A stretch of DNA of 64,000 nucleotides from an uncultured Flavobacteriaceae bacterium. GTDB taxonomy: Bacteria > Bacteroidota > Bacteroidia > Flavobacteriales > Flavobacteriaceae. The stretch spans positions 32,846 to 96,845 of the forward strand of contig CAVQQR010000011.1 of the NCBI GenBank assembly GCA_963715015.1. The letters run 5' to 3'. The first letter of the stretch is position 1. Each line of letters begins with the position of its first letter. This document shows, one piece after another, positions 1-64,000 of the stretch. The notes under the pieces are model-generated. The model had not been told where the DNA came from. It did not search any database and saw nothing but the letters and a program-made list of their open reading frames with translations. A program made the position numbers and the translations under genes.

Positions 1-1353
1 CAATTCTGTCACTTCTTCCAGCTTTTTTTCTAACTCTAATATCTGTTTTGGAACAACGATATTGGTGATATGAATTCGAGAACCAGCTTCATCCAAAGCA
101 TCTATCGCTTTATCGGGTAAATATCTGTCTGTCATATACCTGCTCGTCAAAGTGACACAGGCTTTAATGGCCTCATCAGTAAAAGTTACACTGTGGTGAT
201 CTTCGTATTTATTTTTGATATTGTGCAAGATTTCAATGGTTTCTTCAACAGAAGTCGGTTCGACCATTACTTTTTGAAATCTTCTTTCTAAGGCACCATC
301 TTTTTCTATATGTTGTCTGTATTCGTCTAATGTGGTCGCACCAATACATTGAATTTCGCCTCTGGCAAGGGCAGGTTTGAACATATTTGAAGCATCCAGA
401 GATCCGGTGGCTCCTCCGGCGCCCACAATGGTATGAATTTCATCGATGAATAAAATGATATCATCATTCTTTTCAAGTTCATTCATCAGGGCCTTCATTC
501 TTTCTTCAAACTGACCACGGTATTTTGTTCCTGCCACTAAACTCGCCAAGTCTAACTGAACGATTCGCTTATTGAACAATATTCGCGACACTCTTCTTTG
601 GATAATTCTCAAAGCCAATCCTTCAGCAATTGCTGATTTTCCTACACCCGGTTCACCGATTAAGATCGGATTGTTCTTTTTACGTCTGCTGAGAATTTGT
701 GAAATTCTCTCAATTTCATTTTTTCTGCCCACAACAGGATCCAACTTACCAATTTCTGCCAGGTAAGTAAGATCTCTTCCGAAGTTATCTAAAACGGGTG
801 TTTTCGTTTTTTTATCGACTTTACCTTTGGCAGATCCTTCGAAGGGGTTCTTTTTTGGATCATTGAAATCTTCCTGAGGTATTTCGGCTCTTGGCGTCTC
901 GCTTTTTTCTGAATCTATATACATTTCTTGAAAAACTTCTTTTACATCGTCGTAGAATATATCAAAATTGTTTAAAATTTTTGTAGTTGGATCATTTTCA
1001 TTGCGGAGAATACACAACAATAAATGAGCAGTACTGATGCTGTCACTTTTGAACAATTTAGCTTCTAAAAAAGTACTTTTAAGCGCTTTTTCCGCTTGTT
1101 TTGTCAGGTGAAGACTTTTTTTATTATCAATATTTTCAATATTTGATACTGGGTGTAATGCTTCAATTTTCCTTCTTAAATTCGAAAAATTTATATCGAA
1201 TGAGCTCAAAATATCGTATGCTTCTCCATTGGCCTTGCGCAACAATCCTAACATCAAATGTTCTGTACCAATAAAGTCGTGTCCCAATCGCAATGCTTCT
1301 TCCTTGCTATATGCGATGACATCCTTTACTTTAGGTGAAAAATTATCGTCCAT
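1..1353 (-). CDS. clpC: ATP-dependent Clp protease ATP-binding subunit ClpC (5' part; runs off the left edge)
   Basis: Not in the ORF track. Manual translation from ATG at 1353 gives [33 protein letters not shown] (Clp N-domain), [30 protein letters not shown] (Walker A) and [13 protein letters not shown] (Walker B). Confidence 0.95.
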
Positions 1354-1575
1354 TTTTAAGGTATTAATGATGTAAATTTAGTAGTTTTTTCGGTTAATTC
1401 CTTACAAAACTTATGCCGAGCTATTAACAAATCGATAACCCTCTTAACAACAAGTACATAAGGGCACTTATTTGTTGATAAATTATGGGAATAAAATGGG
1501 CTTCCAAGCCTTATAAAATATAGATTAATTGTATATTGCTCCTTTGTAAAAAAGTAAAAAATTCAAAATTGAAGT

Positions 1576-4092
1576 ATGGAGGAAAACGATAAGATAATCC
1601 CTATCAATATAGAGGAAGAAATGAAGTCGGCCTACATTGATTATTCAATGTCTGTTATAGTTTCAAGAGCATTGCCGGATGTGCGAGACGGTTTAAAACC
1701 TGTTCATAGAAGAGTTTTATTTGGCATGCACGAATTAGGGATTAAAGCCACAGGTGCACATAAGAAATCGGCCAGGGTCGTTGGGGAAGTTTTAGGTAAG
1801 TATCATCCACATGGTGATACCTCTGTTTATGATGCCATGGTAAGAATGGCTCAAGATTGGAGTATGCGTTATGAAATGGTAGATGGACAAGGGAACTTTG
1901 GTTCACCGGATGGAGATAGTCCGGCTGCCATGCGATATACTGAGGTAAGAATGAAAAAGATCTCGGAAGAGATGCTGGCTGATATTGAAAAGGATACCGT
2001 AGATCACAGGTTGAATTTTGATGATACATTAAACGAACCAACCGTATTGCCAACTAGGGTGCCAAGTTTATTGGTGAATGGTGCTTCGGGTATCGCTGTC
2101 GGTATGGCAACCAATATGGCTCCACATAATTTATCTGAAGTCATTGATGGAACTGTTGCTTACATAGATGATCACTCTATAGACATTACCGCTTTAATGG
2201 AGCATATCAAAGCTCCTGATTTTCCTACCGGTGGTACCATTTACGGTTATGAAGGGGTAAGAGATGCTTTTATGACAGGTCGCGGGAGAGTTGTGATCAG
2301 GGCAAAATCGCATTTTGAAGAAGTGAATGGAAGAGAGTGTATCATTGTGACTGAATTACCTTACCAGGTAAATGGATCTGAATTGTTAAAAAAGACTGCT
2401 GATCTTATCAATGATAAAAAGATCGAAGGCATCGCCAATGTAAGAGATGAAACCAGCAGGCAGGGAAGAAGGTTAGTGTATGTGCTCAAAAAGGACGCGA
2501 TTCCGAATATTGTATTAAATAAATTATTTAAATATACTGCGCTACAAACCTCATTTAGTGTCAATAACATTGCTCTTGTAAAGGGAAGACCTCAGTTGTT
2601 GAACCTTAAAGATCTCATTGTCCATTTTGTTGAACACAGGCATGAGGTAGTTGTGAGACGTACTCAATTTGAACTAGCTAAAGCTGAAGACAGAGCACAT
2701 ATCCTGGAAGGTTTAATCATTGCCTCGGATAATATTGATGAAGTCATTGAACTGATCAAAGCTTCCAGCAATGCAGAGGAAGCCAGAGAAAAATTGATGG
2801 AGCGTTTTAAATTGTCCGACAAACAGGCTCGTGCCATTGTCGAAATGAGATTGAGACAATTGACAGGTCTGGAGCAAGAGAAATTGCGTTCAGAATATGA
2901 CGACATCATTAAGCTTATTGCTGATTTGAGAGATATTTTAGGCAGTAAAGAAAGAAGAATGTCGATCATTAAAGATGAATTACTCGAGATCAAGCAAAAA
3001 TATGGTGATGAAAGAAGAACCAATATTGAGTATTCAGGAGGAGATTTGAGCATAGAGGACATTATTCCTGATAATAATGTGGTTGTCACTATTTCTCATG
3101 CCGGATATATCAAAAGAACCGATCTGACAGAGTATAAAGTGCAAAATAGAGGCGGAAGAGGGCAAAAAGGCGTGACTACCAGATCGGAGGATTTCTTGGA
3201 ACATTTGTTCATCGCAACGAACCACCAGTACATGTTGTTCTTTACTCAGAATGGAAAAGTATTCTGGATGCGTGTTTATGAAATTCCTGAAGGAAATAAG
3301 ACCTCTAAAGGAAGGGCCATTCAGAATTTGATCAATTTAGAAAGTGACGATAAGATCAAAGCATTTGTGGTGACGCAAGATTTGAAAGACGAAGATTACG
3401 TCAATAATAATTATGTGATCATGGTAACGAAGAAAGGAATTACGAAGAAAACTTCGTTGGAGCAATATTCGAGACCCAGAGCTAATGGAATCAATGCCAT
3501 CACCATTAAAGACGGAGATGAATTATTAGAGGCTAAATTAACCGATGGCAACAGTCAGATCATGATCGCGGTTAAATCGGGTAAAGCGATTCGTTTTGAA
3601 GAGAACAAAACAAGGCCTATGGGAAGAAATGCTTCCGGTGTAAGGGGAATTACTTTGGCCGGAAAGAATGACGAAGTAGTAGGTATGGTTTCTATCTCAC
3701 ATGAAGATGACAATATCTTAGTAGTTTCTGAGAAAGGATATGGAAAAAGATCTAGTCTGGAAGATTACCGTATCACCAATAGAGGAGGGAAAGGTGTCAA
3801 GACCATCAATATTACTGATAAAACAGGTAAACTGGTCTCTATCAAGAATGTAACCGATAATGATGATTTGATGATCATCAACAGGTCCGGGTTAACCATT
3901 CGCATGGCCGTTTCAGATCTTCGGGTAATGGGAAGAGCAACTCAAGGCGTTAAGTTGATCAATATAAAAGACAGCGACGAAATTGCAGCGGTTGCCAAAG
4001 TAATTCACGAAGATGAAGTGGAAGACGATGAAATAATAGAAAAAAACGGTGATAATGATGCAAATAATGATGAAAATCATACTGTTGAATAA
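1576..4092 (+). CDS. gyrA: DNA gyrase subunit A
   Basis: [29 protein letters not shown] (catalytic Tyr), GyrA-box QNRGGRG and an acidic tail. Confidence 0.98.
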
Positions 4093-4102
4093 TTCAAAAT
4101 AG

Positions 4103-4110
4103 TAATTTTG
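4103..4110 (+). promoter_or_regulatory. Bacteroidota sigma70 -7 element (TAATTTTG) for the TPR gene
   Basis: Matches TAnnTTTG about 45 nt upstream of the ATG at 4155. Confidence 0.55.
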
Positions 4111-4154
4111 CGCCGGTATTAAACTATTAAAATTAAAATTTATAATTAAATCAA

Positions 4155-5415
4155 ATGAAAAAAACAATTATGATGTTGGTAATGATGATAATTTCATTAG
4201 CAACGTTTGCCCAAAAAAATGAATTGAAAGCAGCGGACAAAGCAATCAAATCTAATGATTATGCTTCAGCGAAAACTGCAATTGAGCAATTAGAAGGCAT
4301 GGTGGGATCAATGGATGATAAAACGAAAGCCAATTTTTATTATCTCCAGTTTATGACTTACAGCGGTCTTGCCAAGACTAATATTGACTATTACGAGAAG
4401 ACTGCGCAGGCTTATAGTAACCTGGTTTCAACTGAAACTAACATCAAAGGATCCAAGTATACTGATTTGGCTGCTTCTGAATTGAATACTTTAGTCTCTG
4501 ATATTTCTGCAAAAGGTATTGCGGATTATCAGAATGGTGATTATGCCAAATCTAAAAAGGAACTTCATGAGGTTTATGCCTTGAGTCCTAAAGATACTGT
4601 GTTCTTAGAATACGCTGCCAATGCTGCTTATCTTGGACAAAGATTACGATTTGGCCTTAGATTACTTTACAAAACTGAAAGATGTAGGTTATACAGGTAT
4701 TACTACTGAATATTCAGCTATGAATACCGAAACCAAAGAAAGAGAAGTGTTTGCTTCAAAATCAGAAATGGATTTGATGAAAAAATCTAAAAACTACACA
4801 GATTTTAAAATCACAAATACAGAGTCTAAAAAACCTACCATCATTAAAAACATCGCTTTTACTTACGTAGAGCAGGGTGATGCTCAAAAGGCTATAGCCG
4901 CTGTTCAGGACGCAAGAAAAATAGATCCAAAAGATGTTGGCTTAATTTTAACTGAGGCTAATCTTCACATTAAACTTGACCAAAAAGAAGAATTTGCCCG
5001 ATTGATGGAAGAAGCTATTCGTTTAGATCCAAACAATCCTGTTCTGTATTATAACCTCGGTGTGATTAGCGCGGAGCAAGGAGAAATGGACAAAGCAAAA
5101 GACTATTACAAAAAGGCAATTGAAATTGATCCTAATTACACTGATGCCTATATCAATTTAGGTTCTGCTATGTTGGATGCTGATAAAGCTTTAGTTGAGC
5201 AAATGAATCAAAACTTGAGTAATTTCAAGAAATATGATGAAATTAAAGCTAAGCAGGTAGATCTATACAAGGAAGTTATTCCCATCTATGAAAAAGCAAA
5301 TACCATCAAGCCAAATGATATGGATATTGTCAGAACGTTAATGAGTTTATACGAAAACACTGAGAACGACAGCAAGTACAAAGAAATGAAAGCTATTTAC
5401 GATTCTTTGAGATAG
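4155..5415 (+). pseudogene. Secreted tetratricopeptide-repeat protein, frameshifted at about 4632-4636 (real or sequencing error)
   Basis: ORF 4155-4709 has a signal peptide and ORF 4621-5415 has TPR motifs (YYNLGV, AYINLG). Removing one base from tatcttggacaaa joins them as ...YAANAAYL-DKDYDLAL... Confidence 0.8.
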
Positions 5416-5435
5416 ATAAAGTTTCCAATAATACT

Positions 5436-5465
5436 AAAAGACCTCTTTATTAGAGGTCTTTTTTT
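5436..5465. terminator. Bidirectional intrinsic terminator between convergent genes
   Basis: aaaagacctct-ttatt-agaggtctttttt. Confidence 0.75.
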
Positions 5466-6649
5466 GTTTTTACTTTTGAGTCATTATTCCAATAATAAAA
5501 CCACAAATAACCATATCTCGTATAAAGTGCCACTAAAATAGGAATCAGGGCAATTGAAAATACCTGTACTTTAGATAACCAAAGCACAGCCAAAAGATCC
5601 AGACCGACGAGCAATGTCAAAAGGTAATAGCGGCTTAATTTTTCGTTCTTATTTTGTAGGAAAACAAAAAATAAATTTGGCGCGAAAGCCCAAAGAATAT
5701 TAAAATTGTTCGCTGTAGCCGTATGGTCTGTAGCAAACCATAACAACAATAAAAGAACACCCAAGATACCGGTTATTGAAAAAATAAACACATCCAAAAC
5801 CCTATTTATAGTCTTATTTTTATAGTCTTTATAGGTTAGAAAAACGATCAATAAGGCTAGTGAACTAAAAACAACTAATGGTGTAAAAGGAGATTTTTTT
5901 TGTACCTCCGGCTGACTTTGAAGTAAAACTTTTGTTTGGCGGACCAATGGTATTTCTTTGTTTTCAGCTTTGATCTTCACATGGTCCATACCTTTTAACA
6001 CATAATCCGGCAAAAACATATATTGCTTTGTCGATATTTCGCGGTCAATCACAGAACCTAAGGCCAGATCAATACCAAAATCGCTCCATTTTAAATTAGT
6101 TAAATACTGTTGGATCAATTCTCTATGTGTGAAATCGGTTGGCTCATAATTATCGTCAAATAACAACTGATCTTTTAACGTTTTTTCCAGGACCTGATAC
6201 ATTTTCGTAGAGCAATTATCATAAAAGAAATCGTATTTATACCCTCTGTTTGCAGGCTTTTCATTTTCTTCAAGAAAATCATAGATCGATTGTTTTTGTT
6301 GTTGATCGAGATTTAATATTTGTTCTTTTACCCAACGGTTTTCTTCCTGATAACTCCTTAAAAAATGGCTAAAAGGATAGGCACGAAGTTCATATAACAA
6401 TTTTCCTCGAACAAATTTTGCATAGAAATTAGGAGTGGCGAAATTAAAGGTCCCATAATTGTAGACCTTATCCATATTGCGTTTACGATCGAGAATTCTG
6501 AAGGCACTATGACCAAAGGTAGAATACAATTCTGATCCCGGGCCACAGGTGATCACACTTATTTCTGCTCCGTCAGAAAGCAGGTCAGACTGCGAGAAGG
6601 AAGACATCCACCAGCTCAAACATATGATAAGGAATATTTTTCTTTGCAT
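5450..6649 (-). CDS. DUF4105 membrane protein, lipoprotein N-acyltransferase Lnb-like
   Basis: Signal peptide, LYSTFGHSAFRI, YNYGTF, YDFFYDNCST (His/Cys pair) and about four C-terminal TM helices. Confidence 0.75.
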   Translation of the reverse strand: MQRKIFLIICLSWWMSSFSQSDLLSDGAEISVITCGPGSELYSTFGHSAFRILDRKRNMDKVYNYGTFNFATPNFYAKFVRGKLLYELRAYPFSHFLRSYQEENRWVKEQILNLDQQQKQSIYDFLEENEKPANRGYKYDFFYDNCSTKMYQVLEKTLKDQLLFDDNYEPTDFTHRELIQQYLTNLKWSDFGIDLALGSVIDREISTKQYMFLPDYVLKGMDHVKIKAENKEIPLVRQTKVLLQSQPEVQKKSPFTPLVVFSSLALLIVFLTYKDYKNKTINRVLDVFIFSITGILGVLLLLLWFATDHTATANNFNILWAFAPNLFFVFLQNKNEKLSRYYLLTLLVGLDLLAVLWLSKVQVFSIALIPILVALYTRYGYLWFYYWNNDSKVKTKKDL

Positions 6650-7741
6650 TTAACGAAAGTAACTTAAATCAAACTTTAATGAAAATATATTTGAAAACAA
6701 GGTCCCATTTAAACCGGCAATATTCGCCAGTGCATAGTCGATCTGGATACCTGAATACCTAAAACCTATCCCGACATTCGGCTCGAAAACTACTGATTCA
6801 CTTTGGTCGAATTCCAATTGTTGCTGAAAATTATTTACTCCTGCGCGTAAAAAGACCATGTTTATATAATCTACTTGTAGGCCAAAAGCCGGATCCACAC
6901 TTAAAAATGAGGTCGAAATAAGGTCGTTGGTCTCATAGAATCGCATATTCAGATCGAATTCTGTCAGCAAGCTGAAATCTCTAAATAGTTCAAATTTTTT
7001 CGCTACCCCCAATTGTGCCTTGGGTTTTGTGAGTTCTATGGTTTCGGGTTTTTGTTCATTTGCTCCGGGAATTGCAGATTGCACTTTAGCAAATTCTTCC
7101 TGATCAATAGACCAGGCATTAAAAGTGGTCGTAATATCGCGTATCATCAATCCAAATTTCCAATCCGTTTTTGTTTGGTATTGCATGCCTGCGTCCAGAC
7201 CAAAGCCCCAAGAAGAGGCAAAATCACCAATTTGTCTGTGGACAACTTTCCCATTGACCCCCAGACTGATACCGGATAAAATTAATTTTCTCGCATAGCC
7301 TAAGGTCAGTGCGTAATCGGCGGCAGAAAAAAGACTGATATTATCATAATTGATATTGCCTTGGCTGTCTATCAATTCAGTTGTATTAAGAATATCGTCA
7401 ACACCAAAGCGGATCAAAGAAACTCCAATGGCACTCACACCGTCAATGGGTTGTGCATATGCAGCAAAATCATATTTTCCGATACCTTGGAAATATTCTG
7501 CATGCATCAGAGATCCTTCTATATCTCGTGTATTTACCAAACCGGCAGGATTCCAATACACAGCGTTGACATCAGAGGAAGAAGCGATAACCGCTTTGCC
7601 CATACCAAAAGAGGCCGCATCGACTCCCAAATTCAGAAATTCGTTGGAATAATTTCTCAATGACTGCCCGATAACAGCGGTTGAAAAAAGGAATAAAAAA
7701 ATTAAATTGGCACGAAGGATCAAATTTCGAATTTTCAACAA
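6650..7741 (-). CDS. PorV/PorQ-family outer-membrane beta-barrel (T9SS-associated)
   Basis: YSNEFLNLGVDAASFGMG and YWNPAGL (FadL/PorV-type N-terminus), followed by amphipathic beta strands. Confidence 0.8.
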   Translation of the reverse strand: MLKIRNLILRANLIFLFLFSTAVIGQSLRNYSNEFLNLGVDAASFGMGKAVIASSSDVNAVYWNPAGLVNTRDIEGSLMHAEYFQGIGKYDFAAYAQPIDGVSAIGVSLIRFGVDDILNTTELIDSQGNINYDNISLFSAADYALTLGYARKLILSGISLGVNGKVVHRQIGDFASSWGFGLDAGMQYQTKTDWKFGLMIRDITTTFNAWSIDQEEFAKVQSAIPGANEQKPETIELTKPKAQLGVAKKFELFRDFSLLTEFDLNMRFYETNDLISTSFLSVDPAFGLQVDYINMVFLRAGVNNFQQQLEFDQSESVVFEPNVGIGFRYSGIQIDYALANIAGLNGTLFSNIFSLKFDLSYFR

Positions 7742-7781
7742 ATATAAATAATCTCAACTATCCCAAACCTCAAAAAAAAGC

Positions 7782-8736
7782 TTAAGCAGATCTGAAAAAT
7801 TCAAGAATTCTATTTTCAAGCCAAAAATCCTTTTTGTAGTTCAGCATCGCATTAAAACCCACATGGCCTCCGAAATTAGGTGTTTCCAGATGAACATAAT
7901 GATTGTTCTGAGCTTCTTCAAAAGGGAAACAGGATTTGCTTAAAAACGGGTCGTCCAAAGCGGAAATGATCAGGGTCTTTTTTTCTATAAAAGGAATAAA
8001 TGGTTTGCTACTGCATCGTTTGTAATAATCTAAGGCATCTTTAAAGCCATGGGCAGGAGCGGTATAGATATTATCAAACTCTGTAAAACTTTTTATTTGA
8101 TTGATTTTTTCCCCATCCAATGGCACCTTAAAAATTTCATTTTTTTTGATCAACTTAGGTTTTAAAGTATTCAGAAATCGGTACAGGTAAATGAAATTTT
8201 TCGGTTTCATTATTTCTACGGATGAAGCTTGCAAGTCGCAGGGAACCGAAATTGCCACGGCTTTGTTCACCACATTATTCTTCTGCGTTTCACCTAAAAA
8301 TTTCAGGGTCTGATTACCCCCCAGGCTATAGCCCACTAAAAAAATATTCTGATACTTTGTCGATATTGATGACATGGTTCAGCACGTATTCTAAATCCCG
8401 GGTCTCACCACTGTGATAGGATTTGTACAAGCGATTGATCTCTCCGCTACAACCTCTCAAATTCATTGCCAGCACATCAAAATTTTGTTCTATAGCTTTT
8501 AGCCCGAGTGAAATAACGTACTTTGATTCTGTACTTCCTTCTAATCCATGAATAATTAAAACAAGATCCTGATTTCCTCTCCGGATCCAGTCGAGATCCA
8601 AAAAATCACCATCAGGCGTATCAATTCGTTCTCTTTCGTAATCGAGCTGAAATTGGTGAACAAGTGTTCTATAAATGGTGTTGAAATGACCATTTTTAAA
8701 AAAGAGATCTGGTCGATATGTAGATTCCAGGACCAT
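7782..8736 (-). pseudogene. YheT-family alpha/beta hydrolase, frameshifted at about 8356-8358
   Basis: N-part has DGDFLDLDW, HGLEG and YHSGET. C-part has GYSLGG (nucleophile), DDPF and GGHVGF. Removing one A from minus-strand GACAAAGTAT gives ...NIDK-YQNIFLVGYSLGG. Confidence 0.8.
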
Positions 8737-8737
8737 G

Positions 8738-10054
8738 CTATTTATTTAAGGCTTTTTTGACTAAATTTTCGGGTAATGATTTTTGTGCATTGGCCCCTAA
8801 TTTTTTTAATTGATCAATTCTGCCAACGATATTTCCTTTCCCGGTAGAAAGTTTATTCATGGCGTTATCATAGCTATTTTTAGATGCATCGAGTTGGTTG
8901 CCAATTTTGATCATGTCTTGAATAAATCCTTCAAATTTATCATATAGACTTCCTGCATGTTTCGCAATTTCGATCACATTTTGTTTTTGATCTTCCTGTT
9001 TCCAAATAGATGCAACCGTGGACATAGTTGCCAAAAGGGTAGAGGTAGAGACCAATACCACATTTTTATGCAAGGCTTCGAGAAAAATATTCTTGTCGTT
9101 TTTAAGTGCCACCATCAGCGCCGGTTCGATGGGAATGTACATTAACACAAAATCAGGACTTTGAACTCCGTATAGTGCTTCATATTTCTTCTGATTTAAA
9201 TTTTTGATATGATTTTTAATACTGAGCATTAGTTTTTTTAGACCTTCATTTTCTTCTTCCGGAGAGTTGGAATTGTAATACAATTCATACCCTTTCAAAG
9301 ACACTTTCGCATCGATGATCATACATTTATTTTCGGGGAGATGTATGATGAAATCAGGTCGTTTGATCAAACCGTCGTCATCCTTTTGGCCGGTCTGTGC
9401 ACTGAAATGGATATCCTTTTTTAAGCCTGATCTTTCTAAAAGGGTTTCGAGTTGAAATTCTCCCCAGTCACCCTGTTTTTTTTGATCTCCTTTGAGCGCT
9501 TTGGTCAGGTTCAGGGCTTCCGTACTCATTTTTTCATTGAGTCGCATTAATCCGGAAATTTGTTCTTTTAAAGCGGACTGCCTGTCGATCGTATCGCGAT
9601 GAATATTCTCGACCTTCGATTCGAAACTTTTGATCTTTTCTTTGAGAGGATCCAGAATTTGGGTTAAATTATCTTTGTTTGTTTGGGTGTATTTTTTAGT
9701 TTTTTCTTCCAGAATTTTATTGGCCAATACCTCGAATTCATCCTTAAACCTTTTTTGCAAATGCTCCATGTCTTTTACCTGTTCATGCATTTTTTGCTGG
9801 GCATAATCCAGTTGCGCATTGGATTTTGTCAGGTCAATGATCAAAGATTCGTTTTTGTTTCTCTCCTCGTTCAGTTGTTCTGTGAGCTCCTTGACATTTA
9901 ACAAAAGTTTTTGCTCCAGGTTTTTAAGTGATTCGATTGAAGATTGTTGAAAAGTGATTTTTCTATCGTTCATTACTTTACATATTAAATAAGTAAGCAG
10001 AATTCCTACAAGAAAAATCAAAATAAAATAGAGAAAGGTGTAATCTTCATTCAT
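8738..10054 (-). CDS. rmuC: DNA recombination protein RmuC
   Basis: N-terminal TM helix, coiled coil, QGDWGE, RPDFIIHLP, IIDAKVSL and PDFVLMYIPIE. Confidence 0.93.
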   Translation of the reverse strand: MNEDYTFLYFILIFLVGILLTYLICKVMNDRKITFQQSSIESLKNLEQKLLLNVKELTEQLNEERNKNESLIIDLTKSNAQLDYAQQKMHEQVKDMEHLQKRFKDEFEVLANKILEEKTKKYTQTNKDNLTQILDPLKEKIKSFESKVENIHRDTIDRQSALKEQISGLMRLNEKMSTEALNLTKALKGDQKKQGDWGEFQLETLLERSGLKKDIHFSAQTGQKDDDGLIKRPDFIIHLPENKCMIIDAKVSLKGYELYYNSNSPEEENEGLKKLMLSIKNHIKNLNQKKYEALYGVQSPDFVLMYIPIEPALMVALKNDKNIFLEALHKNVVLVSTSTLLATMSTVASIWKQEDQKQNVIEIAKHAGSLYDKFEGFIQDMIKIGNQLDASKNSYDNAMNKLSTGKGNIVGRIDQLKKLGANAQKSLPENLVKKALNK

Positions 10055-10134
10055 GGTAAGAAAATTATCGATATTTTAGTTGTTTCTATCGAGATACTAT
10101 ATTACAAAATTAAGACCACAAACGATTATCAGAT

Positions 10135-10698
10135 ATGCAAAGTCTTTCCAAATTTATGTTAGAAAAGGTGATGGGCTGGAAGGTTGTGAACAGATTTCCT
10201 ACCGAACTCAAGAAGTACATCATTATAGTTGCGCCGCATACAAGCTGGGTGGACTTTCCTGTTGGTGTTTTTGTAAACTACAGTGAAAAACTAGGCGCTA
10301 ATTATATTGCTAAACACACTTTATTTAAACCTCCATTTGGATTTATGTTTAAAGCATTGGGAGGCACACCGGTAGATAGAAGTAAAAGTGAGAGCAGGGT
10401 AGAAGCAATCATCAAAATATTCAATGAAAGCGAACGATTCGTGCTCACCTTATCGCCAGAAGGAACAAGAAAAGCTGTGAGTAAATGGAAAACCGGATTT
10501 TACTATGTAGCTAAAGGAGCTAAGATCCCTATTGTGATGTGCGCATTTAATTATGAAAAGAAAGAAGTGGTGGTGTCAGAGCCCTATACCATCACCGGAG
10601 ATGAAAAGGCAGATTTTGAACACTTTCATCATTTCTTTAAACATATGAAGGGAAAAAAAAGGGATCAATTCAATCCAGACTTTCATTTAAATTTATAG
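10135..10698 (+). CDS. 1-acyl-sn-glycerol-3-phosphate acyltransferase family protein
   Basis: PHTSWVD (HX4D), PEGTR and KTGFYY. Confidence 0.88.
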   Translation: MQSLSKFMLEKVMGWKVVNRFPTELKKYIIIVAPHTSWVDFPVGVFVNYSEKLGANYIAKHTLFKPPFGFMFKALGGTPVDRSKSESRVEAIIKIFNESERFVLTLSPEGTRKAVSKWKTGFYYVAKGAKIPIVMCAFNYEKKEVVVSEPYTITGDEKADFEHFHHFFKHMKGKKRDQFNPDFHLNL

Positions 10699-10702
10699 GG
10701 AA

Positions 10703-11374
10703 TCAACTATTCTTTCTTGCGTTTCCTTTAATAAATTTTGCGATATTAATGGCCATTATGATCGTCAGAAAAAGTTGGCCCGAAAGAGCGAGCAATAAGG
10801 AAAGTGCTTGTGCTTTTTCGGTCATAGGTGTTATGTCGCCATAGCCAAGCGTGGTTACCGAAACAAAACTGAAATAGATCAATTGGTATAATTTTAGTTC
10901 CATACCACCAGAATGGACAAATGAATCCGGGTTAACGATATTTAATCCAGCACACAAGAATCCGCCAATTATCCCAATAATGACATACCCCGTGACAGAG
11001 GCCAGCAATAAATTCTTGGATTCACCTTTTGAGGACATCGCCTCTTTTAAGACATAAAAAAAAGCGCCAAGTATCAGAATGGAGATCCCCAATTGTGATG
11101 AAAAAACAAGGGCTTCTCCGTTTAAAAAAATACTCAGAATGATAAAAACGAAAGTGAAATAACTCGTAAATCTTAAAATACTATTTTTATGGACGATAAA
11201 ATAACTCGCGATCACAATTAAAATTAAGATGGAATTGGAATAGTTTTTCATCCATAACACATCTTCATCGATAAAAGGAGGACTAAAGACAAGCAGGAGC
11301 AGAGATATCAGCAAAAGCAGTATTTTATGCTCTTCGAAGAAACGGAGAATTGGAAAATTAGATTTTCTAAACAT
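10703..11374 (-). CDS. Potassium channel family protein (Ion_trans_2)
   Basis: YFSFVSVTTLGYGDITP pore/selectivity filter and multiple TM helices. Confidence 0.85.
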   Translation of the reverse strand: MFRKSNFPILRFFEEHKILLLLISLLLLVFSPPFIDEDVLWMKNYSNSILILIVIASYFIVHKNSILRFTSYFTFVFIILSIFLNGEALVFSSQLGISILILGAFFYVLKEAMSSKGESKNLLLASVTGYVIIGIIGGFLCAGLNIVNPDSFVHSGGMELKLYQLIYFSFVSVTTLGYGDITPMTEKAQALSLLLALSGQLFLTIIMAINIAKFIKGNARKNS

Positions 11375-11394
11375 AGTACAACGAACTCACTTTT

Positions 11395-12477
11395 TTACAC
11401 TTTGTAAAAAGGAAGTTTCACAATTTGCGCCGGAATATTGTTATTTCTAATTTTCACAAAAATCGTTTCTCCAATTTTTGCGTTTTCAGTTTTAACATAT
11501 CCCATACCAATTCCTTTTTTAAGGCTCGGACTCATGGTACCTGACGTAACTTTTCCAATGACCCGGTCATCAGCATCTGCGATTTCATAATCTTTTCTGG
11601 GGATTCCTCTTTCTAACAATTCAAAAGCCACCAATTTTTTAGATACTCCATTTTCCTTTTGATCTTTCAGTGATCCTGAATTTACAAAGTCTTTAGTGAA
11701 TTTTGTGATCCACCCCAGACCAGCTTCAATTGGGGAAGTAGTATCATCAATATCATTGCCGTACAAACAATAACCCATTTCCAAACGCAAAGTGTCTCTG
11801 GCAGCTAATCCGATTGGCTTTATCCCAAAATTTTTTCCAGCTTCAAAAACCTTCTTCCAGACCTGCTCTACCTGTTCGTTCTTACAATAGATTTCAAACC
11901 CGCCACTACCTGTATAGCCTGTAGCCGAAATGATCACATGATCAATTCCCGCAAAATCTGCTATTTTAAATTTATAAAATGGAATGGAAGCCAGATCGAC
12001 AGAAGTAAGTGCCTGCATAGATTCAATGGCTTTTGGTCCCTGGATGGCCAATAGAGCATAATTATCGGATATATTTTTCATTTCGGCGCCAAAACGATTC
12101 TTTTTACTTATCCATTCCCAGTCTTTTTCAATATTTGCCGCATTCACTACAAGAAGATAGGTATCTTCTTTTACTCGGTAAACGATCAAATCGTCGATGA
12201 TTCCGCCAGTATCGTTTGGCATACAACTGTATTGTGCATCACCAATCTGTAATTTAGAAGCGTCGTTCGAGGTAACAAATTGAACGAGATCCAAAGCGTT
12301 CTTCCCTTCAACCAAAAATTCACCCATGTGCGACACATCGAAAACACCAACGCCGTTTCGAACGGTTTCATGTTCTGCATTAACACCTTCGTATTGCACA
12401 GGCATCAGGTAACCAGCAAAAGGCACCATTTTTGCGCCGAGTGATTCATGGATATGATTTAGTTGAATTTTTTTCAT
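11395..12477 (-). CDS. gcvT: Glycine cleavage system aminomethyltransferase T
   Basis: [20 protein letters not shown] and [13 protein letters not shown]. Confidence 0.97.
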
Positions 12478-12550
12478 CTTAGTTCAATTTATTTTGCAAA
12501 TTTACAGAATACTCTTCATCCAGTTGAAAATATTTAAATAAAACCTCTTT

Positions 12551-14029
12551 ATGAGTTTCAATTCATATCAAATTCAGATCGAAAACTATTTAATTTCAGG
12601 TATATTTTTCCTGGTTTTCTCATTTTCTTTTGCGCAAAACCACAGACCTGACGACTTTTTAAAACCTGAGTTTCACAAAGAAAGAAGGGAGGCTTTAAGA
12701 AAAAAAATGCCGCAAAACAGCGTTGCTGTATTTTTTGCAAATCCTGTTAGGAACCGGTCAAATGATGTGGATTTTGTCTATCACCAGGATCCGAATTTTT
12801 ATTACTTAACAGGTTACAAAGAACCACATTCTGTCTTGTTTATTTTTTCTGAAGAGCAAGTTGTTCAAGGCGAAAAAGTAAATGAATTGATTTATGTGCA
12901 GAAGAGAAATGAAAGGGCTGAGCTGTATAATGGAAAAAGGCTGGGTGTAGAGGGCGTTTCAAAAGAATTAGGTCTTTCGGCCGTATATAACGGAGAGGAT
13001 TTTATCAATATACCCATTGATTTTTCGACCTTTGATAAGGTGATGTTTGAGCCTTTCAGAAATGATGTGCGAGATACCAGGGCTGAAAAGGCCAATCTAT
13101 ATACTTTGATCGAGCAGTTCAAAAGTAAAATTGACTTAAATACTTTTTCCGCCAGTTCCGGTTTTGATCATCAAACAACTTTAAAAACGAATATCGATAA
13201 AAGAACCTTGAAAACTTTAATGGCCAATTTGAGAGAAGTAAAAGCTGAAGAAGAACTGGTGCTGATAAAAAAAGCAGTTGAGATCTCTTGTTTGGGTCAG
13301 ATCGAAGTTATGAAAGCGATGCATGAAGATATGTCTGAAATGGAAATTCAGGGTATTCATGAATTTGTATTTCGAAAATACGGTGCCGAGTTTGAGGGGT
13401 ATCCCTCTATTGTGGGAGCGGGCAACAATGGGTGTGTTCTGCATTATATTGATAATAATCTCTTGAATGTGGGTAATGATTTGGTCCTCATGGATCTTGG
13501 TGCGGAATACCGGGGCTATACAGCGGATGTGACCAGAACTATTCCTGCAAACGGTAAATTTAGCGCAGCACAAAAAGAGATTTACGATCTGGTCTATAAG
13601 GCGCAAGAAGCAGGAATACATGCAGCGGTCATTGGCAATAATGCCAAAATGATCGATTCAATTGCCAGAGATATTATCAATCAAGGTCTACTCGATTTAG
13701 GGATTATTAAAGATGTCAAAGAAGGAAGAACTTATTTTCCGCATGGTACGTCCCATCATATCGGTTTAGACGTTCATGATCTCAACAACCGAACAAGTTT
13801 TAAAGAGAATATGATCATCACAGTAGAACCCGGGATTTATATCCCCAAAGGAAGCGCTTGTGATCCAAAATATTGGGGTATTGGTGTTCGTATTGAAGAC
13901 GATGTATTAATTACCAAAACAGGGCCCGTTAACTATTCGGCACTCGCACCTAGAAAATCGGAGGAAATAGAAAAATTGATGAAGGAGGAAAGTATTTTTT
14001 CGACCTATCAATTGCCAACATTGGATTGA
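12551..14029 (+). CDS. Xaa-Pro aminopeptidase (M24B)
   Basis: AMP_N-like FYYLTG, then DLGAEYRGYTADVTRT, HGTSHHIGLDVHD, TVEPGIY and GVRIEDD. Confidence 0.92.
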   Translation: MSFNSYQIQIENYLISGIFFLVFSFSFAQNHRPDDFLKPEFHKERREALRKKMPQNSVAVFFANPVRNRSNDVDFVYHQDPNFYYLTGYKEPHSVLFIFSEEQVVQGEKVNELIYVQKRNERAELYNGKRLGVEGVSKELGLSAVYNGEDFINIPIDFSTFDKVMFEPFRNDVRDTRAEKANLYTLIEQFKSKIDLNTFSASSGFDHQTTLKTNIDKRTLKTLMANLREVKAEEELVLIKKAVEISCLGQIEVMKAMHEDMSEMEIQGIHEFVFRKYGAEFEGYPSIVGAGNNGCVLHYIDNNLLNVGNDLVLMDLGAEYRGYTADVTRTIPANGKFSAAQKEIYDLVYKAQEAGIHAAVIGNNAKMIDSIARDIINQGLLDLGIIKDVKEGRTYFPHGTSHHIGLDVHDLNNRTSFKENMIITVEPGIYIPKGSACDPKYWGIGVRIEDDVLITKTGPVNYSALAPRKSEEIEKLMKEESIFSTYQLPTLD

Positions 14030-15654
14030 TCAATTTCACTTCTAATCACATAAAAATTTCGGTCGATTTCAATAGTATTCACGTACGTTTCATGATTTAA
14101 AACCTGCCATGCCGCAGTGGGTCTTATCCATTTATCGACTTCATTTATTTGAACTTTTAATGGGATGGAAAAATTTTCCACGATATTCGTCCAACGAAAG
14201 CTTATCTGTTTTCCCTCCAACTTGTATTCCAAAACCGGCACTCTTGTGGTTCTTAAATATTGATCGAATACTCCTGAAAAATCGATTTTGCTTTTTTTAG
14301 AAATGTAATTTTCTATTTGCTCTGTCGTCACGGTTTGGTGATAAAAATCCTTATTTAAACCGATAAGAATTTGTCTAAACTTTTCATCATTATTGATCAC
14401 TTGTCGGATAAGATGAAGCATGTTTGCTGCTTTGGGATACATATCACCGGAGCCTTCGTTATTTACGTCATAGTCACCAATGACGGGCCTGTCATTGCGA
14501 ATATTTTGCCTTGTGCCGATCACATAATCGCTCCCTGCCTCTTTTCCGAAATGATAATCGACAAACAAGGTTTCGCTATAAGCAGTAAATCCTTCATGGA
14601 TCCACATATCGGCAATGTCTTTATAAGTAATGTTGTTGGCGAACCATTCATGTCCGGACTCATGAATAATGATAAAATCAAATTTTAAACCCCATCCTGA
14701 TCTGCTGAGGTCTTTACCCAAATAACCATTTTTATATTGATTACCATAAGTGACAGAGCTTTGGTGTTCCATACCCAAATAAGGTACTTCAACCAATTTA
14801 AAACTGTCTTCATAAAATGGGTAAGGGCCAAACCAGTATTCAAAAGCTTCCAGCATCAAAGGAACTTGTTTAAATTGTTCCTTGGCCTTTTCTAAATTAT
14901 TGCACAGCACATAATAATCACAGTCTAACTGCCCTTTTAAACCCCGGTATTTTTCACTAAAATGAACATAATCACCCACATTCACATTGATCCCATAATT
15001 GTTTATCGGATTGACTACCTCCCAAACAAAAGTTTTGGTTCGATCTTTATTATCTATGGTTTCCACTAATCTCCCGTTAGAAACAGCCGTTAAATTTTCA
15101 GGACAAGTAATGGATAAACTGACCCCAAGATCAGGTTCATCGTACATATGGTCTTTATTCGGCCACCAGATACTCGCTCCGATTCCCTGGCAGGTGGTGG
15201 CAATAAAATCATTTCCATTTTCATCTTTTTCCCAAGTAAAACCTCCGCTCCACGGAGGGTTTTTGCTTTCAACAGGCACTCCTTCATAAAAAATCTCCAA
15301 TAGACCAACGGAACCAATTTTAGGCTTTGTAGGGAGGTCGATGTAATAAGCAAATCCTTTTTTTGTATAAGACAAAGGTTTATCGTTTTGCAAAACTTTG
15401 GTTATCTGCAAAGGATCTTGTAAATCTATTTGTAAAGTAGAACCTTTTTCTAATACCTTGTATTTGATTGTGTTGCTCCCCGAAATGAACTTTTCCAAAG
15501 GATCTATTTTTAATTTTAAATCGTAATGAAGCAAATCCCACCATCCCCTTTCAGGTGTGATAGAACCGCGAAGTGTATCTTGTTCGGTGTAATTTTGTGC
15601 TGTACAAAACAGTGATAAAGTCAGAAGACAAACAAACAATGCGATTTTTTGCAT
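14008..15654 (-). CDS. Secreted M1-family metalloaminopeptidase
   Basis: Signal peptide, GMEHQ, HESGHEWF (HEXXH) and WIHEGF. Confidence 0.9.
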   Translation of the reverse strand: MQKIALFVCLLTLSLFCTAQNYTEQDTLRGSITPERGWWDLLHYDLKLKIDPLEKFISGSNTIKYKVLEKGSTLQIDLQDPLQITKVLQNDKPLSYTKKGFAYYIDLPTKPKIGSVGLLEIFYEGVPVESKNPPWSGGFTWEKDENGNDFIATTCQGIGASIWWPNKDHMYDEPDLGVSLSITCPENLTAVSNGRLVETIDNKDRTKTFVWEVVNPINNYGINVNVGDYVHFSEKYRGLKGQLDCDYYVLCNNLEKAKEQFKQVPLMLEAFEYWFGPYPFYEDSFKLVEVPYLGMEHQSSVTYGNQYKNGYLGKDLSRSGWGLKFDFIIIHESGHEWFANNITYKDIADMWIHEGFTAYSETLFVDYHFGKEAGSDYVIGTRQNIRNDRPVIGDYDVNNEGSGDMYPKAANMLHLIRQVINNDEKFRQILIGLNKDFYHQTVTTEQIENYISKKSKIDFSGVFDQYLRTTRVPVLEYKLEGKQISFRWTNIVENFSIPLKVQINEVDKWIRPTAAWQVLNHETYVNTIEIDRNFYVIRSEIDQSNVGN

Positions 15655-15734
15655 AGGAGCAGGTTTATATTAAATGCGGACAAATTTAAATTTTTCAAAT
15701 AAAGAAGTCTTAATTTTGATAAAAATTATACCTT

Positions 15735-16853
15735 TTGAAAAAACTAACCTTATATGCCTTCCTATTTTTTTCGATCACGATTGGTTTCGCACAGAAAAGA
15801 GAGAAAGATTCGCTAAAAGGTGAAGAGAAATTTGATAAAGAAAGAAATTTCATTGCCATTCCTACCGTCACCTATAATAATAGTTTCGGAGCCATGTTTG
15901 GCGGTATGGCGAGTTATTTTTATCACCTGAACGAGAACGACACTATATCTCCTTTATCTTCAAGTGGTCTGGTGGCCACCTATACGAGCAATAAAAGCTG
16001 GTTTTTGATCGTACCGAATTCTCTTTATTTTAAAGAAGATAAATACAGAGCCAAGCTAGTTGGAGGATTAGGTTCTATTGAATTTCAAACTTTTGTGGAT
16101 TGGAGTGATATCATTGGAAACTTACCACCGGCAATACTTCCGCCTAACTTAGATGGCACCTTTATCGATTTCAATACAACTTTTGCATTTCTTTATTCTG
16201 AATTTGTCACAAAGGTCTATAAAGATTATTATGTAGGGGGGAATTTTTTAATTTCTAACACGAAGACAATTTTTGATCTGCCAACAAATCCGGAAGACGA
16301 GCAAACATTGTTAGGATTTGGTTTTAATTTTGAAAAGGATTCGAGAAACAACCAGTTTGCACCTACCTTAGGAAATAACGGAAAATTGTTTACCAATCAT
16401 TTTCTCAAAAGTTTTGGGAGTACTTCAAACTACAGTAATTTTAACTTTCAATTCAATCAGTATTATCCCCTGAAAGAAAAAAATACCCTGATGTGGCGTT
16501 TATATGCTCAGGTTGCTTCCGGTGACGTACCTTTTTCCGGACAGAATGTGGTAGGAAGTGATGATTTGCGTGGCTATTCGAATGGTAAAAACAGAGCGAA
16601 TCAGGTGTATGACGCACAAACTGAATACAGACATTGGTTAAATGAAAAGTGGGGATTTGTCGCTTTTGGCGGAATTGCCACGGCAGTCAATAATTTTAGC
16701 GATTTTTCGTTTAACAAACTTCTGCCGGCCGCAGGAGCCGGCATTCGCTTTGCCGCTTTACCTAAATCAAACATCAATATAGGGATTGATGCCGCTGTTG
16801 GTAAAGAAGATTGGGGCGTTTATTTTAGAATAGGAGAGGCCTTTATTCGTTGA
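15735..16853 (+). CDS. Omp85/BamA-TamA-family beta-barrel outer-membrane protein (no POTRA)
   Basis: Signal peptide (TTG start), DSRNN, LRGY motif, GAGIRF and C-terminal YFRIGEAF. Confidence 0.8.
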   Translation: MKKLTLYAFLFFSITIGFAQKREKDSLKGEEKFDKERNFIAIPTVTYNNSFGAMFGGMASYFYHLNENDTISPLSSSGLVATYTSNKSWFLIVPNSLYFKEDKYRAKLVGGLGSIEFQTFVDWSDIIGNLPPAILPPNLDGTFIDFNTTFAFLYSEFVTKVYKDYYVGGNFLISNTKTIFDLPTNPEDEQTLLGFGFNFEKDSRNNQFAPTLGNNGKLFTNHFLKSFGSTSNYSNFNFQFNQYYPLKEKNTLMWRLYAQVASGDVPFSGQNVVGSDDLRGYSNGKNRANQVYDAQTEYRHWLNEKWGFVAFGGIATAVNNFSDFSFNKLLPAAGAGIRFAALPKSNINIGIDAAVGKEDWGVYFRIGEAFIR

Positions 16854-18138
16854 GTAAAAATGACTTGAGCTCACTATAACTGCTAATAAAATCTGCTTTC
16901 TTTTCTTTGTCTATTACGGCTAAAATTTGTTCCGGATAGTCAATTTTCTTTTGAATTACAGGTTCTACAACGTCTAAAAATTTAACCGGATGAGCCGTTT
17001 CAAGAAAAATTCCCTGCCAATCCGATTTGCCTTTTAAAAAGGCCTCCAAACCTGAATAACCTACTGCACCGTGGGGGTCTAAAATATAATGGTATTTTTT
17101 GTACACATGGTCCATGGCTGCTTTGGTTTCCTCGTCATTAAAAGCGTAAGAAACCAAATGTGCTTTCAGCTGTGCAAAATCGTTGTGGTATATTTCTTGG
17201 ATCCTGATGAAATTACTCGGATCGCCCACATCCATCGCATTTGAAATGGTCTGCACAGATGGCCTGGCTTTATAATTACCCGAAAGTAAATAATTAGTTA
17301 CCACGTCATTGGCGTTATTTGCCGCGATAAACTGATCAATTGGCAAACCTAATTTTTGTGCCATCATCCCTGCGCAAATATTTCCAAAATTACCGCTTGG
17401 AACAGCCACAGCCAGTTTCTTATCTTTAGTCGTTAGTTGTTTATAGGCGAAAGCGAAATAAAACATCTGTGGTAACCAACGGGCAACATTGATAGAATTT
17501 GCCGATGTCAATTGAATTTTTGAGGTGATTTCATGGTCGATAAAGGCATTCTTAACCATGGCCTGGCAATCGTCAAAAGTGCCCTTTACTTCGAGGGCTT
17601 TGATATTCTGACCCAGGGTTGTGAGTTGTTTTTCTTGTACCTCACTCACTTTTTTACTGGGATACAGAATAACGACATTTACACCTTCCACACCTAAAAA
17701 TCCGCTTGCTACTGCACCTCCTGTATCTCCGGATGTCGCTACTAATACGGTAACTTCCTTTTTGTCATTTCGTTTAAAATAAGATAAACATCTCGCCATA
17801 AACCTACCACCTACATCTTTGAAAGCCATGGTTGGACCGTGAAATAGCTCTAAGGCATAGGAATTCTCTTTTACAGGCACCAATGGAAAGTCAAAACAAA
17901 GCGTGTCTTCTATAATTATCCTCAGATCTTCTTCCGGAATTTCTTTACCGACGAATTGCTTGATCAATTGGTAAGCTATTTCATTATTTGAGTAATCCTG
18001 AAGGTTTTTAAAAAATTCCGGAGGCAGGCTTTTGATCTCTTTTGGAAAGTACAAACCTTTATCCGGGGCAATGCCATTGATAACAGCTCTTTCAAAATTT
18101 ACATCCGGCGACAGACGGTTTAGACTATAATATTTCAT
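16843..18138 (-). CDS. thrC: Threonine synthase
   Basis: LELFHGPTMAFKD (PLP Lys), ATSGDTG, SANSIN, PSGNFGN and TAHPVKF. Confidence 0.97.
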   Translation of the reverse strand: MKYYSLNRLSPDVNFERAVINGIAPDKGLYFPKEIKSLPPEFFKNLQDYSNNEIAYQLIKQFVGKEIPEEDLRIIIEDTLCFDFPLVPVKENSYALELFHGPTMAFKDVGGRFMARCLSYFKRNDKKEVTVLVATSGDTGGAVASGFLGVEGVNVVILYPSKKVSEVQEKQLTTLGQNIKALEVKGTFDDCQAMVKNAFIDHEITSKIQLTSANSINVARWLPQMFYFAFAYKQLTTKDKKLAVAVPSGNFGNICAGMMAQKLGLPIDQFIAANNANDVVTNYLLSGNYKARPSVQTISNAMDVGDPSNFIRIQEIYHNDFAQLKAHLVSYAFNDEETKAAMDHVYKKYHYILDPHGAVGYSGLEAFLKGKSDWQGIFLETAHPVKFLDVVEPVIQKKIDYPEQILAVIDKEKKADFISSYSELKSFLLNE

Positions 18139-18140
18139 GC

Positions 18141-19076
18141 TTAATTTGATTCAACTATTTGAATACCTTCCGGATTAATTTTGGAAATATAGATCTGAAA
18201 GGGAATATTTTTTGAACGATATAATTTTTCTATGCTATCTTTCACGTTTTCTGCAGATTGAATTCCTTTACAAAAAGAAAATATGGAAGGTCCTGAACCG
18301 GAAATTCCGCTTCCAAGCGCCCCTTGTTTCAGGGCTGTCTGCTTTACTTCATCAAATCCGGGAATGAGTTTTGAGCGGAAGGGTTCCACAATATAATCTT
18401 GCAAGGATGCTGCAAAAAGTTTCACATCTTGTGTGTGTAAAGCATGGACAAACGATCCTACATTTGCCCATTGTTTTACGGCAAGTTCCAGATCGACCTG
18501 TTTTGGTAAAATAGCTCTGGCTTCTGATGTTCTAATTTCAATCTGGGGATGTAAGATCACTACAAAAAGATCTTTGAGAACGGGTAATTTTAATACTTTT
18601 TGGGGTTCATCGTGTTTTACCAAAGTAAATCCTCCTAATAGGGCGGGAGCAACATTATCAGTGATCGGAAAACCACAAGCCAGTCTTTCGCCCTCTCGGG
18701 CAAAATCAATTAATTCAAATTCATTAAAAGGCTTGCTTAATAATTGATTTATGGCGAATACAGCTCCGGCGGCACTCGCAGCGCTACTGCCAATTCCGCT
18801 ACCCGGTTTGATCTTTTTCACTATTTCAATTTCAAATCCAAAATCAACAGGAGATTTTAAATCATTTAACAGAGCTAAAGATGCTACACCGGCTACATTT
18901 TTCTCTGTCTCTAAGGGCAAATCCATACCGGTAATCTTTGTGATTCTGACTCCTTTTTCAGCAGTTTTCAAAATAGTCATATAATCACCAATGCCATCTA
19001 AACAGCAGCCTAGTACATCAAAACCACAAGAAATATTGGCTACCGTGGCTGGTGAAAAAATGGTTATTCTGTTCAT
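18141..19076 (-). CDS. thrB: Homoserine kinase (start reassigned to MNRITIFSPAT, ATG at 19076)
   Basis: PATVANISCGFDVLG, GSGIGSSAAS and SGSGPS (GHMP kinase). The longer track ORF overlaps thrA. Confidence 0.95.
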   Translation of the reverse strand: MNRITIFSPATVANISCGFDVLGCCLDGIGDYMTILKTAEKGVRITKITGMDLPLETEKNVAGVASLALLNDLKSPVDFGFEIEIVKKIKPGSGIGSSAASAAGAVFAINQLLSKPFNEFELIDFAREGERLACGFPITDNVAPALLGGFTLVKHDEPQKVLKLPVLKDLFVVILHPQIEIRTSEARAILPKQVDLELAVKQWANVGSFVHALHTQDVKLFAASLQDYIVEPFRSKLIPGFDEVKQTALKQGALGSGISGSGPSIFSFCKGIQSAENVKDSIEKLYRSKNIPFQIYISKINPEGIQIVESN

Positions 19077-19080
19077 TTTA

Positions 19081-21525
19081 TTATTTATTGATGGTTCTGA
19101 TGATGTCGCCAAAAATACCGGAAGCAGTGACCTCACTTCCCGCACCGGCACCTTTTATGATAAGCGGTTGGTCGGCATAACGGTCAGTATAGAACAAGAC
19201 GATGTTATCTTTTCCATCGAGATTGTAAAACGGATGATCCTGTGGAATCTGTTCTAATTTTACTTTTGCTTTTCCTCGATTAAAAGAGGCCACAAATTTT
19301 AATTTGGAATTATTTTTTTCGGCAGCTTCTCTCAACTGATTAAAATGAGAAGCTTCAGTTTTTAAACTTTCCATAAAGGCGTCAACGCTTTTGGCTTCTA
19401 CGGAAGCTTTGGGTAAAAAGCTTTCATTTTCAATATCAGACAATTCCATTTGAATTCCACTTTCTCTCACAAGAATTAGGATTTTACGCATCACATCCAC
19501 TCCGCTGAGGTCTATTCTGGGATCAGGTTCGGTATAACCTTCTTCACCTGCTTTTTTGACCACATCGTAAAAACTATTGTTCTCATCAAAATTATTAAAA
19601 ATGAAATTCAGACTACCCGAAAGAACGGCCTTAATTTCTTTAATTTCATCGCCCGAATTGACCATATTCTTCAGGTTATCAATGATCGGTAAACCGGCTC
19701 CCACATTTGTTTCAAATAAATAGGGGGCATTGTATTCTTTGGAAAGCTCTTTCAGCTGATTGTAGTTCTCAAAGTCAGAAGAACTTGCTACTTTGTTACA
19801 AGCTACGACGGCTATGCTTTTTCTCAGGTATTTTTCGTAGTATGTCGGTACAATATCGTTTGCAGTATTGTCTACAAATACGCTATTTCTTAGATTCAGA
19901 TCAATCACATGATTATAAAACTCATCTAAATTTGAGGTCATTTTTGAGTTTTTAAGTTGGTCTTTCCAATTTTCTAAATCGATCCCTTCTTCCTTAAAAA
20001 TCATTTTTTTGGAGTTGGCAAGGCCAACCACTTTCATTTCCAAGTGCAATTTATCAATTAAATACGGTTGCTGCTGTTCGATCTGTTCCAATAATTTGCT
20101 GCCCACATTTCCGACACCCACGATAAACAGATTTATTTGTTTTAATTGGTTTTCGAAAAAGGTCGTATGCAAGGAGTTCAATGCTTTTTTTGCGTCTTTT
20201 TTTGCAATGACGGCTGAAATATTCTTCTCAGTTGAACCTTGGGCAATGGCCACAATATTGACGTTGTTATTACCTAAACTGCTAAACATTTTTCCACTAA
20301 TTCCCTGATGCGATTTCATATTATCGCCAACCAAAGCAATAATGGCTAAATCGTTTTCAACGGTCACCGGATTTATTTTTCGCTGAAAAATTTCATATTC
20401 AAAAGCTTTGTCTACAGCAATTTTAGCATTTTCCGCTTCTTCTTCATCTATGGCAAAAGAGATGGAATGTTCACTTGAAGCCTGTGTGATAAATTTGACA
20501 TTGATATTTTGCTGTGACAGGGCACCAAATAGTCTTTTTGAGATTCCAGGTACACCCACCATTCCGTTTCCTTGAAGTGTGAGCAAAGATATTTGTTCTA
20601 TATGACTGATACCTTTGACCATATTTTTACCGGCCACAATCTTTTCTGCGATTAAGGTTCCTCGGTCATCAGGCGCCATGGTGTTCTTGATCAAAATTGG
20701 TATTTTTTTATCCATGGCAGGCTGTATGGTTGGCGGATATATCACTTTCGCGCCAAAATGGGAAAGTTCCATCGCTTCCTGATAGGTAATCTGTTCAATA
20801 GGTTTGGCTTGTTTCACCAATTGCGGGTTTGCGGTGAACATACCACTCACATCTGTCCAGATCTCTAAAAGTTCTGCATCCACAGCGTTTGCTGCTATGG
20901 CAGCTGTAAAATCAGAACCACCTCTGCCAAGCGTTGTTGCATTATTCTTTCCATCTGATGCAATAAATCCCGGCATAACGATGACTCTTTTATCCGTTGC
21001 CTGCACGGCTTCCGCAATATTTTTGTAGGTCTCCCCATAATGAACGGACGCCTTACTGTAATGGCTGTCTGTTTTGATCAATAAGCGACTATCCAAAAGC
21101 TTACAACTGATACTTTTTAATTTAATCGCTTCTGTTATGATAAAGGAAGAGAGGATTTCGCCAACACTAACGATTTTTGCCAGTGATTTTTCAGAAAGGT
21201 CATTTAACAAATACACTCCTTTTAAAGTATCCTTCAATTTATGCATCTGCGTCATGACAAAATTTGCAGATTTCTGTTGGTGTTCTTCTCCGAATAATTC
21301 GTCAATAGCCTCTTTGTGTTTGGTCTGTATTTCTTTCAATACATTCACATAATCCTGATCTCCTTTTACAGCGAGTTCAGAAGCTTTTATCAGCAGGTTG
21401 GTGATGCCTCCCAAAGCTGAAACAACGACAATGTTTTTTCCTTTCTTTTGAGATACGATCTCAACAACTTTTTGAATATTTTTTGCAGAACCTACAGATG
21501 TTCCGCCAAACTTTGCAACTATCAT
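19081..21525 (-). CDS. thrA: Bifunctional aspartate kinase/homoserine dehydrogenase I
   Basis: KFGGTSVG, TTLGRGGSDFTA, ACT domains, GVGNVG, ETNVGAGLP and GYTEPDPR. Confidence 0.97.
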   Translation of the reverse strand: MIVAKFGGTSVGSAKNIQKVVEIVSQKKGKNIVVVSALGGITNLLIKASELAVKGDQDYVNVLKEIQTKHKEAIDELFGEEHQQKSANFVMTQMHKLKDTLKGVYLLNDLSEKSLAKIVSVGEILSSFIITEAIKLKSISCKLLDSRLLIKTDSHYSKASVHYGETYKNIAEAVQATDKRVIVMPGFIASDGKNNATTLGRGGSDFTAAIAANAVDAELLEIWTDVSGMFTANPQLVKQAKPIEQITYQEAMELSHFGAKVIYPPTIQPAMDKKIPILIKNTMAPDDRGTLIAEKIVAGKNMVKGISHIEQISLLTLQGNGMVGVPGISKRLFGALSQQNINVKFITQASSEHSISFAIDEEEAENAKIAVDKAFEYEIFQRKINPVTVENDLAIIALVGDNMKSHQGISGKMFSSLGNNNVNIVAIAQGSTEKNISAVIAKKDAKKALNSLHTTFFENQLKQINLFIVGVGNVGSKLLEQIEQQQPYLIDKLHLEMKVVGLANSKKMIFKEEGIDLENWKDQLKNSKMTSNLDEFYNHVIDLNLRNSVFVDNTANDIVPTYYEKYLRKSIAVVACNKVASSSDFENYNQLKELSKEYNAPYLFETNVGAGLPIIDNLKNMVNSGDEIKEIKAVLSGSLNFIFNNFDENNSFYDVVKKAGEEGYTEPDPRIDLSGVDVMRKILILVRESGIQMELSDIENESFLPKASVEAKSVDAFMESLKTEASHFNQLREAAEKNNSKLKFVASFNRGKAKVKLEQIPQDHPFYNLDGKDNIVLFYTDRYADQPLIIKGAGAGSEVTASGIFGDIIRTINK

Positions 21526-21584
21526 GGTTTGTGGACTAAATTTTAAATCTTAAAAAATTACAATAAATATGACTGTGTGAATAA

Positions 21585-21605
21585 TAGAAAGACCCCTTAA
21601 GGGGT
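21585..21605 (-). terminator. thr attenuator terminator hairpin
   Basis: Minus strand reads ACCCC-TTAA-GGGGT followed by CTTTCTATT, between the leader ORF and thrA. Confidence 0.65.
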
Positions 21606-21668
21606 GATGGTTGTTGAGCTAAACAACACTTTGCAGGATAAATTGATATAATGTCTTAAAGAATGCAT
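21597..21668 (-). CDS. Putative thr operon leader peptide MHSLRHYINLSCKVLFSSTTITP (23 aa)
   Basis: Manual translation. Thr-Thr-Ile-Thr codons come just before Pro-stop, and the stop lies in the terminator loop. A TATATTTG promoter box is at 21673-21680. Confidence 0.7.
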   Translation of the reverse strand: MHSLRHYINLSCKVLFSSTTITP

Positions 21669-21955
21669 GCCCCAAATATAGAAGTCTTTTTTTATAAAAT
21701 GATTATTTTATTTATTTTTTTAAATAAACGTTTAAGAAATGCATGTTTCATAGAATAATTCTTTCAAAAGGTTTATTTTTTTTGATTTTTTGCTAGTTTC
21801 TTAGGTTACCCGCTCCTTTTTGATATTTTTTTAAATGATGTATAGATTTCTTTACATATCATAATATTTTAATAAAATTTTTCTAAATTTGATAAAGTAT
21901 AGTCAAATCAATTATTAACCCATTTATCAATTTGATAAAATAAACCGTAAAAATT

Positions 21956-22570
21956 ATGGCAAATGCAATTTCAAAAGTAACCCACTCTGTGAAAAATTGG
22001 TGGATCTTTTTAGTTATCGGAATTCTGATGATCATCGGTGCAATTTGGATGTTCAAAACACCCATCGAAAGTTTTGTTGGATTAACCGTTTTTTTCAGCA
22101 TGTTAATTTTCATTTCAGGTATTCTCACGATCATTTATGCCATCGGGCATCGGGATGAAATTGAAAACTGGGGATTATACCTCGGAGGAGGTATCTTAGA
22201 TATTATTGTGGGCTTCATCCTCTTAAAGTACCCGGGCGTTACCATGGTCCTGTTTTCGTTATTCGTAGGATTTTGGTTGCTTTTTAGAGGTATTTTCATG
22301 ATCTCAAGTTCCTTTAAAATGAAGAAAGAAGGTGTTAATAACTGGGGTTGGATCCTGGTATTTGGAATTTTAACCACCATTTTCGCTTTTTTTGCCATAA
22401 TTAACCCTATAGTTGGGGCTAGTTATTTGGTCTTTACTTTGGCCTTTGCTTTTTTATTGCTGGGTATTGGAAATATTTTTATTTCACTCCAGTTGAGAAA
22501 AGTAAAGGGAAAAGTAGGAGATTTAAAAGAAGATGTATTGTCTGCCGCCGACAAGTTGAAAAGAGATTAG
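21956..22570 (+). CDS. HdeD/DUF308 family membrane protein
   Basis: NWWIFLVIGIL and repeated hairpin TM segments with GW-LVFG. Confidence 0.85.
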   Translation: MANAISKVTHSVKNWWIFLVIGILMIIGAIWMFKTPIESFVGLTVFFSMLIFISGILTIIYAIGHRDEIENWGLYLGGGILDIIVGFILLKYPGVTMVLFSLFVGFWLLFRGIFMISSSFKMKKEGVNNWGWILVFGILTTIFAFFAIINPIVGASYLVFTLAFAFLLLGIGNIFISLQLRKVKGKVGDLKEDVLSAADKLKRD

Positions 22571-22589
22571 TCAGACTAAGATATAAATC

Positions 22590-22619
22590 AAAAGCCTAGC
22601 TATCCCGTTAGGCTTTTTT
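22590..22619 (+). terminator. Intrinsic terminator after the HdeD gene
   Basis: aaaagcctagc-tatccc-gttaggctttttt. Confidence 0.65.
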
Positions 22620-22653
22620 AATTTTTAGCACTCAACTATTATTCCTCAAAAGA

Positions 22654-24888
22654 ATGGAAAATACACTTACCCAATCCAGATCAAATTTTAGCACATTACC
22701 TGTTTTTTTAACGGCTATCTCCACCATATTGGGAGCAGTTATGTTTTTACGGTTTGGATACGCGGTTGGGAGTGTGGGATTTACGGGGACTCTTTTAATT
22801 ATCTTGGTTGGACATATGGTAACTATTCCAACTGCCATGGCTTTAGCTGAAATTGCGACAAATCAAAAGGTTGAGGGAGGAGGAGAGTACTTTATCATTT
22901 CCAGGTCATTTGGAATCAATATCGGTGCATCTATAGGTCTTGCTTTATTTTTATCGCAAGCCATTAGTGTAGCATTCTATATCATAGCCTTTGCAGAGGC
23001 ATTCGACGCCTTGAAACCCTGGATTGCCACAACTTTCGGCTATGAAATTTACGATAACAGGATTTTTAGTATTCCCGCTCTTTTAATGCTTATTTTTTTA
23101 ATGGTCAGCAAGGGAGCCGATATGGGTGTAAAAGCACTGTATTTTGTGGTAACCATCTTGGTCATTTCTTTGATATTCTTTTTTTTAGGGACGACCGATT
23201 ACAGCGAAACGATTAATAAATCGGCTATACTGGCCAATAGACCAAGCGATATTAGCATTTTTTATGTTTTCGCGATCATTTTTCCGGCATTTACCGGGAT
23301 GACGGCAGGGGTTGGACTGTCGGGAGATCTTCGTGATCCCAAAAAATCGATTCCACTTGGAACTTTATCAGCGACCATTATCGGTATGATCATTTATGTG
23401 TTCATTGCCTATAAACTTGCCGTTTCAGCGAGCTCAGAAGATCTCGTAAACGACCAATTGATCATGTCTAAAATTGCCATTTGGGGACCCATTATTCCTA
23501 TGGGATTAGCCGCAGCGACACTTTCCTCTGCAATAGGATCTTTTATGGTCGCGCCGAGAACATTGCAAGCCATCGGTGCTGATGATGTTTTCCCGAGTAC
23601 GAATGTAAACAATTGGATCTCTAAAGGTTTAGCCCTTACTAACGAACCCCGCAATGCAACTATTATTACGAGTATCATCGCCTTGATTTTTGTGATGATG
23701 GGCGACGTGAATGCCGTTGCCGAAATCATTTCTATGTTCTTTATGGTGACATATGGTTCCCTTTGTCTCATATCATTTTTACAGCATTTCGCGGCAGACC
23801 CATCCTATCGCCCTTCCTTTAAATCTAAATGGTATCTCTCGCTATTAGGTGCTGTCTTGTGTATTTATCTGATGTTCAAGATCAATACGACCTATGCAAT
23901 TGCTGCTATTTCTCTGATGCTTATGTTATACTTTTATATCACCTATAAGACCGTGCATAAAAAAGGTATATCCAGAATTTTTCAAAGTGTGATCTATCAA
24001 TTCAGCAGGAAAGTACAAGTTTTCCTTCAAAAAACGGAAAAGGAGCAGGCAGAACAGAATTGGAGACCAGCTGTTCTATGTTTGTCACCAGAGAGCTTTG
24101 AGAGGTATACGGCCTTTGAAATGATGAAATGGTTGTCGTACAGATATGGTTTTGGTACTTTTGTCCATTTTGATAAGGGTTATTATTCTTCCGAAACCAA
24201 AGCGGCTTCTAAGGAGAAATTAGATCGTTTAATTAAACTGGCGAGCACGAGTCATTCCAACGTCTATTTAGAAGCGATCATCTCTCCATCGAATACAGGA
24301 GCTATTATACAGTGCATTCAGCTTCCGGGTGTATCAGGTCAACCGAATAATATGATGTTATTTGAATTTAAAAAAGGTAAAACAGATTGGCTAAAAGATG
24401 TGATCGATAATTATGGTGTATTGAAAACAGCGAATTTTGACGTCGCAATTTTAGCAAGTTCCGACCGTGGATTCAGGTATAAAAATGAGATACATGTTTG
24501 GATAGGGAAAGAAGATTATGACAACGGAAATTTAATGATCTTGTTGTCCTATATCATTCTGGGTCATCCTGACTGGAAAAATGGAGAAATCAAGATTTTT
24601 GCTGCATTTAAAGAAAAAGATATCGAGTCAGAAGAATTAAAATTAAAAGAATTAACCGCATCGGGCAGATTGCCCATCTCTGCAAATAACATCCGTGTTT
24701 TACCTTTAGAATCCGGGATAAATAAAAGAGATCTGATCAACAAGCATTCCACTGAAGCAGACCTCACCATTATTGGTTTTCATGAAGGTAGGGTAAAAGA
24801 CGCCAATGATCTGTCTGTTTTTGAAGGGTATGATGATGTTGGAAATATTTTATTTGTTCATACCAATTCGTCTAAATTCATTCAATAA
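22654..24888 (+). CDS. Cation-chloride cotransporter (SLC12-like, APC superfamily)
   Basis: MFLRFG, GGGEYFIISRSFG, FPAFTGMTAG, SGDLRDPKKSIPLGT, NWRP and a large soluble C-terminal domain. Confidence 0.85.
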   Translation: MENTLTQSRSNFSTLPVFLTAISTILGAVMFLRFGYAVGSVGFTGTLLIILVGHMVTIPTAMALAEIATNQKVEGGGEYFIISRSFGINIGASIGLALFLSQAISVAFYIIAFAEAFDALKPWIATTFGYEIYDNRIFSIPALLMLIFLMVSKGADMGVKALYFVVTILVISLIFFFLGTTDYSETINKSAILANRPSDISIFYVFAIIFPAFTGMTAGVGLSGDLRDPKKSIPLGTLSATIIGMIIYVFIAYKLAVSASSEDLVNDQLIMSKIAIWGPIIPMGLAAATLSSAIGSFMVAPRTLQAIGADDVFPSTNVNNWISKGLALTNEPRNATIITSIIALIFVMMGDVNAVAEIISMFFMVTYGSLCLISFLQHFAADPSYRPSFKSKWYLSLLGAVLCIYLMFKINTTYAIAAISLMLMLYFYITYKTVHKKGISRIFQSVIYQFSRKVQVFLQKTEKEQAEQNWRPAVLCLSPESFERYTAFEMMKWLSYRYGFGTFVHFDKGYYSSETKAASKEKLDRLIKLASTSHSNVYLEAIISPSNTGAIIQCIQLPGVSGQPNNMMLFEFKKGKTDWLKDVIDNYGVLKTANFDVAILASSDRGFRYKNEIHVWIGKEDYDNGNLMILLSYIILGHPDWKNGEIKIFAAFKEKDIESEELKLKELTASGRLPISANNIRVLPLESGINKRDLINKHSTEADLTIIGFHEGRVKDANDLSVFEGYDDVGNILFVHTNSSKFIQ

Positions 24889-24998
24889 GTAGTTGTTCAA
24901 CTGAGATTTAGTCGCTGATTAGACATCCTTATATGAGACCTGTAGTTGACAATAAAAGCTATCAATTTGCATATCAATACAAAGATCCTTTATAAACT

Positions 24999-26654
24999 TT
25001 AATCATTACTCGCCAGTGGAGGATCCCAATCTTTTTTAGCAACCATTTTCGGGATCTCCGTATCTGCTTCATAAGAAGGTGTCATAATTTGGACATTATT
25101 TTCATTAAATACATCCAAAATATTTTGGTGTAAAGCAGAATATACAGCATTGATTCTATTTACATCCTTGCAATAGGCATTGATCTCATAATTTACAGCA
25201 TAGTCTGCCAATGATTTTTTAAGGACATAGGGCGGTGGTTCACTCAAAAGGCCTTCTGTTCTTTTCGCGGCAAGTTTAAGCATGGCATCCACCAACCGCC
25301 ACGGAGTTTCGTATCCTATTCCTACCATTGTATGTAACACAACTCCCAATCCTTCTGCTTTCACTGAATAATTGGTTATCTGGCTATTCAATAAAATAGA
25401 ATTAGGCATGATCACTTCTTCATTTTTATGAGATCTAATCCTTGTGACCAACAATTTTTGTTCTTCTACAAAACCTTTTTGTCCATTCACTTCAATATAA
25501 TCTCCTATTTTAAAAGCTCCTCGATAGATCATAGAATATCCTGCGACCACGTTGGCAATAAAGGTTGTAGAACCCAGTGAAAATAAAATACCAACAAACA
25601 CAGAAACACCTTTAAATGCGATGGAATCTGAACCAGGTATGTACGGATAAGCAATAACCACTGCAAAAGATATGATCACTACTTTTACAATTTTAAAGGT
25701 AGACATTGCCCATTCCGGCTTGAAGTCGCGAAAAATAATTTCCCCATCTTCCAATCCGGTAAAGAACAACTTTATTAAACGAAGTAAATTCTTGATGATA
25801 TACCATATGATCAGAAGAAAAATGAATTTTGGCAAATAATTGATCATCGACCAGCCAATTTCTTTTAAGGGATCAAGTACAGCGGCTAAAAGATAATTTG
25901 AAAATTCTTTTGTCCATGGAAATAAACTAAGCACATAATCTATTACGAAAAGCGAAACGAAAAAGACGAACAGAATTCTGACAGCACGAAAAATCAATTC
26001 AAATACCCTCCAAATCTTTTCAGATTTGATCAAACTGAATGAAATATCATCTACAGAATCGATTCTTTTTTTAATTCTCTTTTGCAATAAGTTATTCACT
26101 TTTTTCATGATCCAAAGCGAAATCAGCAAGAAAACACCGGCCAGGAAGATTACTAAAAGTGCGCGGCCGGAATTTTTCAGAAGCACGGGAGAACTTCGGT
26201 TTACACGATAGGTGGTGATCCCATTTTTGATCCCTATTTGGTTGGCCTTTGCGAGAAATTCCTTGTTAATACCTGTGCCTTCAACTGCTGCATCGGCGTT
26301 GAAAACGCGCATGATCGTGTCATTTACCGCATAAATCACAATGTAATCCTCTTTGGCCAACAGCTTAATAGACTCAATGTCGATTTGATCGTTAGAGGCT
26401 ATTTTTTTGATATTCGCACTAATGTCGGAAGCGCGTTTATTTGCATTGAACACGGAAATTCCACGTACCTTAAACAAGACATTACCATCTAATTTAACCT
26501 CGGCCAGGTCGATTGGATAATGTCCTTCCTGAATATCCGTATCTGTATTTTGTGCCTTAGCAAAAAAAATGGTTAAAAGAAGAAAAAAACATACACTAAA
26601 CATTGAAAGATTGGAATATCCTAAGCTCAATTTTTTTGGGATGAATTTGGTCAT
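24999..26654 (-). CDS. Mechanosensitive channel MscS family with periplasmic N-terminal extension
   Basis: ANVVAG, FKIGDYIEV, PNS and LHQNILDVFNENNVQIMTPSY. Confidence 0.88.
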   Translation of the reverse strand: MTKFIPKKLSLGYSNLSMFSVCFFLLLTIFFAKAQNTDTDIQEGHYPIDLAEVKLDGNVLFKVRGISVFNANKRASDISANIKKIASNDQIDIESIKLLAKEDYIVIYAVNDTIMRVFNADAAVEGTGINKEFLAKANQIGIKNGITTYRVNRSSPVLLKNSGRALLVIFLAGVFLLISLWIMKKVNNLLQKRIKKRIDSVDDISFSLIKSEKIWRVFELIFRAVRILFVFFVSLFVIDYVLSLFPWTKEFSNYLLAAVLDPLKEIGWSMINYLPKFIFLLIIWYIIKNLLRLIKLFFTGLEDGEIIFRDFKPEWAMSTFKIVKVVIISFAVVIAYPYIPGSDSIAFKGVSVFVGILFSLGSTTFIANVVAGYSMIYRGAFKIGDYIEVNGQKGFVEEQKLLVTRIRSHKNEEVIMPNSILLNSQITNYSVKAEGLGVVLHTMVGIGYETPWRLVDAMLKLAAKRTEGLLSEPPPYVLKKSLADYAVNYEINAYCKDVNRINAVYSALHQNILDVFNENNVQIMTPSYEADTEIPKMVAKKDWDPPLASND

Positions 26655-26957
26655 GAAGTTTCGTTTGATTGCAGCAAATATATTAAAGATTCCACTTCAT
26701 TTACATGGTCTCCTAAATATTAACTGAGCTCGATTAATTGATCTAGAAGGCAACAAATTTAGGTTTAGGTAATTTTAATTTTTTTGTCGATACAATGGCT
26801 CAGGTGCTATCATTTTGAATCTAAGAACTTAATGGAAAAGAAAAACAAGTATACTCAAGACTAAATTCAGGGGCATAAGTCAGTTGAATCTATGTTATGA
26901 TCAATTTCAAACTCAGAATAAAACATTAATTTTATAGAAATTATATATACATTTTTT

Positions 26958-28853
26958 ATGATAAGGTCTATTTTAATTATTACAAGTTTCCTGCTATTTT
27001 CGAACCTTTTTGCACAAGAGGTAATGACCCCAGAACTTTTATGGGAATTAGGAAGGATTAATCCTATAGGTATTACAAAAGACGGTAAATCTTTTGTTTA
27101 CAGTGTTAAAAAGTATGATGTATCAAAGAATGCAGGAGAAACAAAAGAATATCTTATTTCTCTTGACGGAGGCGAGGTAAAGGAAATAAATGATGGAACT
27201 TCAATGGTTAGGGATAAACATCTATCTCCTGATGGAACAAATACATTAAGTACAAAATTGGTAAAGATACAGAAGGTCTTCGGAAAGGATTATTATCCTC
27301 AGTTAGATCAATCTGAAGCGATGATCTATGATGATCTGATGTATCGCCACTGGGATACCTGGGAGGATGGAGCCTATAATCATCTTATGCTGAAGAAGGG
27401 TGCAGAGGAACTCGATCTAATGGAAGGTGAGCCCTATGATTGCCCGACTCAACCGTTTGGAGATGACAGTGATTATACGTGGAGTCCTGATGGGAAATTG
27501 ATCGTTTATGTAGCCAAGAAAAAAGCTGGAAAAGATTATGCCATCAGCACAAATTCAGATCTCTTTGCTTATGATGTCGTTTCCGGTGTTACATCGAACC
27601 TAACCGAAGGTATGTCAGGTTACGATACCCATCCCAAATACTCCTCTCAAGGTGTTTTGGCTTGGCTGAGTATGAAAAGAGATGGCTATGAAGCCGATAA
27701 AAATGATTTGGTGGTGAGATCAGGTGATATTCAGCTCAATCTGACCAAACATTGGGACGGAACGGTCAATTCATATTTGTGGAAAGAAGATGGTTCTGGT
27801 ATTTATTTCAATGCTCCCATAGATGGGACCACGCAATTATTTGAAGTGGATTATCCCGGAAAAAGTAAAAAAATGCCCACTGTAAAACAAATTACCCAAG
27901 GAGATCACGATATAAATGGTTTAATTGGCATCTCCGGTAAAAAAATGATCGTGACCAGGACAGATATGAATCATGCGGCAGAAATATTTACGTTAGATGT
28001 AACCAACGGAGAAATGAATCAGCTCACTCATGTGAATGATGATATATATCAAAGAATTGGAAAAAGTAAGATTGAAAGGCGCAGGGTAAAAACGACAGAT
28101 CAAAAGGATATGTTGGTCTGGGTGATTTATCCCCCTGATTTCAACCCCGCAAAAAAATACCCCACCTTATTATATTGTCAGGGAGGCCCTCAATCTGCGC
28201 TTTCACAGTTCTATTCCTTCCGCTGGAATTTCCAAGTTATGGCTGCTCAGGGTTATATTATTGTGGCACCTAACCGGCGCGGAATGCCCGGTCACGGTGT
28301 TGAATGGAATGAAGCGATAAGCAAAGATTACGGTGGACAGGCCATGAGAGATTATTTATCTGCCATAGATGATGTGGCGAAGGAGCCTTTTGTAGATAAA
28401 GAGAGAATGGGGGCGATTGGAGCAAGTTTCGGGGGTTATTCTATCTTTTTTCTTGCCGGTCATCACAACAACCGGTTTAAAACTTTCATTTCTCATGACG
28501 GCATTTTCAATATGGAAAGTATGTACGGAACCACCGAGGAACTATTTTTTGTGAACTGGGATAACGGAGGAGCCTATTGGGAAAAAGACAATGCTTCAGC
28601 CATGAAAACCTATACAGAATTTAACCCTAAAAACTTTGTGACTAACTGGGATACACCCATTTTAATTGTTCAGGGAGGTAAAGATTACCGGGTGCCTGAC
28701 GGTCAGGCTTTTGAGGCATTTCAGGCCGCGCAGTTAAAAGGTTTAAAGAGCAGATTGCTCTATTTCCCCAGCGAAAATCATTGGGTACTCAAAGCTCAGA
28801 ACGGCTTGGTATGGCAGCGAGAATTTTTTAGGTGGCTTGAGGAAACCTTGTAA
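26958..28853 (+). CDS. S9-family peptidase (dipeptidyl-peptidase 5-like), secreted
   Basis: Signal peptide, beta-propeller region, QGGPQ, and triad motifs GASFGG (Ser), DYRVP (Asp) and ENHW (His). Confidence 0.92.
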   Translation: MIRSILIITSFLLFSNLFAQEVMTPELLWELGRINPIGITKDGKSFVYSVKKYDVSKNAGETKEYLISLDGGEVKEINDGTSMVRDKHLSPDGTNTLSTKLVKIQKVFGKDYYPQLDQSEAMIYDDLMYRHWDTWEDGAYNHLMLKKGAEELDLMEGEPYDCPTQPFGDDSDYTWSPDGKLIVYVAKKKAGKDYAISTNSDLFAYDVVSGVTSNLTEGMSGYDTHPKYSSQGVLAWLSMKRDGYEADKNDLVVRSGDIQLNLTKHWDGTVNSYLWKEDGSGIYFNAPIDGTTQLFEVDYPGKSKKMPTVKQITQGDHDINGLIGISGKKMIVTRTDMNHAAEIFTLDVTNGEMNQLTHVNDDIYQRIGKSKIERRRVKTTDQKDMLVWVIYPPDFNPAKKYPTLLYCQGGPQSALSQFYSFRWNFQVMAAQGYIIVAPNRRGMPGHGVEWNEAISKDYGGQAMRDYLSAIDDVAKEPFVDKERMGAIGASFGGYSIFFLAGHHNNRFKTFISHDGIFNMESMYGTTEELFFVNWDNGGAYWEKDNASAMKTYTEFNPKNFVTNWDTPILIVQGGKDYRVPDGQAFEAFQAAQLKGLKSRLLYFPSENHWVLKAQNGLVWQREFFRWLEETL

Positions 28854-28888
28854 GGAGAATCTGAGTAATATTTATGAATAGAAAGCAT

Positions 28889-28929
28889 AATCAAAGAGTT
28901 GTCAATTCAAGATTGACAACTCTTTGATT
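28889..28929. terminator. Perfect 18-bp inverted repeat, probable bidirectional terminator
   Basis: aatcaaagagttgtcaat-tcaag-attgacaactctttgatt followed by T-run. It lies between the S9 peptidase and the tRNA-linked array. Confidence 0.75.
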
Positions 28930-28934
28930 TTTAA

Positions 28935-28951
28935 GTGATCGCGAAAGGATT
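28935..28951 (-). repeat. 17-bp duplicate of the tRNA-Arg 3' end (att-like direct repeat)
   Basis: gtgatcgcgaaaggatt is identical to 29603-29619. Confidence 0.9.
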
Positions 28952-29508
28952 ATTGACGTGATCCTTTTCGTCGCATTTAGAGAATGAAAAAAATCCGATA
29001 TCCGTCTAGCGACGGATTCGCTTTAATTTTTTGTCGTTCCTTACGAAACTGAAGTTTCGACAGTTCACAGGATTATTATCATGATCCTTTTCGTCCTATT
29101 TAGAGAATGAAAAAAACCCGATATCCGTCTAGCGACGGATTCGCTTTAATTTTTTGTCGTTCCTTACGAAACTGAAGTTTCAAGAGTTGACAGGATTATT
29201 ATCATGATCCTTTTCGTCCCATTTAGAGAATGAAAAAAATCCGATATCCGTCTAGCGACGGATTCGCTTTATTTTTTTGTCAGTTCCTTACGAAACTGAA
29301 GTTTCGACAGTTCACAGGATTATTATCATGATCCTTTTCTTCCCATTTAGAGAATGAAAAAAATCTATCCGTCTAGCGACGGATTCGCTTTAATTATTTG
29401 TCAGTTCCTTACGAAACTGAAGTTTCGACAGTTCACAGGATTATTATCATGATCCTTTTCTTCCCATTTAGAGAATGAAAAAAATCCGATATCCGTCTAG
29501 CGACGGAT
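28946..29508. repeat. Tandem array of about 4.6 structured units of 121-124 bp (tRNA-linked repeat, candidate ncRNA array)
   Basis: Units start (aggatt) at 28946, 29069, 29192, 29316 and 29437. All carry atccgtc-tagc-gacggat, and the complete units carry cgaaac-tgaa-gtttc(g/a). Confidence 0.95.
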
Positions 29509-29564
29509 AGATTTTTTATTTGTCGAAATCTTAAGCAATTGAACTTGCTACGATTTCTCCAAAT

Positions 29565-29593
29565 AAAAAATCCCGCTGTTGCGGGATTTTTTT
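29565..29593 (-). terminator. Intrinsic terminator of the tRNA operon (symmetrical)
   Basis: aaaaaatcccgc-tgtt-gcgggattttttt, about 10 nt past the tRNA-Arg 3' end. Confidence 0.85.
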
Positions 29594-29603
29594 AATTCAT
29601 TTG

Positions 29604-29677
29604 TGATCGCGAAAGGATTCGAACCTTTGACCGTCTGCTTAGAAGGCAGATGCTCTATCCAGCTGAGCTACGCGACC
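29604..29677 (-). tRNA. tRNA-Arg(TCT)
   Basis: GGTCGCG acceptor, TCTGC-CT TCT AA-GCAGA anticodon arm and AAAGG-TTCGAAT-CCTTT T-arm. CCA is not encoded. Confidence 0.97.
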
Positions 29678-29720
29678 TCCAAATTTATCAGGTACGAAAC
29701 CTCCAAATTTATTTTTATTG

Positions 29721-29795
29721 TCGGGGTGGCAGGATTCGAACCTGCGACCTCCTGCTCCCAAAGCAGGCGCGATAACCGGGCTACGCTACACCCCG
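29721..29795 (-). tRNA. tRNA-Pro(TGG)
   Basis: CGGGGTG acceptor, CCTGC-TT TGG GA-GCAGG anticodon arm and GCAGG-TTCGAAT-CCTGC T-arm. Confidence 0.97.
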
Positions 29796-29821
29796 TAAAA
29801 ACGGATGACAATATTTCACTG

Positions 29822-29905
29822 CGGAGAGACAGGGATTCGAACCCTGGCAACGGTTACCCGTTGACAGATTAGCAATCTGCTCCATTACCACTCTGGCACC
29901 TCTCC
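29822..29905 (-). tRNA. tRNA-Ser(GCT)
   Basis: GGAGAGG acceptor, GCAGA-TT GCT AA-TCTGT anticodon arm, long variable arm CAACGG-GTAA-CCGTTG and T-arm CAGGG-TTCGAAT-CCCTG. Confidence 0.97.
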
Positions 29906-29928
29906 TCAACAATCTGAAATTGCGGTTG

Positions 29929-29958
29929 CAAATGTAACAAAATTAAGAGCTATTCAAA
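29929..29958 (-). promoter_or_regulatory. Promoter of the tRNA-Ser/Pro/Arg operon
   Basis: Minus strand has TTTG (29958-29955), 18 nt, then TACATTTG (29936-29929), matching the Bacteroidota -33/-7 consensus. Confidence 0.7.
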
Positions 29959-30115
29959 TAAAAAAATAGATTTTTTTTTGAAAAAAAAATAAGTATCACA
30001 ATAACAAGAGATTAATCTCCTAAGAAATTTAGGTTTAAATCATTTTTATTAGAAATTGATTTAATTTTAATATTATCTTTGTCAATATAAATCAAGTAAA
30101 CTAAAATTGAATCAA

Positions 30116-30787
30116 ATGAAAAAATATTATGCTTTTACTGCTTTCTTAGCCATCGTCTTTTTATCTAGTTGCTCTTCTGTGAGTGTGACAGATTCTTGGA
30201 AGGATGATAATATGTCTAATATTAAAAATGAGCAGATATTGGTCATAGGGAGAACAGATGACGGTGTTACTCGTCAGCGTTTTGAACAAGAAATAGCCAA
30301 TGAATTGAGAGCCCAAGGATATAAGGCCACTGAAAGTTATACGAAATTTCCATCTACGCTTCACAACGTGAAAAGAACAGATGCAGAAATTGATCAAATT
30401 ATATCCATGTTCAAAGCAGAAGGCTTTAACGCAGTATGCTTGACAGTTTTACGGGATATGAATCAAGAAATCGTATCTTCTCAAACAGGAGGTTATACTA
30501 CCGGAGGTTACTACCCTAGCTATTACGGTGGCTATTACGGCGGTTTTGGCGGCTATTACGGAAGTGTTTATTCTCCTTATGGTTATGGTTACGGAGGAAC
30601 TTATGTCCCTGCTGAAACCAGAACATATACCTCAAAAACGTATAAGTTAGAGACTACTTTTTACGACCTGAACAAAGAACCAGGTAAGCAATTGGTTGGC
30701 GTAGTTAGTGTAGATGTAACAGATCCTTCAACAGTTCAAAAAGTTGCCCCTCAGTATGCAGCGGCTGTAGGCAAAAAAATAAAATAA
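30116..30787 (+). CDS. Lipoprotein with Gly/Tyr-rich segment (DUF4136-like)
   Basis: Lipobox MKKYY...FLSSC and low-complexity GGYYPSYYGGYYGGFGGYYG. TATCTTTG promoter box at 30074-30081. Confidence 0.75.
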   Translation: MKKYYAFTAFLAIVFLSSCSSVSVTDSWKDDNMSNIKNEQILVIGRTDDGVTRQRFEQEIANELRAQGYKATESYTKFPSTLHNVKRTDAEIDQIISMFKAEGFNAVCLTVLRDMNQEIVSSQTGGYTTGGYYPSYYGGYYGGFGGYYGSVYSPYGYGYGGTYVPAETRTYTSKTYKLETTFYDLNKEPGKQLVGVVSVDVTDPSTVQKVAPQYAAAVGKKIK

Positions 30788-30805
30788 GAAACCCAAATAT
30801 TTTTT

Positions 30806-30833
30806 AAAAGACCGGTCGATCCGGTCTTTTTTT
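30806..30833 (+). terminator. Intrinsic terminator
   Basis: aaaagaccgg-tcgat-ccggtcttttttt. Confidence 0.8.
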
Positions 30834-30866
30834 ATTCCTTATATTTAGGTCAATCAAACCTAAACC

Positions 30867-32102
30867 ATGCGCAATTATTTTCTTTTAATCCTGACGCTTG
30901 TCGCACAATTTAGCTATGCACAAGGCCGTTTTTTAACTGTTGAATCAAAAGACAGTTTATTCGGACAACCAAAATACCGAACCAGTCTTGGCGCTAATTT
31001 GAAATTAAACGGTTATTTCGACGTTTTTGGCGGCTTAAATGATTCCGAGACTTTTAATGTTGGTAATATAAAAGTTTTAGGAGATCAGGAGGATTACAGC
31101 AGTTTGAATTTTGATCTTTATCAAAGTCAGATCAAATGGGAGACAAGCTACATGACTGAAAAAGGGGAAATGATTATTGGCGTGGTAGAGGGTGATTTTT
31201 GGGGAGGAAATGGTCATTTTAGATTGAGAAAGGCCTATGTACAATCAACACACTGGCAAATTGGCCAGAACTGGAATGCCTTTGGTGATGAATATCTTTG
31301 GCCAAATATTATGGAATGGGAGGGACCTCCCTCCGGAATCTGGATCAGAACACCCCATATCAAATTTTTCAATCATTTCAATAATCGACGATGGGAATAC
31401 GAAGTGAGTTTAGAGGCTCCGATCAACGATTATGTCAAATTTGATGACTTGGAACCGCAGTTAGAAGAGGTGGATCAGGTAACTCCGGATCTGGTTCTGG
31501 CCTTAAAAAGAAAGGCCGATTGGGGTCATATACGTTTATCAGGTATTTTTAGAAGTATTCGTTATAGATATCAAGACCAATTGGATAATTTTTTCGGTTA
31601 TGGGTTGTCTTTGACCGGAATTCATTTTCAAAATCGGAATAATTTTCAATTCCAATTTGTGGCAGGACAAGGCATTACAGCTTATATGACGACATTGGGC
31701 GGCAATGGTTATGACGGTTATCCTGACACTAATGGAGATTTAAGTGCTACTCCTTCTGTTGGTGGATGGACTTCATATGAATACTTTCTTACTGATCGTT
31801 TACATACAAATGTGGTCTTTGGATTTACAAGATTCATATTTGACGATGCCGAAAGGATCATTATTGTGGATCCGACAATGGCTTTGGAAACAAATTTTTT
31901 AGGGACTTACGATCAATTGCACTATTATGGCATCTTTAACTTTATGTACGATCTTTTTGATCAGCGAATGACGGTAGGGCTCGAAATGGATTACGGCGTA
32001 AAACAAATCAAATATGAGGGATTCATTAATGATACCTTCTTAGATGAACAAAAGAGCAGAGATGCCATGCGAATTAGTTTTGGTTTCATGTTCTATTTCT
32101 GA
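30867..32102 (+). CDS. DcaP-like outer-membrane porin
   Basis: Signal peptide, VEGDFWG-FRLRKAY, GQNWNAFGD and C-terminal aromatic RISFGFMFYF. Confidence 0.75.
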   Translation: MRNYFLLILTLVAQFSYAQGRFLTVESKDSLFGQPKYRTSLGANLKLNGYFDVFGGLNDSETFNVGNIKVLGDQEDYSSLNFDLYQSQIKWETSYMTEKGEMIIGVVEGDFWGGNGHFRLRKAYVQSTHWQIGQNWNAFGDEYLWPNIMEWEGPPSGIWIRTPHIKFFNHFNNRRWEYEVSLEAPINDYVKFDDLEPQLEEVDQVTPDLVLALKRKADWGHIRLSGIFRSIRYRYQDQLDNFFGYGLSLTGIHFQNRNNFQFQFVAGQGITAYMTTLGGNGYDGYPDTNGDLSATPSVGGWTSYEYFLTDRLHTNVVFGFTRFIFDDAERIIIVDPTMALETNFLGTYDQLHYYGIFNFMYDLFDQRMTVGLEMDYGVKQIKYEGFINDTFLDEQKSRDAMRISFGFMFYF

Positions 32103-32143
32103 CATTATTTGTAAATTACGCGCTCAATCTTCATTTAAATTGC

Positions 32144-34315
32144 ATGATCCGATTCCTTTTCTCGCTTATTATCCTAAGTGTTTTAACTACTAGTTGTCAA
32201 CAAAAGAATGAAACCTATACCTCTGTTGATGAGCGTTCATTTGTTTCCAAGTACAGAGATGGTTATGTAGGTGATGAAAATTGTAAATCTTGTCATGAAA
32301 CGGCCTATAAAGATTGGAAAGGTTCACACCATGAGCTTGCGATGCAAGAGGCCAATACAACAACAGTTCTGGGTGATTTTAACAATGTAACTCTCTCGCT
32401 GGATGGGGTAGATTACCGTCTTTATAAAAATGGAGAAAAGTTTATGGTCGATGTGAAGGAGATCGATAAGAGCGAGAAGACCTATGAAATTAAATACACT
32501 TTTGGTATTACACCGCTTCAGCAGTATATGGTGGATTTCGATCGCGGAAAAAAGCAGGTACTTCGGCTGAGTTGGGACACTCTTGAGCATAAGTGGTTTC
32601 ATCAGTATGCGGAGGATCAAATTAAACCAAATGACTGGTTACATTGGTCTCGGGGTGGACAAAACTGGAATACCATGTGTGCCGAATGCCATTCCACAAA
32701 TCTTAAGAAAAATTACAATGTTGTAAAAGATTCCTTTCAGACCAGTTATTCAATGATCAACGTGAATTGCGAAAGTTGTCACGGTCCGGGAGAAAGGCAT
32801 CTACTTTGGGCTGAAAAAAAGGACACTACCTTATCTATGTACACTTTTACCGGAATAAGCCAAGCAGAGCAAATTAAACAATGCGGTCCTTGTCATTCAC
32901 GAAGGGTAAAACTTACTGAAAACTTTACTCCGGGGATGGAGTACGACGAACAATTTATGTTGCAAACCATTACGCCTGAGTATTATTTTGCTGATGGTCA
33001 GATAGATGAAGAAGATTATGTATTGGGTTCCTTTATGCAGAGCAAGATGTATATGAACGGAATAAAATGTTCCGATTGTCATAATCCACATTCAATGCAG
33101 TTAAAATTTGAAGGAAATAAATTGTGTTTACAATGCCATATTCCCGAAAAATACAATTCTAAAAATCATCATTTTCATGAAATGAATACGGAAGCCAGTC
33201 AGTGTATCAACTGCCATATGACAGGCAAGTACTATATGGGAAATGATTTCAGAAGGGATCATAGTTTTAGAAACCCGAGGCCAGATCAAAGTATAGAATT
33301 TGGAACACCCAATGCCTGTACAGCATGTCATAAAGACAAGAGTAATGCCTGGGCGAGCAATAGTATCGTTCAGTGGTATGGCGCAGAAAGATTAGACCAT
33401 TTTTCGGACTATCTGGTATTGTCCACTAAAGAGCATATCAGTATTTCTGAAAAAGAAAGGGTTCATAGCTTTATCCTGAATGCCAAATATCCGTCTATCA
33501 CTCGAGCAACGGCCTTAGAGAATTTAACCATGGTAAATGAAGCAGATTTAAAGAATGTATTAGAAGCTACACGAGATTCTTCCTCCTTAATTCGATTTAA
33601 GGCAGCTCAAAAATTATTGAATCTTCCACCTCAGGATCGAGTTGGTGTTGGACTGGAAATGATGAAAGATTCTTCAAAATTAGTAAGGTTGGGTGCAGCT
33701 CAATTACTATTGGGATTTGACGCCAATCAGCTGAACGAATCAGACAGAGCTCAGGTAGATCATCTGATCAAAGAATACGAAAAGTTCTTATATGCCAATG
33801 TTGATTTTGCGGCAGGGAATTTAAATTTGGGAGATTATTTTATGCAAATCAATGACCCCGGAAATGCTATTAAAAGCTATCAAAATGCGCTTAAAAAAGA
33901 TAGCCTTTTATTCCCGGCCTATACCAATCTGGCCACCGCTTTAAATCAAACAGGCAAAAACAAAGAGGCTTTAGAGATGTTGACTACTTTGATCAAGTAT
34001 TACCCAGAGAATGGGCGTTCCTATTATTTACGTGCATTGTTATACTTTGAATTACAAAATAAGGAGGAAGCCATTAAGGATCTGAAAAAAGCGATCGGGC
34101 TTGATGCACGGGACAGCAGGGCGAGATACAATTTAGCTACCTTTTATTATCAAAACATAGATTATCCAAATGCTGAAAAATACATCCAGCAAGCCTTAAC
34201 AATAGAACCCGAAAATCGCGATTACAACTATCTTCTGGCGCTCATTTATCGAGATTCCGGAAGAGCTAGAAAGAGTCAGGAGTTGATGCAAAAATTAAAT
34301 CGGACCAATATTTAG
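32144..34315 (+). CDS. Octaheme c-type cytochrome lipoprotein with HEAT/TPR C-terminus
   Basis: Lipobox LTTSC and eight CXXCH motifs (CKSCH, CAECH, CESCH, CGPCH, CSDCH, CLQCH, CINCH, CTACH), followed by TPR repeats. Confidence 0.9.
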   Translation: MIRFLFSLIILSVLTTSCQQKNETYTSVDERSFVSKYRDGYVGDENCKSCHETAYKDWKGSHHELAMQEANTTTVLGDFNNVTLSLDGVDYRLYKNGEKFMVDVKEIDKSEKTYEIKYTFGITPLQQYMVDFDRGKKQVLRLSWDTLEHKWFHQYAEDQIKPNDWLHWSRGGQNWNTMCAECHSTNLKKNYNVVKDSFQTSYSMINVNCESCHGPGERHLLWAEKKDTTLSMYTFTGISQAEQIKQCGPCHSRRVKLTENFTPGMEYDEQFMLQTITPEYYFADGQIDEEDYVLGSFMQSKMYMNGIKCSDCHNPHSMQLKFEGNKLCLQCHIPEKYNSKNHHFHEMNTEASQCINCHMTGKYYMGNDFRRDHSFRNPRPDQSIEFGTPNACTACHKDKSNAWASNSIVQWYGAERLDHFSDYLVLSTKEHISISEKERVHSFILNAKYPSITRATALENLTMVNEADLKNVLEATRDSSSLIRFKAAQKLLNLPPQDRVGVGLEMMKDSSKLVRLGAAQLLLGFDANQLNESDRAQVDHLIKEYEKFLYANVDFAAGNLNLGDYFMQINDPGNAIKSYQNALKKDSLLFPAYTNLATALNQTGKNKEALEMLTTLIKYYPENGRSYYLRALLYFELQNKEEAIKDLKKAIGLDARDSRARYNLATFYYQNIDYPNAEKYIQQALTIEPENRDYNYLLALIYRDSGRARKSQELMQKLNRTNI

Positions 34316-34319
34316 CACC

Positions 34320-35909
34320 TTAATCAAACTCACTTACGAACCGCAGTTTTACGGAAGGGTATTTGTCCTGGGTCATTTGCACGGTGAAGGCTGAATCTGC
34401 CAAAAAGACAAGTTGTCCTTTTTTATCTCTTGCGAGGTATCTTTGTTTTACGCGTTTAAATTCTTCGAATTCAGCATTTTTAGGATTTTCAGGATCTACC
34501 CAGCAAGCTTTATGAATGTTAATTGATTCATAGGTACATTTTGCGTTGTATTCGTGCTCGAGCCTGTACTGGATCACTTCAAACTGCAATGCTCCCACTG
34601 TACCAATCACTTTTCTTCCGTTCAAATCCAGCGTGAATAGCTGTGCCACACCTTCATCCATGAGCTGATCTAATCCTTTAAATAATTGTTTAGCCTTCAT
34701 AGGATCGGCATTGTTCACATACCTGAAATGTTCAGGTGAAAAACTCGGAACTCCCTTAAATTCTAATATTTCACCTTCAGTGAGCGTATCGCCAATACTA
34801 AAACTACCTGTGTCATGCAAACCAACAATATCTCCTGGATAAGACTCTTCGACGATTTCCTTTTTCTCTGCGAAAAAGGCATTTGGACTAGAAAATTTCA
34901 TTTTCTTATCCAATTTTACGTGCAAATAGTTGGTATTGCGCTTAAAAATGCCCGAAACAATTTTAACAAAAGCCAACCTGTCGCGGTGATTAGGATCCAT
35001 ATTTGCATGAATTTTAAAGACAAAACCCGTAAAAGTTTTTTCTTTTGAATCCACTAAGCGCGTGTCTGCCATTTTGGGCTGTGGCGGGGGTGCAATTTCA
35101 ACAAAGCAATCTAATAATTCTTGAACGCCGAAATTATTTAAGGCAGAACCAAAGAAGACAGGTTGCAAGTTCCCGGCTAAATATTCATTTCTATTAAATT
35201 CGGGGTAAACTTCTCTGATGAGTTCCAATTCTTCTCTCAACACATCGGCAGGTTTCTTTCCGATGGTCTTTTCTAAATTTGGATTGTCCAGGTCATCGAA
35301 TACGACCCCTTTTGTTACTTTTAATTTGGCATCAGGAGAAAAAAGATTAAGCTTTTTTTCCCAAATATTATAAATCCCTTTAAAGTCGTAACCCATACCG
35401 ATGGGAAAGCTAAGAGGAACAACTTTTAAACCCAATTTTTGCTCAACTTCATCCATCAGATCGAATGCATCTTTCCCTTCACGATCTAGTTTATTGATGA
35501 AGACGATCATCGGAATTTTACGCATTCTACAAACTTCTACCAGTTTTTCAGTCTGTTCTTCAACCCCTTTAGCCACATCGATCACCACAATCACACTATC
35601 TACAGCCGTCAGCGTTCTAAAAGTATCTTCTGCAAAATCTTTGTGACCAGGGGTATCTAAAATATTGATCTTTTTATCTTTATAATTGAAGGCAAGCACA
35701 GAAGTGGCCACCGATATTCCTCTTTGGCGCTCAATTTCCATAAAGTCGGAGGTAGCTCCTTTCTTTATCTTGTTACTTTTTACGGCACCTGCTTCCTGGA
35801 TAGCTCCTCCAAACAAAAGCAACTTCTCTGTAAGGGTGGTTTTACCGGCATCGGGGTGAGAAATAATACCAAAGGTTCTTCTTCTTGCTATTTCTGATAA
35901 AAAACTCAT
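34320..35909 (-). CDS. prfC: Peptide chain release factor 3
   Basis: RRTFGIISHPDAGKTTLTEKLLL, DTPGHKDF, NKLD and GALQFEV. Confidence 0.98.
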   Translation of the reverse strand: MSFLSEIARRRTFGIISHPDAGKTTLTEKLLLFGGAIQEAGAVKSNKIKKGATSDFMEIERQRGISVATSVLAFNYKDKKINILDTPGHKDFAEDTFRTLTAVDSVIVVIDVAKGVEEQTEKLVEVCRMRKIPMIVFINKLDREGKDAFDLMDEVEQKLGLKVVPLSFPIGMGYDFKGIYNIWEKKLNLFSPDAKLKVTKGVVFDDLDNPNLEKTIGKKPADVLREELELIREVYPEFNRNEYLAGNLQPVFFGSALNNFGVQELLDCFVEIAPPPQPKMADTRLVDSKEKTFTGFVFKIHANMDPNHRDRLAFVKIVSGIFKRNTNYLHVKLDKKMKFSSPNAFFAEKKEIVEESYPGDIVGLHDTGSFSIGDTLTEGEILEFKGVPSFSPEHFRYVNNADPMKAKQLFKGLDQLMDEGVAQLFTLDLNGRKVIGTVGALQFEVIQYRLEHEYNAKCTYESINIHKACWVDPENPKNAEFEEFKRVKQRYLARDKKGQLVFLADSAFTVQMTQDKYPSVKLRFVSEFD

Positions 35910-36005
35910 GTATCAAATTTTGAGTGGCAAAATTACGATAAAAGGTGAGAAATGAGTGTTTGCCAAAAAAAGTTTTTTATCCTACAAACTAATGGTTCTA
36001 AAAAG

Positions 36006-36686
36006 CTATTCGGAAACTTCTACGCTGATAAAAACATCTTCCAACGGCCATTCGTCTGAACCGGCTTCCAGATTGACAATTTTGTCAATCACAGAAAATC
36101 CAGAGCTTACCTCGCCAAAAACCGTATGTTCTCCGTCTAAATGATGGGCTCCGTTTCTAGATTGAATGATGTAAAACTCAAAGGGATTTGATACTTTTCC
36201 CGGGTTATCTTCCCAATCTCGTGCCGCAGCAACAGCGCCGTATTTGTGTTTTAGCTCAGGACTCATTTCTGGCGGTATTCTATAATTTTGATACCGGTTT
36301 CGCATCGCATTGGTTTGTAAATTTTCCGAATTCCCACCCTGAATGATAAATCCGGGAACAACCCGATAAAAGCAGGTAGTGTCAAAATAACCTATTTTTG
36401 AAAGAAAAATGAAATTTGCTCTGTGCAGCGGAGTTTCATTATAAAGTACTAAGCGGATGTCCCCAAACCGGGTGTGAATGACCACCTTATTTTCTTTATT
36501 TTCCTGCCCATATTTTGCTAAAAAAGCAACTGTATTCTTTCTGCTAATGCTGTCTAAAGGTTGAGCTTTTTTCTTTTTTTTTATGCGCTTTTCGACAGAA
36601 TTAGGGCTATTATCATCTGCCTTTTTCTCATCAGAACAAGAAAAAATAAAAAGAGTGAATAGTAAAAAAGTAAAAAGGATTCGCAT
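36006..36686 (-). CDS. Cyclophilin-type peptidyl-prolyl isomerase, lipoprotein
   Basis: Lipobox FIFSC, FYRVVPGFIIQGG and HLDGEHTVFGEV. Confidence 0.9.
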   Translation of the reverse strand: MRILFTFLLFTLFIFSCSDEKKADDNSPNSVEKRIKKKKKAQPLDSISRKNTVAFLAKYGQENKENKVVIHTRFGDIRLVLYNETPLHRANFIFLSKIGYFDTTCFYRVVPGFIIQGGNSENLQTNAMRNRYQNYRIPPEMSPELKHKYGAVAAARDWEDNPGKVSNPFEFYIIQSRNGAHHLDGEHTVFGEVSSGFSVIDKIVNLEAGSDEWPLEDVFISVEVSE

Positions 36687-36866
36687 GCTAAATATTTAAC
36701 CAGCAAATATAAATGATTTGAGAGAAAGGTTATTTTTAAATTATATGTTTAACTTTTTTTAATTAAAATTAAACACTTAAATTTGTGCCAAGATTGACAA
36801 CTGTTAGAGCTAATCTCCTTTATTTTTAGATTATCTTTAGGGTACAAATAGTAACAAGCCATACTC

Positions 36867-37385
36867 ATGGAAGAAAAAGTCATATTAGTAGACAGAGAAG
36901 ATAACCAGGTAGGTACGATGCCTAAACTAGAAGCTCATGAAAAAGCGCTTTTGCACAGGGCTTTTTCTGTTTTCATATTTAATGAAAAGGGTGAATTGAT
37001 GTTACAGAGAAGGGCATTGCATAAATACCACTCACCGGGTCTATGGACAAATACTTGCTGCAGTCATCAAAGGGTAGGAGAGACGAATATAGAAGCAGGC
37101 AAAAGAAGATTGTTTGAAGAAATGGGATTTAGCTGTGAGTTGGAAGACACTTTTTGGTTTATTTATAAAGCAACATTTGACAACGGTTTAACCGAGCATG
37201 AATTAGACCATGTGATGATTGGAAAATATAATGCTGAACCAAAAATTAATCCGGACGAAGTAGCAGAATACAAGTGGATGACCCTGGAGGACTTGAAAAC
37301 AGATATGAAAGATCATCCGGAAAAATACACCGCCTGGTTTAAAATTATATTTCAAGAATACGATCAAAGATTAATAAAGAAATGA
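36867..37385 (+). CDS. idi: Isopentenyl-diphosphate delta-isomerase type 1
   Basis: LHRAFSVF, WTNTCCSH and EHELDH. Confidence 0.96.
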   Translation: MEEKVILVDREDNQVGTMPKLEAHEKALLHRAFSVFIFNEKGELMLQRRALHKYHSPGLWTNTCCSHQRVGETNIEAGKRRLFEEMGFSCELEDTFWFIYKATFDNGLTEHELDHVMIGKYNAEPKINPDEVAEYKWMTLEDLKTDMKDHPEKYTAWFKIIFQEYDQRLIKK

Positions 37386-37792
37386 AAGTAACTGTTCACA
37401 GAAAGGCACATTTTAATGCCGCTCATCAATTATCTAATCCAGATTGGACCAATGAAAAAAACGAACAGGTCTTTGGAAAATGTGCTAATCCATTGTATCA
37501 CGGGCATAATTATGAATTGATCGTTTCTATTAAAGGAGAGATCAATCCTGAAACCGGTTATGTTGTCGATATGAAGTGGTTGAAAGATTTGATCTTTGAG
37601 GAAATTGAAGAAAAATTTGATCATAAAAACCTCAATTTACAAGTAGAGGAATTTAAAGAGCTCAATCCGAGTGCAGAAAATATTGCCGTAGTGATCTGGG
37701 AGATATTGAGAAAAAAAATAGATGTCGACATGGAACTTACGGTAACACTTTATGAAACCCCAAGAAACTTTGTCACTTATAGCGGTGAGTAA
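37382..37792 (+). CDS. queD: 6-carboxytetrahydropterin synthase / 6-pyruvoyl-tetrahydropterin synthase
   Basis: FNAAHQL, GKCANPLYHGHNY, FDHKNLN, SAENIA and LYETP. Confidence 0.88.
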   Translation: MKVTVHRKAHFNAAHQLSNPDWTNEKNEQVFGKCANPLYHGHNYELIVSIKGEINPETGYVVDMKWLKDLIFEEIEEKFDHKNLNLQVEEFKELNPSAENIAVVIWEILRKKIDVDMELTVTLYETPRNFVTYSGE

Positions 37793-37794
37793 TT

Positions 37795-38337
37795 TTGAAA
37801 ACAATGAAGGTTAAATCAATTTTTCTTATCCTAATCTTCGGTTTAATTTCAACCATAATCAGCTGTCAAATGAAATCTAATGAACCATTAAAAGTAGGAG
37901 ATGAATTACCCAAGTTTATCTTAAAAGATCAGCATGGCAATGAGTATAACATTCAAAATGATCTGGGTAAAAAAAATCTCGTGATCTATTTTTATCCAAA
38001 AGATGACACACCAGGCTGTACCAAAGAAGCCTGTAAATTTAGAGATGACTATCATATTTTTACTGATCTCAATACAAAAGTCATTGGAATCAGTTCGGAT
38101 AATGTAAAAAGTCATGCAGATTTTGCCGCTAAATATAACCTTCCTTTTACGTTACTCTCCGATCTAGATAATGAGTTGCGTAAAGAATTCGGAGTTCCTG
38201 CCAATATGTTTGGATTGGTACCCGGACGAGTGACCTATGTTGTTGGCATGGACGGTAAAATTAAATATATCTTCAATAATTTGTTCAAGGCAGAACAACA
38301 CATTGAAGAGGCCAAACGAATACTTCAGGCGGGTTAG
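37795..38337 (+). CDS. Peroxiredoxin, BCP/PrxQ family
   Basis: YFYPKDDTPGCTKEACKFRD. Possible lipobox IISC. The start may be ATG 37804. Confidence 0.9.
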   Translation: MKTMKVKSIFLILIFGLISTIISCQMKSNEPLKVGDELPKFILKDQHGNEYNIQNDLGKKNLVIYFYPKDDTPGCTKEACKFRDDYHIFTDLNTKVIGISSDNVKSHADFAAKYNLPFTLLSDLDNELRKEFGVPANMFGLVPGRVTYVVGMDGKIKYIFNNLFKAEQHIEEAKRILQAG

Positions 38338-39344
38338 TCAAGAAATTTTTCATAATACCGATCAAGCTCTTCCAAATAAGTGCTTTTTTCATCAAAGGTT
38401 GCAAGCGAATAAGTGAAAGAATTTTTGGTGAGGTTATATAAATCCCATCGGCTTAAATCTAATGCCTTTTGAATTGCGATGAAGTTTTCATTTAAGTAAC
38501 CTCCAAAATAGGCAGGGTCATCTGAATTTATGGTTAGGTATAAGCCCAGTTGCATCATTGTTTTTAAAGGATGTTCATTTAACTCAGGTACAACTTGGAG
38601 AGCGACATTCGACAGTGGACAAACTGTTAGCGCCAAATCTCTTTCGATGATCTCTTCTATCAGATTTCTGTCGGTAATACAGTTGTTTCCGTGGTCTATT
38701 CTATGAATTTGTAACAAATCAATCGCCTGCCATATATAATCGGCATCACCTTCTTCTCCCGCATGTGCTAAGGGAATATATCCTTGATCAACAGCAGCTT
38801 GAAATACTCTGACAAATTTTAACGGAGGATTTCCTTTTTCTGAAGAATCTAATCCAACTGCCTTGATCTTGTCCTTAAAGGGTTCGGCCTGTTTCAGTGT
38901 TTTAAAAGCATCTTCTTCAGATAAATGCCTTAAAAAACTCATGATCAGAACAAAAGAAATACCAAACTCCTTTTTAGCATCTTCACAGGCCCTGTGTATA
39001 CCGTTGATAACTGTTTCAAAGGACACGCCCCGCTCTGTATGGGTTTGCGGATCAAACATGATTTCTGTGTGTCGGATATTCTGTTGCTCACACTTTTTTA
39101 AATAAGCCATGGTCAAGTCATAGAAATCCTGTTCCAGGAGAAGTACCTGTGCACCTTGATAATATATATCCAAAAAATCCTGCAAGCAAGAAAACTTATA
39201 GGCCTTTTTTAGCTCATCCACTGTTGCGTAAGGAATAGCTATGCTATTTCTTTTGGCAATTTCAAACATCAGTTCAGGCTCAAAAGTTCCTTCTATATGC
39301 AGATGTAACTCTGCTTTTGGCATTTTTCGGATAAATTCTTCCAT
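38334..39344 (-). CDS. Adenosine/adenine deaminase
   Basis: PKAELHLHIEG, HAGEEG, RIDHG, CPLSN and NSDDPAYFGG. Confidence 0.93.
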   Translation of the reverse strand: MEEFIRKMPKAELHLHIEGTFEPELMFEIAKRNSIAIPYATVDELKKAYKFSCLQDFLDIYYQGAQVLLLEQDFYDLTMAYLKKCEQQNIRHTEIMFDPQTHTERGVSFETVINGIHRACEDAKKEFGISFVLIMSFLRHLSEEDAFKTLKQAEPFKDKIKAVGLDSSEKGNPPLKFVRVFQAAVDQGYIPLAHAGEEGDADYIWQAIDLLQIHRIDHGNNCITDRNLIEEIIERDLALTVCPLSNVALQVVPELNEHPLKTMMQLGLYLTINSDDPAYFGGYLNENFIAIQKALDLSRWDLYNLTKNSFTYSLATFDEKSTYLEELDRYYEKFLD

Positions 39345-39497
39345 TAGGTCATTTGTTTATACTAAAATAGTCATTTTAAAAAAAAGAACATTCATTCTCA
39401 AAATATAATCTTACTGTTTATACTATATTTGAAAGTAGATTTTAATCATCGAGAGACGGCTGATGTTTCTTGATGTACTCTTAAATTGAATGCACAC

Positions 39498-40244
39498 ATG
39501 AAAAATAGTCCTTTGAAGGTCATCGCAATGATCCCCGCGAGATATGATTCTACAAGACTACCGGGTAAATTAATGAAAGACCTGGCAGGTAAACCGGTAA
39601 TCATAAGAACACTGGAAGCCACTGTCAAAACTGAACTGTTCGAGGAAGTATATGTTGTAACGGATAGTGAAATTATACAAAAGGAAGTGTTGAAAAACGG
39701 AGGCAAGGTCATTATGAGTAAAAAACAACACGAATGCGGATCTGATAGAATTGCTGAAGCTGTTGAATTTATGGATGTCGATATTGTGGTAAATGTGCAA
39801 GGCGATGAACCTTTTATGACCAGAGACCCTTTAAATAAAGTGCTGGATGTTTTTAAAGAAGATCACGAGAAACAGATTGATCTGGCTTCCTTAAAACAAG
39901 AACTGACAGACTGGGAAGATATTAACAATCCAAATGTGGTCAAAGTAGTGACGGACTTCCAAGGTTTCGCCATGTACTTTTCGAGGTCACCAATTCCTTA
40001 TCCTAGAGACAGGGAAACAAGTGTTCAATATTTTAAGCACATTGGGGTGTACGCTTTTAGAAAGAGTGCTTTGATGGATTTTTACAGGTTACCCATGCGA
40101 AGTCTCGAGGCGACTGAAAAACTAGAGAATTTGCGCTATTTGGAATATGGAAAAAAAATAAAGTTAGTGGAAACAGATTTTAAAGGAATTGGTATTGATA
40201 CAGCTGAAGATTTGGCAAAAGCCCAACAATATTTTTTACCCTAA
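39498..40244 (+). CDS. kdsB: 3-deoxy-manno-octulosonate cytidylyltransferase
   Basis: [27 protein letters not shown] and YFSRSPIP. Start moved to the ATG at 39498. Confidence 0.95.
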
Positions 40245-40255
40245 AACCAGATCAA

Positions 40256-40954
40256 ATGATGAATTATAGCGATATTAAAACGATAGCCTTCGACGCAGAT
40301 GATACGCTTTGGGTGAACGAAACCTATTTTAGAGAAACGGAAGAAAAGTTTTGCAAAATGCTTTCTTTTTACGACACCGAAAATAAAATAGATCAAGAAT
40401 TATTCAAAGTGATCATTAGAAATCTGCCACTTTACGGTTATGGCAGTAAGAGTTTTGTACTGTCTATGGTTGAGTCTGCCTTAGAAATTTCCAATTACAG
40501 TTTGTCACCCAAACTAATTGCTAAGATTCTGGATTTTGGAAAAGAAATGTTAGATCATCCTATCCAATTATTAGACGGAGTTCATGAGGTTTTAAATGGG
40601 TTAAAATCAAAATACAGATTGGTGGTAGCTACTAAGGGAGACCTTTTGGAGCAGGAGAAAAAACTAGAAAAATCAGGTTTATTATATCACTTTCACCATA
40701 TTGAAATTATGAGTGAAAAAAAGGAAAAAGATTACAAAAAACTCATTCGGCATCTGGACATTGCTCCTTCCCAATTTTTGATGATCGGGAATTCTTTGAA
40801 ATCTGACATCTTGCCTTGCGTGGGAATTGGGGCGAATGCGATTCATGTTCCATTTCATACTACTTGGGTATATGAAGAGGTTTCACTAAATTCAGAACAA
40901 ACCAAACAATTTAAATCTGTAAAAAGCCTGACAGATATTTTGACTTTTCTCTAG
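40256..40954 (+). CDS. HAD-superfamily hydrolase
   Basis: FDADDTLW, ATKGD and IGNSLKSD. Confidence 0.9.
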   Translation: MMNYSDIKTIAFDADDTLWVNETYFRETEEKFCKMLSFYDTENKIDQELFKVIIRNLPLYGYGSKSFVLSMVESALEISNYSLSPKLIAKILDFGKEMLDHPIQLLDGVHEVLNGLKSKYRLVVATKGDLLEQEKKLEKSGLLYHFHHIEIMSEKKEKDYKKLIRHLDIAPSQFLMIGNSLKSDILPCVGIGANAIHVPFHTTWVYEEVSLNSEQTKQFKSVKSLTDILTFL

Positions 40955-41091
40955 AATACCAAAGTTTGATCCAAATTCGTTGTGTTGAGAATTATGATAT
41001 TTTTTAGGATTAGTGGCATTATGTTTGATACATTTGCAGAAATTTAGTTTATTCTTTTCTAACTGAATAAACATCTTTAAAAGAAGAAATT

Positions 41092-41364
41092 ATGTCAAGT
41101 ATCCAAAATTTAAAAAAAGACCTCAATCATGTTTTATCTGATGTCATAGAAGAGTGTTATGTCGCTCAATTGACCTCTGATGAAAAGAAGTCAGAAAAGT
41201 TTGAAAAAATCATAGATGAGTCTATTCAGGTTTTCGATCAGTTAATCGAAAGAATTAACGATAAGCAGGTTGAAAATAGAGCAGGCCATTTAAAAGCAGT
41301 AAAAAAAGACCTTGAATTAAATGCCAATAAACTATTAGATGAGATTGGCAAGTTAAAAGAATAG
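41092..41364 (+). CDS. Small helical hypothetical protein
   Basis: Clean 90-aa ORF with AT-rich leader and amphipathic helices. Confidence 0.7.
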   Translation: MSSIQNLKKDLNHVLSDVIEECYVAQLTSDEKKSEKFEKIIDESIQVFDQLIERINDKQVENRAGHLKAVKKDLELNANKLLDEIGKLKE

Positions 41365-41447
41365 GGAAAAGTCTTGCTATTGCGAGAATTTTTTTATATT
41401 TATACGAGAAAAGGAAAAATCACGTTCTACTAAAAACAAAATTCGTT

Positions 41448-41642
41448 ATGCCAAGAGCAATTTATGAGTACACCAAAACGGTTCTCAAAAAGGTGAGTTT
41501 TGATGCGGAGTTATTTTGTAAAGAATTAACAAAAGCTGTAAAATTATTATTGCCTTTTGAAATTGAAGAACTTAGACTTTGGTTATTGCGGTTTACGGCT
41601 AATAAGCCAGAATTAACCGTTTGTTTTAACGTAATTACTTAA
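41448..41642 (+). CDS. Small hypothetical protein (64 aa)
   Basis: YEYTKTVLKKVSFD..LFCKELTKA..LLPFEIEEL..W resembles a small protein seen in flavobacteria. Confidence 0.7.
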   Translation: MPRAIYEYTKTVLKKVSFDAELFCKELTKAVKLLLPFEIEELRLWLLRFTANKPELTVCFNVIT

Positions 41643-42603
41643 TAAAGGGGTTGTTTAAACCCCTTTTTTTTTGCAATGGACTGATGATCTTTACATCATG
41701 AAAGGAAATTGCACCCCGAATAACCCCGTCAATGCTTTTTTTAAGTGCATCTATCAGTTGCATTTTGAGCTGAGAACGGTGGTAGATCAGACTTATTTCT
41801 CTTGCAGGTACAGTACCCTCAAAGTTTCTCAAATATTGGATATCGTCATTTTTAAGATCCAGGGTATGTAAATACGGAATTAAAGTCATCCCCAAGCCTT
41901 CTTTTGACAGTTTTATAAGTGTCTCAATGCTTCCGCTTTGAATATTAAAGTGTTCATCATTTGCCGAAAGATCTGTTTTACATAAATTAATGACATTATT
42001 TTTAAAACAATGCCCGTCCTTCAATAGCAGAATATCACTGATGTCTAAATCCTCCTCTTTGATCCCATCTTTTTCAAAAAGTCGGTGATTTTTAGAGACA
42101 AAACCAACAAAAGGTTCATAATACAATACACTTTCTTTGATCGCGCTATTTTCAAGGGGGGTGGCAGCGATGCCAGCATCTAAATGACCATCGGATAATT
42201 TTGCAATGATATCTTCGGTAGTTACCTCCTCCAAAATCAAGTTGACTGATTTGTGTTTGCTTAAAAATGATTTTAAAAAAAGAGGTAATAACGTAGGCAT
42301 GACGGTTGGAATAATTCCTAACCTAAATTCTCCGCCAATAAACCCTTTTTGTTGATCTACAATATCTTGGATACGGTTACTTTCATCAACTATCAATTTT
42401 GCCTGTGCTATAATTCTTTCACCAATCGAGGTGAGTTCTACCGGTTTTTTCTTTCTATTAAAAATGAGCACACCCAATTCTTCTTCTAATTTTTGAATTT
42501 GCATGCTCAAAGTGGGTTGGGTAACGAAAGAATGCTCTGCTGCTGTTGTAAAATTTTGATGTTCTGCAACCGATAGGAGGTACTTTAATTGGGTAATGGT
42601 CAT
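41635..42603 (-). CDS. oxyR: Hydrogen peroxide-responsive LysR regulator OxyR
   Basis: LysR HTH (VTQPTLSMQIQKLE) and GHCFKNNVINLC (C-X8-C redox pair). Divergent from dps. Confidence 0.9.
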   Translation of the reverse strand: MTITQLKYLLSVAEHQNFTTAAEHSFVTQPTLSMQIQKLEEELGVLIFNRKKKPVELTSIGERIIAQAKLIVDESNRIQDIVDQQKGFIGGEFRLGIIPTVMPTLLPLFLKSFLSKHKSVNLILEEVTTEDIIAKLSDGHLDAGIAATPLENSAIKESVLYYEPFVGFVSKNHRLFEKDGIKEEDLDISDILLLKDGHCFKNNVINLCKTDLSANDEHFNIQSGSIETLIKLSKEGLGMTLIPYLHTLDLKNDDIQYLRNFEGTVPAREISLIYHRSQLKMQLIDALKKSIDGVIRGAISFHDVKIISPLQKKRGLNNPFIK

Positions 42604-42605
42604 TG

Positions 42606-42641
42606 ATAGATATTTTCGATAAAGATATAAAATGCATCAAT
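42606..42641. promoter_or_regulatory. Putative OxyR operator
   Basis: ATAG-N7-CGAT-N6-ATAA-N7-CAAT resembles the ATAG-N7-CTAT-N7-ATAG-N7-CTAT OxyR consensus and sits in the oxyR/dps intergenic region. Confidence 0.5.
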
Positions 42642-42703
42642 AATGATCAGTGAGAATTGGGTCAAATAAACCGTAATTTTATCATGAATTAAAACTGAAG
42701 CAT

Positions 42704-43174
42704 ATGAAAAATACAATCTTAGGATTAGACAAAAAGGAAGTTACTCAACTAGCTGACGAATTAAATATATTGTTGGCGAATTTTCAAATCTATTATCAAA
42801 ACTTAAGAGGTTTACACTGGAATATCAAAGGTAAATCGTTCTTTGAATTACATGTTAAATTTGAAGAATTATACACTGATGCACACGAAAAAATAGATAT
42901 GATCGCTGAGCGTATCCTAACTTTAGAAGGAAAACCACTTCATACATTTGAAGATTATATGAAACACGCAACAGTATCGGTTGGAAAGGATATTTCGCAA
43001 GATAAGGACTCCGTTGAGCTTGTGTTAAACTCATTGGCCATTTTATTGGAAATCGAAAGAAAAATCATGATCCTATCCGCAGAGGCAGACGATGAGGGTA
43101 CAAATACATTAATTAGTGATTTTATTTCTGAACAAGAAAAGACCAGCTGGATGCTAAAGGCCTGGTTGTCTTGA
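42704..43174 (+). CDS. dps: DNA starvation/stationary-phase protection protein Dps
   Basis: HWNIKGKSFFELHVKFEELY, DMIAERI and EKTSWML. Confidence 0.95.
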   Translation: MKNTILGLDKKEVTQLADELNILLANFQIYYQNLRGLHWNIKGKSFFELHVKFEELYTDAHEKIDMIAERILTLEGKPLHTFEDYMKHATVSVGKDISQDKDSVELVLNSLAILLEIERKIMILSAEADDEGTNTLISDFISEQEKTSWMLKAWLS

Positions 43175-43192
43175 TATCAACCCCATTTATTC

Positions 43193-43408
43193 TTAGGAGT
43201 AGAACTTTCTCACCAACCTTAAAATGATGGAAATGGCAATACTCACCAGGATCATGGAAGTGATCGGAAAGAAAATCCGGGTGTTGCCATTTTTGTATTT
43301 TATATCTCCCGGTAAATTTCCAAACCAGTTTAAAGCTCCAGGCGCAAATTTGAGTAATAATCCGATGATCACCAGAATTACTCCTACTATCACAAACAGT
43401 TTATACAT
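43193..43408 (-). CDS. DUF2905 small membrane protein
   Basis: WFGNLPGDI and FFPITSMILVS. Confidence 0.85.
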   Translation of the reverse strand: MYKLFVIVGVILVIIGLLLKFAPGALNWFGNLPGDIKYKNGNTRIFFPITSMILVSIAISIILRLVRKFYS

Positions 43409-43411
43409 ACT

Positions 43412-44647
43412 TTAGGATTTATTCTTTTCTTCGATCCATTTGGATAAATACTTGGTGCTTTTAGTATTGTGCAGTTTGAGCATGGCACCAAAAAAATTAT
43501 CTGTTCTTCTTCGTTCAAGGTTTTGCTGAACTTCTTCTATTTTTTCTATCAAGGATTGTGTATGGTCCTTTTTATGAAAGAATTTTTCCAAAATAGAAAA
43601 TCCATTCTTTTGTGCCTTTTCCCAGGTGGACTGATCTGTATACAGATCAACAGACAGTTTGACAAATTCATCCCAATCATCTGTTACAAACCCATTCCAT
43701 ACTCGATCATCAGACATGCTTTCTGCGCCAATTTTAGTAGTGACATTCGGTGTGCCAAAACGCATTGAATCGATCAGTTTTCCCTTTTGTCCGGCGCCAA
43801 ATCGCAATGGTGCTAAACAAACTCTGGCCTCTTTAAATGCCTTTTCTGCCTTCTCAATTTGCCCTTCAACAAGAAATCCCTTTTTCTGATCGTGGAGTTT
43901 TTTTATTTCTTCATCGGGATAGGCTCCATAGATCAACAAATTACTGTTCGGCAATTTCTTTTTGATTGCAGGCCACAGGGTATCGTGTAAAAGCTTGACT
44001 GCATCTCTGTTTGGTCGATGCAGAAAATTTCCAATACTCATAAAGTCTTTTCGTTTTTCGAAAGAAGGCATATGCGATATTTCATCAGCGGACAGGGAAT
44101 CTGGCACAAATGGAATATAATGTAGTAAGGCCTTGTTGATATTGAATTCATTTACCAATAAATTAAATTCAAAAATAGAAATGACGAGGGTGAGATCGCA
44201 ACGTAAAATACTGGCAATTTCTCTTTGGGCGAGATCACTTTTCTTAATTTCAAGGATTAAATTTGTATTGTGGTGATCTTTTTTTCTCGCATCGCGCAAA
44301 AAATGCAGATCTTCCGTGTCTAAAATTTTGATGATCTTCGGAAAAATGTCATCTACCCTCCATCCAAATTGTTCTTCCGCGATAAAACGATCGAAAAGGA
44401 CTATTTCAGGATTGATCTGTTGAAGCAGTTCGTCAAAACTTTTCTCATTAGACGCTATTCTGAATACCTCGATTCCCATTTCTTCCAATGCCTGACTAGA
44501 GGCATTAAAGGAGGTTGTTGCCCCAAAACAAAGGCTAAAGTTCATCTGTTTAAAAATATCAAGTAGCTGAATTAATCTGACTCCAGCTGCAGTGGCATTT
44601 GGTTCGGGCCAAACAAGAGCAATGACAAATAGTTTTCTTATATTCAC
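43412..44647 (-). CDS. Glycosyltransferase (GT4-like)
   Basis: VWPEPNATAAG, DTEDLHFLR, IGNFLHRPN and APLRFGAGQKGK. Confidence 0.85.
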   Translation of the reverse strand: MNIRKLFVIALVWPEPNATAAGVRLIQLLDIFKQMNFSLCFGATTSFNASSQALEEMGIEVFRIASNEKSFDELLQQINPEIVLFDRFIAEEQFGWRVDDIFPKIIKILDTEDLHFLRDARKKDHHNTNLILEIKKSDLAQREIASILRCDLTLVISIFEFNLLVNEFNINKALLHYIPFVPDSLSADEISHMPSFEKRKDFMSIGNFLHRPNRDAVKLLHDTLWPAIKKKLPNSNLLIYGAYPDEEIKKLHDQKKGFLVEGQIEKAEKAFKEARVCLAPLRFGAGQKGKLIDSMRFGTPNVTTKIGAESMSDDRVWNGFVTDDWDEFVKLSVDLYTDQSTWEKAQKNGFSILEKFFHKKDHTQSLIEKIEEVQQNLERRRTDNFFGAMLKLHNTKSTKYLSKWIEEKNKS

Positions 44648-44700
44648 GTAACTAAAATTACTTAATCTTTAAGGATTGGCAAGGTAATGCGAATTATTTT

Positions 44701-44708
44701 TAACTTTG
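44701..44708 (+). promoter_or_regulatory. -7 promoter box TAACTTTG for the metal efflux operon
   Basis: TAnnTTTG with 4 nt between it and the ATG at 44713. Confidence 0.55.
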
Positions 44709-44712
44709 TGAT

Positions 44713-45105
44713 ATGGTTAAGGCTCAATCAATACTATTTGCTTTTTTGTTTTTGATGCAAAGTGTGCAAATTCAGATTTCTGATCTATTTCACTTTAGTG
44801 ATTTGATAGCGCATTATACCTATCATTCTGAAGAATTTGGAGATGACCTGTTTAGTTTTATAGAAAAGCATTACGGTACACTTGCTCAGAAACACAGCAA
44901 TGATGAACCTCTAGAGCAGCAGGAGCACCAAAACCTACCTTTTCATCAGGTTATTTCACAATTGGATCTCCAATTGCAATTAAATCCTTTCCTTTCTTCT
45001 ATTGAGTACAATGAAGAATCAAGTATTCGTAAGCCCTTACATTTCTATCGTTTTGGTGCCGGAATTGAGCTTTTTACCAAGGTTTTTCAACCTCCTCGTA
45101 TTTAA
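44713..45105 (+). CDS. His-rich hypothetical protein upstream of cusA, ending FQPPRI
   Basis: Hydrophobic N-terminus, several His residues (HYTYH, KHY, HQNLPFH) and the same orientation as cusA. Confidence 0.75.
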   Translation: MVKAQSILFAFLFLMQSVQIQISDLFHFSDLIAHYTYHSEEFGDDLFSFIEKHYGTLAQKHSNDEPLEQQEHQNLPFHQVISQLDLQLQLNPFLSSIEYNEESSIRKPLHFYRFGAGIELFTKVFQPPRI

Positions 45106-45170
45106 GATTTTACTCTTTAAAAATGCCCTGGAACTCAAGGCTTATTTTATGAATCTTAATTCTCAATTGT

Positions 45171-48100
45171 ATGCTGCATCAAATTATCAGCTATAGCGTA
45201 AAGAACAAATACATTGTATTGCTTTTTACTTTTTTGGTTTTCCTTTTTGGATTGTATTCTCTTACTCAAATTCATATTGGGGCAGTTCCTGATATTACCA
45301 ATAATCAGGTTCAAATTATCACGACTTCTAAAAATTTATCTACTCAAGATATAGAGCAATTCATCACTTATCCTGTAGAATTGGAAATGGCCAATCTGCC
45401 GGGCGTTAAAGAAATGAGATCTGTTTCTAAGTTCGGACTGTCGGTTGTGACGATCGTATTTGAGGATGAGTTAGGAACCTATTTGCCGCGGCAATTGATC
45501 GCCGAAAAAATAAAGGTGGCAGCAGAGAAAATTCCCACAGGCTATGGTACTCCCGAAATGGGCCCGGTTTCTACTGGTCTAGGAGAGATTTACCAATATA
45601 TTTTAGATACTAAACCCGGTTATGAGGATAAATATGATCCAACAACTTTACGAACCATACAAGATTGGGTCGTTAAACGTCAGCTATCGGGAATTCCAGG
45701 AGTTGTAGAGGTCAATTCTTGGGGCGGTTTTCTAAAACAATATGAAGTAGCGATAAATTTGCCGAAGTTAGACGCTATGGATCTCAGTATTTCTGAGGTT
45801 TTTGATGCTTTAGAAAGCAATAATGCCAATACGGGAGGTAGTTATATTGAAAAAAATAACACGACCTATTTTATTCGGGCAGAGGGTTTGCTGAAGAGTA
45901 AGAAAGACATTGAAAACCTCATTGTGAAAACAAGAGGAGGGATACCCGTCATGATCAGGGATTTTGGAGAGGTGCGAATCGGACATGCCACCAGATTTGG
46001 TGCCATTACGGGCAACGGACAGGGTGAAAAGGTATTGGGGCAGGTTCTAATGTTAAAGGGTGGAAATTCGAATGAAATCATAAAAGCAGTAAAAACCAGG
46101 GTAGAGGAGATCTCAAAAACTTTACCGGAAGGGGTTTATATCAATGGATTTTTAGAAAGAAGTGAGCTCATAGAAAAAACAACGTTCACGATAACGGAAA
46201 ATTTGATTCTGGGATGTTTGATCGTCATTTTTATTGTGGTTCTATTCTTAGGAAACTGGAGATCCGGATTAATTGTAGCCTCCGTCATACCGCTCAGTTT
46301 GTTTTTTGCCATTTCCCTGATGAACTTATTGCATGTAGATGCCAATCTCATGAGTTTAGGGGCCATAGATTTTGGAATCATTATCGACGGAGCGGTCATT
46401 ATAGTAGAATATATAACACACAAAATGACCTCGGGCAAATTGTCATTGAAAGCAACCACAAAGGAGGAGCAACAGGAACAAATTGATGAAATAACGATCA
46501 ACAGCGCTTCCAAAATGATGGACTCAGCTGTTTTTGGTCAGTTGATTATTTTAATCGTTTTTATACCAATTTTATCATTAAGCGGTGTTGAAGGAAAAAT
46601 GTTCAGGCCTATGGCGATGACTTTCAGTTTTGCGATCGTTGGCGCTTTGATCATGTGTTTGACATACGTTCCTGCCATCGCATCTCTAATGCTTAAACCT
46701 ACAAAATCGAAGAAAACCATCATCGATAAAATATTTGTGATCATTAATCGATATTATCAACCTACACTTAGCTACGCACTGAAACATCAAAAAATAGTGA
46801 TTGCCGGTTCAATAGGTTTACTCTTGATCACCGCTTTAATTTTTTCAAGGTTAGGTGGTGAATTCGTACCCACACTCGATGAAGGTGATTTTGTCATCCA
46901 ACCAGTGATCAAAACAGGGACTTCACTGTCGAAAACCATTGAAATAACCACACAAATTGAGCAAATACTATTAGAGAAATATCCAGAAGTAAGTCAGGTA
47001 GTGAGCAGGATTGGGGCAGCTGAAATACCTACTGATCCAATGTCCATGGAAGAGTCTGACGTAATTATTAAGTTGAAACCTAAAGGAGAATGGACATCGG
47101 CTAAAACAAAGGATGAATTGGCTGATCAGTTTAAAGAATCACTTCAGGTAATTCCGGGCATAGATATAGAGTTTACTCAGCCTATAGAAATGAGATTTAA
47201 TGAGCTCATCACAGGTGTCAGGGCAGATATCGCTATAAAGATATTCGGTGAAGATCTGAGCATTTTAAGTGCCAAGGCAAATGAGATCAAAAGTCTTATC
47301 AATGATGTGGCTGGAGCTTCGGATGTCGTAGTAGAAAAAATTGTAGGACTACCTCAAATTAATATTCGATATGACCGAGAAAAAATTGGCCTATACGGAT
47401 TGACCATCAATGAGATCAACAGAATGATTGGTATGGGTTTTTCGGGCGAAAATGCAGGTCAAATTTATGAAGGCGAAAAGAAATTTGACTTGATCATGCG
47501 ATTTGATCGAGAGACGAGAAGTAAACTTGAAAACATCAAAAATATTCAAATTACCACAGGAAACGGATTGCTGATTCCATTAAGAGAATTGGCTGAGATC
47601 CAATTGACTGAAGGTCCGGCCAAGATTTCAAGAGATGAAACCAAAAGAAGGATTGTGGTTGGGGTGAATGTTCGAAACCGAGATTTACAATCGGTTGTAA
47701 ATGAAATTCAAGGCATCATAGAAAGTAAGGTCAATTTACCGCCCGGATATCACATCACATATGGAGGGCAATTTGAAAATTTACAACAGGCAAAAGAAAG
47801 ATTGGCTTTAGCACTGCCTGTTGCGCTTTTTTTGATTTTTATGTTGCTGTACTTCGCTTTTAAATCACTCAAGGATACTTTAATTATTTTTTCTGCCATT
47901 CCATTAGCTACCGTAGGAGGAGTTTTGGCTCTTTGGACAAGGGGAATGCCTTTTAGTATTTCAGCCGGAATCGGTTTTATTGCCTTATTTGGAATTGCGG
48001 TACTCAATGGAATTGTATTGATCAAACACTTTAAAGAAATGAATTTGACAAATGATGAGAGCTTGTTCGAAAAAATTTGGCAGGGAACTCAAGAGAGAAT

Positions 48101-49493
48101 GCGACCTGTTTTATTAACAGCTTCGGCTGCAGCTCTAGGTTTTTTACCTATGGCCATATCTAATAATGTAGGTGCCGAAGTACAAAGGCCTTTGGCAACT
48201 GTGGTCATAGGTGGTTTAGTCAGTTCAACTTTTCTCACATTGGTCGTATTACCGGTTTTTTACGTCCGTTTTTTCGATAAATCGCTCAGCGCAAAAAGGA
48301 CACCAAAAACGATGATGCTTTTGTTATTTGGATTATTATCAAATTTCATTGGCTCTGCTCAGATCCAGTCGCCAGTATTGACAGAATTGCAGCAAAAAGC
48401 CATGGAAAATAACGCTTCGCTTAAATCGATGTATTTTAAGGTTCAGCAAAAGAAAGTATCGGTCAATAAGGCGTATCACTTTGATAAAACAAATGTTTAT
48501 TACGCCTATGACGAAAACAATCTCGCCATCAATGACCTTCCGCTAAAAGTATTTGGCGTGCAGCAGGATTTTAAATTTCCCGGTTTATATATCAATTCCA
48601 AAAAAATATTTGAAACGGAATTTGAGATTTCAGAAGTGCAATATGATATTGAAAAGCGCAGAATATTAGGTGATGTCGCCAAAGCATACGAAGAGGTGCT
48701 CTACTATAAAAACATAGCCTTCATATTGCAGAAATTAGATAGTTTGTACGCAGATTTTTCGAAGAAAGCAAATAGGAGATTTGAATTGGGTGAAACAAAT
48801 TATTTGGAAAAAATAAATGCACAGGCCCAGCAGAAAAAAATTGAGATTGGATTAAATGAAGCCAGGAGCAACACAGAAAATGCCATGATCAAATTAAAAT
48901 CAATTGTGCAATCAGAAGAGACTTTAATTGTACCCTACGAAAAATTAACTCCTTTTATGCTCAATGAAAATGAGTTGTTCTATCAATCTGTGAACGAGGT
49001 TTTTAACCTGCGAAATAAAATGGCAGAATTGAAAATTTCAGAGCAAAAGCAAAACTTCTTACCGGATTTAAGCCTGGAATATTTCGTGGGATCAAATCAG
49101 ACTTTGAATGAAAATCTGCAAGGTTTTCAGATCGGGTTAAAAATACCTATTTTGTTCAGTGGCCAATCGGCACAACTCAATGCCTCAAAAGTTGAAAAGG
49201 ACATTGCAGAGCAAGAAAGATTAGAATTTAAGCAGAGGTATGAATCGAAATACGCCATCCATCAAAAGGAACTGGAAAAGTATATGGCTTATTTGGATTA
49301 TTACGAGAAGGAGGGAAGTGACTTGTCTAAAGCCTTAATTAAGACAGCTAATAAGTCCTATTTCTCGGGAGAAATTGATTTTTTCGATTATATCAAAAGT
49401 CTTGAAAATGCAACACAAATAGAGGTGCTTTACCTGGAACAGTTGCACCAATACAACCAAATTATTTTAAACCTACAATATTTAAATTTTTAA
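45171..49493 (+). CDS. CusA/CzcA heavy-metal RND transporter fused to a C-terminal TolC-like domain
   Basis: AVPDITNNQVQI, SLGAIDFGIIIDGAV, GIAVLNG and RPVLLTA, plus an extra ~400-aa OEP-like helical domain. Confidence 0.92.
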   Translation: MLHQIISYSVKNKYIVLLFTFLVFLFGLYSLTQIHIGAVPDITNNQVQIITTSKNLSTQDIEQFITYPVELEMANLPGVKEMRSVSKFGLSVVTIVFEDELGTYLPRQLIAEKIKVAAEKIPTGYGTPEMGPVSTGLGEIYQYILDTKPGYEDKYDPTTLRTIQDWVVKRQLSGIPGVVEVNSWGGFLKQYEVAINLPKLDAMDLSISEVFDALESNNANTGGSYIEKNNTTYFIRAEGLLKSKKDIENLIVKTRGGIPVMIRDFGEVRIGHATRFGAITGNGQGEKVLGQVLMLKGGNSNEIIKAVKTRVEEISKTLPEGVYINGFLERSELIEKTTFTITENLILGCLIVIFIVVLFLGNWRSGLIVASVIPLSLFFAISLMNLLHVDANLMSLGAIDFGIIIDGAVIIVEYITHKMTSGKLSLKATTKEEQQEQIDEITINSASKMMDSAVFGQLIILIVFIPILSLSGVEGKMFRPMAMTFSFAIVGALIMCLTYVPAIASLMLKPTKSKKTIIDKIFVIINRYYQPTLSYALKHQKIVIAGSIGLLLITALIFSRLGGEFVPTLDEGDFVIQPVIKTGTSLSKTIEITTQIEQILLEKYPEVSQVVSRIGAAEIPTDPMSMEESDVIIKLKPKGEWTSAKTKDELADQFKESLQVIPGIDIEFTQPIEMRFNELITGVRADIAIKIFGEDLSILSAKANEIKSLINDVAGASDVVVEKIVGLPQINIRYDREKIGLYGLTINEINRMIGMGFSGENAGQIYEGEKKFDLIMRFDRETRSKLENIKNIQITTGNGLLIPLRELAEIQLTEGPAKISRDETKRRIVVGVNVRNRDLQSVVNEIQGIIESKVNLPPGYHITYGGQFENLQQAKERLALALPVALFLIFMLLYFAFKSLKDTLIIFSAIPLATVGGVLALWTRGMPFSISAGIGFIALFGIAVLNGIVLIKHFKEMNLTNDESLFEKIWQGTQERMRPVLLTASAAALGFLPMAISNNVGAEVQRPLATVVIGGLVSSTFLTLVVLPVFYVRFFDKSLSAKRTPKTMMLLLFGLLSNFIGSAQIQSPVLTELQQKAMENNASLKSMYFKVQQKKVSVNKAYHFDKTNVYYAYDENNLAINDLPLKVFGVQQDFKFPGLYINSKKIFETEFEISEVQYDIEKRRILGDVAKAYEEVLYYKNIAFILQKLDSLYADFSKKANRRFELGETNYLEKINAQAQQKKIEIGLNEARSNTENAMIKLKSIVQSEETLIVPYEKLTPFMLNENELFYQSVNEVFNLRNKMAELKISEQKQNFLPDLSLEYFVGSNQTLNENLQGFQIGLKIPILFSGQSAQLNASKVEKDIAEQERLEFKQRYESKYAIHQKELEKYMAYLDYYEKEGSDLSKALIKTANKSYFSGEIDFFDYIKSLENATQIEVLYLEQLHQYNQIILNLQYLNF

Positions 49494-49504
49494 ATAGAAA
49501 ACCA

Positions 49505-50623
49505 ATGAAATTATATCAATACCTCGGTATCCTGTTTTTAGTCATTCTTTCATGTAAAAAGCAAGACACCACTGCGCCTGAAACAAACTTTAGGGGTCCC
49601 TCTAATACGATTGTTTTAAGTAAGGAACAGTTTAATAATGGAAAGATGCAACTGGTTAAGCCCAATATAGAAGCAATCACCAATAAAATTGAAGTCAACG
49701 GTTTAATTGATGTTCCTCCAAATAACCGCACTTTTGTAAGTGCCATTGCAGGTGGGTATATTAAAAATTTTAATCCTATTGTGGGGACTTCGGTTAGAAA
49801 AGGAGATCGGTTATTTACTATAGAAAATATGGAATTTGTGGAGTTACAAAAAGATTTCCTTGAAACTTCGGAACGTCTGGAATATTTAAAAATGGAATAT
49901 GAAAGGCAGAAAGCGCTATTCGAAGAGCAGATTAATTCAGAGAAGAATTTTTTAAATGCAAAATCTAATTATCAATCTACCTTGGCTACACACAATGGTT
50001 TAAAGAAGCAACTTGAAATGCTCCATCTCAATCCTTCATCAAAAAATATTCAATCTGAGGCGCCTATTATTGCGCCAATTGATGGTAAAATTTCTCAAAT
50101 TTTTGTTGAGATGGGTAATTACATTGGTCCGCAAGATAAAATACTCGAAATTGTCAATGATGATGACCAACATGTAGAGTTGCAGGTTTTTGGAAAAGAG
50201 GCTTTAAAACTTGAAATTGGTCAGAAAGTTGAATTTTCAATTCCGTCTATGTCTGAGGATGTTTTTACAGGAAAAGTTTATCTAATTGGTAATACCTTAG
50301 ACGAGAATAGAACGATCAAAGTTCATGTCCATATAGACGATTCTGTTAAGCAAAAATTCGTAGTTGGCATGTTTGTCAAGGCTACCATATTTACAAAACA
50401 GGAAATGTTTTTGGTACTCCCTGAAGATTGCATCATTAAGAACGAATCACAGCATGTACTGCTCAAATTAAAAAATATGGACAGTGAATTTCATTTTGAG
50501 AAAATATATTTAAAAGATCCGGTAATTGAGAACGGAAAGTTGATCATGAAAGATACCGCAGAAATCAATTCAAACCATCAATTTTTACAGGGAGGAAATA
50601 TTTTGATGGTGGGTGAGGAATAA
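49505..50623 (+). CDS. RND efflux periplasmic adaptor subunit (lipoprotein)
   Basis: Lipobox ILSC, biotinyl-lipoyl halves (GTSVRKGD, IIAPIDG) and an alpha hairpin. Confidence 0.9.
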   Translation: MKLYQYLGILFLVILSCKKQDTTAPETNFRGPSNTIVLSKEQFNNGKMQLVKPNIEAITNKIEVNGLIDVPPNNRTFVSAIAGGYIKNFNPIVGTSVRKGDRLFTIENMEFVELQKDFLETSERLEYLKMEYERQKALFEEQINSEKNFLNAKSNYQSTLATHNGLKKQLEMLHLNPSSKNIQSEAPIIAPIDGKISQIFVEMGNYIGPQDKILEIVNDDDQHVELQVFGKEALKLEIGQKVEFSIPSMSEDVFTGKVYLIGNTLDENRTIKVHVHIDDSVKQKFVVGMFVKATIFTKQEMFLVLPEDCIIKNESQHVLLKLKNMDSEFHFEKIYLKDPVIENGKLIMKDTAEINSNHQFLQGGNILMVGEE

Positions 50624-50665
50624 TTTAGGAAACAGGATTATTAATTATCTTTGGGAAAAGACCAT

Positions 50666-51511
50666 ATGGAAGGTAATAATAAGGTGAAAATAAGAAAGTA
50701 TTCAGGAGAATTGGTTGATTTCGACATGGAGAAGTTAAAGCGATCTTTGAGAAAATCAAAAGTAAGTGAAGCTGTCATTGAGGATATAGCCATGAAAATT
50801 GAAAACTCCTTATTTGAAGGCATGACGACCAAACAGATTTATTCTGCGGCTTATAAAATGTTAAAAGGCGAAAAATCTTGTTGTGCTTCACTCTATAAAG
50901 TCAAAAAAGCCATTATGGAGTTGGGGCCCTCCGGATTCCCTTTTGAAAAATTTGTAGCAGCTATCATTGAAGCAGAAGGTTTTAAAACTGAAGTCGGCCT
51001 ATTTGTCCAGGGACATTGTGTGATGCATGAGGTAGATGTGGTGGCAACCAACAGTACCAAGCAATATATGGTTGAGTGCAAATACCACAATTCTCAGGGG
51101 CGGGTAAACGATGTGAAAATACCCTTATATATTCAGTCAAGATTTTTGGATATTAATACACATTATAAGCATATTAACGGACATGAAGCACTTTTTCAAG
51201 AGGGTTGGGTTTATACGAATACACGGTTTTCTTCTGATGCGATCGATTATGGAAAGTGTATGGGTTTAAAATTAGTGAGTTGGGACCATCCAAAAGGAAG
51301 TAGTTTAATTGACAAAATTAACCTGTATAAATTATATCCTATTACTGCCTTGATCAGTTTAACTAAATATGACAAATCAAAATTATTGGAAACAGGTGTT
51401 GTTCTTTGTAAAGAGATTTGTGCAAATCCTGATGTACTCATTGAAGCAAATATTGACAAAAGAAAGCACAATCAAATATTGTCAAATTCCTATGACTTGT
51501 GCAATGGTTAA
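50666..51511 (+). CDS. ATP-cone domain plus Mrr-like PD-(D/E)XK nuclease protein
   Basis: KIRKYSGELVDFDMEKLKRSL (ATP cone), then FEKFV..HEVDVVA..MVECKYH..VYTNTRFS. The start could instead be TTG 50651. Confidence 0.8.
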   Translation: MEGNNKVKIRKYSGELVDFDMEKLKRSLRKSKVSEAVIEDIAMKIENSLFEGMTTKQIYSAAYKMLKGEKSCCASLYKVKKAIMELGPSGFPFEKFVAAIIEAEGFKTEVGLFVQGHCVMHEVDVVATNSTKQYMVECKYHNSQGRVNDVKIPLYIQSRFLDINTHYKHINGHEALFQEGWVYTNTRFSSDAIDYGKCMGLKLVSWDHPKGSSLIDKINLYKLYPITALISLTKYDKSKLLETGVVLCKEICANPDVLIEANIDKRKHNQILSNSYDLCNG

Positions 51512-51986
51512 ACATACTGCGATGCAAATAAAATTTTTGTTGCTCCTTTGTTGTTTTCAATTTAACTCCCTAAGCGCTCAAAATCATGAGGAAAGAGCTC
51601 TGGTGGAAGCAAAAATATACAGTCTATTTGAGGGTATGAAATTAGGTGATTCTGCAAAAGTTAGGTCTGTTTTTCATTCTGAAGCCGGTCTTTTTAGTAC
51701 TCGATTTGACGAGGGAGGAAATTCGATTTTATCGAGCATAGATCTGGATAAATTCATCTTGAGCATTGGTGAAAACCATATACATGTTTTTGACGAGAGA
51801 TTAGCGAAAATCGATGTGTCCATCGATGATAATTTAGCCATTGTATGGGCTCCATATCAATTTTATATAGACGATGAATTTAGTCATTGTGGCGTAAATG
51901 CTTTTCAATTGGTCAAAATTGATAAGGTTTGGAAAATTATTCATTTAGTCGACACAAGAAGAAAGGACGATTGTGCAGAGCAATAA
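51504..51986 (+). CDS. Secreted NTF2-like (SnoaL/lumazine-binding-like) protein
   Basis: Signal peptide and LAIVWAPYQFY..FSHCGVNAFQLVK..WKII. Start reassigned to 51504 (or 51522). Confidence 0.8.
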   Translation: MVKHTAMQIKFLLLLCCFQFNSLSAQNHEERALVEAKIYSLFEGMKLGDSAKVRSVFHSEAGLFSTRFDEGGNSILSSIDLDKFILSIGENHIHVFDERLAKIDVSIDDNLAIVWAPYQFYIDDEFSHCGVNAFQLVKIDKVWKIIHLVDTRRKDDCAEQ

Positions 51987-51987
51987 A

Positions 51988-53247
51988 TTAGTCCTTTTTT
52001 TGACTGATCTCAAATGAATTTCCAGAAGGCAATTCAAACAGTTCGAGACCAAAATAAGGCACTGCAGCAATTAAATGATCAAAAATATCTGCCATGATAT
52101 ATTCGTAATTCTGCCATCTCTTGTCTTTGCTGAATGCGTAAATCTCAATAGGAATACCTTGTGTTGTAGGGGCTAATTGTCTCACCATTAATGACATCTC
52201 TGTATTGATAGCAGAATGTTTTTCTACATAGGTTTCGATATATTTTCTAAAGACACCTAAGTTAGTCAGGTTTCTGCCATTGATGAGTAATTGCTTGTCA
52301 ATTTTATTGTTTTTATTGAAATCGTCGATGATTCTTTGCCGACTATTCAAATAACCTGAAATTAACTGAATGTTCTTTAGTTCATTTACCTTTTCAGGTA
52401 AAAGAAAGCTAACGCTTTCCATTTTCAAATTCAATGAACGTTTTATTCTCCGCCCTTCGGATTCACTCATCCCTCTCCAATTTTTAAAAGAGTCTGAGAT
52501 CAGCGCATAAGTGGGAATGGTAGTTATCGTTTTGTCAAAATTCTGAACTTTTACAGTGGCCAAATTAATTTCAATGACGTCTCCGTCGGCCCCATATTTC
52601 TCAAAAGTGATCCAATCTCCAATGCGCAACATATCATTAGCGGAAACCTGAATGCTCGCTACAAAACCCAAAATGGTATCTTTAAAGATCAATAAAAATA
52701 TGGCAGAAGCGGCTCCTAAAGCGGTAATAAATTTCCAGATAGGATTGTTCGTTAAAACAGCGAAAATCAATAGAATTCCTATAAGCCAAGTAATAATAAG
52801 CAGCACTTGAATATAGCTTTCTATGGGTTTATCTTTTAAACGGGGGAGTGTTCTGAAATAATCCCTAATCGTATGAAGCATAGAGCGGATAATCCATATC
52901 AAGAGGATAATAGAATAAACCGACAAACCTTTTAAGAACAAATTTTCCCAATAGGGAAAATCTGAAAAAACGAAAGGAACTATTTCGTGAGCGATGAGAA
53001 GCGGAACCAAATGAGCTATGTTCCTGGGCAGTTTGTTTTGAACCATATAATCATCAAACTCCGTTTTAGTCTTTTCGGAAATTTTACTGAACGTACCTAA
53101 AAGAATTTTTCGAATGATAAAATCGATCAGGGCCAAAAAGATATAGGCCAGTAGCAAAAGCACAATTAAATTGAGCCATTTTGCCAAATCATTTCCTACT
53201 CCTTTTTGGACTAGATATTGATATATAAAATGATTTAAATCTTCCAT
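51988..53247 (-). CDS. Mechanosensitive channel MscS family (YbdG/MscM-like)
   Basis: FKDTILGFVASIQ, GDWITF, KVQNFDKTITTIPTY, NWRGM and GRRIKRS. Confidence 0.92.
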   Translation of the reverse strand: MEDLNHFIYQYLVQKGVGNDLAKWLNLIVLLLLAYIFLALIDFIIRKILLGTFSKISEKTKTEFDDYMVQNKLPRNIAHLVPLLIAHEIVPFVFSDFPYWENLFLKGLSVYSIILLIWIIRSMLHTIRDYFRTLPRLKDKPIESYIQVLLIITWLIGILLIFAVLTNNPIWKFITALGAASAIFLLIFKDTILGFVASIQVSANDMLRIGDWITFEKYGADGDVIEINLATVKVQNFDKTITTIPTYALISDSFKNWRGMSESEGRRIKRSLNLKMESVSFLLPEKVNELKNIQLISGYLNSRQRIIDDFNKNNKIDKQLLINGRNLTNLGVFRKYIETYVEKHSAINTEMSLMVRQLAPTTQGIPIEIYAFSKDKRWQNYEYIMADIFDHLIAAVPYFGLELFELPSGNSFEISQKKD

Positions 53248-53429
53248 GATGATAAAAAAATCTGAGAGTACAAAATTAGGCTTTTATTCAGTTTTTCCAT
53301 TGAATAAATGAGATATCTCCTCACCATTCAACATTCAACTAACCCATACTTTTTTTAACAAATAAAACTTTCATTGTGAAGTGATTATCCATTAGAATTC
53401 AATTTAATTTCTTAAATTGTAAGAAAAAA

Positions 53430-54533
53430 ATGCCCATTTACATGGATAGGCATGATGTTTCAAGCGACGTGACCGCTGAACATGTAGCCCAATTACATCA
53501 GGAAGATCTAAAGATCGAAGAACAATTTGATTGCAAAGGATTGACCTATTGGTTCGATGCTGAACGAAAAACTGCTTTTTGTTTGATCAAGGCACCCAAT
53601 AAAGAAGCTGTTTGTAAAATGCACGATTTTGCTCACGGGGTATTACCTCATAAGATTATAGAAGTTGATGAAAACGTAGTTGAATCCTTTTTAGGAAGAA
53701 TCGAAGATCCTGAAAAAGTAGTGAATAGTGAGCTTCAGATAATTGATGATCCTGCTTTTCGGTGCATTATGTACCTCGAATTATCCCACAATAGTATAGA
53801 AAGGCAAAACCACCTTCAATTCAGTTTATTTTCTGATAAGATTCATCAAAGTATTTTAAAAACCTTAAAAAAGTATGAAGGCAGGGTCGTTCAATCTGAT
53901 AATGAATCGTATTTATCATCTTTCAAATCCATTTCAAACGCAGTTTCTTGTGCATTGAATTTGCAACATAAACTTAAGTTTGTGATTCCAAAATTTGAAA
54001 AATCTTTTAAAAATGTACAAATAGGATTGAGTGCGGGTTTACCTGTTGAAGAAAAGGGAGGACTTTTTGAAGAGGCTGTGACTTTATCTAAAACGCTTTG
54101 TCAAATAATTGATAGTCCGATTACAATTACAAATGAAGTTCGGATTTATTATGAAAAAAGACATACGAATGACTTTTTAAAAAATGAATTGATACGAAGT
54201 TTGAATGTTGCAGACGAAGTTTTTATTAAAAAATTCACTATTTGTCTCGGTCAAATCTGGAATGATCCTAAATTCCAAATTCAAAATTTCGCCAAAAAAC
54301 TCGGTTATAGCCAATCTCAATTCTATCGCAAAGTAAAATCCCTTACGGGAAAATCACCCGTACAGTTCTTATCAGATTATAAATTAGATAAGTCTATCGA
54401 ATTAATTCATCATAAAAAAGGAAATATTTCAGAGATTGCTTTCGATTGCGGTTTTAATAGCGCTTCCTATTTCTCAAAATGTTTCTATAAGAAATACCAT
54501 ATTCTGCCTTCCAATTACCAGATATACTGTTAA
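53430..54533 (+). CDS. AraC-family regulator with N-terminal DUF4242 (SCO4226-like) and degenerate cyclase-like middle domain
   Basis: MPIYMDRH..HQEDL..YWFD..FCLIKAPNKEAV..MH..AHG, central IGLSAGLPV, and C-terminal SEIAFDCGFNSASYFSKCF. Confidence 0.85.
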   Translation: MPIYMDRHDVSSDVTAEHVAQLHQEDLKIEEQFDCKGLTYWFDAERKTAFCLIKAPNKEAVCKMHDFAHGVLPHKIIEVDENVVESFLGRIEDPEKVVNSELQIIDDPAFRCIMYLELSHNSIERQNHLQFSLFSDKIHQSILKTLKKYEGRVVQSDNESYLSSFKSISNAVSCALNLQHKLKFVIPKFEKSFKNVQIGLSAGLPVEEKGGLFEEAVTLSKTLCQIIDSPITITNEVRIYYEKRHTNDFLKNELIRSLNVADEVFIKKFTICLGQIWNDPKFQIQNFAKKLGYSQSQFYRKVKSLTGKSPVQFLSDYKLDKSIELIHHKKGNISEIAFDCGFNSASYFSKCFYKKYHILPSNYQIYC

Positions 54534-54653
54534 GGGGTTAGGGACGCGCGCCATGATAGTCTTGTGAGCAATTAGTGCTAGTAATTGACCAGAAATTACG
54601 TGTCAACTTATTATTTTTCAAATAAGTTTGGTTAACACATAAATCTATTTAAA

Positions 54654-55028
54654 ATGAGCACAACTTTATTTGAAAAACTAGGAGGAAAGATAGGAATCTC
54701 TAAAATTGTTGACGATACTGTCGATAATCATATGAATAATCCTGCCATTAACGCAAGATTTTTACCACTCAAGAGCGAACCTGAAAAGTTGGCCGTAATC
54801 AAAAAACACACCATAGACTTTTTCTCCATGGGTAGTGGAGGTCCGGCTCATTATAGTGGTAGAGATATGGAAACCGCACACAGAGGAATGAATATAAGCC
54901 CTGGTGAATACGTACATACCATTGATGATATCTTTGCAGCACTGAATAAAAATGGGATAGATGATTCGGCAAAAAAAGAAGTCCTTTTTATTTTATGGTC
55001 CTTAAAAGGAATGATCATAGCCAAATAA
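54654..55028 (+). CDS. Group I truncated hemoglobin
   Basis: TLFEKLGG, GGPAHYSGRDM and AHRGMNI (proximal His). TAAGTTTG promoter box at 54623-54630. Confidence 0.88.
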   Translation: MSTTLFEKLGGKIGISKIVDDTVDNHMNNPAINARFLPLKSEPEKLAVIKKHTIDFFSMGSGGPAHYSGRDMETAHRGMNISPGEYVHTIDDIFAALNKNGIDDSAKKEVLFILWSLKGMIIAK

Positions 55029-55042
55029 TTAAAATACATGTC

Positions 55043-56428
55043 ATGTCAAATACAGTCAAATTAGTACCAAAAGAAAAAATAGAACAATTCACCTTAGGAA
55101 TCAGAGGAAAAGTGATTCTTCCATCTGATCCTGATTATGAAGAATCCAGAAAGGTTTACAATGCAATGATCGATAAACATCCCGGAATGATTGTGGTTTG
55201 CTCTGATGTTGCCGATGTAATGCATTGTGTCAGGTTTAGTAAGAATCACCATTTAATCACCTCTGTTAGAGGAGGTGGGCACAATGGTGGTGGTCTTGGA
55301 TTATGCGATGAAGGAATGGTCATTGATCTTTCGGGAATAAAATTTGTCAGGGTTAGTATAAAAGATAGTACCGTAGTCGTTGGGGGTGGGAACACCTGGG
55401 GAGAGGTAGATCATGCAACACATCCATTTGGCTTGGCTGTACCAGCGGGGATCATATCGACTACCGGCGTTGGTGGACTCACATTAGGAGGAGGAGTTGG
55501 ATACCTTTCAAGAAAATATGGGCTTACCATTGATCATCTCTTAGAGGTGGATATGGTTTTGGCAGACGGCTCATTTGTAACGGTTAATAAAGATCAAAAT
55601 ACCGATCTTTTTTGGGCGGTACGCGGGGGTGGAGGAAATTTTGGAATAGTCACTTCTTTTAAATTTCAGGCACGTCCTGTTAAAAATGTAATAGGCGGGC
55701 CTACTTTGTTTCCTATAGAAAGAACAAAAGAAATCATGAAATGGTATCATCAATTCATACATGCTGCAACTGAAGATTTAAACGGTTTTATAGCCACTAT
55801 GGTGATTCCAAAATCTCCATTTCCTGAAAGCCTACATGATAAGAAATTTTGTGGTATTATTTGGTGCTATACCGGAGATCCAAAAGAATTTGATAAATTA
55901 TTTGAACCGGTAAGGGCTTTGAAACCCATTTTTGAACATGTGGGAGAAATGCCCTATCCGAATATTCAATCGCTTTTTGACGGTCTATTGCCACCGGGTT
56001 TACAATGGTATTGGAGAGCAGATTTCTTTAATGAATTAAATGAAGACTTAACTCAAAAGCATTTAGAATTTGGATCTAAAATTCCAACACCACTATCACA
56101 AATGCATTTATATCCTATCTCGGGTGCTGCCAGCAGGCCGAGCAATACAGATACGCCTTGGGCATACAGAGATGCAAAATACGCAGGTGTCTTCGTAGGC
56201 GTTGATCCAGATCCAAAAAATCGCGAAATAATTACAAATTGGGCAAAATCCTATTGGGATGCTTGTCATCCTTTTTCTATGGGTGGTGCCTATTCCAATT
56301 TTATGATGGACGAAGGTCAGGAGCGAGTAAAAGCAAGTTATAAAGGCAATTATAAAAAACTTGTCGATATAAAACGGAAATATGATCCTTTAAACTTTTT
56401 TAGGATTAACCAAAATATAAAACCATAG
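55043..56428 (+). CDS. FAD-linked oxidoreductase (VAO/berberine bridge enzyme family)
   Basis: VRGGGHN (covalent FAD His), GVGGLTLGGG, DLFWAVRGGGGNFGIVT and KRKYDPLNFF. Start reassigned to 55043. Confidence 0.92.
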   Translation: MSNTVKLVPKEKIEQFTLGIRGKVILPSDPDYEESRKVYNAMIDKHPGMIVVCSDVADVMHCVRFSKNHHLITSVRGGGHNGGGLGLCDEGMVIDLSGIKFVRVSIKDSTVVVGGGNTWGEVDHATHPFGLAVPAGIISTTGVGGLTLGGGVGYLSRKYGLTIDHLLEVDMVLADGSFVTVNKDQNTDLFWAVRGGGGNFGIVTSFKFQARPVKNVIGGPTLFPIERTKEIMKWYHQFIHAATEDLNGFIATMVIPKSPFPESLHDKKFCGIIWCYTGDPKEFDKLFEPVRALKPIFEHVGEMPYPNIQSLFDGLLPPGLQWYWRADFFNELNEDLTQKHLEFGSKIPTPLSQMHLYPISGAASRPSNTDTPWAYRDAKYAGVFVGVDPDPKNREIITNWAKSYWDACHPFSMGGAYSNFMMDEGQERVKASYKGNYKKLVDIKRKYDPLNFFRINQNIKP

Positions 56429-56511
56429 ACATCTCTAAACTAAATTGTCATTATTGCCTATCATTTCAATCTTGAAAAACTTACATTTGAGAAAATTTAA
56501 GATAAGAAATT

Positions 56512-57777
56512 ATGAGTAAGCATGATGCCTATGCTGCCTTAAGATATAAAGAATTCAATCTATTCTTATTGGTGCGTTTTGCCATGGTCTTTGCCTGGTC
56601 AATGCAGTTTGTGGTTATCGAGTGGGAGGTTTACAGTATTACGAAAGATCCGCTTTCACTGGGGATCATTGGCTTGATGGAAGTGATTCCTGCCGTGAGT
56701 TTAGCACTTTTTGCGGGGCATATTGTTGATCAGAAGGAGAAGAAAACTTTATTTATGCGTTGCATTATGGCTTTTTCTGTGATCAGTTTTGGACTTTTCC
56801 TCATTACATGGCCCGAATTTATTAAAGACTTCTCGACCACATTCATTCTTGCTTGTATTTATTTTTTGGTATTCTTAGGTGGAATTGTTCGTGCATTTTT
56901 AGGCCCTACCATTTTCTCTTTATTTTCTTTGATCGTCCCTAAAAAAATTTACCCTAATGCAGCAACCTGGAGCAGTTCTGTTTGGCAATTAGGGGTTGTC
57001 ATTGGTCCGGCCGTTGCAGGATTCTCCATTCATTGGATCGGTGTCCATTGGTCTATGATTCTTGTATTTGGGTTCACGGTCATCTCATTGTTATTGCTTT
57101 CAAAAATTGAAAAGAAACCCATTTTAAATCCAAAAATTGGCGAACCGGTTTTTAAAAGCTTGAAACAGGGAATTGATTTTGTTTTTAGCAATAAAATTAT
57201 TTTGACAGCGATAAGTTTGGATATGATTGCTGTTCTATTTGGCGGGGCGGTAGCGCTTCTCCCAATTTATGCCCAGGATATTTTAAAGGTCGGCCCTGAA
57301 GGGTTTGGCATTTTAAGAGCAGCACCTGCCGTTGGCGCGTTGATCACGATGTTCACATCGGCTCATTTCCCACTCGATAAAAACGCCGGTAAAAAATTGC
57401 TCTTCGCCATATTTGGGTTTGGTTGTTCCATCATCCTTTTCGGTTTATCTAAATCATTCTGGCTATCTGTTTTCGCTCTTTTTATGAGTGGATTAACTGA
57501 TGGTATTTCGATGATCATCAGACAAACGATTTTACAATTAAAAACCCCTGATGATATGCGGGGCAGGGTGGCCTCTGTGAACTCTATGTTCGTAGGCTCG
57601 TCTAATGAATTAGGGGCTTTTGAAAGTGGTATTACCGCTAAATGGATGGGAACCGTAACCGCAGTTGTTTTTGGTGGAACGATGACTTTACTGACAGTTA
57701 TATTTACAGGGATTATATCGCCTACATTTCGTAAATTAGACCTGAGAAAAGATTTAGAAGATCACCAAAATACCTGA
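56512..57777 (+). CDS. MFS transporter
   Basis: About 12 TM helices, AGHIVDQ and TPDDMRGRV. Confidence 0.9.
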   Translation: MSKHDAYAALRYKEFNLFLLVRFAMVFAWSMQFVVIEWEVYSITKDPLSLGIIGLMEVIPAVSLALFAGHIVDQKEKKTLFMRCIMAFSVISFGLFLITWPEFIKDFSTTFILACIYFLVFLGGIVRAFLGPTIFSLFSLIVPKKIYPNAATWSSSVWQLGVVIGPAVAGFSIHWIGVHWSMILVFGFTVISLLLLSKIEKKPILNPKIGEPVFKSLKQGIDFVFSNKIILTAISLDMIAVLFGGAVALLPIYAQDILKVGPEGFGILRAAPAVGALITMFTSAHFPLDKNAGKKLLFAIFGFGCSIILFGLSKSFWLSVFALFMSGLTDGISMIIRQTILQLKTPDDMRGRVASVNSMFVGSSNELGAFESGITAKWMGTVTAVVFGGTMTLLTVIFTGIISPTFRKLDLRKDLEDHQNT

Positions 57778-57778
57778 C

Positions 57779-58141
57779 ATGAAAAAAATCAACTGGGAAG
57801 AAGTTCCAACAGAAATAGTTACCCCTTCCATGCATCGAAAATTGATCTATGGCGAAAAGCTTATGATCGCAAAAATGAAGTTTAAAGAAGGTTTTTTAGT
57901 GCCCTTACACGAACATCACCACGAACAAATTACCCATGTACTTCAAGGTAAAATTAGGTTTTGGTTAGGGAAAAATAAAGAAGAAGTGATCGATCTGAAA
58001 GATGGAGATGTTTTGGTGATACCCTCCAATTTGCCTCATGAAGCTTTAATGATGACAGATGTGGAAGAAATTGATACATGGACACCATTGAGAGAAGATT
58101 GGTTAGACGGAACAGATCATTACCTTAAAAACGGCAAATAA
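57779..58141 (+). CDS. Cupin domain protein
   Basis: PLHEHHHEQI and GDVLVIPSNLPH. Confidence 0.88.
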   Translation: MKKINWEEVPTEIVTPSMHRKLIYGEKLMIAKMKFKEGFLVPLHEHHHEQITHVLQGKIRFWLGKNKEEVIDLKDGDVLVIPSNLPHEALMMTDVEEIDTWTPLREDWLDGTDHYLKNGK

Positions 58142-58905
58142 TGGATTTGGGCTTACAAAATAAAACCGCTTTTGTTGCTGCCTCAAGTGAAGGATTGGGT
58201 TTGAGTGTGGCTATGTCATTGGCAAGCGAAGGTGCTCAGGTGATCATTTGCGGGAGAAATCAGGATCGTTTGGATGAGGCCAAAAGAAGCATAGACAGAC
58301 TCGGATTAAAAAAATGCACTGCCTTTATTTGTGATCTGTCTAATCAATCGAGCCTGGAATCGACCTGTGAACTCATTTTAAAAGAGTTTAAAAAAATTGA
58401 TATCCTGATCACCAATACCGGCGGACCTCCTTCCGGAAATTTTAATGATTTCAATCTCTCTGATTGGCAGGTTGCCTATGACCAGTTATTTAGAAGTGCT
58501 CTGTATTTAATCAGGCAATTTTTGCCTGGAATGAAAAAACAAAAGTTTGGTCGGGTTATTTCCATCACCTCAATTGCAGCCAAACAACCCGTAAAAGGAC
58601 TCATTTTGTCTAATGCGATCAGAAGTGGCATTGCAGGTTTGATGAAATCATTGGCTAATGAATATGGCGTCTATCAAGTAACTTTTAATAATGTCATGCC
58701 CGGATATACCAAAACAAAACGATTAGCGCAATTGATAGATGATCATCCTGATTTTCTGGAAAAAACTAAAGACATTCCTCTAAGACGTTTTGCAGAGCCT
58801 GAAGAATTTGCCGCTGTAGTTACCTTTTTGGCAAGTGAAAAGTCGAGCTATTTAACCGGAAATTCTCTGGCCATTGATGGCGGTTGCATTCAATCTATTT
58901 TTTAA
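58141..58905 (+). CDS. SDR-family oxidoreductase
   Basis: AASSEGLG, NTGGP, SNAIR (atypical active site), PGYTKT and IDGG. Confidence 0.9.
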   Translation: MDLGLQNKTAFVAASSEGLGLSVAMSLASEGAQVIICGRNQDRLDEAKRSIDRLGLKKCTAFICDLSNQSSLESTCELILKEFKKIDILITNTGGPPSGNFNDFNLSDWQVAYDQLFRSALYLIRQFLPGMKKQKFGRVISITSIAAKQPVKGLILSNAIRSGIAGLMKSLANEYGVYQVTFNNVMPGYTKTKRLAQLIDDHPDFLEKTKDIPLRRFAEPEEFAAVVTFLASEKSSYLTGNSLAIDGGCIQSIF

Positions 58906-59027
58906 TTTAATACATTGATAAAATAATATTGATTTTTGTCAAAAAAGCGAGTTTATTTTATCACACATCACTTTGTCAAATAGCCATTTTATATTTACTT
59001 TGACGATCATTCGCTCAAAATATTCAT

Positions 59028-61547
59028 TTGGTAAAGAATTACATTTTATTCATTATTTTTTTGTTTTTTTGGTCAACTTTTGCAATTGCCCAAAATGATG
59101 TTGCTACTATAGAGGCAGAAGGAAATCAGGCTTATTGTCCAACAACTGAAATTCCTGTAGTTACAGATTTTAACATCTTCGATCCTAACAATAATTCTAT
59201 TAGCGAATTCTACATACAGATTTCAGAAGGATACGAAAGAGGGACAGACAATTTAAAGCTCTCAAATCCATCCAGTCATCCCAACATTATTGCAACTCCT
59301 TTTGATGTGCAGCAAGGAAAATTTGCGCTATTTCCAAAAACAGGAGATTCAATGGACTATGATGAATTAATTGCTGCCGTAAAAGATGTTGTTTATTGGA
59401 ATACCCAAGTTGATGTACAAGGAGAAAGAGTTTTTTCATTAACCCTAGGTTCTGCAAATTATCTTCCTTCAACAGGTCATTATTATAAATTTATACCCTC
59501 AATTGGCATTACCTGGCAGGCTGCAAGGGTAGAAGCTGAATCATTAAATTATTATGGTTTACAGGGTTATCTCGCCACGATTTTATCTCAAGATGAGGCT
59601 GTGCTTTCAGGTGAACAAGCAGAAGGCGCCGGATGGATTGGGGGCAGTGATGCCGAAGTGGAGGGTGTATGGCGCTGGGTAACTGGACCAGAATCCTTAA
59701 CAGCTGATAACATTTTTTGGAATGGTGGAATTAACGGTTCTACACCTGCCGGAAAATTTGCTTTTTGGAATACAAATGAACCTAATAATCTTGGTGATGA
59801 AGATTATGCGCACGTCACGGCTCCTGGAGTAGGTGTTCCAGGCTCATGGAACGACTTAAGCAATGTTGGTTCTGCTGAAGGAGATTATCAACCTAAAGGT
59901 TTTATTGTTGAATATGGGGGAATGCCTGGTGATCCTGTACTAGACTTATCTGAAAGTACACGTATTTACATTCCAAAAATTACTGCCACAGAAGGTGCCG
60001 AAAGATGTGGTGGCGGAGTTTTAAATTTAACTGCTTCAGCCAGTTCAGGCGAAGTCTATTGGTTTGAAAGTTTGGAAAGTGCGACCCCTATCCATACAGG
60101 TGACAATTATAGTCCTGATTTGTCAGCATCAAAAACATACTATGTTCTGGCTTCTGAAGATGCAGATTGTCATGCAGGAATTAGAACAGAAGTTTTTGCC
60201 GTGGTACATCCCAATCCTGACATAAATGACATAGTAACGTTAAAGAATTGCGATGAGGATGGCAATACAGATGGGTTTACCGATTTTAACTTAAACCAGG
60301 CGAACGCTTTGATTTTTATTCCTTCTGGGGGTGGAGATGATCCGCCAGCGTTTGGCTATTATTTGAGCAGAAGTGATGCTGAAAATGATGTCAATGAAAT
60401 TCCTACCTCACCATTTAACAACAGAACAAGCTCTGAAGTTTATTGCAGGGTTGAAAGTAACCAAGGTTGTTTTCGCATTTCTCAGGTGAATCTTTCTGTT
60501 TCTGCTCCATCACCTATTGAGCCAGGCTATTTTTATTCGCTCATCACTTGTGACACGGACAATAAAAATGATGGTTTTTTTAGTTTTAATCTCAGTGAAG
60601 CGACACAGCCTATTTTAGATCAGGCGCCAAGCGGACAAGATCTGCGCGTAAAATATTACGTAAATGCGGAGGATGCTCAATTGGAAATGAACGAATTACC
60701 CCAAGAAAACTTCGTCAATACGATTGCCTTTGAGCAATCGATTTTCGTGAGAATTGAGAGTGCTGATAATGCGGATTGTATAGGTATTGGTGAATACCTT
60801 AAGCTAGTTGTCAATCCTTTGCCAGAGTTCAAAGTAAAACAGGAATTTATTTTATGTTTAAATATTGGTTCTATTTTGGTAGAAACCTTTGACCCGCAGG
60901 GGGATTATACTTACCAATGGTTTAATGACCAAGGCACTTTGATAGGCTCGGGACCGACAATTGACCTGAGCGGTCCCGGAAATTACACGGTCATCGCTAC
61001 CTCAGATCAAAACTGCAAATCAAAAGTGAGAAATTTTGTGGTTAAAGAATCTGATCGACCTAATTTAACGGCCAACGACATTCAAGTTGAAGATAATCGT
61101 AACAATAATACAATCACTGTTCTAACAGCAAATTTAGGTGTTGGAGATTATCGTTTTGCTCTGGATAATGGCCCTTTTCAGGTTGAAAATATATTTGAAT
61201 TTGTGGAGGCAGGCTTACACATTGTTCGTGTAAGAGATCGAAATGGCTGTGGAGAGGCGAATATAGAAGTCTCTGTGATTGGTTTTCCTAAATTTTTCAC
61301 ACCAAATAATGATGGTTTTAACGATTTTTGGCAAGTAGAGGGTATCGAGTTTCAACCCAATTCTACCATCAATATTTTTGATCGTTTTGGAAAATTATTA
61401 TTCATTTTAAACGGAGATCAAAAAGGTTGGGATGGATCTTATCAAGGTATCGAGATGCCGTCAACTGATTATTGGTATGTAGGCAATTTAGAGGATGGAA
61501 GGGTCGTAAAAGGGCATTTTAGTTTAATTAGGAGTGAAAAAAGATGA
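59028..61547 (+). CDS. T9SS type B CTD protein with C-type lectin domain
   Basis: Signal peptide, WIGGSD..WRWVTG..EPNN..WND, and type B CTD FPKFFTPNNDGFND..IFDRFGKL..WDG..DYWY..KGHFSL. Confidence 0.88.
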   Translation: MVKNYILFIIFLFFWSTFAIAQNDVATIEAEGNQAYCPTTEIPVVTDFNIFDPNNNSISEFYIQISEGYERGTDNLKLSNPSSHPNIIATPFDVQQGKFALFPKTGDSMDYDELIAAVKDVVYWNTQVDVQGERVFSLTLGSANYLPSTGHYYKFIPSIGITWQAARVEAESLNYYGLQGYLATILSQDEAVLSGEQAEGAGWIGGSDAEVEGVWRWVTGPESLTADNIFWNGGINGSTPAGKFAFWNTNEPNNLGDEDYAHVTAPGVGVPGSWNDLSNVGSAEGDYQPKGFIVEYGGMPGDPVLDLSESTRIYIPKITATEGAERCGGGVLNLTASASSGEVYWFESLESATPIHTGDNYSPDLSASKTYYVLASEDADCHAGIRTEVFAVVHPNPDINDIVTLKNCDEDGNTDGFTDFNLNQANALIFIPSGGGDDPPAFGYYLSRSDAENDVNEIPTSPFNNRTSSEVYCRVESNQGCFRISQVNLSVSAPSPIEPGYFYSLITCDTDNKNDGFFSFNLSEATQPILDQAPSGQDLRVKYYVNAEDAQLEMNELPQENFVNTIAFEQSIFVRIESADNADCIGIGEYLKLVVNPLPEFKVKQEFILCLNIGSILVETFDPQGDYTYQWFNDQGTLIGSGPTIDLSGPGNYTVIATSDQNCKSKVRNFVVKESDRPNLTANDIQVEDNRNNNTITVLTANLGVGDYRFALDNGPFQVENIFEFVEAGLHIVRVRDRNGCGEANIEVSVIGFPKFFTPNNDGFNDFWQVEGIEFQPNSTINIFDRFGKLLFILNGDQKGWDGSYQGIEMPSTDYWYVGNLEDGRVVKGHFSLIRSEKR

Positions 61548-62506
61548 TAAATAAAAGCCTAATATTCCTATTATTACTTTTCCTTTTTGAAGTTCATTCA
61601 CAGGAAACGTTTCCCGTAAATTTTGATTATTTGTCGGACAACGTTTACTTGATACATCCTGCAGCAGCAGGTATTGGTAATTGCGGAAAATTTAGACTGA
61701 CCTATGGGCAGAGTTTTATAGGCATAGAAGACGGTCCTTCTTTGCAGACACTCAATTTTCACAATCGTTTTTGGGATAAGGCGGCCGTTGGAGGCATCAT
61801 TTTTAACGACCAGAATGGGTATCATGCCAAGAGAGGGTTTTTAGGTACCTATGCCTATCATATAGGCTTTGATAAAGGGTATAATTTAAATCAACTTTCA
61901 TTTGGTTTGAGTTTTATGTATTTGCAAAACAGCGCAGATCAGAGTGAGTTTATTACGGATGATCCCGTCATTTCGGGGAACACAGAAACGTCAAATTATT
62001 TTAATGCAGATTTCGGACTTTCCTACCACAACTTAAATTACTTTAGTTATTTCACGATCAAAAATATTTTAAAAAGTAAAAGAGACCTGGTCAATTCAAG
62101 TTTAGAGACCGAAAATTTGAGAAGATATTTGTTTACAATCGGAGGTGTGTTAAATCAAGATAAAGATTATTTTTTTGAACCCTCTATCATGGGTCAATAT
62201 ATCGAATACACCAAAGAAACATGGGTAGATTTTAACTTAAAAACATTTCGAAAACTGAATAGGGAAGGAAATCAATTGTGGGTGGCTCTTTCTTACAGAC
62301 AAAGTTTTGACAGTTCTGACTTAGAATCGCTAAAGCAAATTACCCCAATGGTCGGTGTCAATGTGAACCGATGGCTACTTTCTTATAACTATACTCATCA
62401 ACTGGGTGATGTGGTTTTTCAGAGTAGTGTGAATCACCAGATCACAGTAGGTTTTAACTTAGAATGCGTGACAGAGATCACTCGATTATGGGATATTCAG
62501 AATTAA
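61544..62506 (+). CDS. PorP/SprF-family T9SS outer-membrane protein
   Basis: YLSDNVYLIHPAAAG, FNDQNG and TYAYH. Translationally coupled (ATGA overlap) to the type B cargo. Confidence 0.88.
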   Translation: MINKSLIFLLLLFLFEVHSQETFPVNFDYLSDNVYLIHPAAAGIGNCGKFRLTYGQSFIGIEDGPSLQTLNFHNRFWDKAAVGGIIFNDQNGYHAKRGFLGTYAYHIGFDKGYNLNQLSFGLSFMYLQNSADQSEFITDDPVISGNTETSNYFNADFGLSYHNLNYFSYFTIKNILKSKRDLVNSSLETENLRRYLFTIGGVLNQDKDYFFEPSIMGQYIEYTKETWVDFNLKTFRKLNREGNQLWVALSYRQSFDSSDLESLKQITPMVGVNVNRWLLSYNYTHQLGDVVFQSSVNHQITVGFNLECVTEITRLWDIQN

Positions 62507-62515
62507 TTATTTTAT

Positions 62516-63910
62516 TTATATAGAAGAGCCTAACGCATTGTATAACTTAGCTTTACTTGTATAATATTGATTTAAAATGGCTATTCCTTTTAATTTTGCA
62601 TCAATCAATTTTGACTCCCTGCTATTCACCAAAAAAAGTGAGCTTTCACCAATGCCAAACTTTCGTTCTTCTGCACGAAAGAGCGTTTCGTAATCCAAAA
62701 TCATGTTTTGCGTAATGTTATCTTGAATGGCATATGATTCAATTTCTTTTTGGATCATTTGAATTTTGTTCTTCAATGTCACTTCTGTATTCATGATGTC
62801 CAATTCCGCACTTTGCAATTTTAATTTAGCCAACTTTAGGTCGCCTCGTTCTTTCCTTATAAACAAAGGGAAGCTCACATAAAACCCGGCTTTATAATTG
62901 TTTTCATTGAATGAATTGATTTGATCATAGGTTTCTGATAAAAAATTGTAGTCAACATTAACGATGGGAAATAATTTATTGACTTTGAGGTTTTTATCCA
63001 CTTTAAGACTTTCATATTTATAATTTAATGATCTTATTTTTGGATGATTATCTATCAGTTCCTCATCGGCAATCAGTTCTGACAAATTTAGGGCCATGTC
63101 GATTTTTTCCGGCGTAAGTATATCAGGAGTAATATCTTCTTTGACTTCTATGGGCAAATCGTCTGAAAGCCATAGAAAATTTGACAGGTCAAAAGTAGCT
63201 TTGGTAAAGGCAAGCTTTGATTTTTCCAGATTGAGAGCCCGATCTTGTACGGTGATTCCCGCCTCCAAGGTATCTATCGCCGGATTTTCACCTGTTTCAA
63301 AATTTCTTTTTACACCATTAAATCTAAATACGGCATTTTGATAAAAATCTTCAAACACCAATTTTTCATTATAGGCCTTTAACCAGTCAAAATAAACCAG
63401 AGTGGCATCATAAAGGATCTGGTTAACCATTAACTGCTGATCCTGAAGTGCTTGTTCTTCAAACAATTTAGCTTGCTTTAAGGTAGCCATTCTTTTATTG
63501 ATCCATAAATTTTGAGCTAATGAAACAGAAACACCAACACTGTACAAACCATCATCCGGCGTAAAACTTTCAGGATTGAGATATGCTCCGGAATTATCTT
63601 CGTAATTACCCTTTAATTCAATTCCATACCAAGTAGGTATTTTGAATGTAGCGTTTAATTTGTCGTAGTATTCAGATCCTTTAAACTCTTTGGTTGCATA
63701 ATCCACTTCTAATTTAGGATCAAAAGCACCTCTGGCCTTCATCAGTTTAGCCTCGCTTTCATCAACTACTAAATTCACCTGTCTCACAATGGGGTGAAAG
63801 GATTTTACAAAACCCAGGTATTCTTCCAAACTGAGCACAGACAGGCTGTTTTCCTGAGAAAAAAGCATCTTTGTTATCAGCAAAAAAGCAATGATTAATT
63901 TACTTTTCAT
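62516..63910 (-). CDS. TolC-family outer-membrane protein
   Basis: HPIVRQ, ARGAFDP and FGIGESSLFLVNSRE. Start reassigned to MKSKL at 63910. Confidence 0.88.
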   Translation of the reverse strand: MKSKLIIAFLLITKMLFSQENSLSVLSLEEYLGFVKSFHPIVRQVNLVVDESEAKLMKARGAFDPKLEVDYATKEFKGSEYYDKLNATFKIPTWYGIELKGNYEDNSGAYLNPESFTPDDGLYSVGVSVSLAQNLWINKRMATLKQAKLFEEQALQDQQLMVNQILYDATLVYFDWLKAYNEKLVFEDFYQNAVFRFNGVKRNFETGENPAIDTLEAGITVQDRALNLEKSKLAFTKATFDLSNFLWLSDDLPIEVKEDITPDILTPEKIDMALNLSELIADEELIDNHPKIRSLNYKYESLKVDKNLKVNKLFPIVNVDYNFLSETYDQINSFNENNYKAGFYVSFPLFIRKERGDLKLAKLKLQSAELDIMNTEVTLKNKIQMIQKEIESYAIQDNITQNMILDYETLFRAEERKFGIGESSLFLVNSRESKLIDAKLKGIAILNQYYTSKAKLYNALGSSI

Positions 63911-63911
63911 T

Positions 63912-64000
63912 TTACTTCTTTTTTTCATCTGACCCATTATCACTGGTAGGTTTATAGAAATCAGGAGGGAAACCATTTAGTTTTCGCCACATTTCAAACC
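63912..64000 (-). CDS. 3' end of a HlyD-family secretion adaptor (partial)
   Basis: Manual translation FEMWRKLNGFPPDFYKPTSDNGSDEKKK*. The stop lies 1 nt before the tolC ATG, and WRxLNGFPP is typical of flavobacterial HlyD C-termini. Confidence 0.65.
   Translation of the reverse strand, partial: FEMWRKLNGFPPDFYKPTSDNGSDEKKK

Follow-up and report, generated by a model that had tools for sequence, protein, structure and literature searches.

What is the hairpin-rich tandem array that lies behind a tRNA-Arg gene in an uncultured Flavobacteriaceae bacterium, and how did it come to be there? The stretch of DNA that was analysed (the window) is 64,000 nucleotides long and comes from a genome of 2.17 Mb that is 71% complete (G000). 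TRF placed the array at 28946-29508 (period 123 bp, 4.6 copies, 94% matches, score 1000), and the unit starts that had been read from the letters alone (28946, 29069, 29192, 29316 and 29437) were all correct. The 18-nt core hairpin shared by the units was found five times in a genome-wide search, all five at this array. The element CGAAAC-TGAA-GTTTC is present in four copies, with the base change in unit 2 that had been claimed; the units are 93-95% alike along their length, in keeping with the reported lack of unique spacers; and none of the 51 window ORFs matched a cas, reverse transcriptase or transposase family in Pfam, as the sequence-only reading had held. No integrase family was matched by these ORFs either. 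As the units are near-identical, without unique spacers, and no cas family occurs in the window, a CRISPR array was rejected. Elsewhere in the window, a weak two-copy tandem repeat of 18 bp (15714-15751, TRF score 55) is probably due to chance.

The features of the locus are as follows:

28889-28929, minus strand: distal terminator-like hairpin, 18 pairs, with a homolog in a module-free congener
28935-28951, minus strand: 17-bp copy of the tRNA-Arg(TCT) 3' end, identical to 29603-29619 (tRNA positions 58-74, standard numbering)
28946-29068, minus strand: unit 1, partial module, 123 bp; core hairpin at 29000-29017
28946-28965, minus strand: T-arm-like hairpin of unit 1, whose 3' strand forms the start of the tRNA copy and whose central loop is G-N-N-A on the tRNA-sense strand
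28974-28985, minus strand: unit 1 copy of the family-conserved sequence motif, adjoining the T-arm-like hairpin
29069-29191, minus strand: unit 2, partial module, 123 bp; core hairpin at 29123-29140
29192-29315, minus strand: unit 3, partial module, 124 bp; core hairpin at 29246-29263
29316-29436, minus strand: unit 4, partial module, 121 bp; core hairpin at 29367-29384
29437-29602, minus strand: complete tRNA-proximal module, with a different allele in its tRNA-proximal half; core hairpin at 29491-29508
29565-29592, no strand assigned: module-supplied proximal terminator-like hairpin, 12 pairs, flanked on either side by A- and T-tracts
29603-29677, minus strand: tRNA-Arg(TCT), the host gene; the array lies 3' of it
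29720-29795, minus strand: tRNA-Pro(TGG), member of the upstream cluster
29821-29905, minus strand: tRNA-Ser(GCT), member of the upstream cluster

The array occupies an insertion of 668 bp that lies between tRNA-Arg(TCT) and the 17-bp copy of the tRNA 3' end, and the insertion bears one terminator-like hairpin at either end. The tRNA copy, which overlaps unit 1, had been missed at 28935-28951, and the frame in which the array was initially described was to that extent incomplete. The fifth unit had also been described as truncated; instead, 29437-29619 could be aligned over its full length with complete modules of 12 other loci (mean column identity 75%). A complete module consists of a trailer, a terminator-like hairpin, a long hairpin, the core hairpin, the motif and the T-arm-like hairpin, and it is therefore the four distal units that lack the module terminator and trailer. 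In the tRNA sense, the tRNA is followed by the trailer, the terminator, the long and core hairpins, the conserved motif, the T-arm-like hairpin, four partial repeats, the tRNA copy and, last, the second terminator. Within 29437-29602, two pairings are open to the 5' arm of the proximal terminator, one local and one with a segment next to the motif. At two other loci (L060 and L078) compensating insertions preserve the long-range pairing, which could represent terminal inverted repeats or an anti-terminator. A sigma-70 promoter scan found 5 candidates against 3.8 +/- 1.8 expected, using a model that does not cover Bacteroidota promoters.

It had been proposed that long reads might expose the copies as an assembly artefact. 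Unit-to-unit junctions were recovered in contigs from public marine and sediment DNA runs: contig X4 covers 29118-29263 with 0 differences, X5 (28981-29133) and X6 (28995-29147) also carry such junctions, and X1 holds both flanks of the array, although X1-X4 may be the source study's own runs. Since these contigs hold both unit junctions and flanks, the repeat is not an assembly product; none spans the whole array, and 4.6 copies is the assembly figure. Contigs from three RNA runs (X10, X11 and X12) came from related strains and gave patchy cover or none.

Congeners present the locus in several states. A single module with its tRNA copy is found in G005; G003 has two units with the same two-allele junction as the window; and the units of G001 are decayed. 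In G014, the homolog of the distal terminator lies directly 3' of tRNA-Arg(TCT) with no module, which is likely to be the pre-insertion state; the downstream gene differs from that of the source genome, so that G014 does not offer a strict orthologous empty site. In G002, an 18-kb integrase island occupies tRNA-Arg(TCT) and has displaced the module from the tRNA; its 46-bp duplication starts in the anticodon arm and its ends are unrelated to the module. This island (L021:11608 to L022:9952) encodes a tyrosine integrase, an excisionase-like gene, an AAA protein and type I restriction-modification-like genes. Nearby (L021:9118-11448), two degenerate look-alikes of the tRNA-Arg 3' end flank a sulfatase gene, an arrangement that may be an old insertion with cargo. 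In a separate repeat of G014 (L015:1-1272), at least seven tandem units of 171 bp stand upstream of tRNA-Pro(TGG). Every unit opens with the first 28 nt of the tRNA and continues with a replaced anticodon arm; these are probably gene-less or decayed cassettes of GIY-YIG nucleases.

Within the source genome, a module profile matched related modules at all three tRNA-Arg genes and at none of the 21 other tRNAs tested. A second array, of 105 bp in 4 copies, lies behind tRNA-Arg(TCG) (C5:111376-111743; E=2.9e-4), and three stacked modules with tRNA copies between them lie at tRNA-Arg(ACG) (C5:76040-76480). Searching one-genome-per-species data with a unit-core pattern returned 24 stretches, of which four (L057, L059, L068 and L070) were dropped as chance matches inside ORFs; nearly all of the 20 true loci are titled Flavobacteriaceae, Lutimonas or Namhaeicola, and 17 have a tRNA-Arg alongside. 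The motif variant of the TCG and ACG loci occurred in 12 of 301 family genomes, with 10 of the 11 loci outside the source genome beside tRNA-Arg. A strict combined pattern matched 5 of the 22 family genomes searched and none of 278 genomes from the rest of the phylum. The expectation of homologues elsewhere was borne out most broadly by a pattern joining the tRNA-Arg end to the trailer, the start of the module, which was found in 60 of 401 family genomes and 53 of 302 genera (reversed control, 0), the source genome itself not matching this strict form. With a profile trained on other loci, 20 of 30 trailer-pattern loci reached 10 bits or more (two of the 30 are cut by contig ends and one overlaps the training set).

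Modules are about 90-180 bp long, and the spacing from the tRNA end to the motif is constant at about 61 nt in many genera. Module types are common to different Arg isoacceptors: window-type modules occur at ACG and TCG genes (L063, L074, L076 and L109), the other type occurs at a TCT gene (L072), and L113 has both TCG-like and ACG-like copies, between which the only difference is one base. In L108, L110 and on C5 of the source genome, unlike types follow one another with an intervening tRNA copy. The 5' strand of the module follows the host T-stem at some loci (L093, L094 and L069) and not at others (L058, L065, L073 and L074). Many modules across the family close with a copy of the tRNA tail, and decayed modules and eroded tRNA copies are common. 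At L055:6000 and L056:6000-6408, a module pair stands 6.9 kb distal to the main array, with duplicated flank and enclosed oxidoreductase-like genes, which is either a segmental duplication or cargo capture. At L164:1800-2150 and L155:1800-1971, further module types form tandem series behind tRNA-Arg(TCG), and the same tRNA gene has a GIY-YIG cassette on its upstream side.

The periods of the tandem arrays differ in nearly every genome and include 46, 48, 67, 77, 79, 81, 82, 83, 88, 91, 102, 105, 113, 123 and 141 bp; with such a range, amplification must have happened many times. The window array breaks a few bases after the T-arm-like hairpin, as do those of G003, L060, L069, L072, L073 and L092. 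Other arrays (the TCG array of the source genome, L056, L078 and L099) take in 12-50 nt of distal flank, so that the array end is not fixed, and fixed-end amplification of a retro-like or rolling-circle kind was rejected. Junction fillers often derive from the distal flank. Neutral slippage probably explains the array step, though not the module itself.

The module folds better on the strand in the tRNA sense, with z scores against shuffles of -4.3 and -3.4, than on the other strand (-2.3 and -2.1). In an alignment of 13 complete modules, 93% of the cells are paired and both partners vary in 14 of the 38 pairs, although the structure was derived from the same alignment and the sequences are related; slid controls gave 42-51% pairing, and none of 500 shuffles reached the module value. 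The loops carry a further signature. The central loop of the T-arm-like hairpin is of the G..A form in 37 of 52 distinct copies (37 loci) in the tRNA sense against 2 of 52 in antisense, these being counts of related copies with duplicate loci removed, in which four rows are the same hairpins on the other strand. The 37 loops comprise 15 GNA triloops, 13 GNYA and 9 GNRA. Core hairpins have G..A in 13 of 14 loops and GNRA in none, whereas control terminator-like hairpins of the source genome, for which loops were counted separately from the central-loop count, have G..A in only 3 of 48. According to PMC13037366, GCGNAGC and GCGNNAGC mini-hairpins are far more stable in DNA than in RNA, and RNAs favour GNRA and UNCG loops. 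Because the loops are mostly of the DNA type on the tRNA-sense strand and terminator controls rarely are, these observations point to single-stranded DNA as the working form of the module. The covariation and the strand bias would fit an RNA equally well.

The explanation that we consider the best, and somewhat favour, is that the module is a non-autonomous mobile DNA element, most likely selfish and gene-less, that inserts at tRNA-Arg 3' ends by means of a trans-acting nuclease. The nuclease is predicted to read the module hairpins in single-stranded DNA. Insertion would restore the tRNA gene and supply a new terminator, and would thus be close to harmless. Neighbouring modules that lost the tRNA copy and terminator between them would become trapped, and could then be amplified by slippage or unequal recombination to give the 123-bp units. 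DNA hairpins serving a trans-acting nuclease had been offered as the alternative to an RNA in the sequence-only reading, and it is this alternative that fits the loop data best. No circle, excision or within-species presence/absence was observed.

Candidates for the enzyme were sought among genes that accompany the modules. In the loci read, with ORFs judged by eye, no gene for a nuclease, integrase or transposase was found inside a module. Small GIY-YIG genes (PF01541, Pfam) have a tRNA gene as neighbour at 14 of 21 genus loci, and one nearby at 27 of the best 30 family loci for a tRNA-adjacent query; from their motif, these tRNA-side nucleases look Slx1-like rather than cd10448. Their far side usually carries a hairpin-interrupted partial tRNA copy. 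In L148 and L156 the order is tRNA, terminator, nuclease and a 3' copy interrupted in the T-loop, and L151 has the same order at tRNA-Arg(TCT). Gene-less copies of the cassette occur (L120 and L123), and one palindrome family is found both beside GIY-YIG genes (L097, L119 and L162) and inside modules (L182, L183 and L192). The source genome has two such genes (C7:23397-23627 and C7:2772-3002; L121 and L130). Each has on one side a 5' tRNA copy that a hairpin interrupts and on the other an intact tRNA gene, tRNA-Leu(CAA) or tRNA-Asp; a tblastn match before tRNA-Arg(TCG) (E=0.19) may be a remnant of another. None of the 51 window ORFs is a GIY-YIG gene, and both copies in the source genome flank other tRNAs. 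In G008 (L128), a tRNA-Leu-derived sequence without an anticodon arm, called as tRNA-Gln by ARAGORN, heads tandem GIY-YIG genes.

It had been suggested that genes co-occurring with the core hairpin be tabulated; two gene families were compared with the trailer. GIY-YIG genes accompany it in 11 of 26 trailer-positive genomes against 25 of 124 genomes (OR 2.9, p=0.023), a weak association among kin that are not independent, calculated on the assumption that the underlying genome searches share the same first 150 genomes; 15 of the 26 had no match to the single GIY-YIG query. RAYT-like genes, used as a control, show no co-occurrence (5 of 26 against 31 of 124, p=0.62). The GIY-YIG cassettes on the 3' side duplicate the host terminator together with the tRNA end, whereas the window insertion duplicates 17 bp only; its own terminator and 17-bp duplication make the module more att-like than a GIY-YIG cassette. 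That tRNA-associated GIY-YIG nucleases of about 80 amino acids move the module is put forward only tentatively. Equally conjectural is the fuller version of the idea, in which a gene-less DNA of about 100 bp, present across the family and homing to tRNA-Arg, would mimic the T-arm through DNA mini-hairpins and be inserted and multiplied by these nucleases.

Two other enzymes were considered and set aside. A REP/BIME arrangement with a RAYT transposase, also raised by the sequence-only reading, was tested and not supported: the module motif was absent from all 30 RAYT flanks. The REP flanking the RAYT gene of the source genome has 14 nt in common with the tRNA end, and one of its copies looks like the T-arm-like hairpin; this likeness was discounted because the loop variant is common in the gene's own REPs, the resemblance occurs in the source genome alone among 30 flanks, and there is no co-occurrence. 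The gene itself (C14:4898-5458; L205) is a RAYT-like Y1 transposase with its own REP hairpins and a chance likeness to the tRNA-Arg end. The integrase of the G002 island was rejected as mover, since the duplication and ends differ.

A structured RNA laid out as the rrA/B/F RNAs of E. coli are would account for several of the same observations, and a multi-copy structured ncRNA system was the leading proposal of the sequence-only reading. The position between two terminators is that of rrA/B/F (PMC8144298), and the better folding of the tRNA-sense strand, the paired changes that no shuffle equalled and the constant spacing from tRNA end to motif would all be expected of an RNA. However, an Rfam scan of the array gave nothing at gathering score and no RtT match, the loops are mostly GNA or GNYA rather than GNRA, CsrA was not found in the 71% complete source genome or in five near-complete carriers, copy boundaries and periods vary freely with many copies decayed, and the trailer pattern occurs in only 15% of the family genomes sampled. 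The terminator-like hairpin between tRNA and array also counts against the proposal. The layout and the covariation favour an RNA, the missing Rfam match and the varied periods weaken the case, and an RNA is considered unlikely.

The precise 17-bp duplication of the 3' end and the module-supplied terminator raise the prospect that the module consists of the joined attL/attR arms of a tyrosine-integrase island at tRNA-Arg, moved or excised in trans, or is a decoy att site. Islands that target tRNA genes typically duplicate the tRNA 3' end precisely and bring their own terminator, and an integrase island does sit at the same tRNA in G002. That island, however, has a duplication of 46 bp and unrelated ends and has pushed the module away; the loci read contained no island with ends of the module type; none of the window ORFs between the att-like copies is an integrase; the source genome has a single tyrosine recombinase, of 309 aa; and double-stranded att arms do not explain strand-specific loops of the DNA type. 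Such a relic therefore appears improbable. Phage or island attP sites were also sought, and three kinds of viral scan gave 10 chance matches inside ORFs, none, and 3 chance matches. An old, inert insertion inherited vertically, with arrays arising by neutral slippage at stable hairpins, would be in keeping with the many decayed modules and eroded tRNA copies and with junction fillers taken from the distal flank, a pattern expected of simple tandem duplication. Stems with compensating changes, a motif kept across 53 genera, and modules of mixed types at three unlinked isoacceptor loci, make this explanation very improbable.

If the module is indeed gene-less DNA that homes to tRNA-Arg and is multiplied by these nucleases, it would be the non-autonomous partner of an undescribed transposition system, and would provide a mechanism for the origin of tRNA-linked repeats that are otherwise unexplained. 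Should a nuclease of about 80 aa drive insertion at tRNA ends, the system would be an unusually small site-specific one; should that prove wrong, the family would be a well-characterised, lineage-specific tRNA-linked repeat. The family comprises dozens of natural variants, with cultured carriers (Lutimonas species are among the records). Its target is defined, its DNA hairpins carry a strand-specific signature and a candidate enzyme can be named. With these in hand, the origin of such repeats becomes testable in vitro.

Among known systems, REP, BIME and REPIN sequences resemble the module as gene-less hairpin repeats in tandem or mosaic arrays that are moved in trans via single-stranded DNA. 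They differ in that the module profile matches the source genome only at tRNA-Arg loci, and in that the RAYT-like gene there has a REP family of its own and does not accompany the module. Integrative elements share the duplication of the tRNA 3' end, the restored tRNA, the new terminator and tandem accretion, whereas here neither integrase nor cargo lies between the repeats and each module measures about 90-180 bp. Ssn enzymes are small GIY-YIG nucleases of a single domain whose cuts in single-stranded DNA fall close to an oriented hairpin, and their authors raise a mobile-element origin (PMC11893778). They are similar in size to the candidate movers and show that such enzymes can cut hairpin-adjacent single-stranded DNA (PMC11893778); unlike Ssn with its SRM repeats, the array has no flanking nuclease gene and the module is not dispersed in the genome. 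The word 'tRNA' does not occur in the main text of PMC11893778. Literature searches found no paper on this module. By inspection, the NTS consensus is absent from the module, and some loop inserts resemble bulged REP-type hairpins.

The closest likeness proposed at the outset, to the tRNA-linked repeats of E. coli, was strengthened by the copy of the tRNA 3' end and by the position between two terminator-like hairpins. According to PMC8144298, such repeats were first described in 1978, include the tyrT-tyrV repeats and rrA/rrB/rrF, and are mostly of no known function; rrA/B/F lie between two terminators and give RNAs that are transcribed and processed to discrete species, with CsrA as partner. 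In the source genome and the five near-complete carriers, CsrA was sought as PF02599, and RtT (RF00391) was absent from 38 Rfam matches up to E=10. As in the repeats described there, a non-coding repeat in one to five copies stands behind a tRNA gene and ends in a short copy of the tRNA 3' end. The tRNA-identical end of 18-19 bp given for those repeats is represented by 17 bp at the end of the whole insertion, CCA not being fully encoded. The internal 123-bp units, in contrast, share only about 6 bp of the tRNA copy, and the module is restricted to tRNA-Arg isoacceptors and has loops of the DNA type. The array is a lineage-specific variant of the tRNA-linked-repeat kind.
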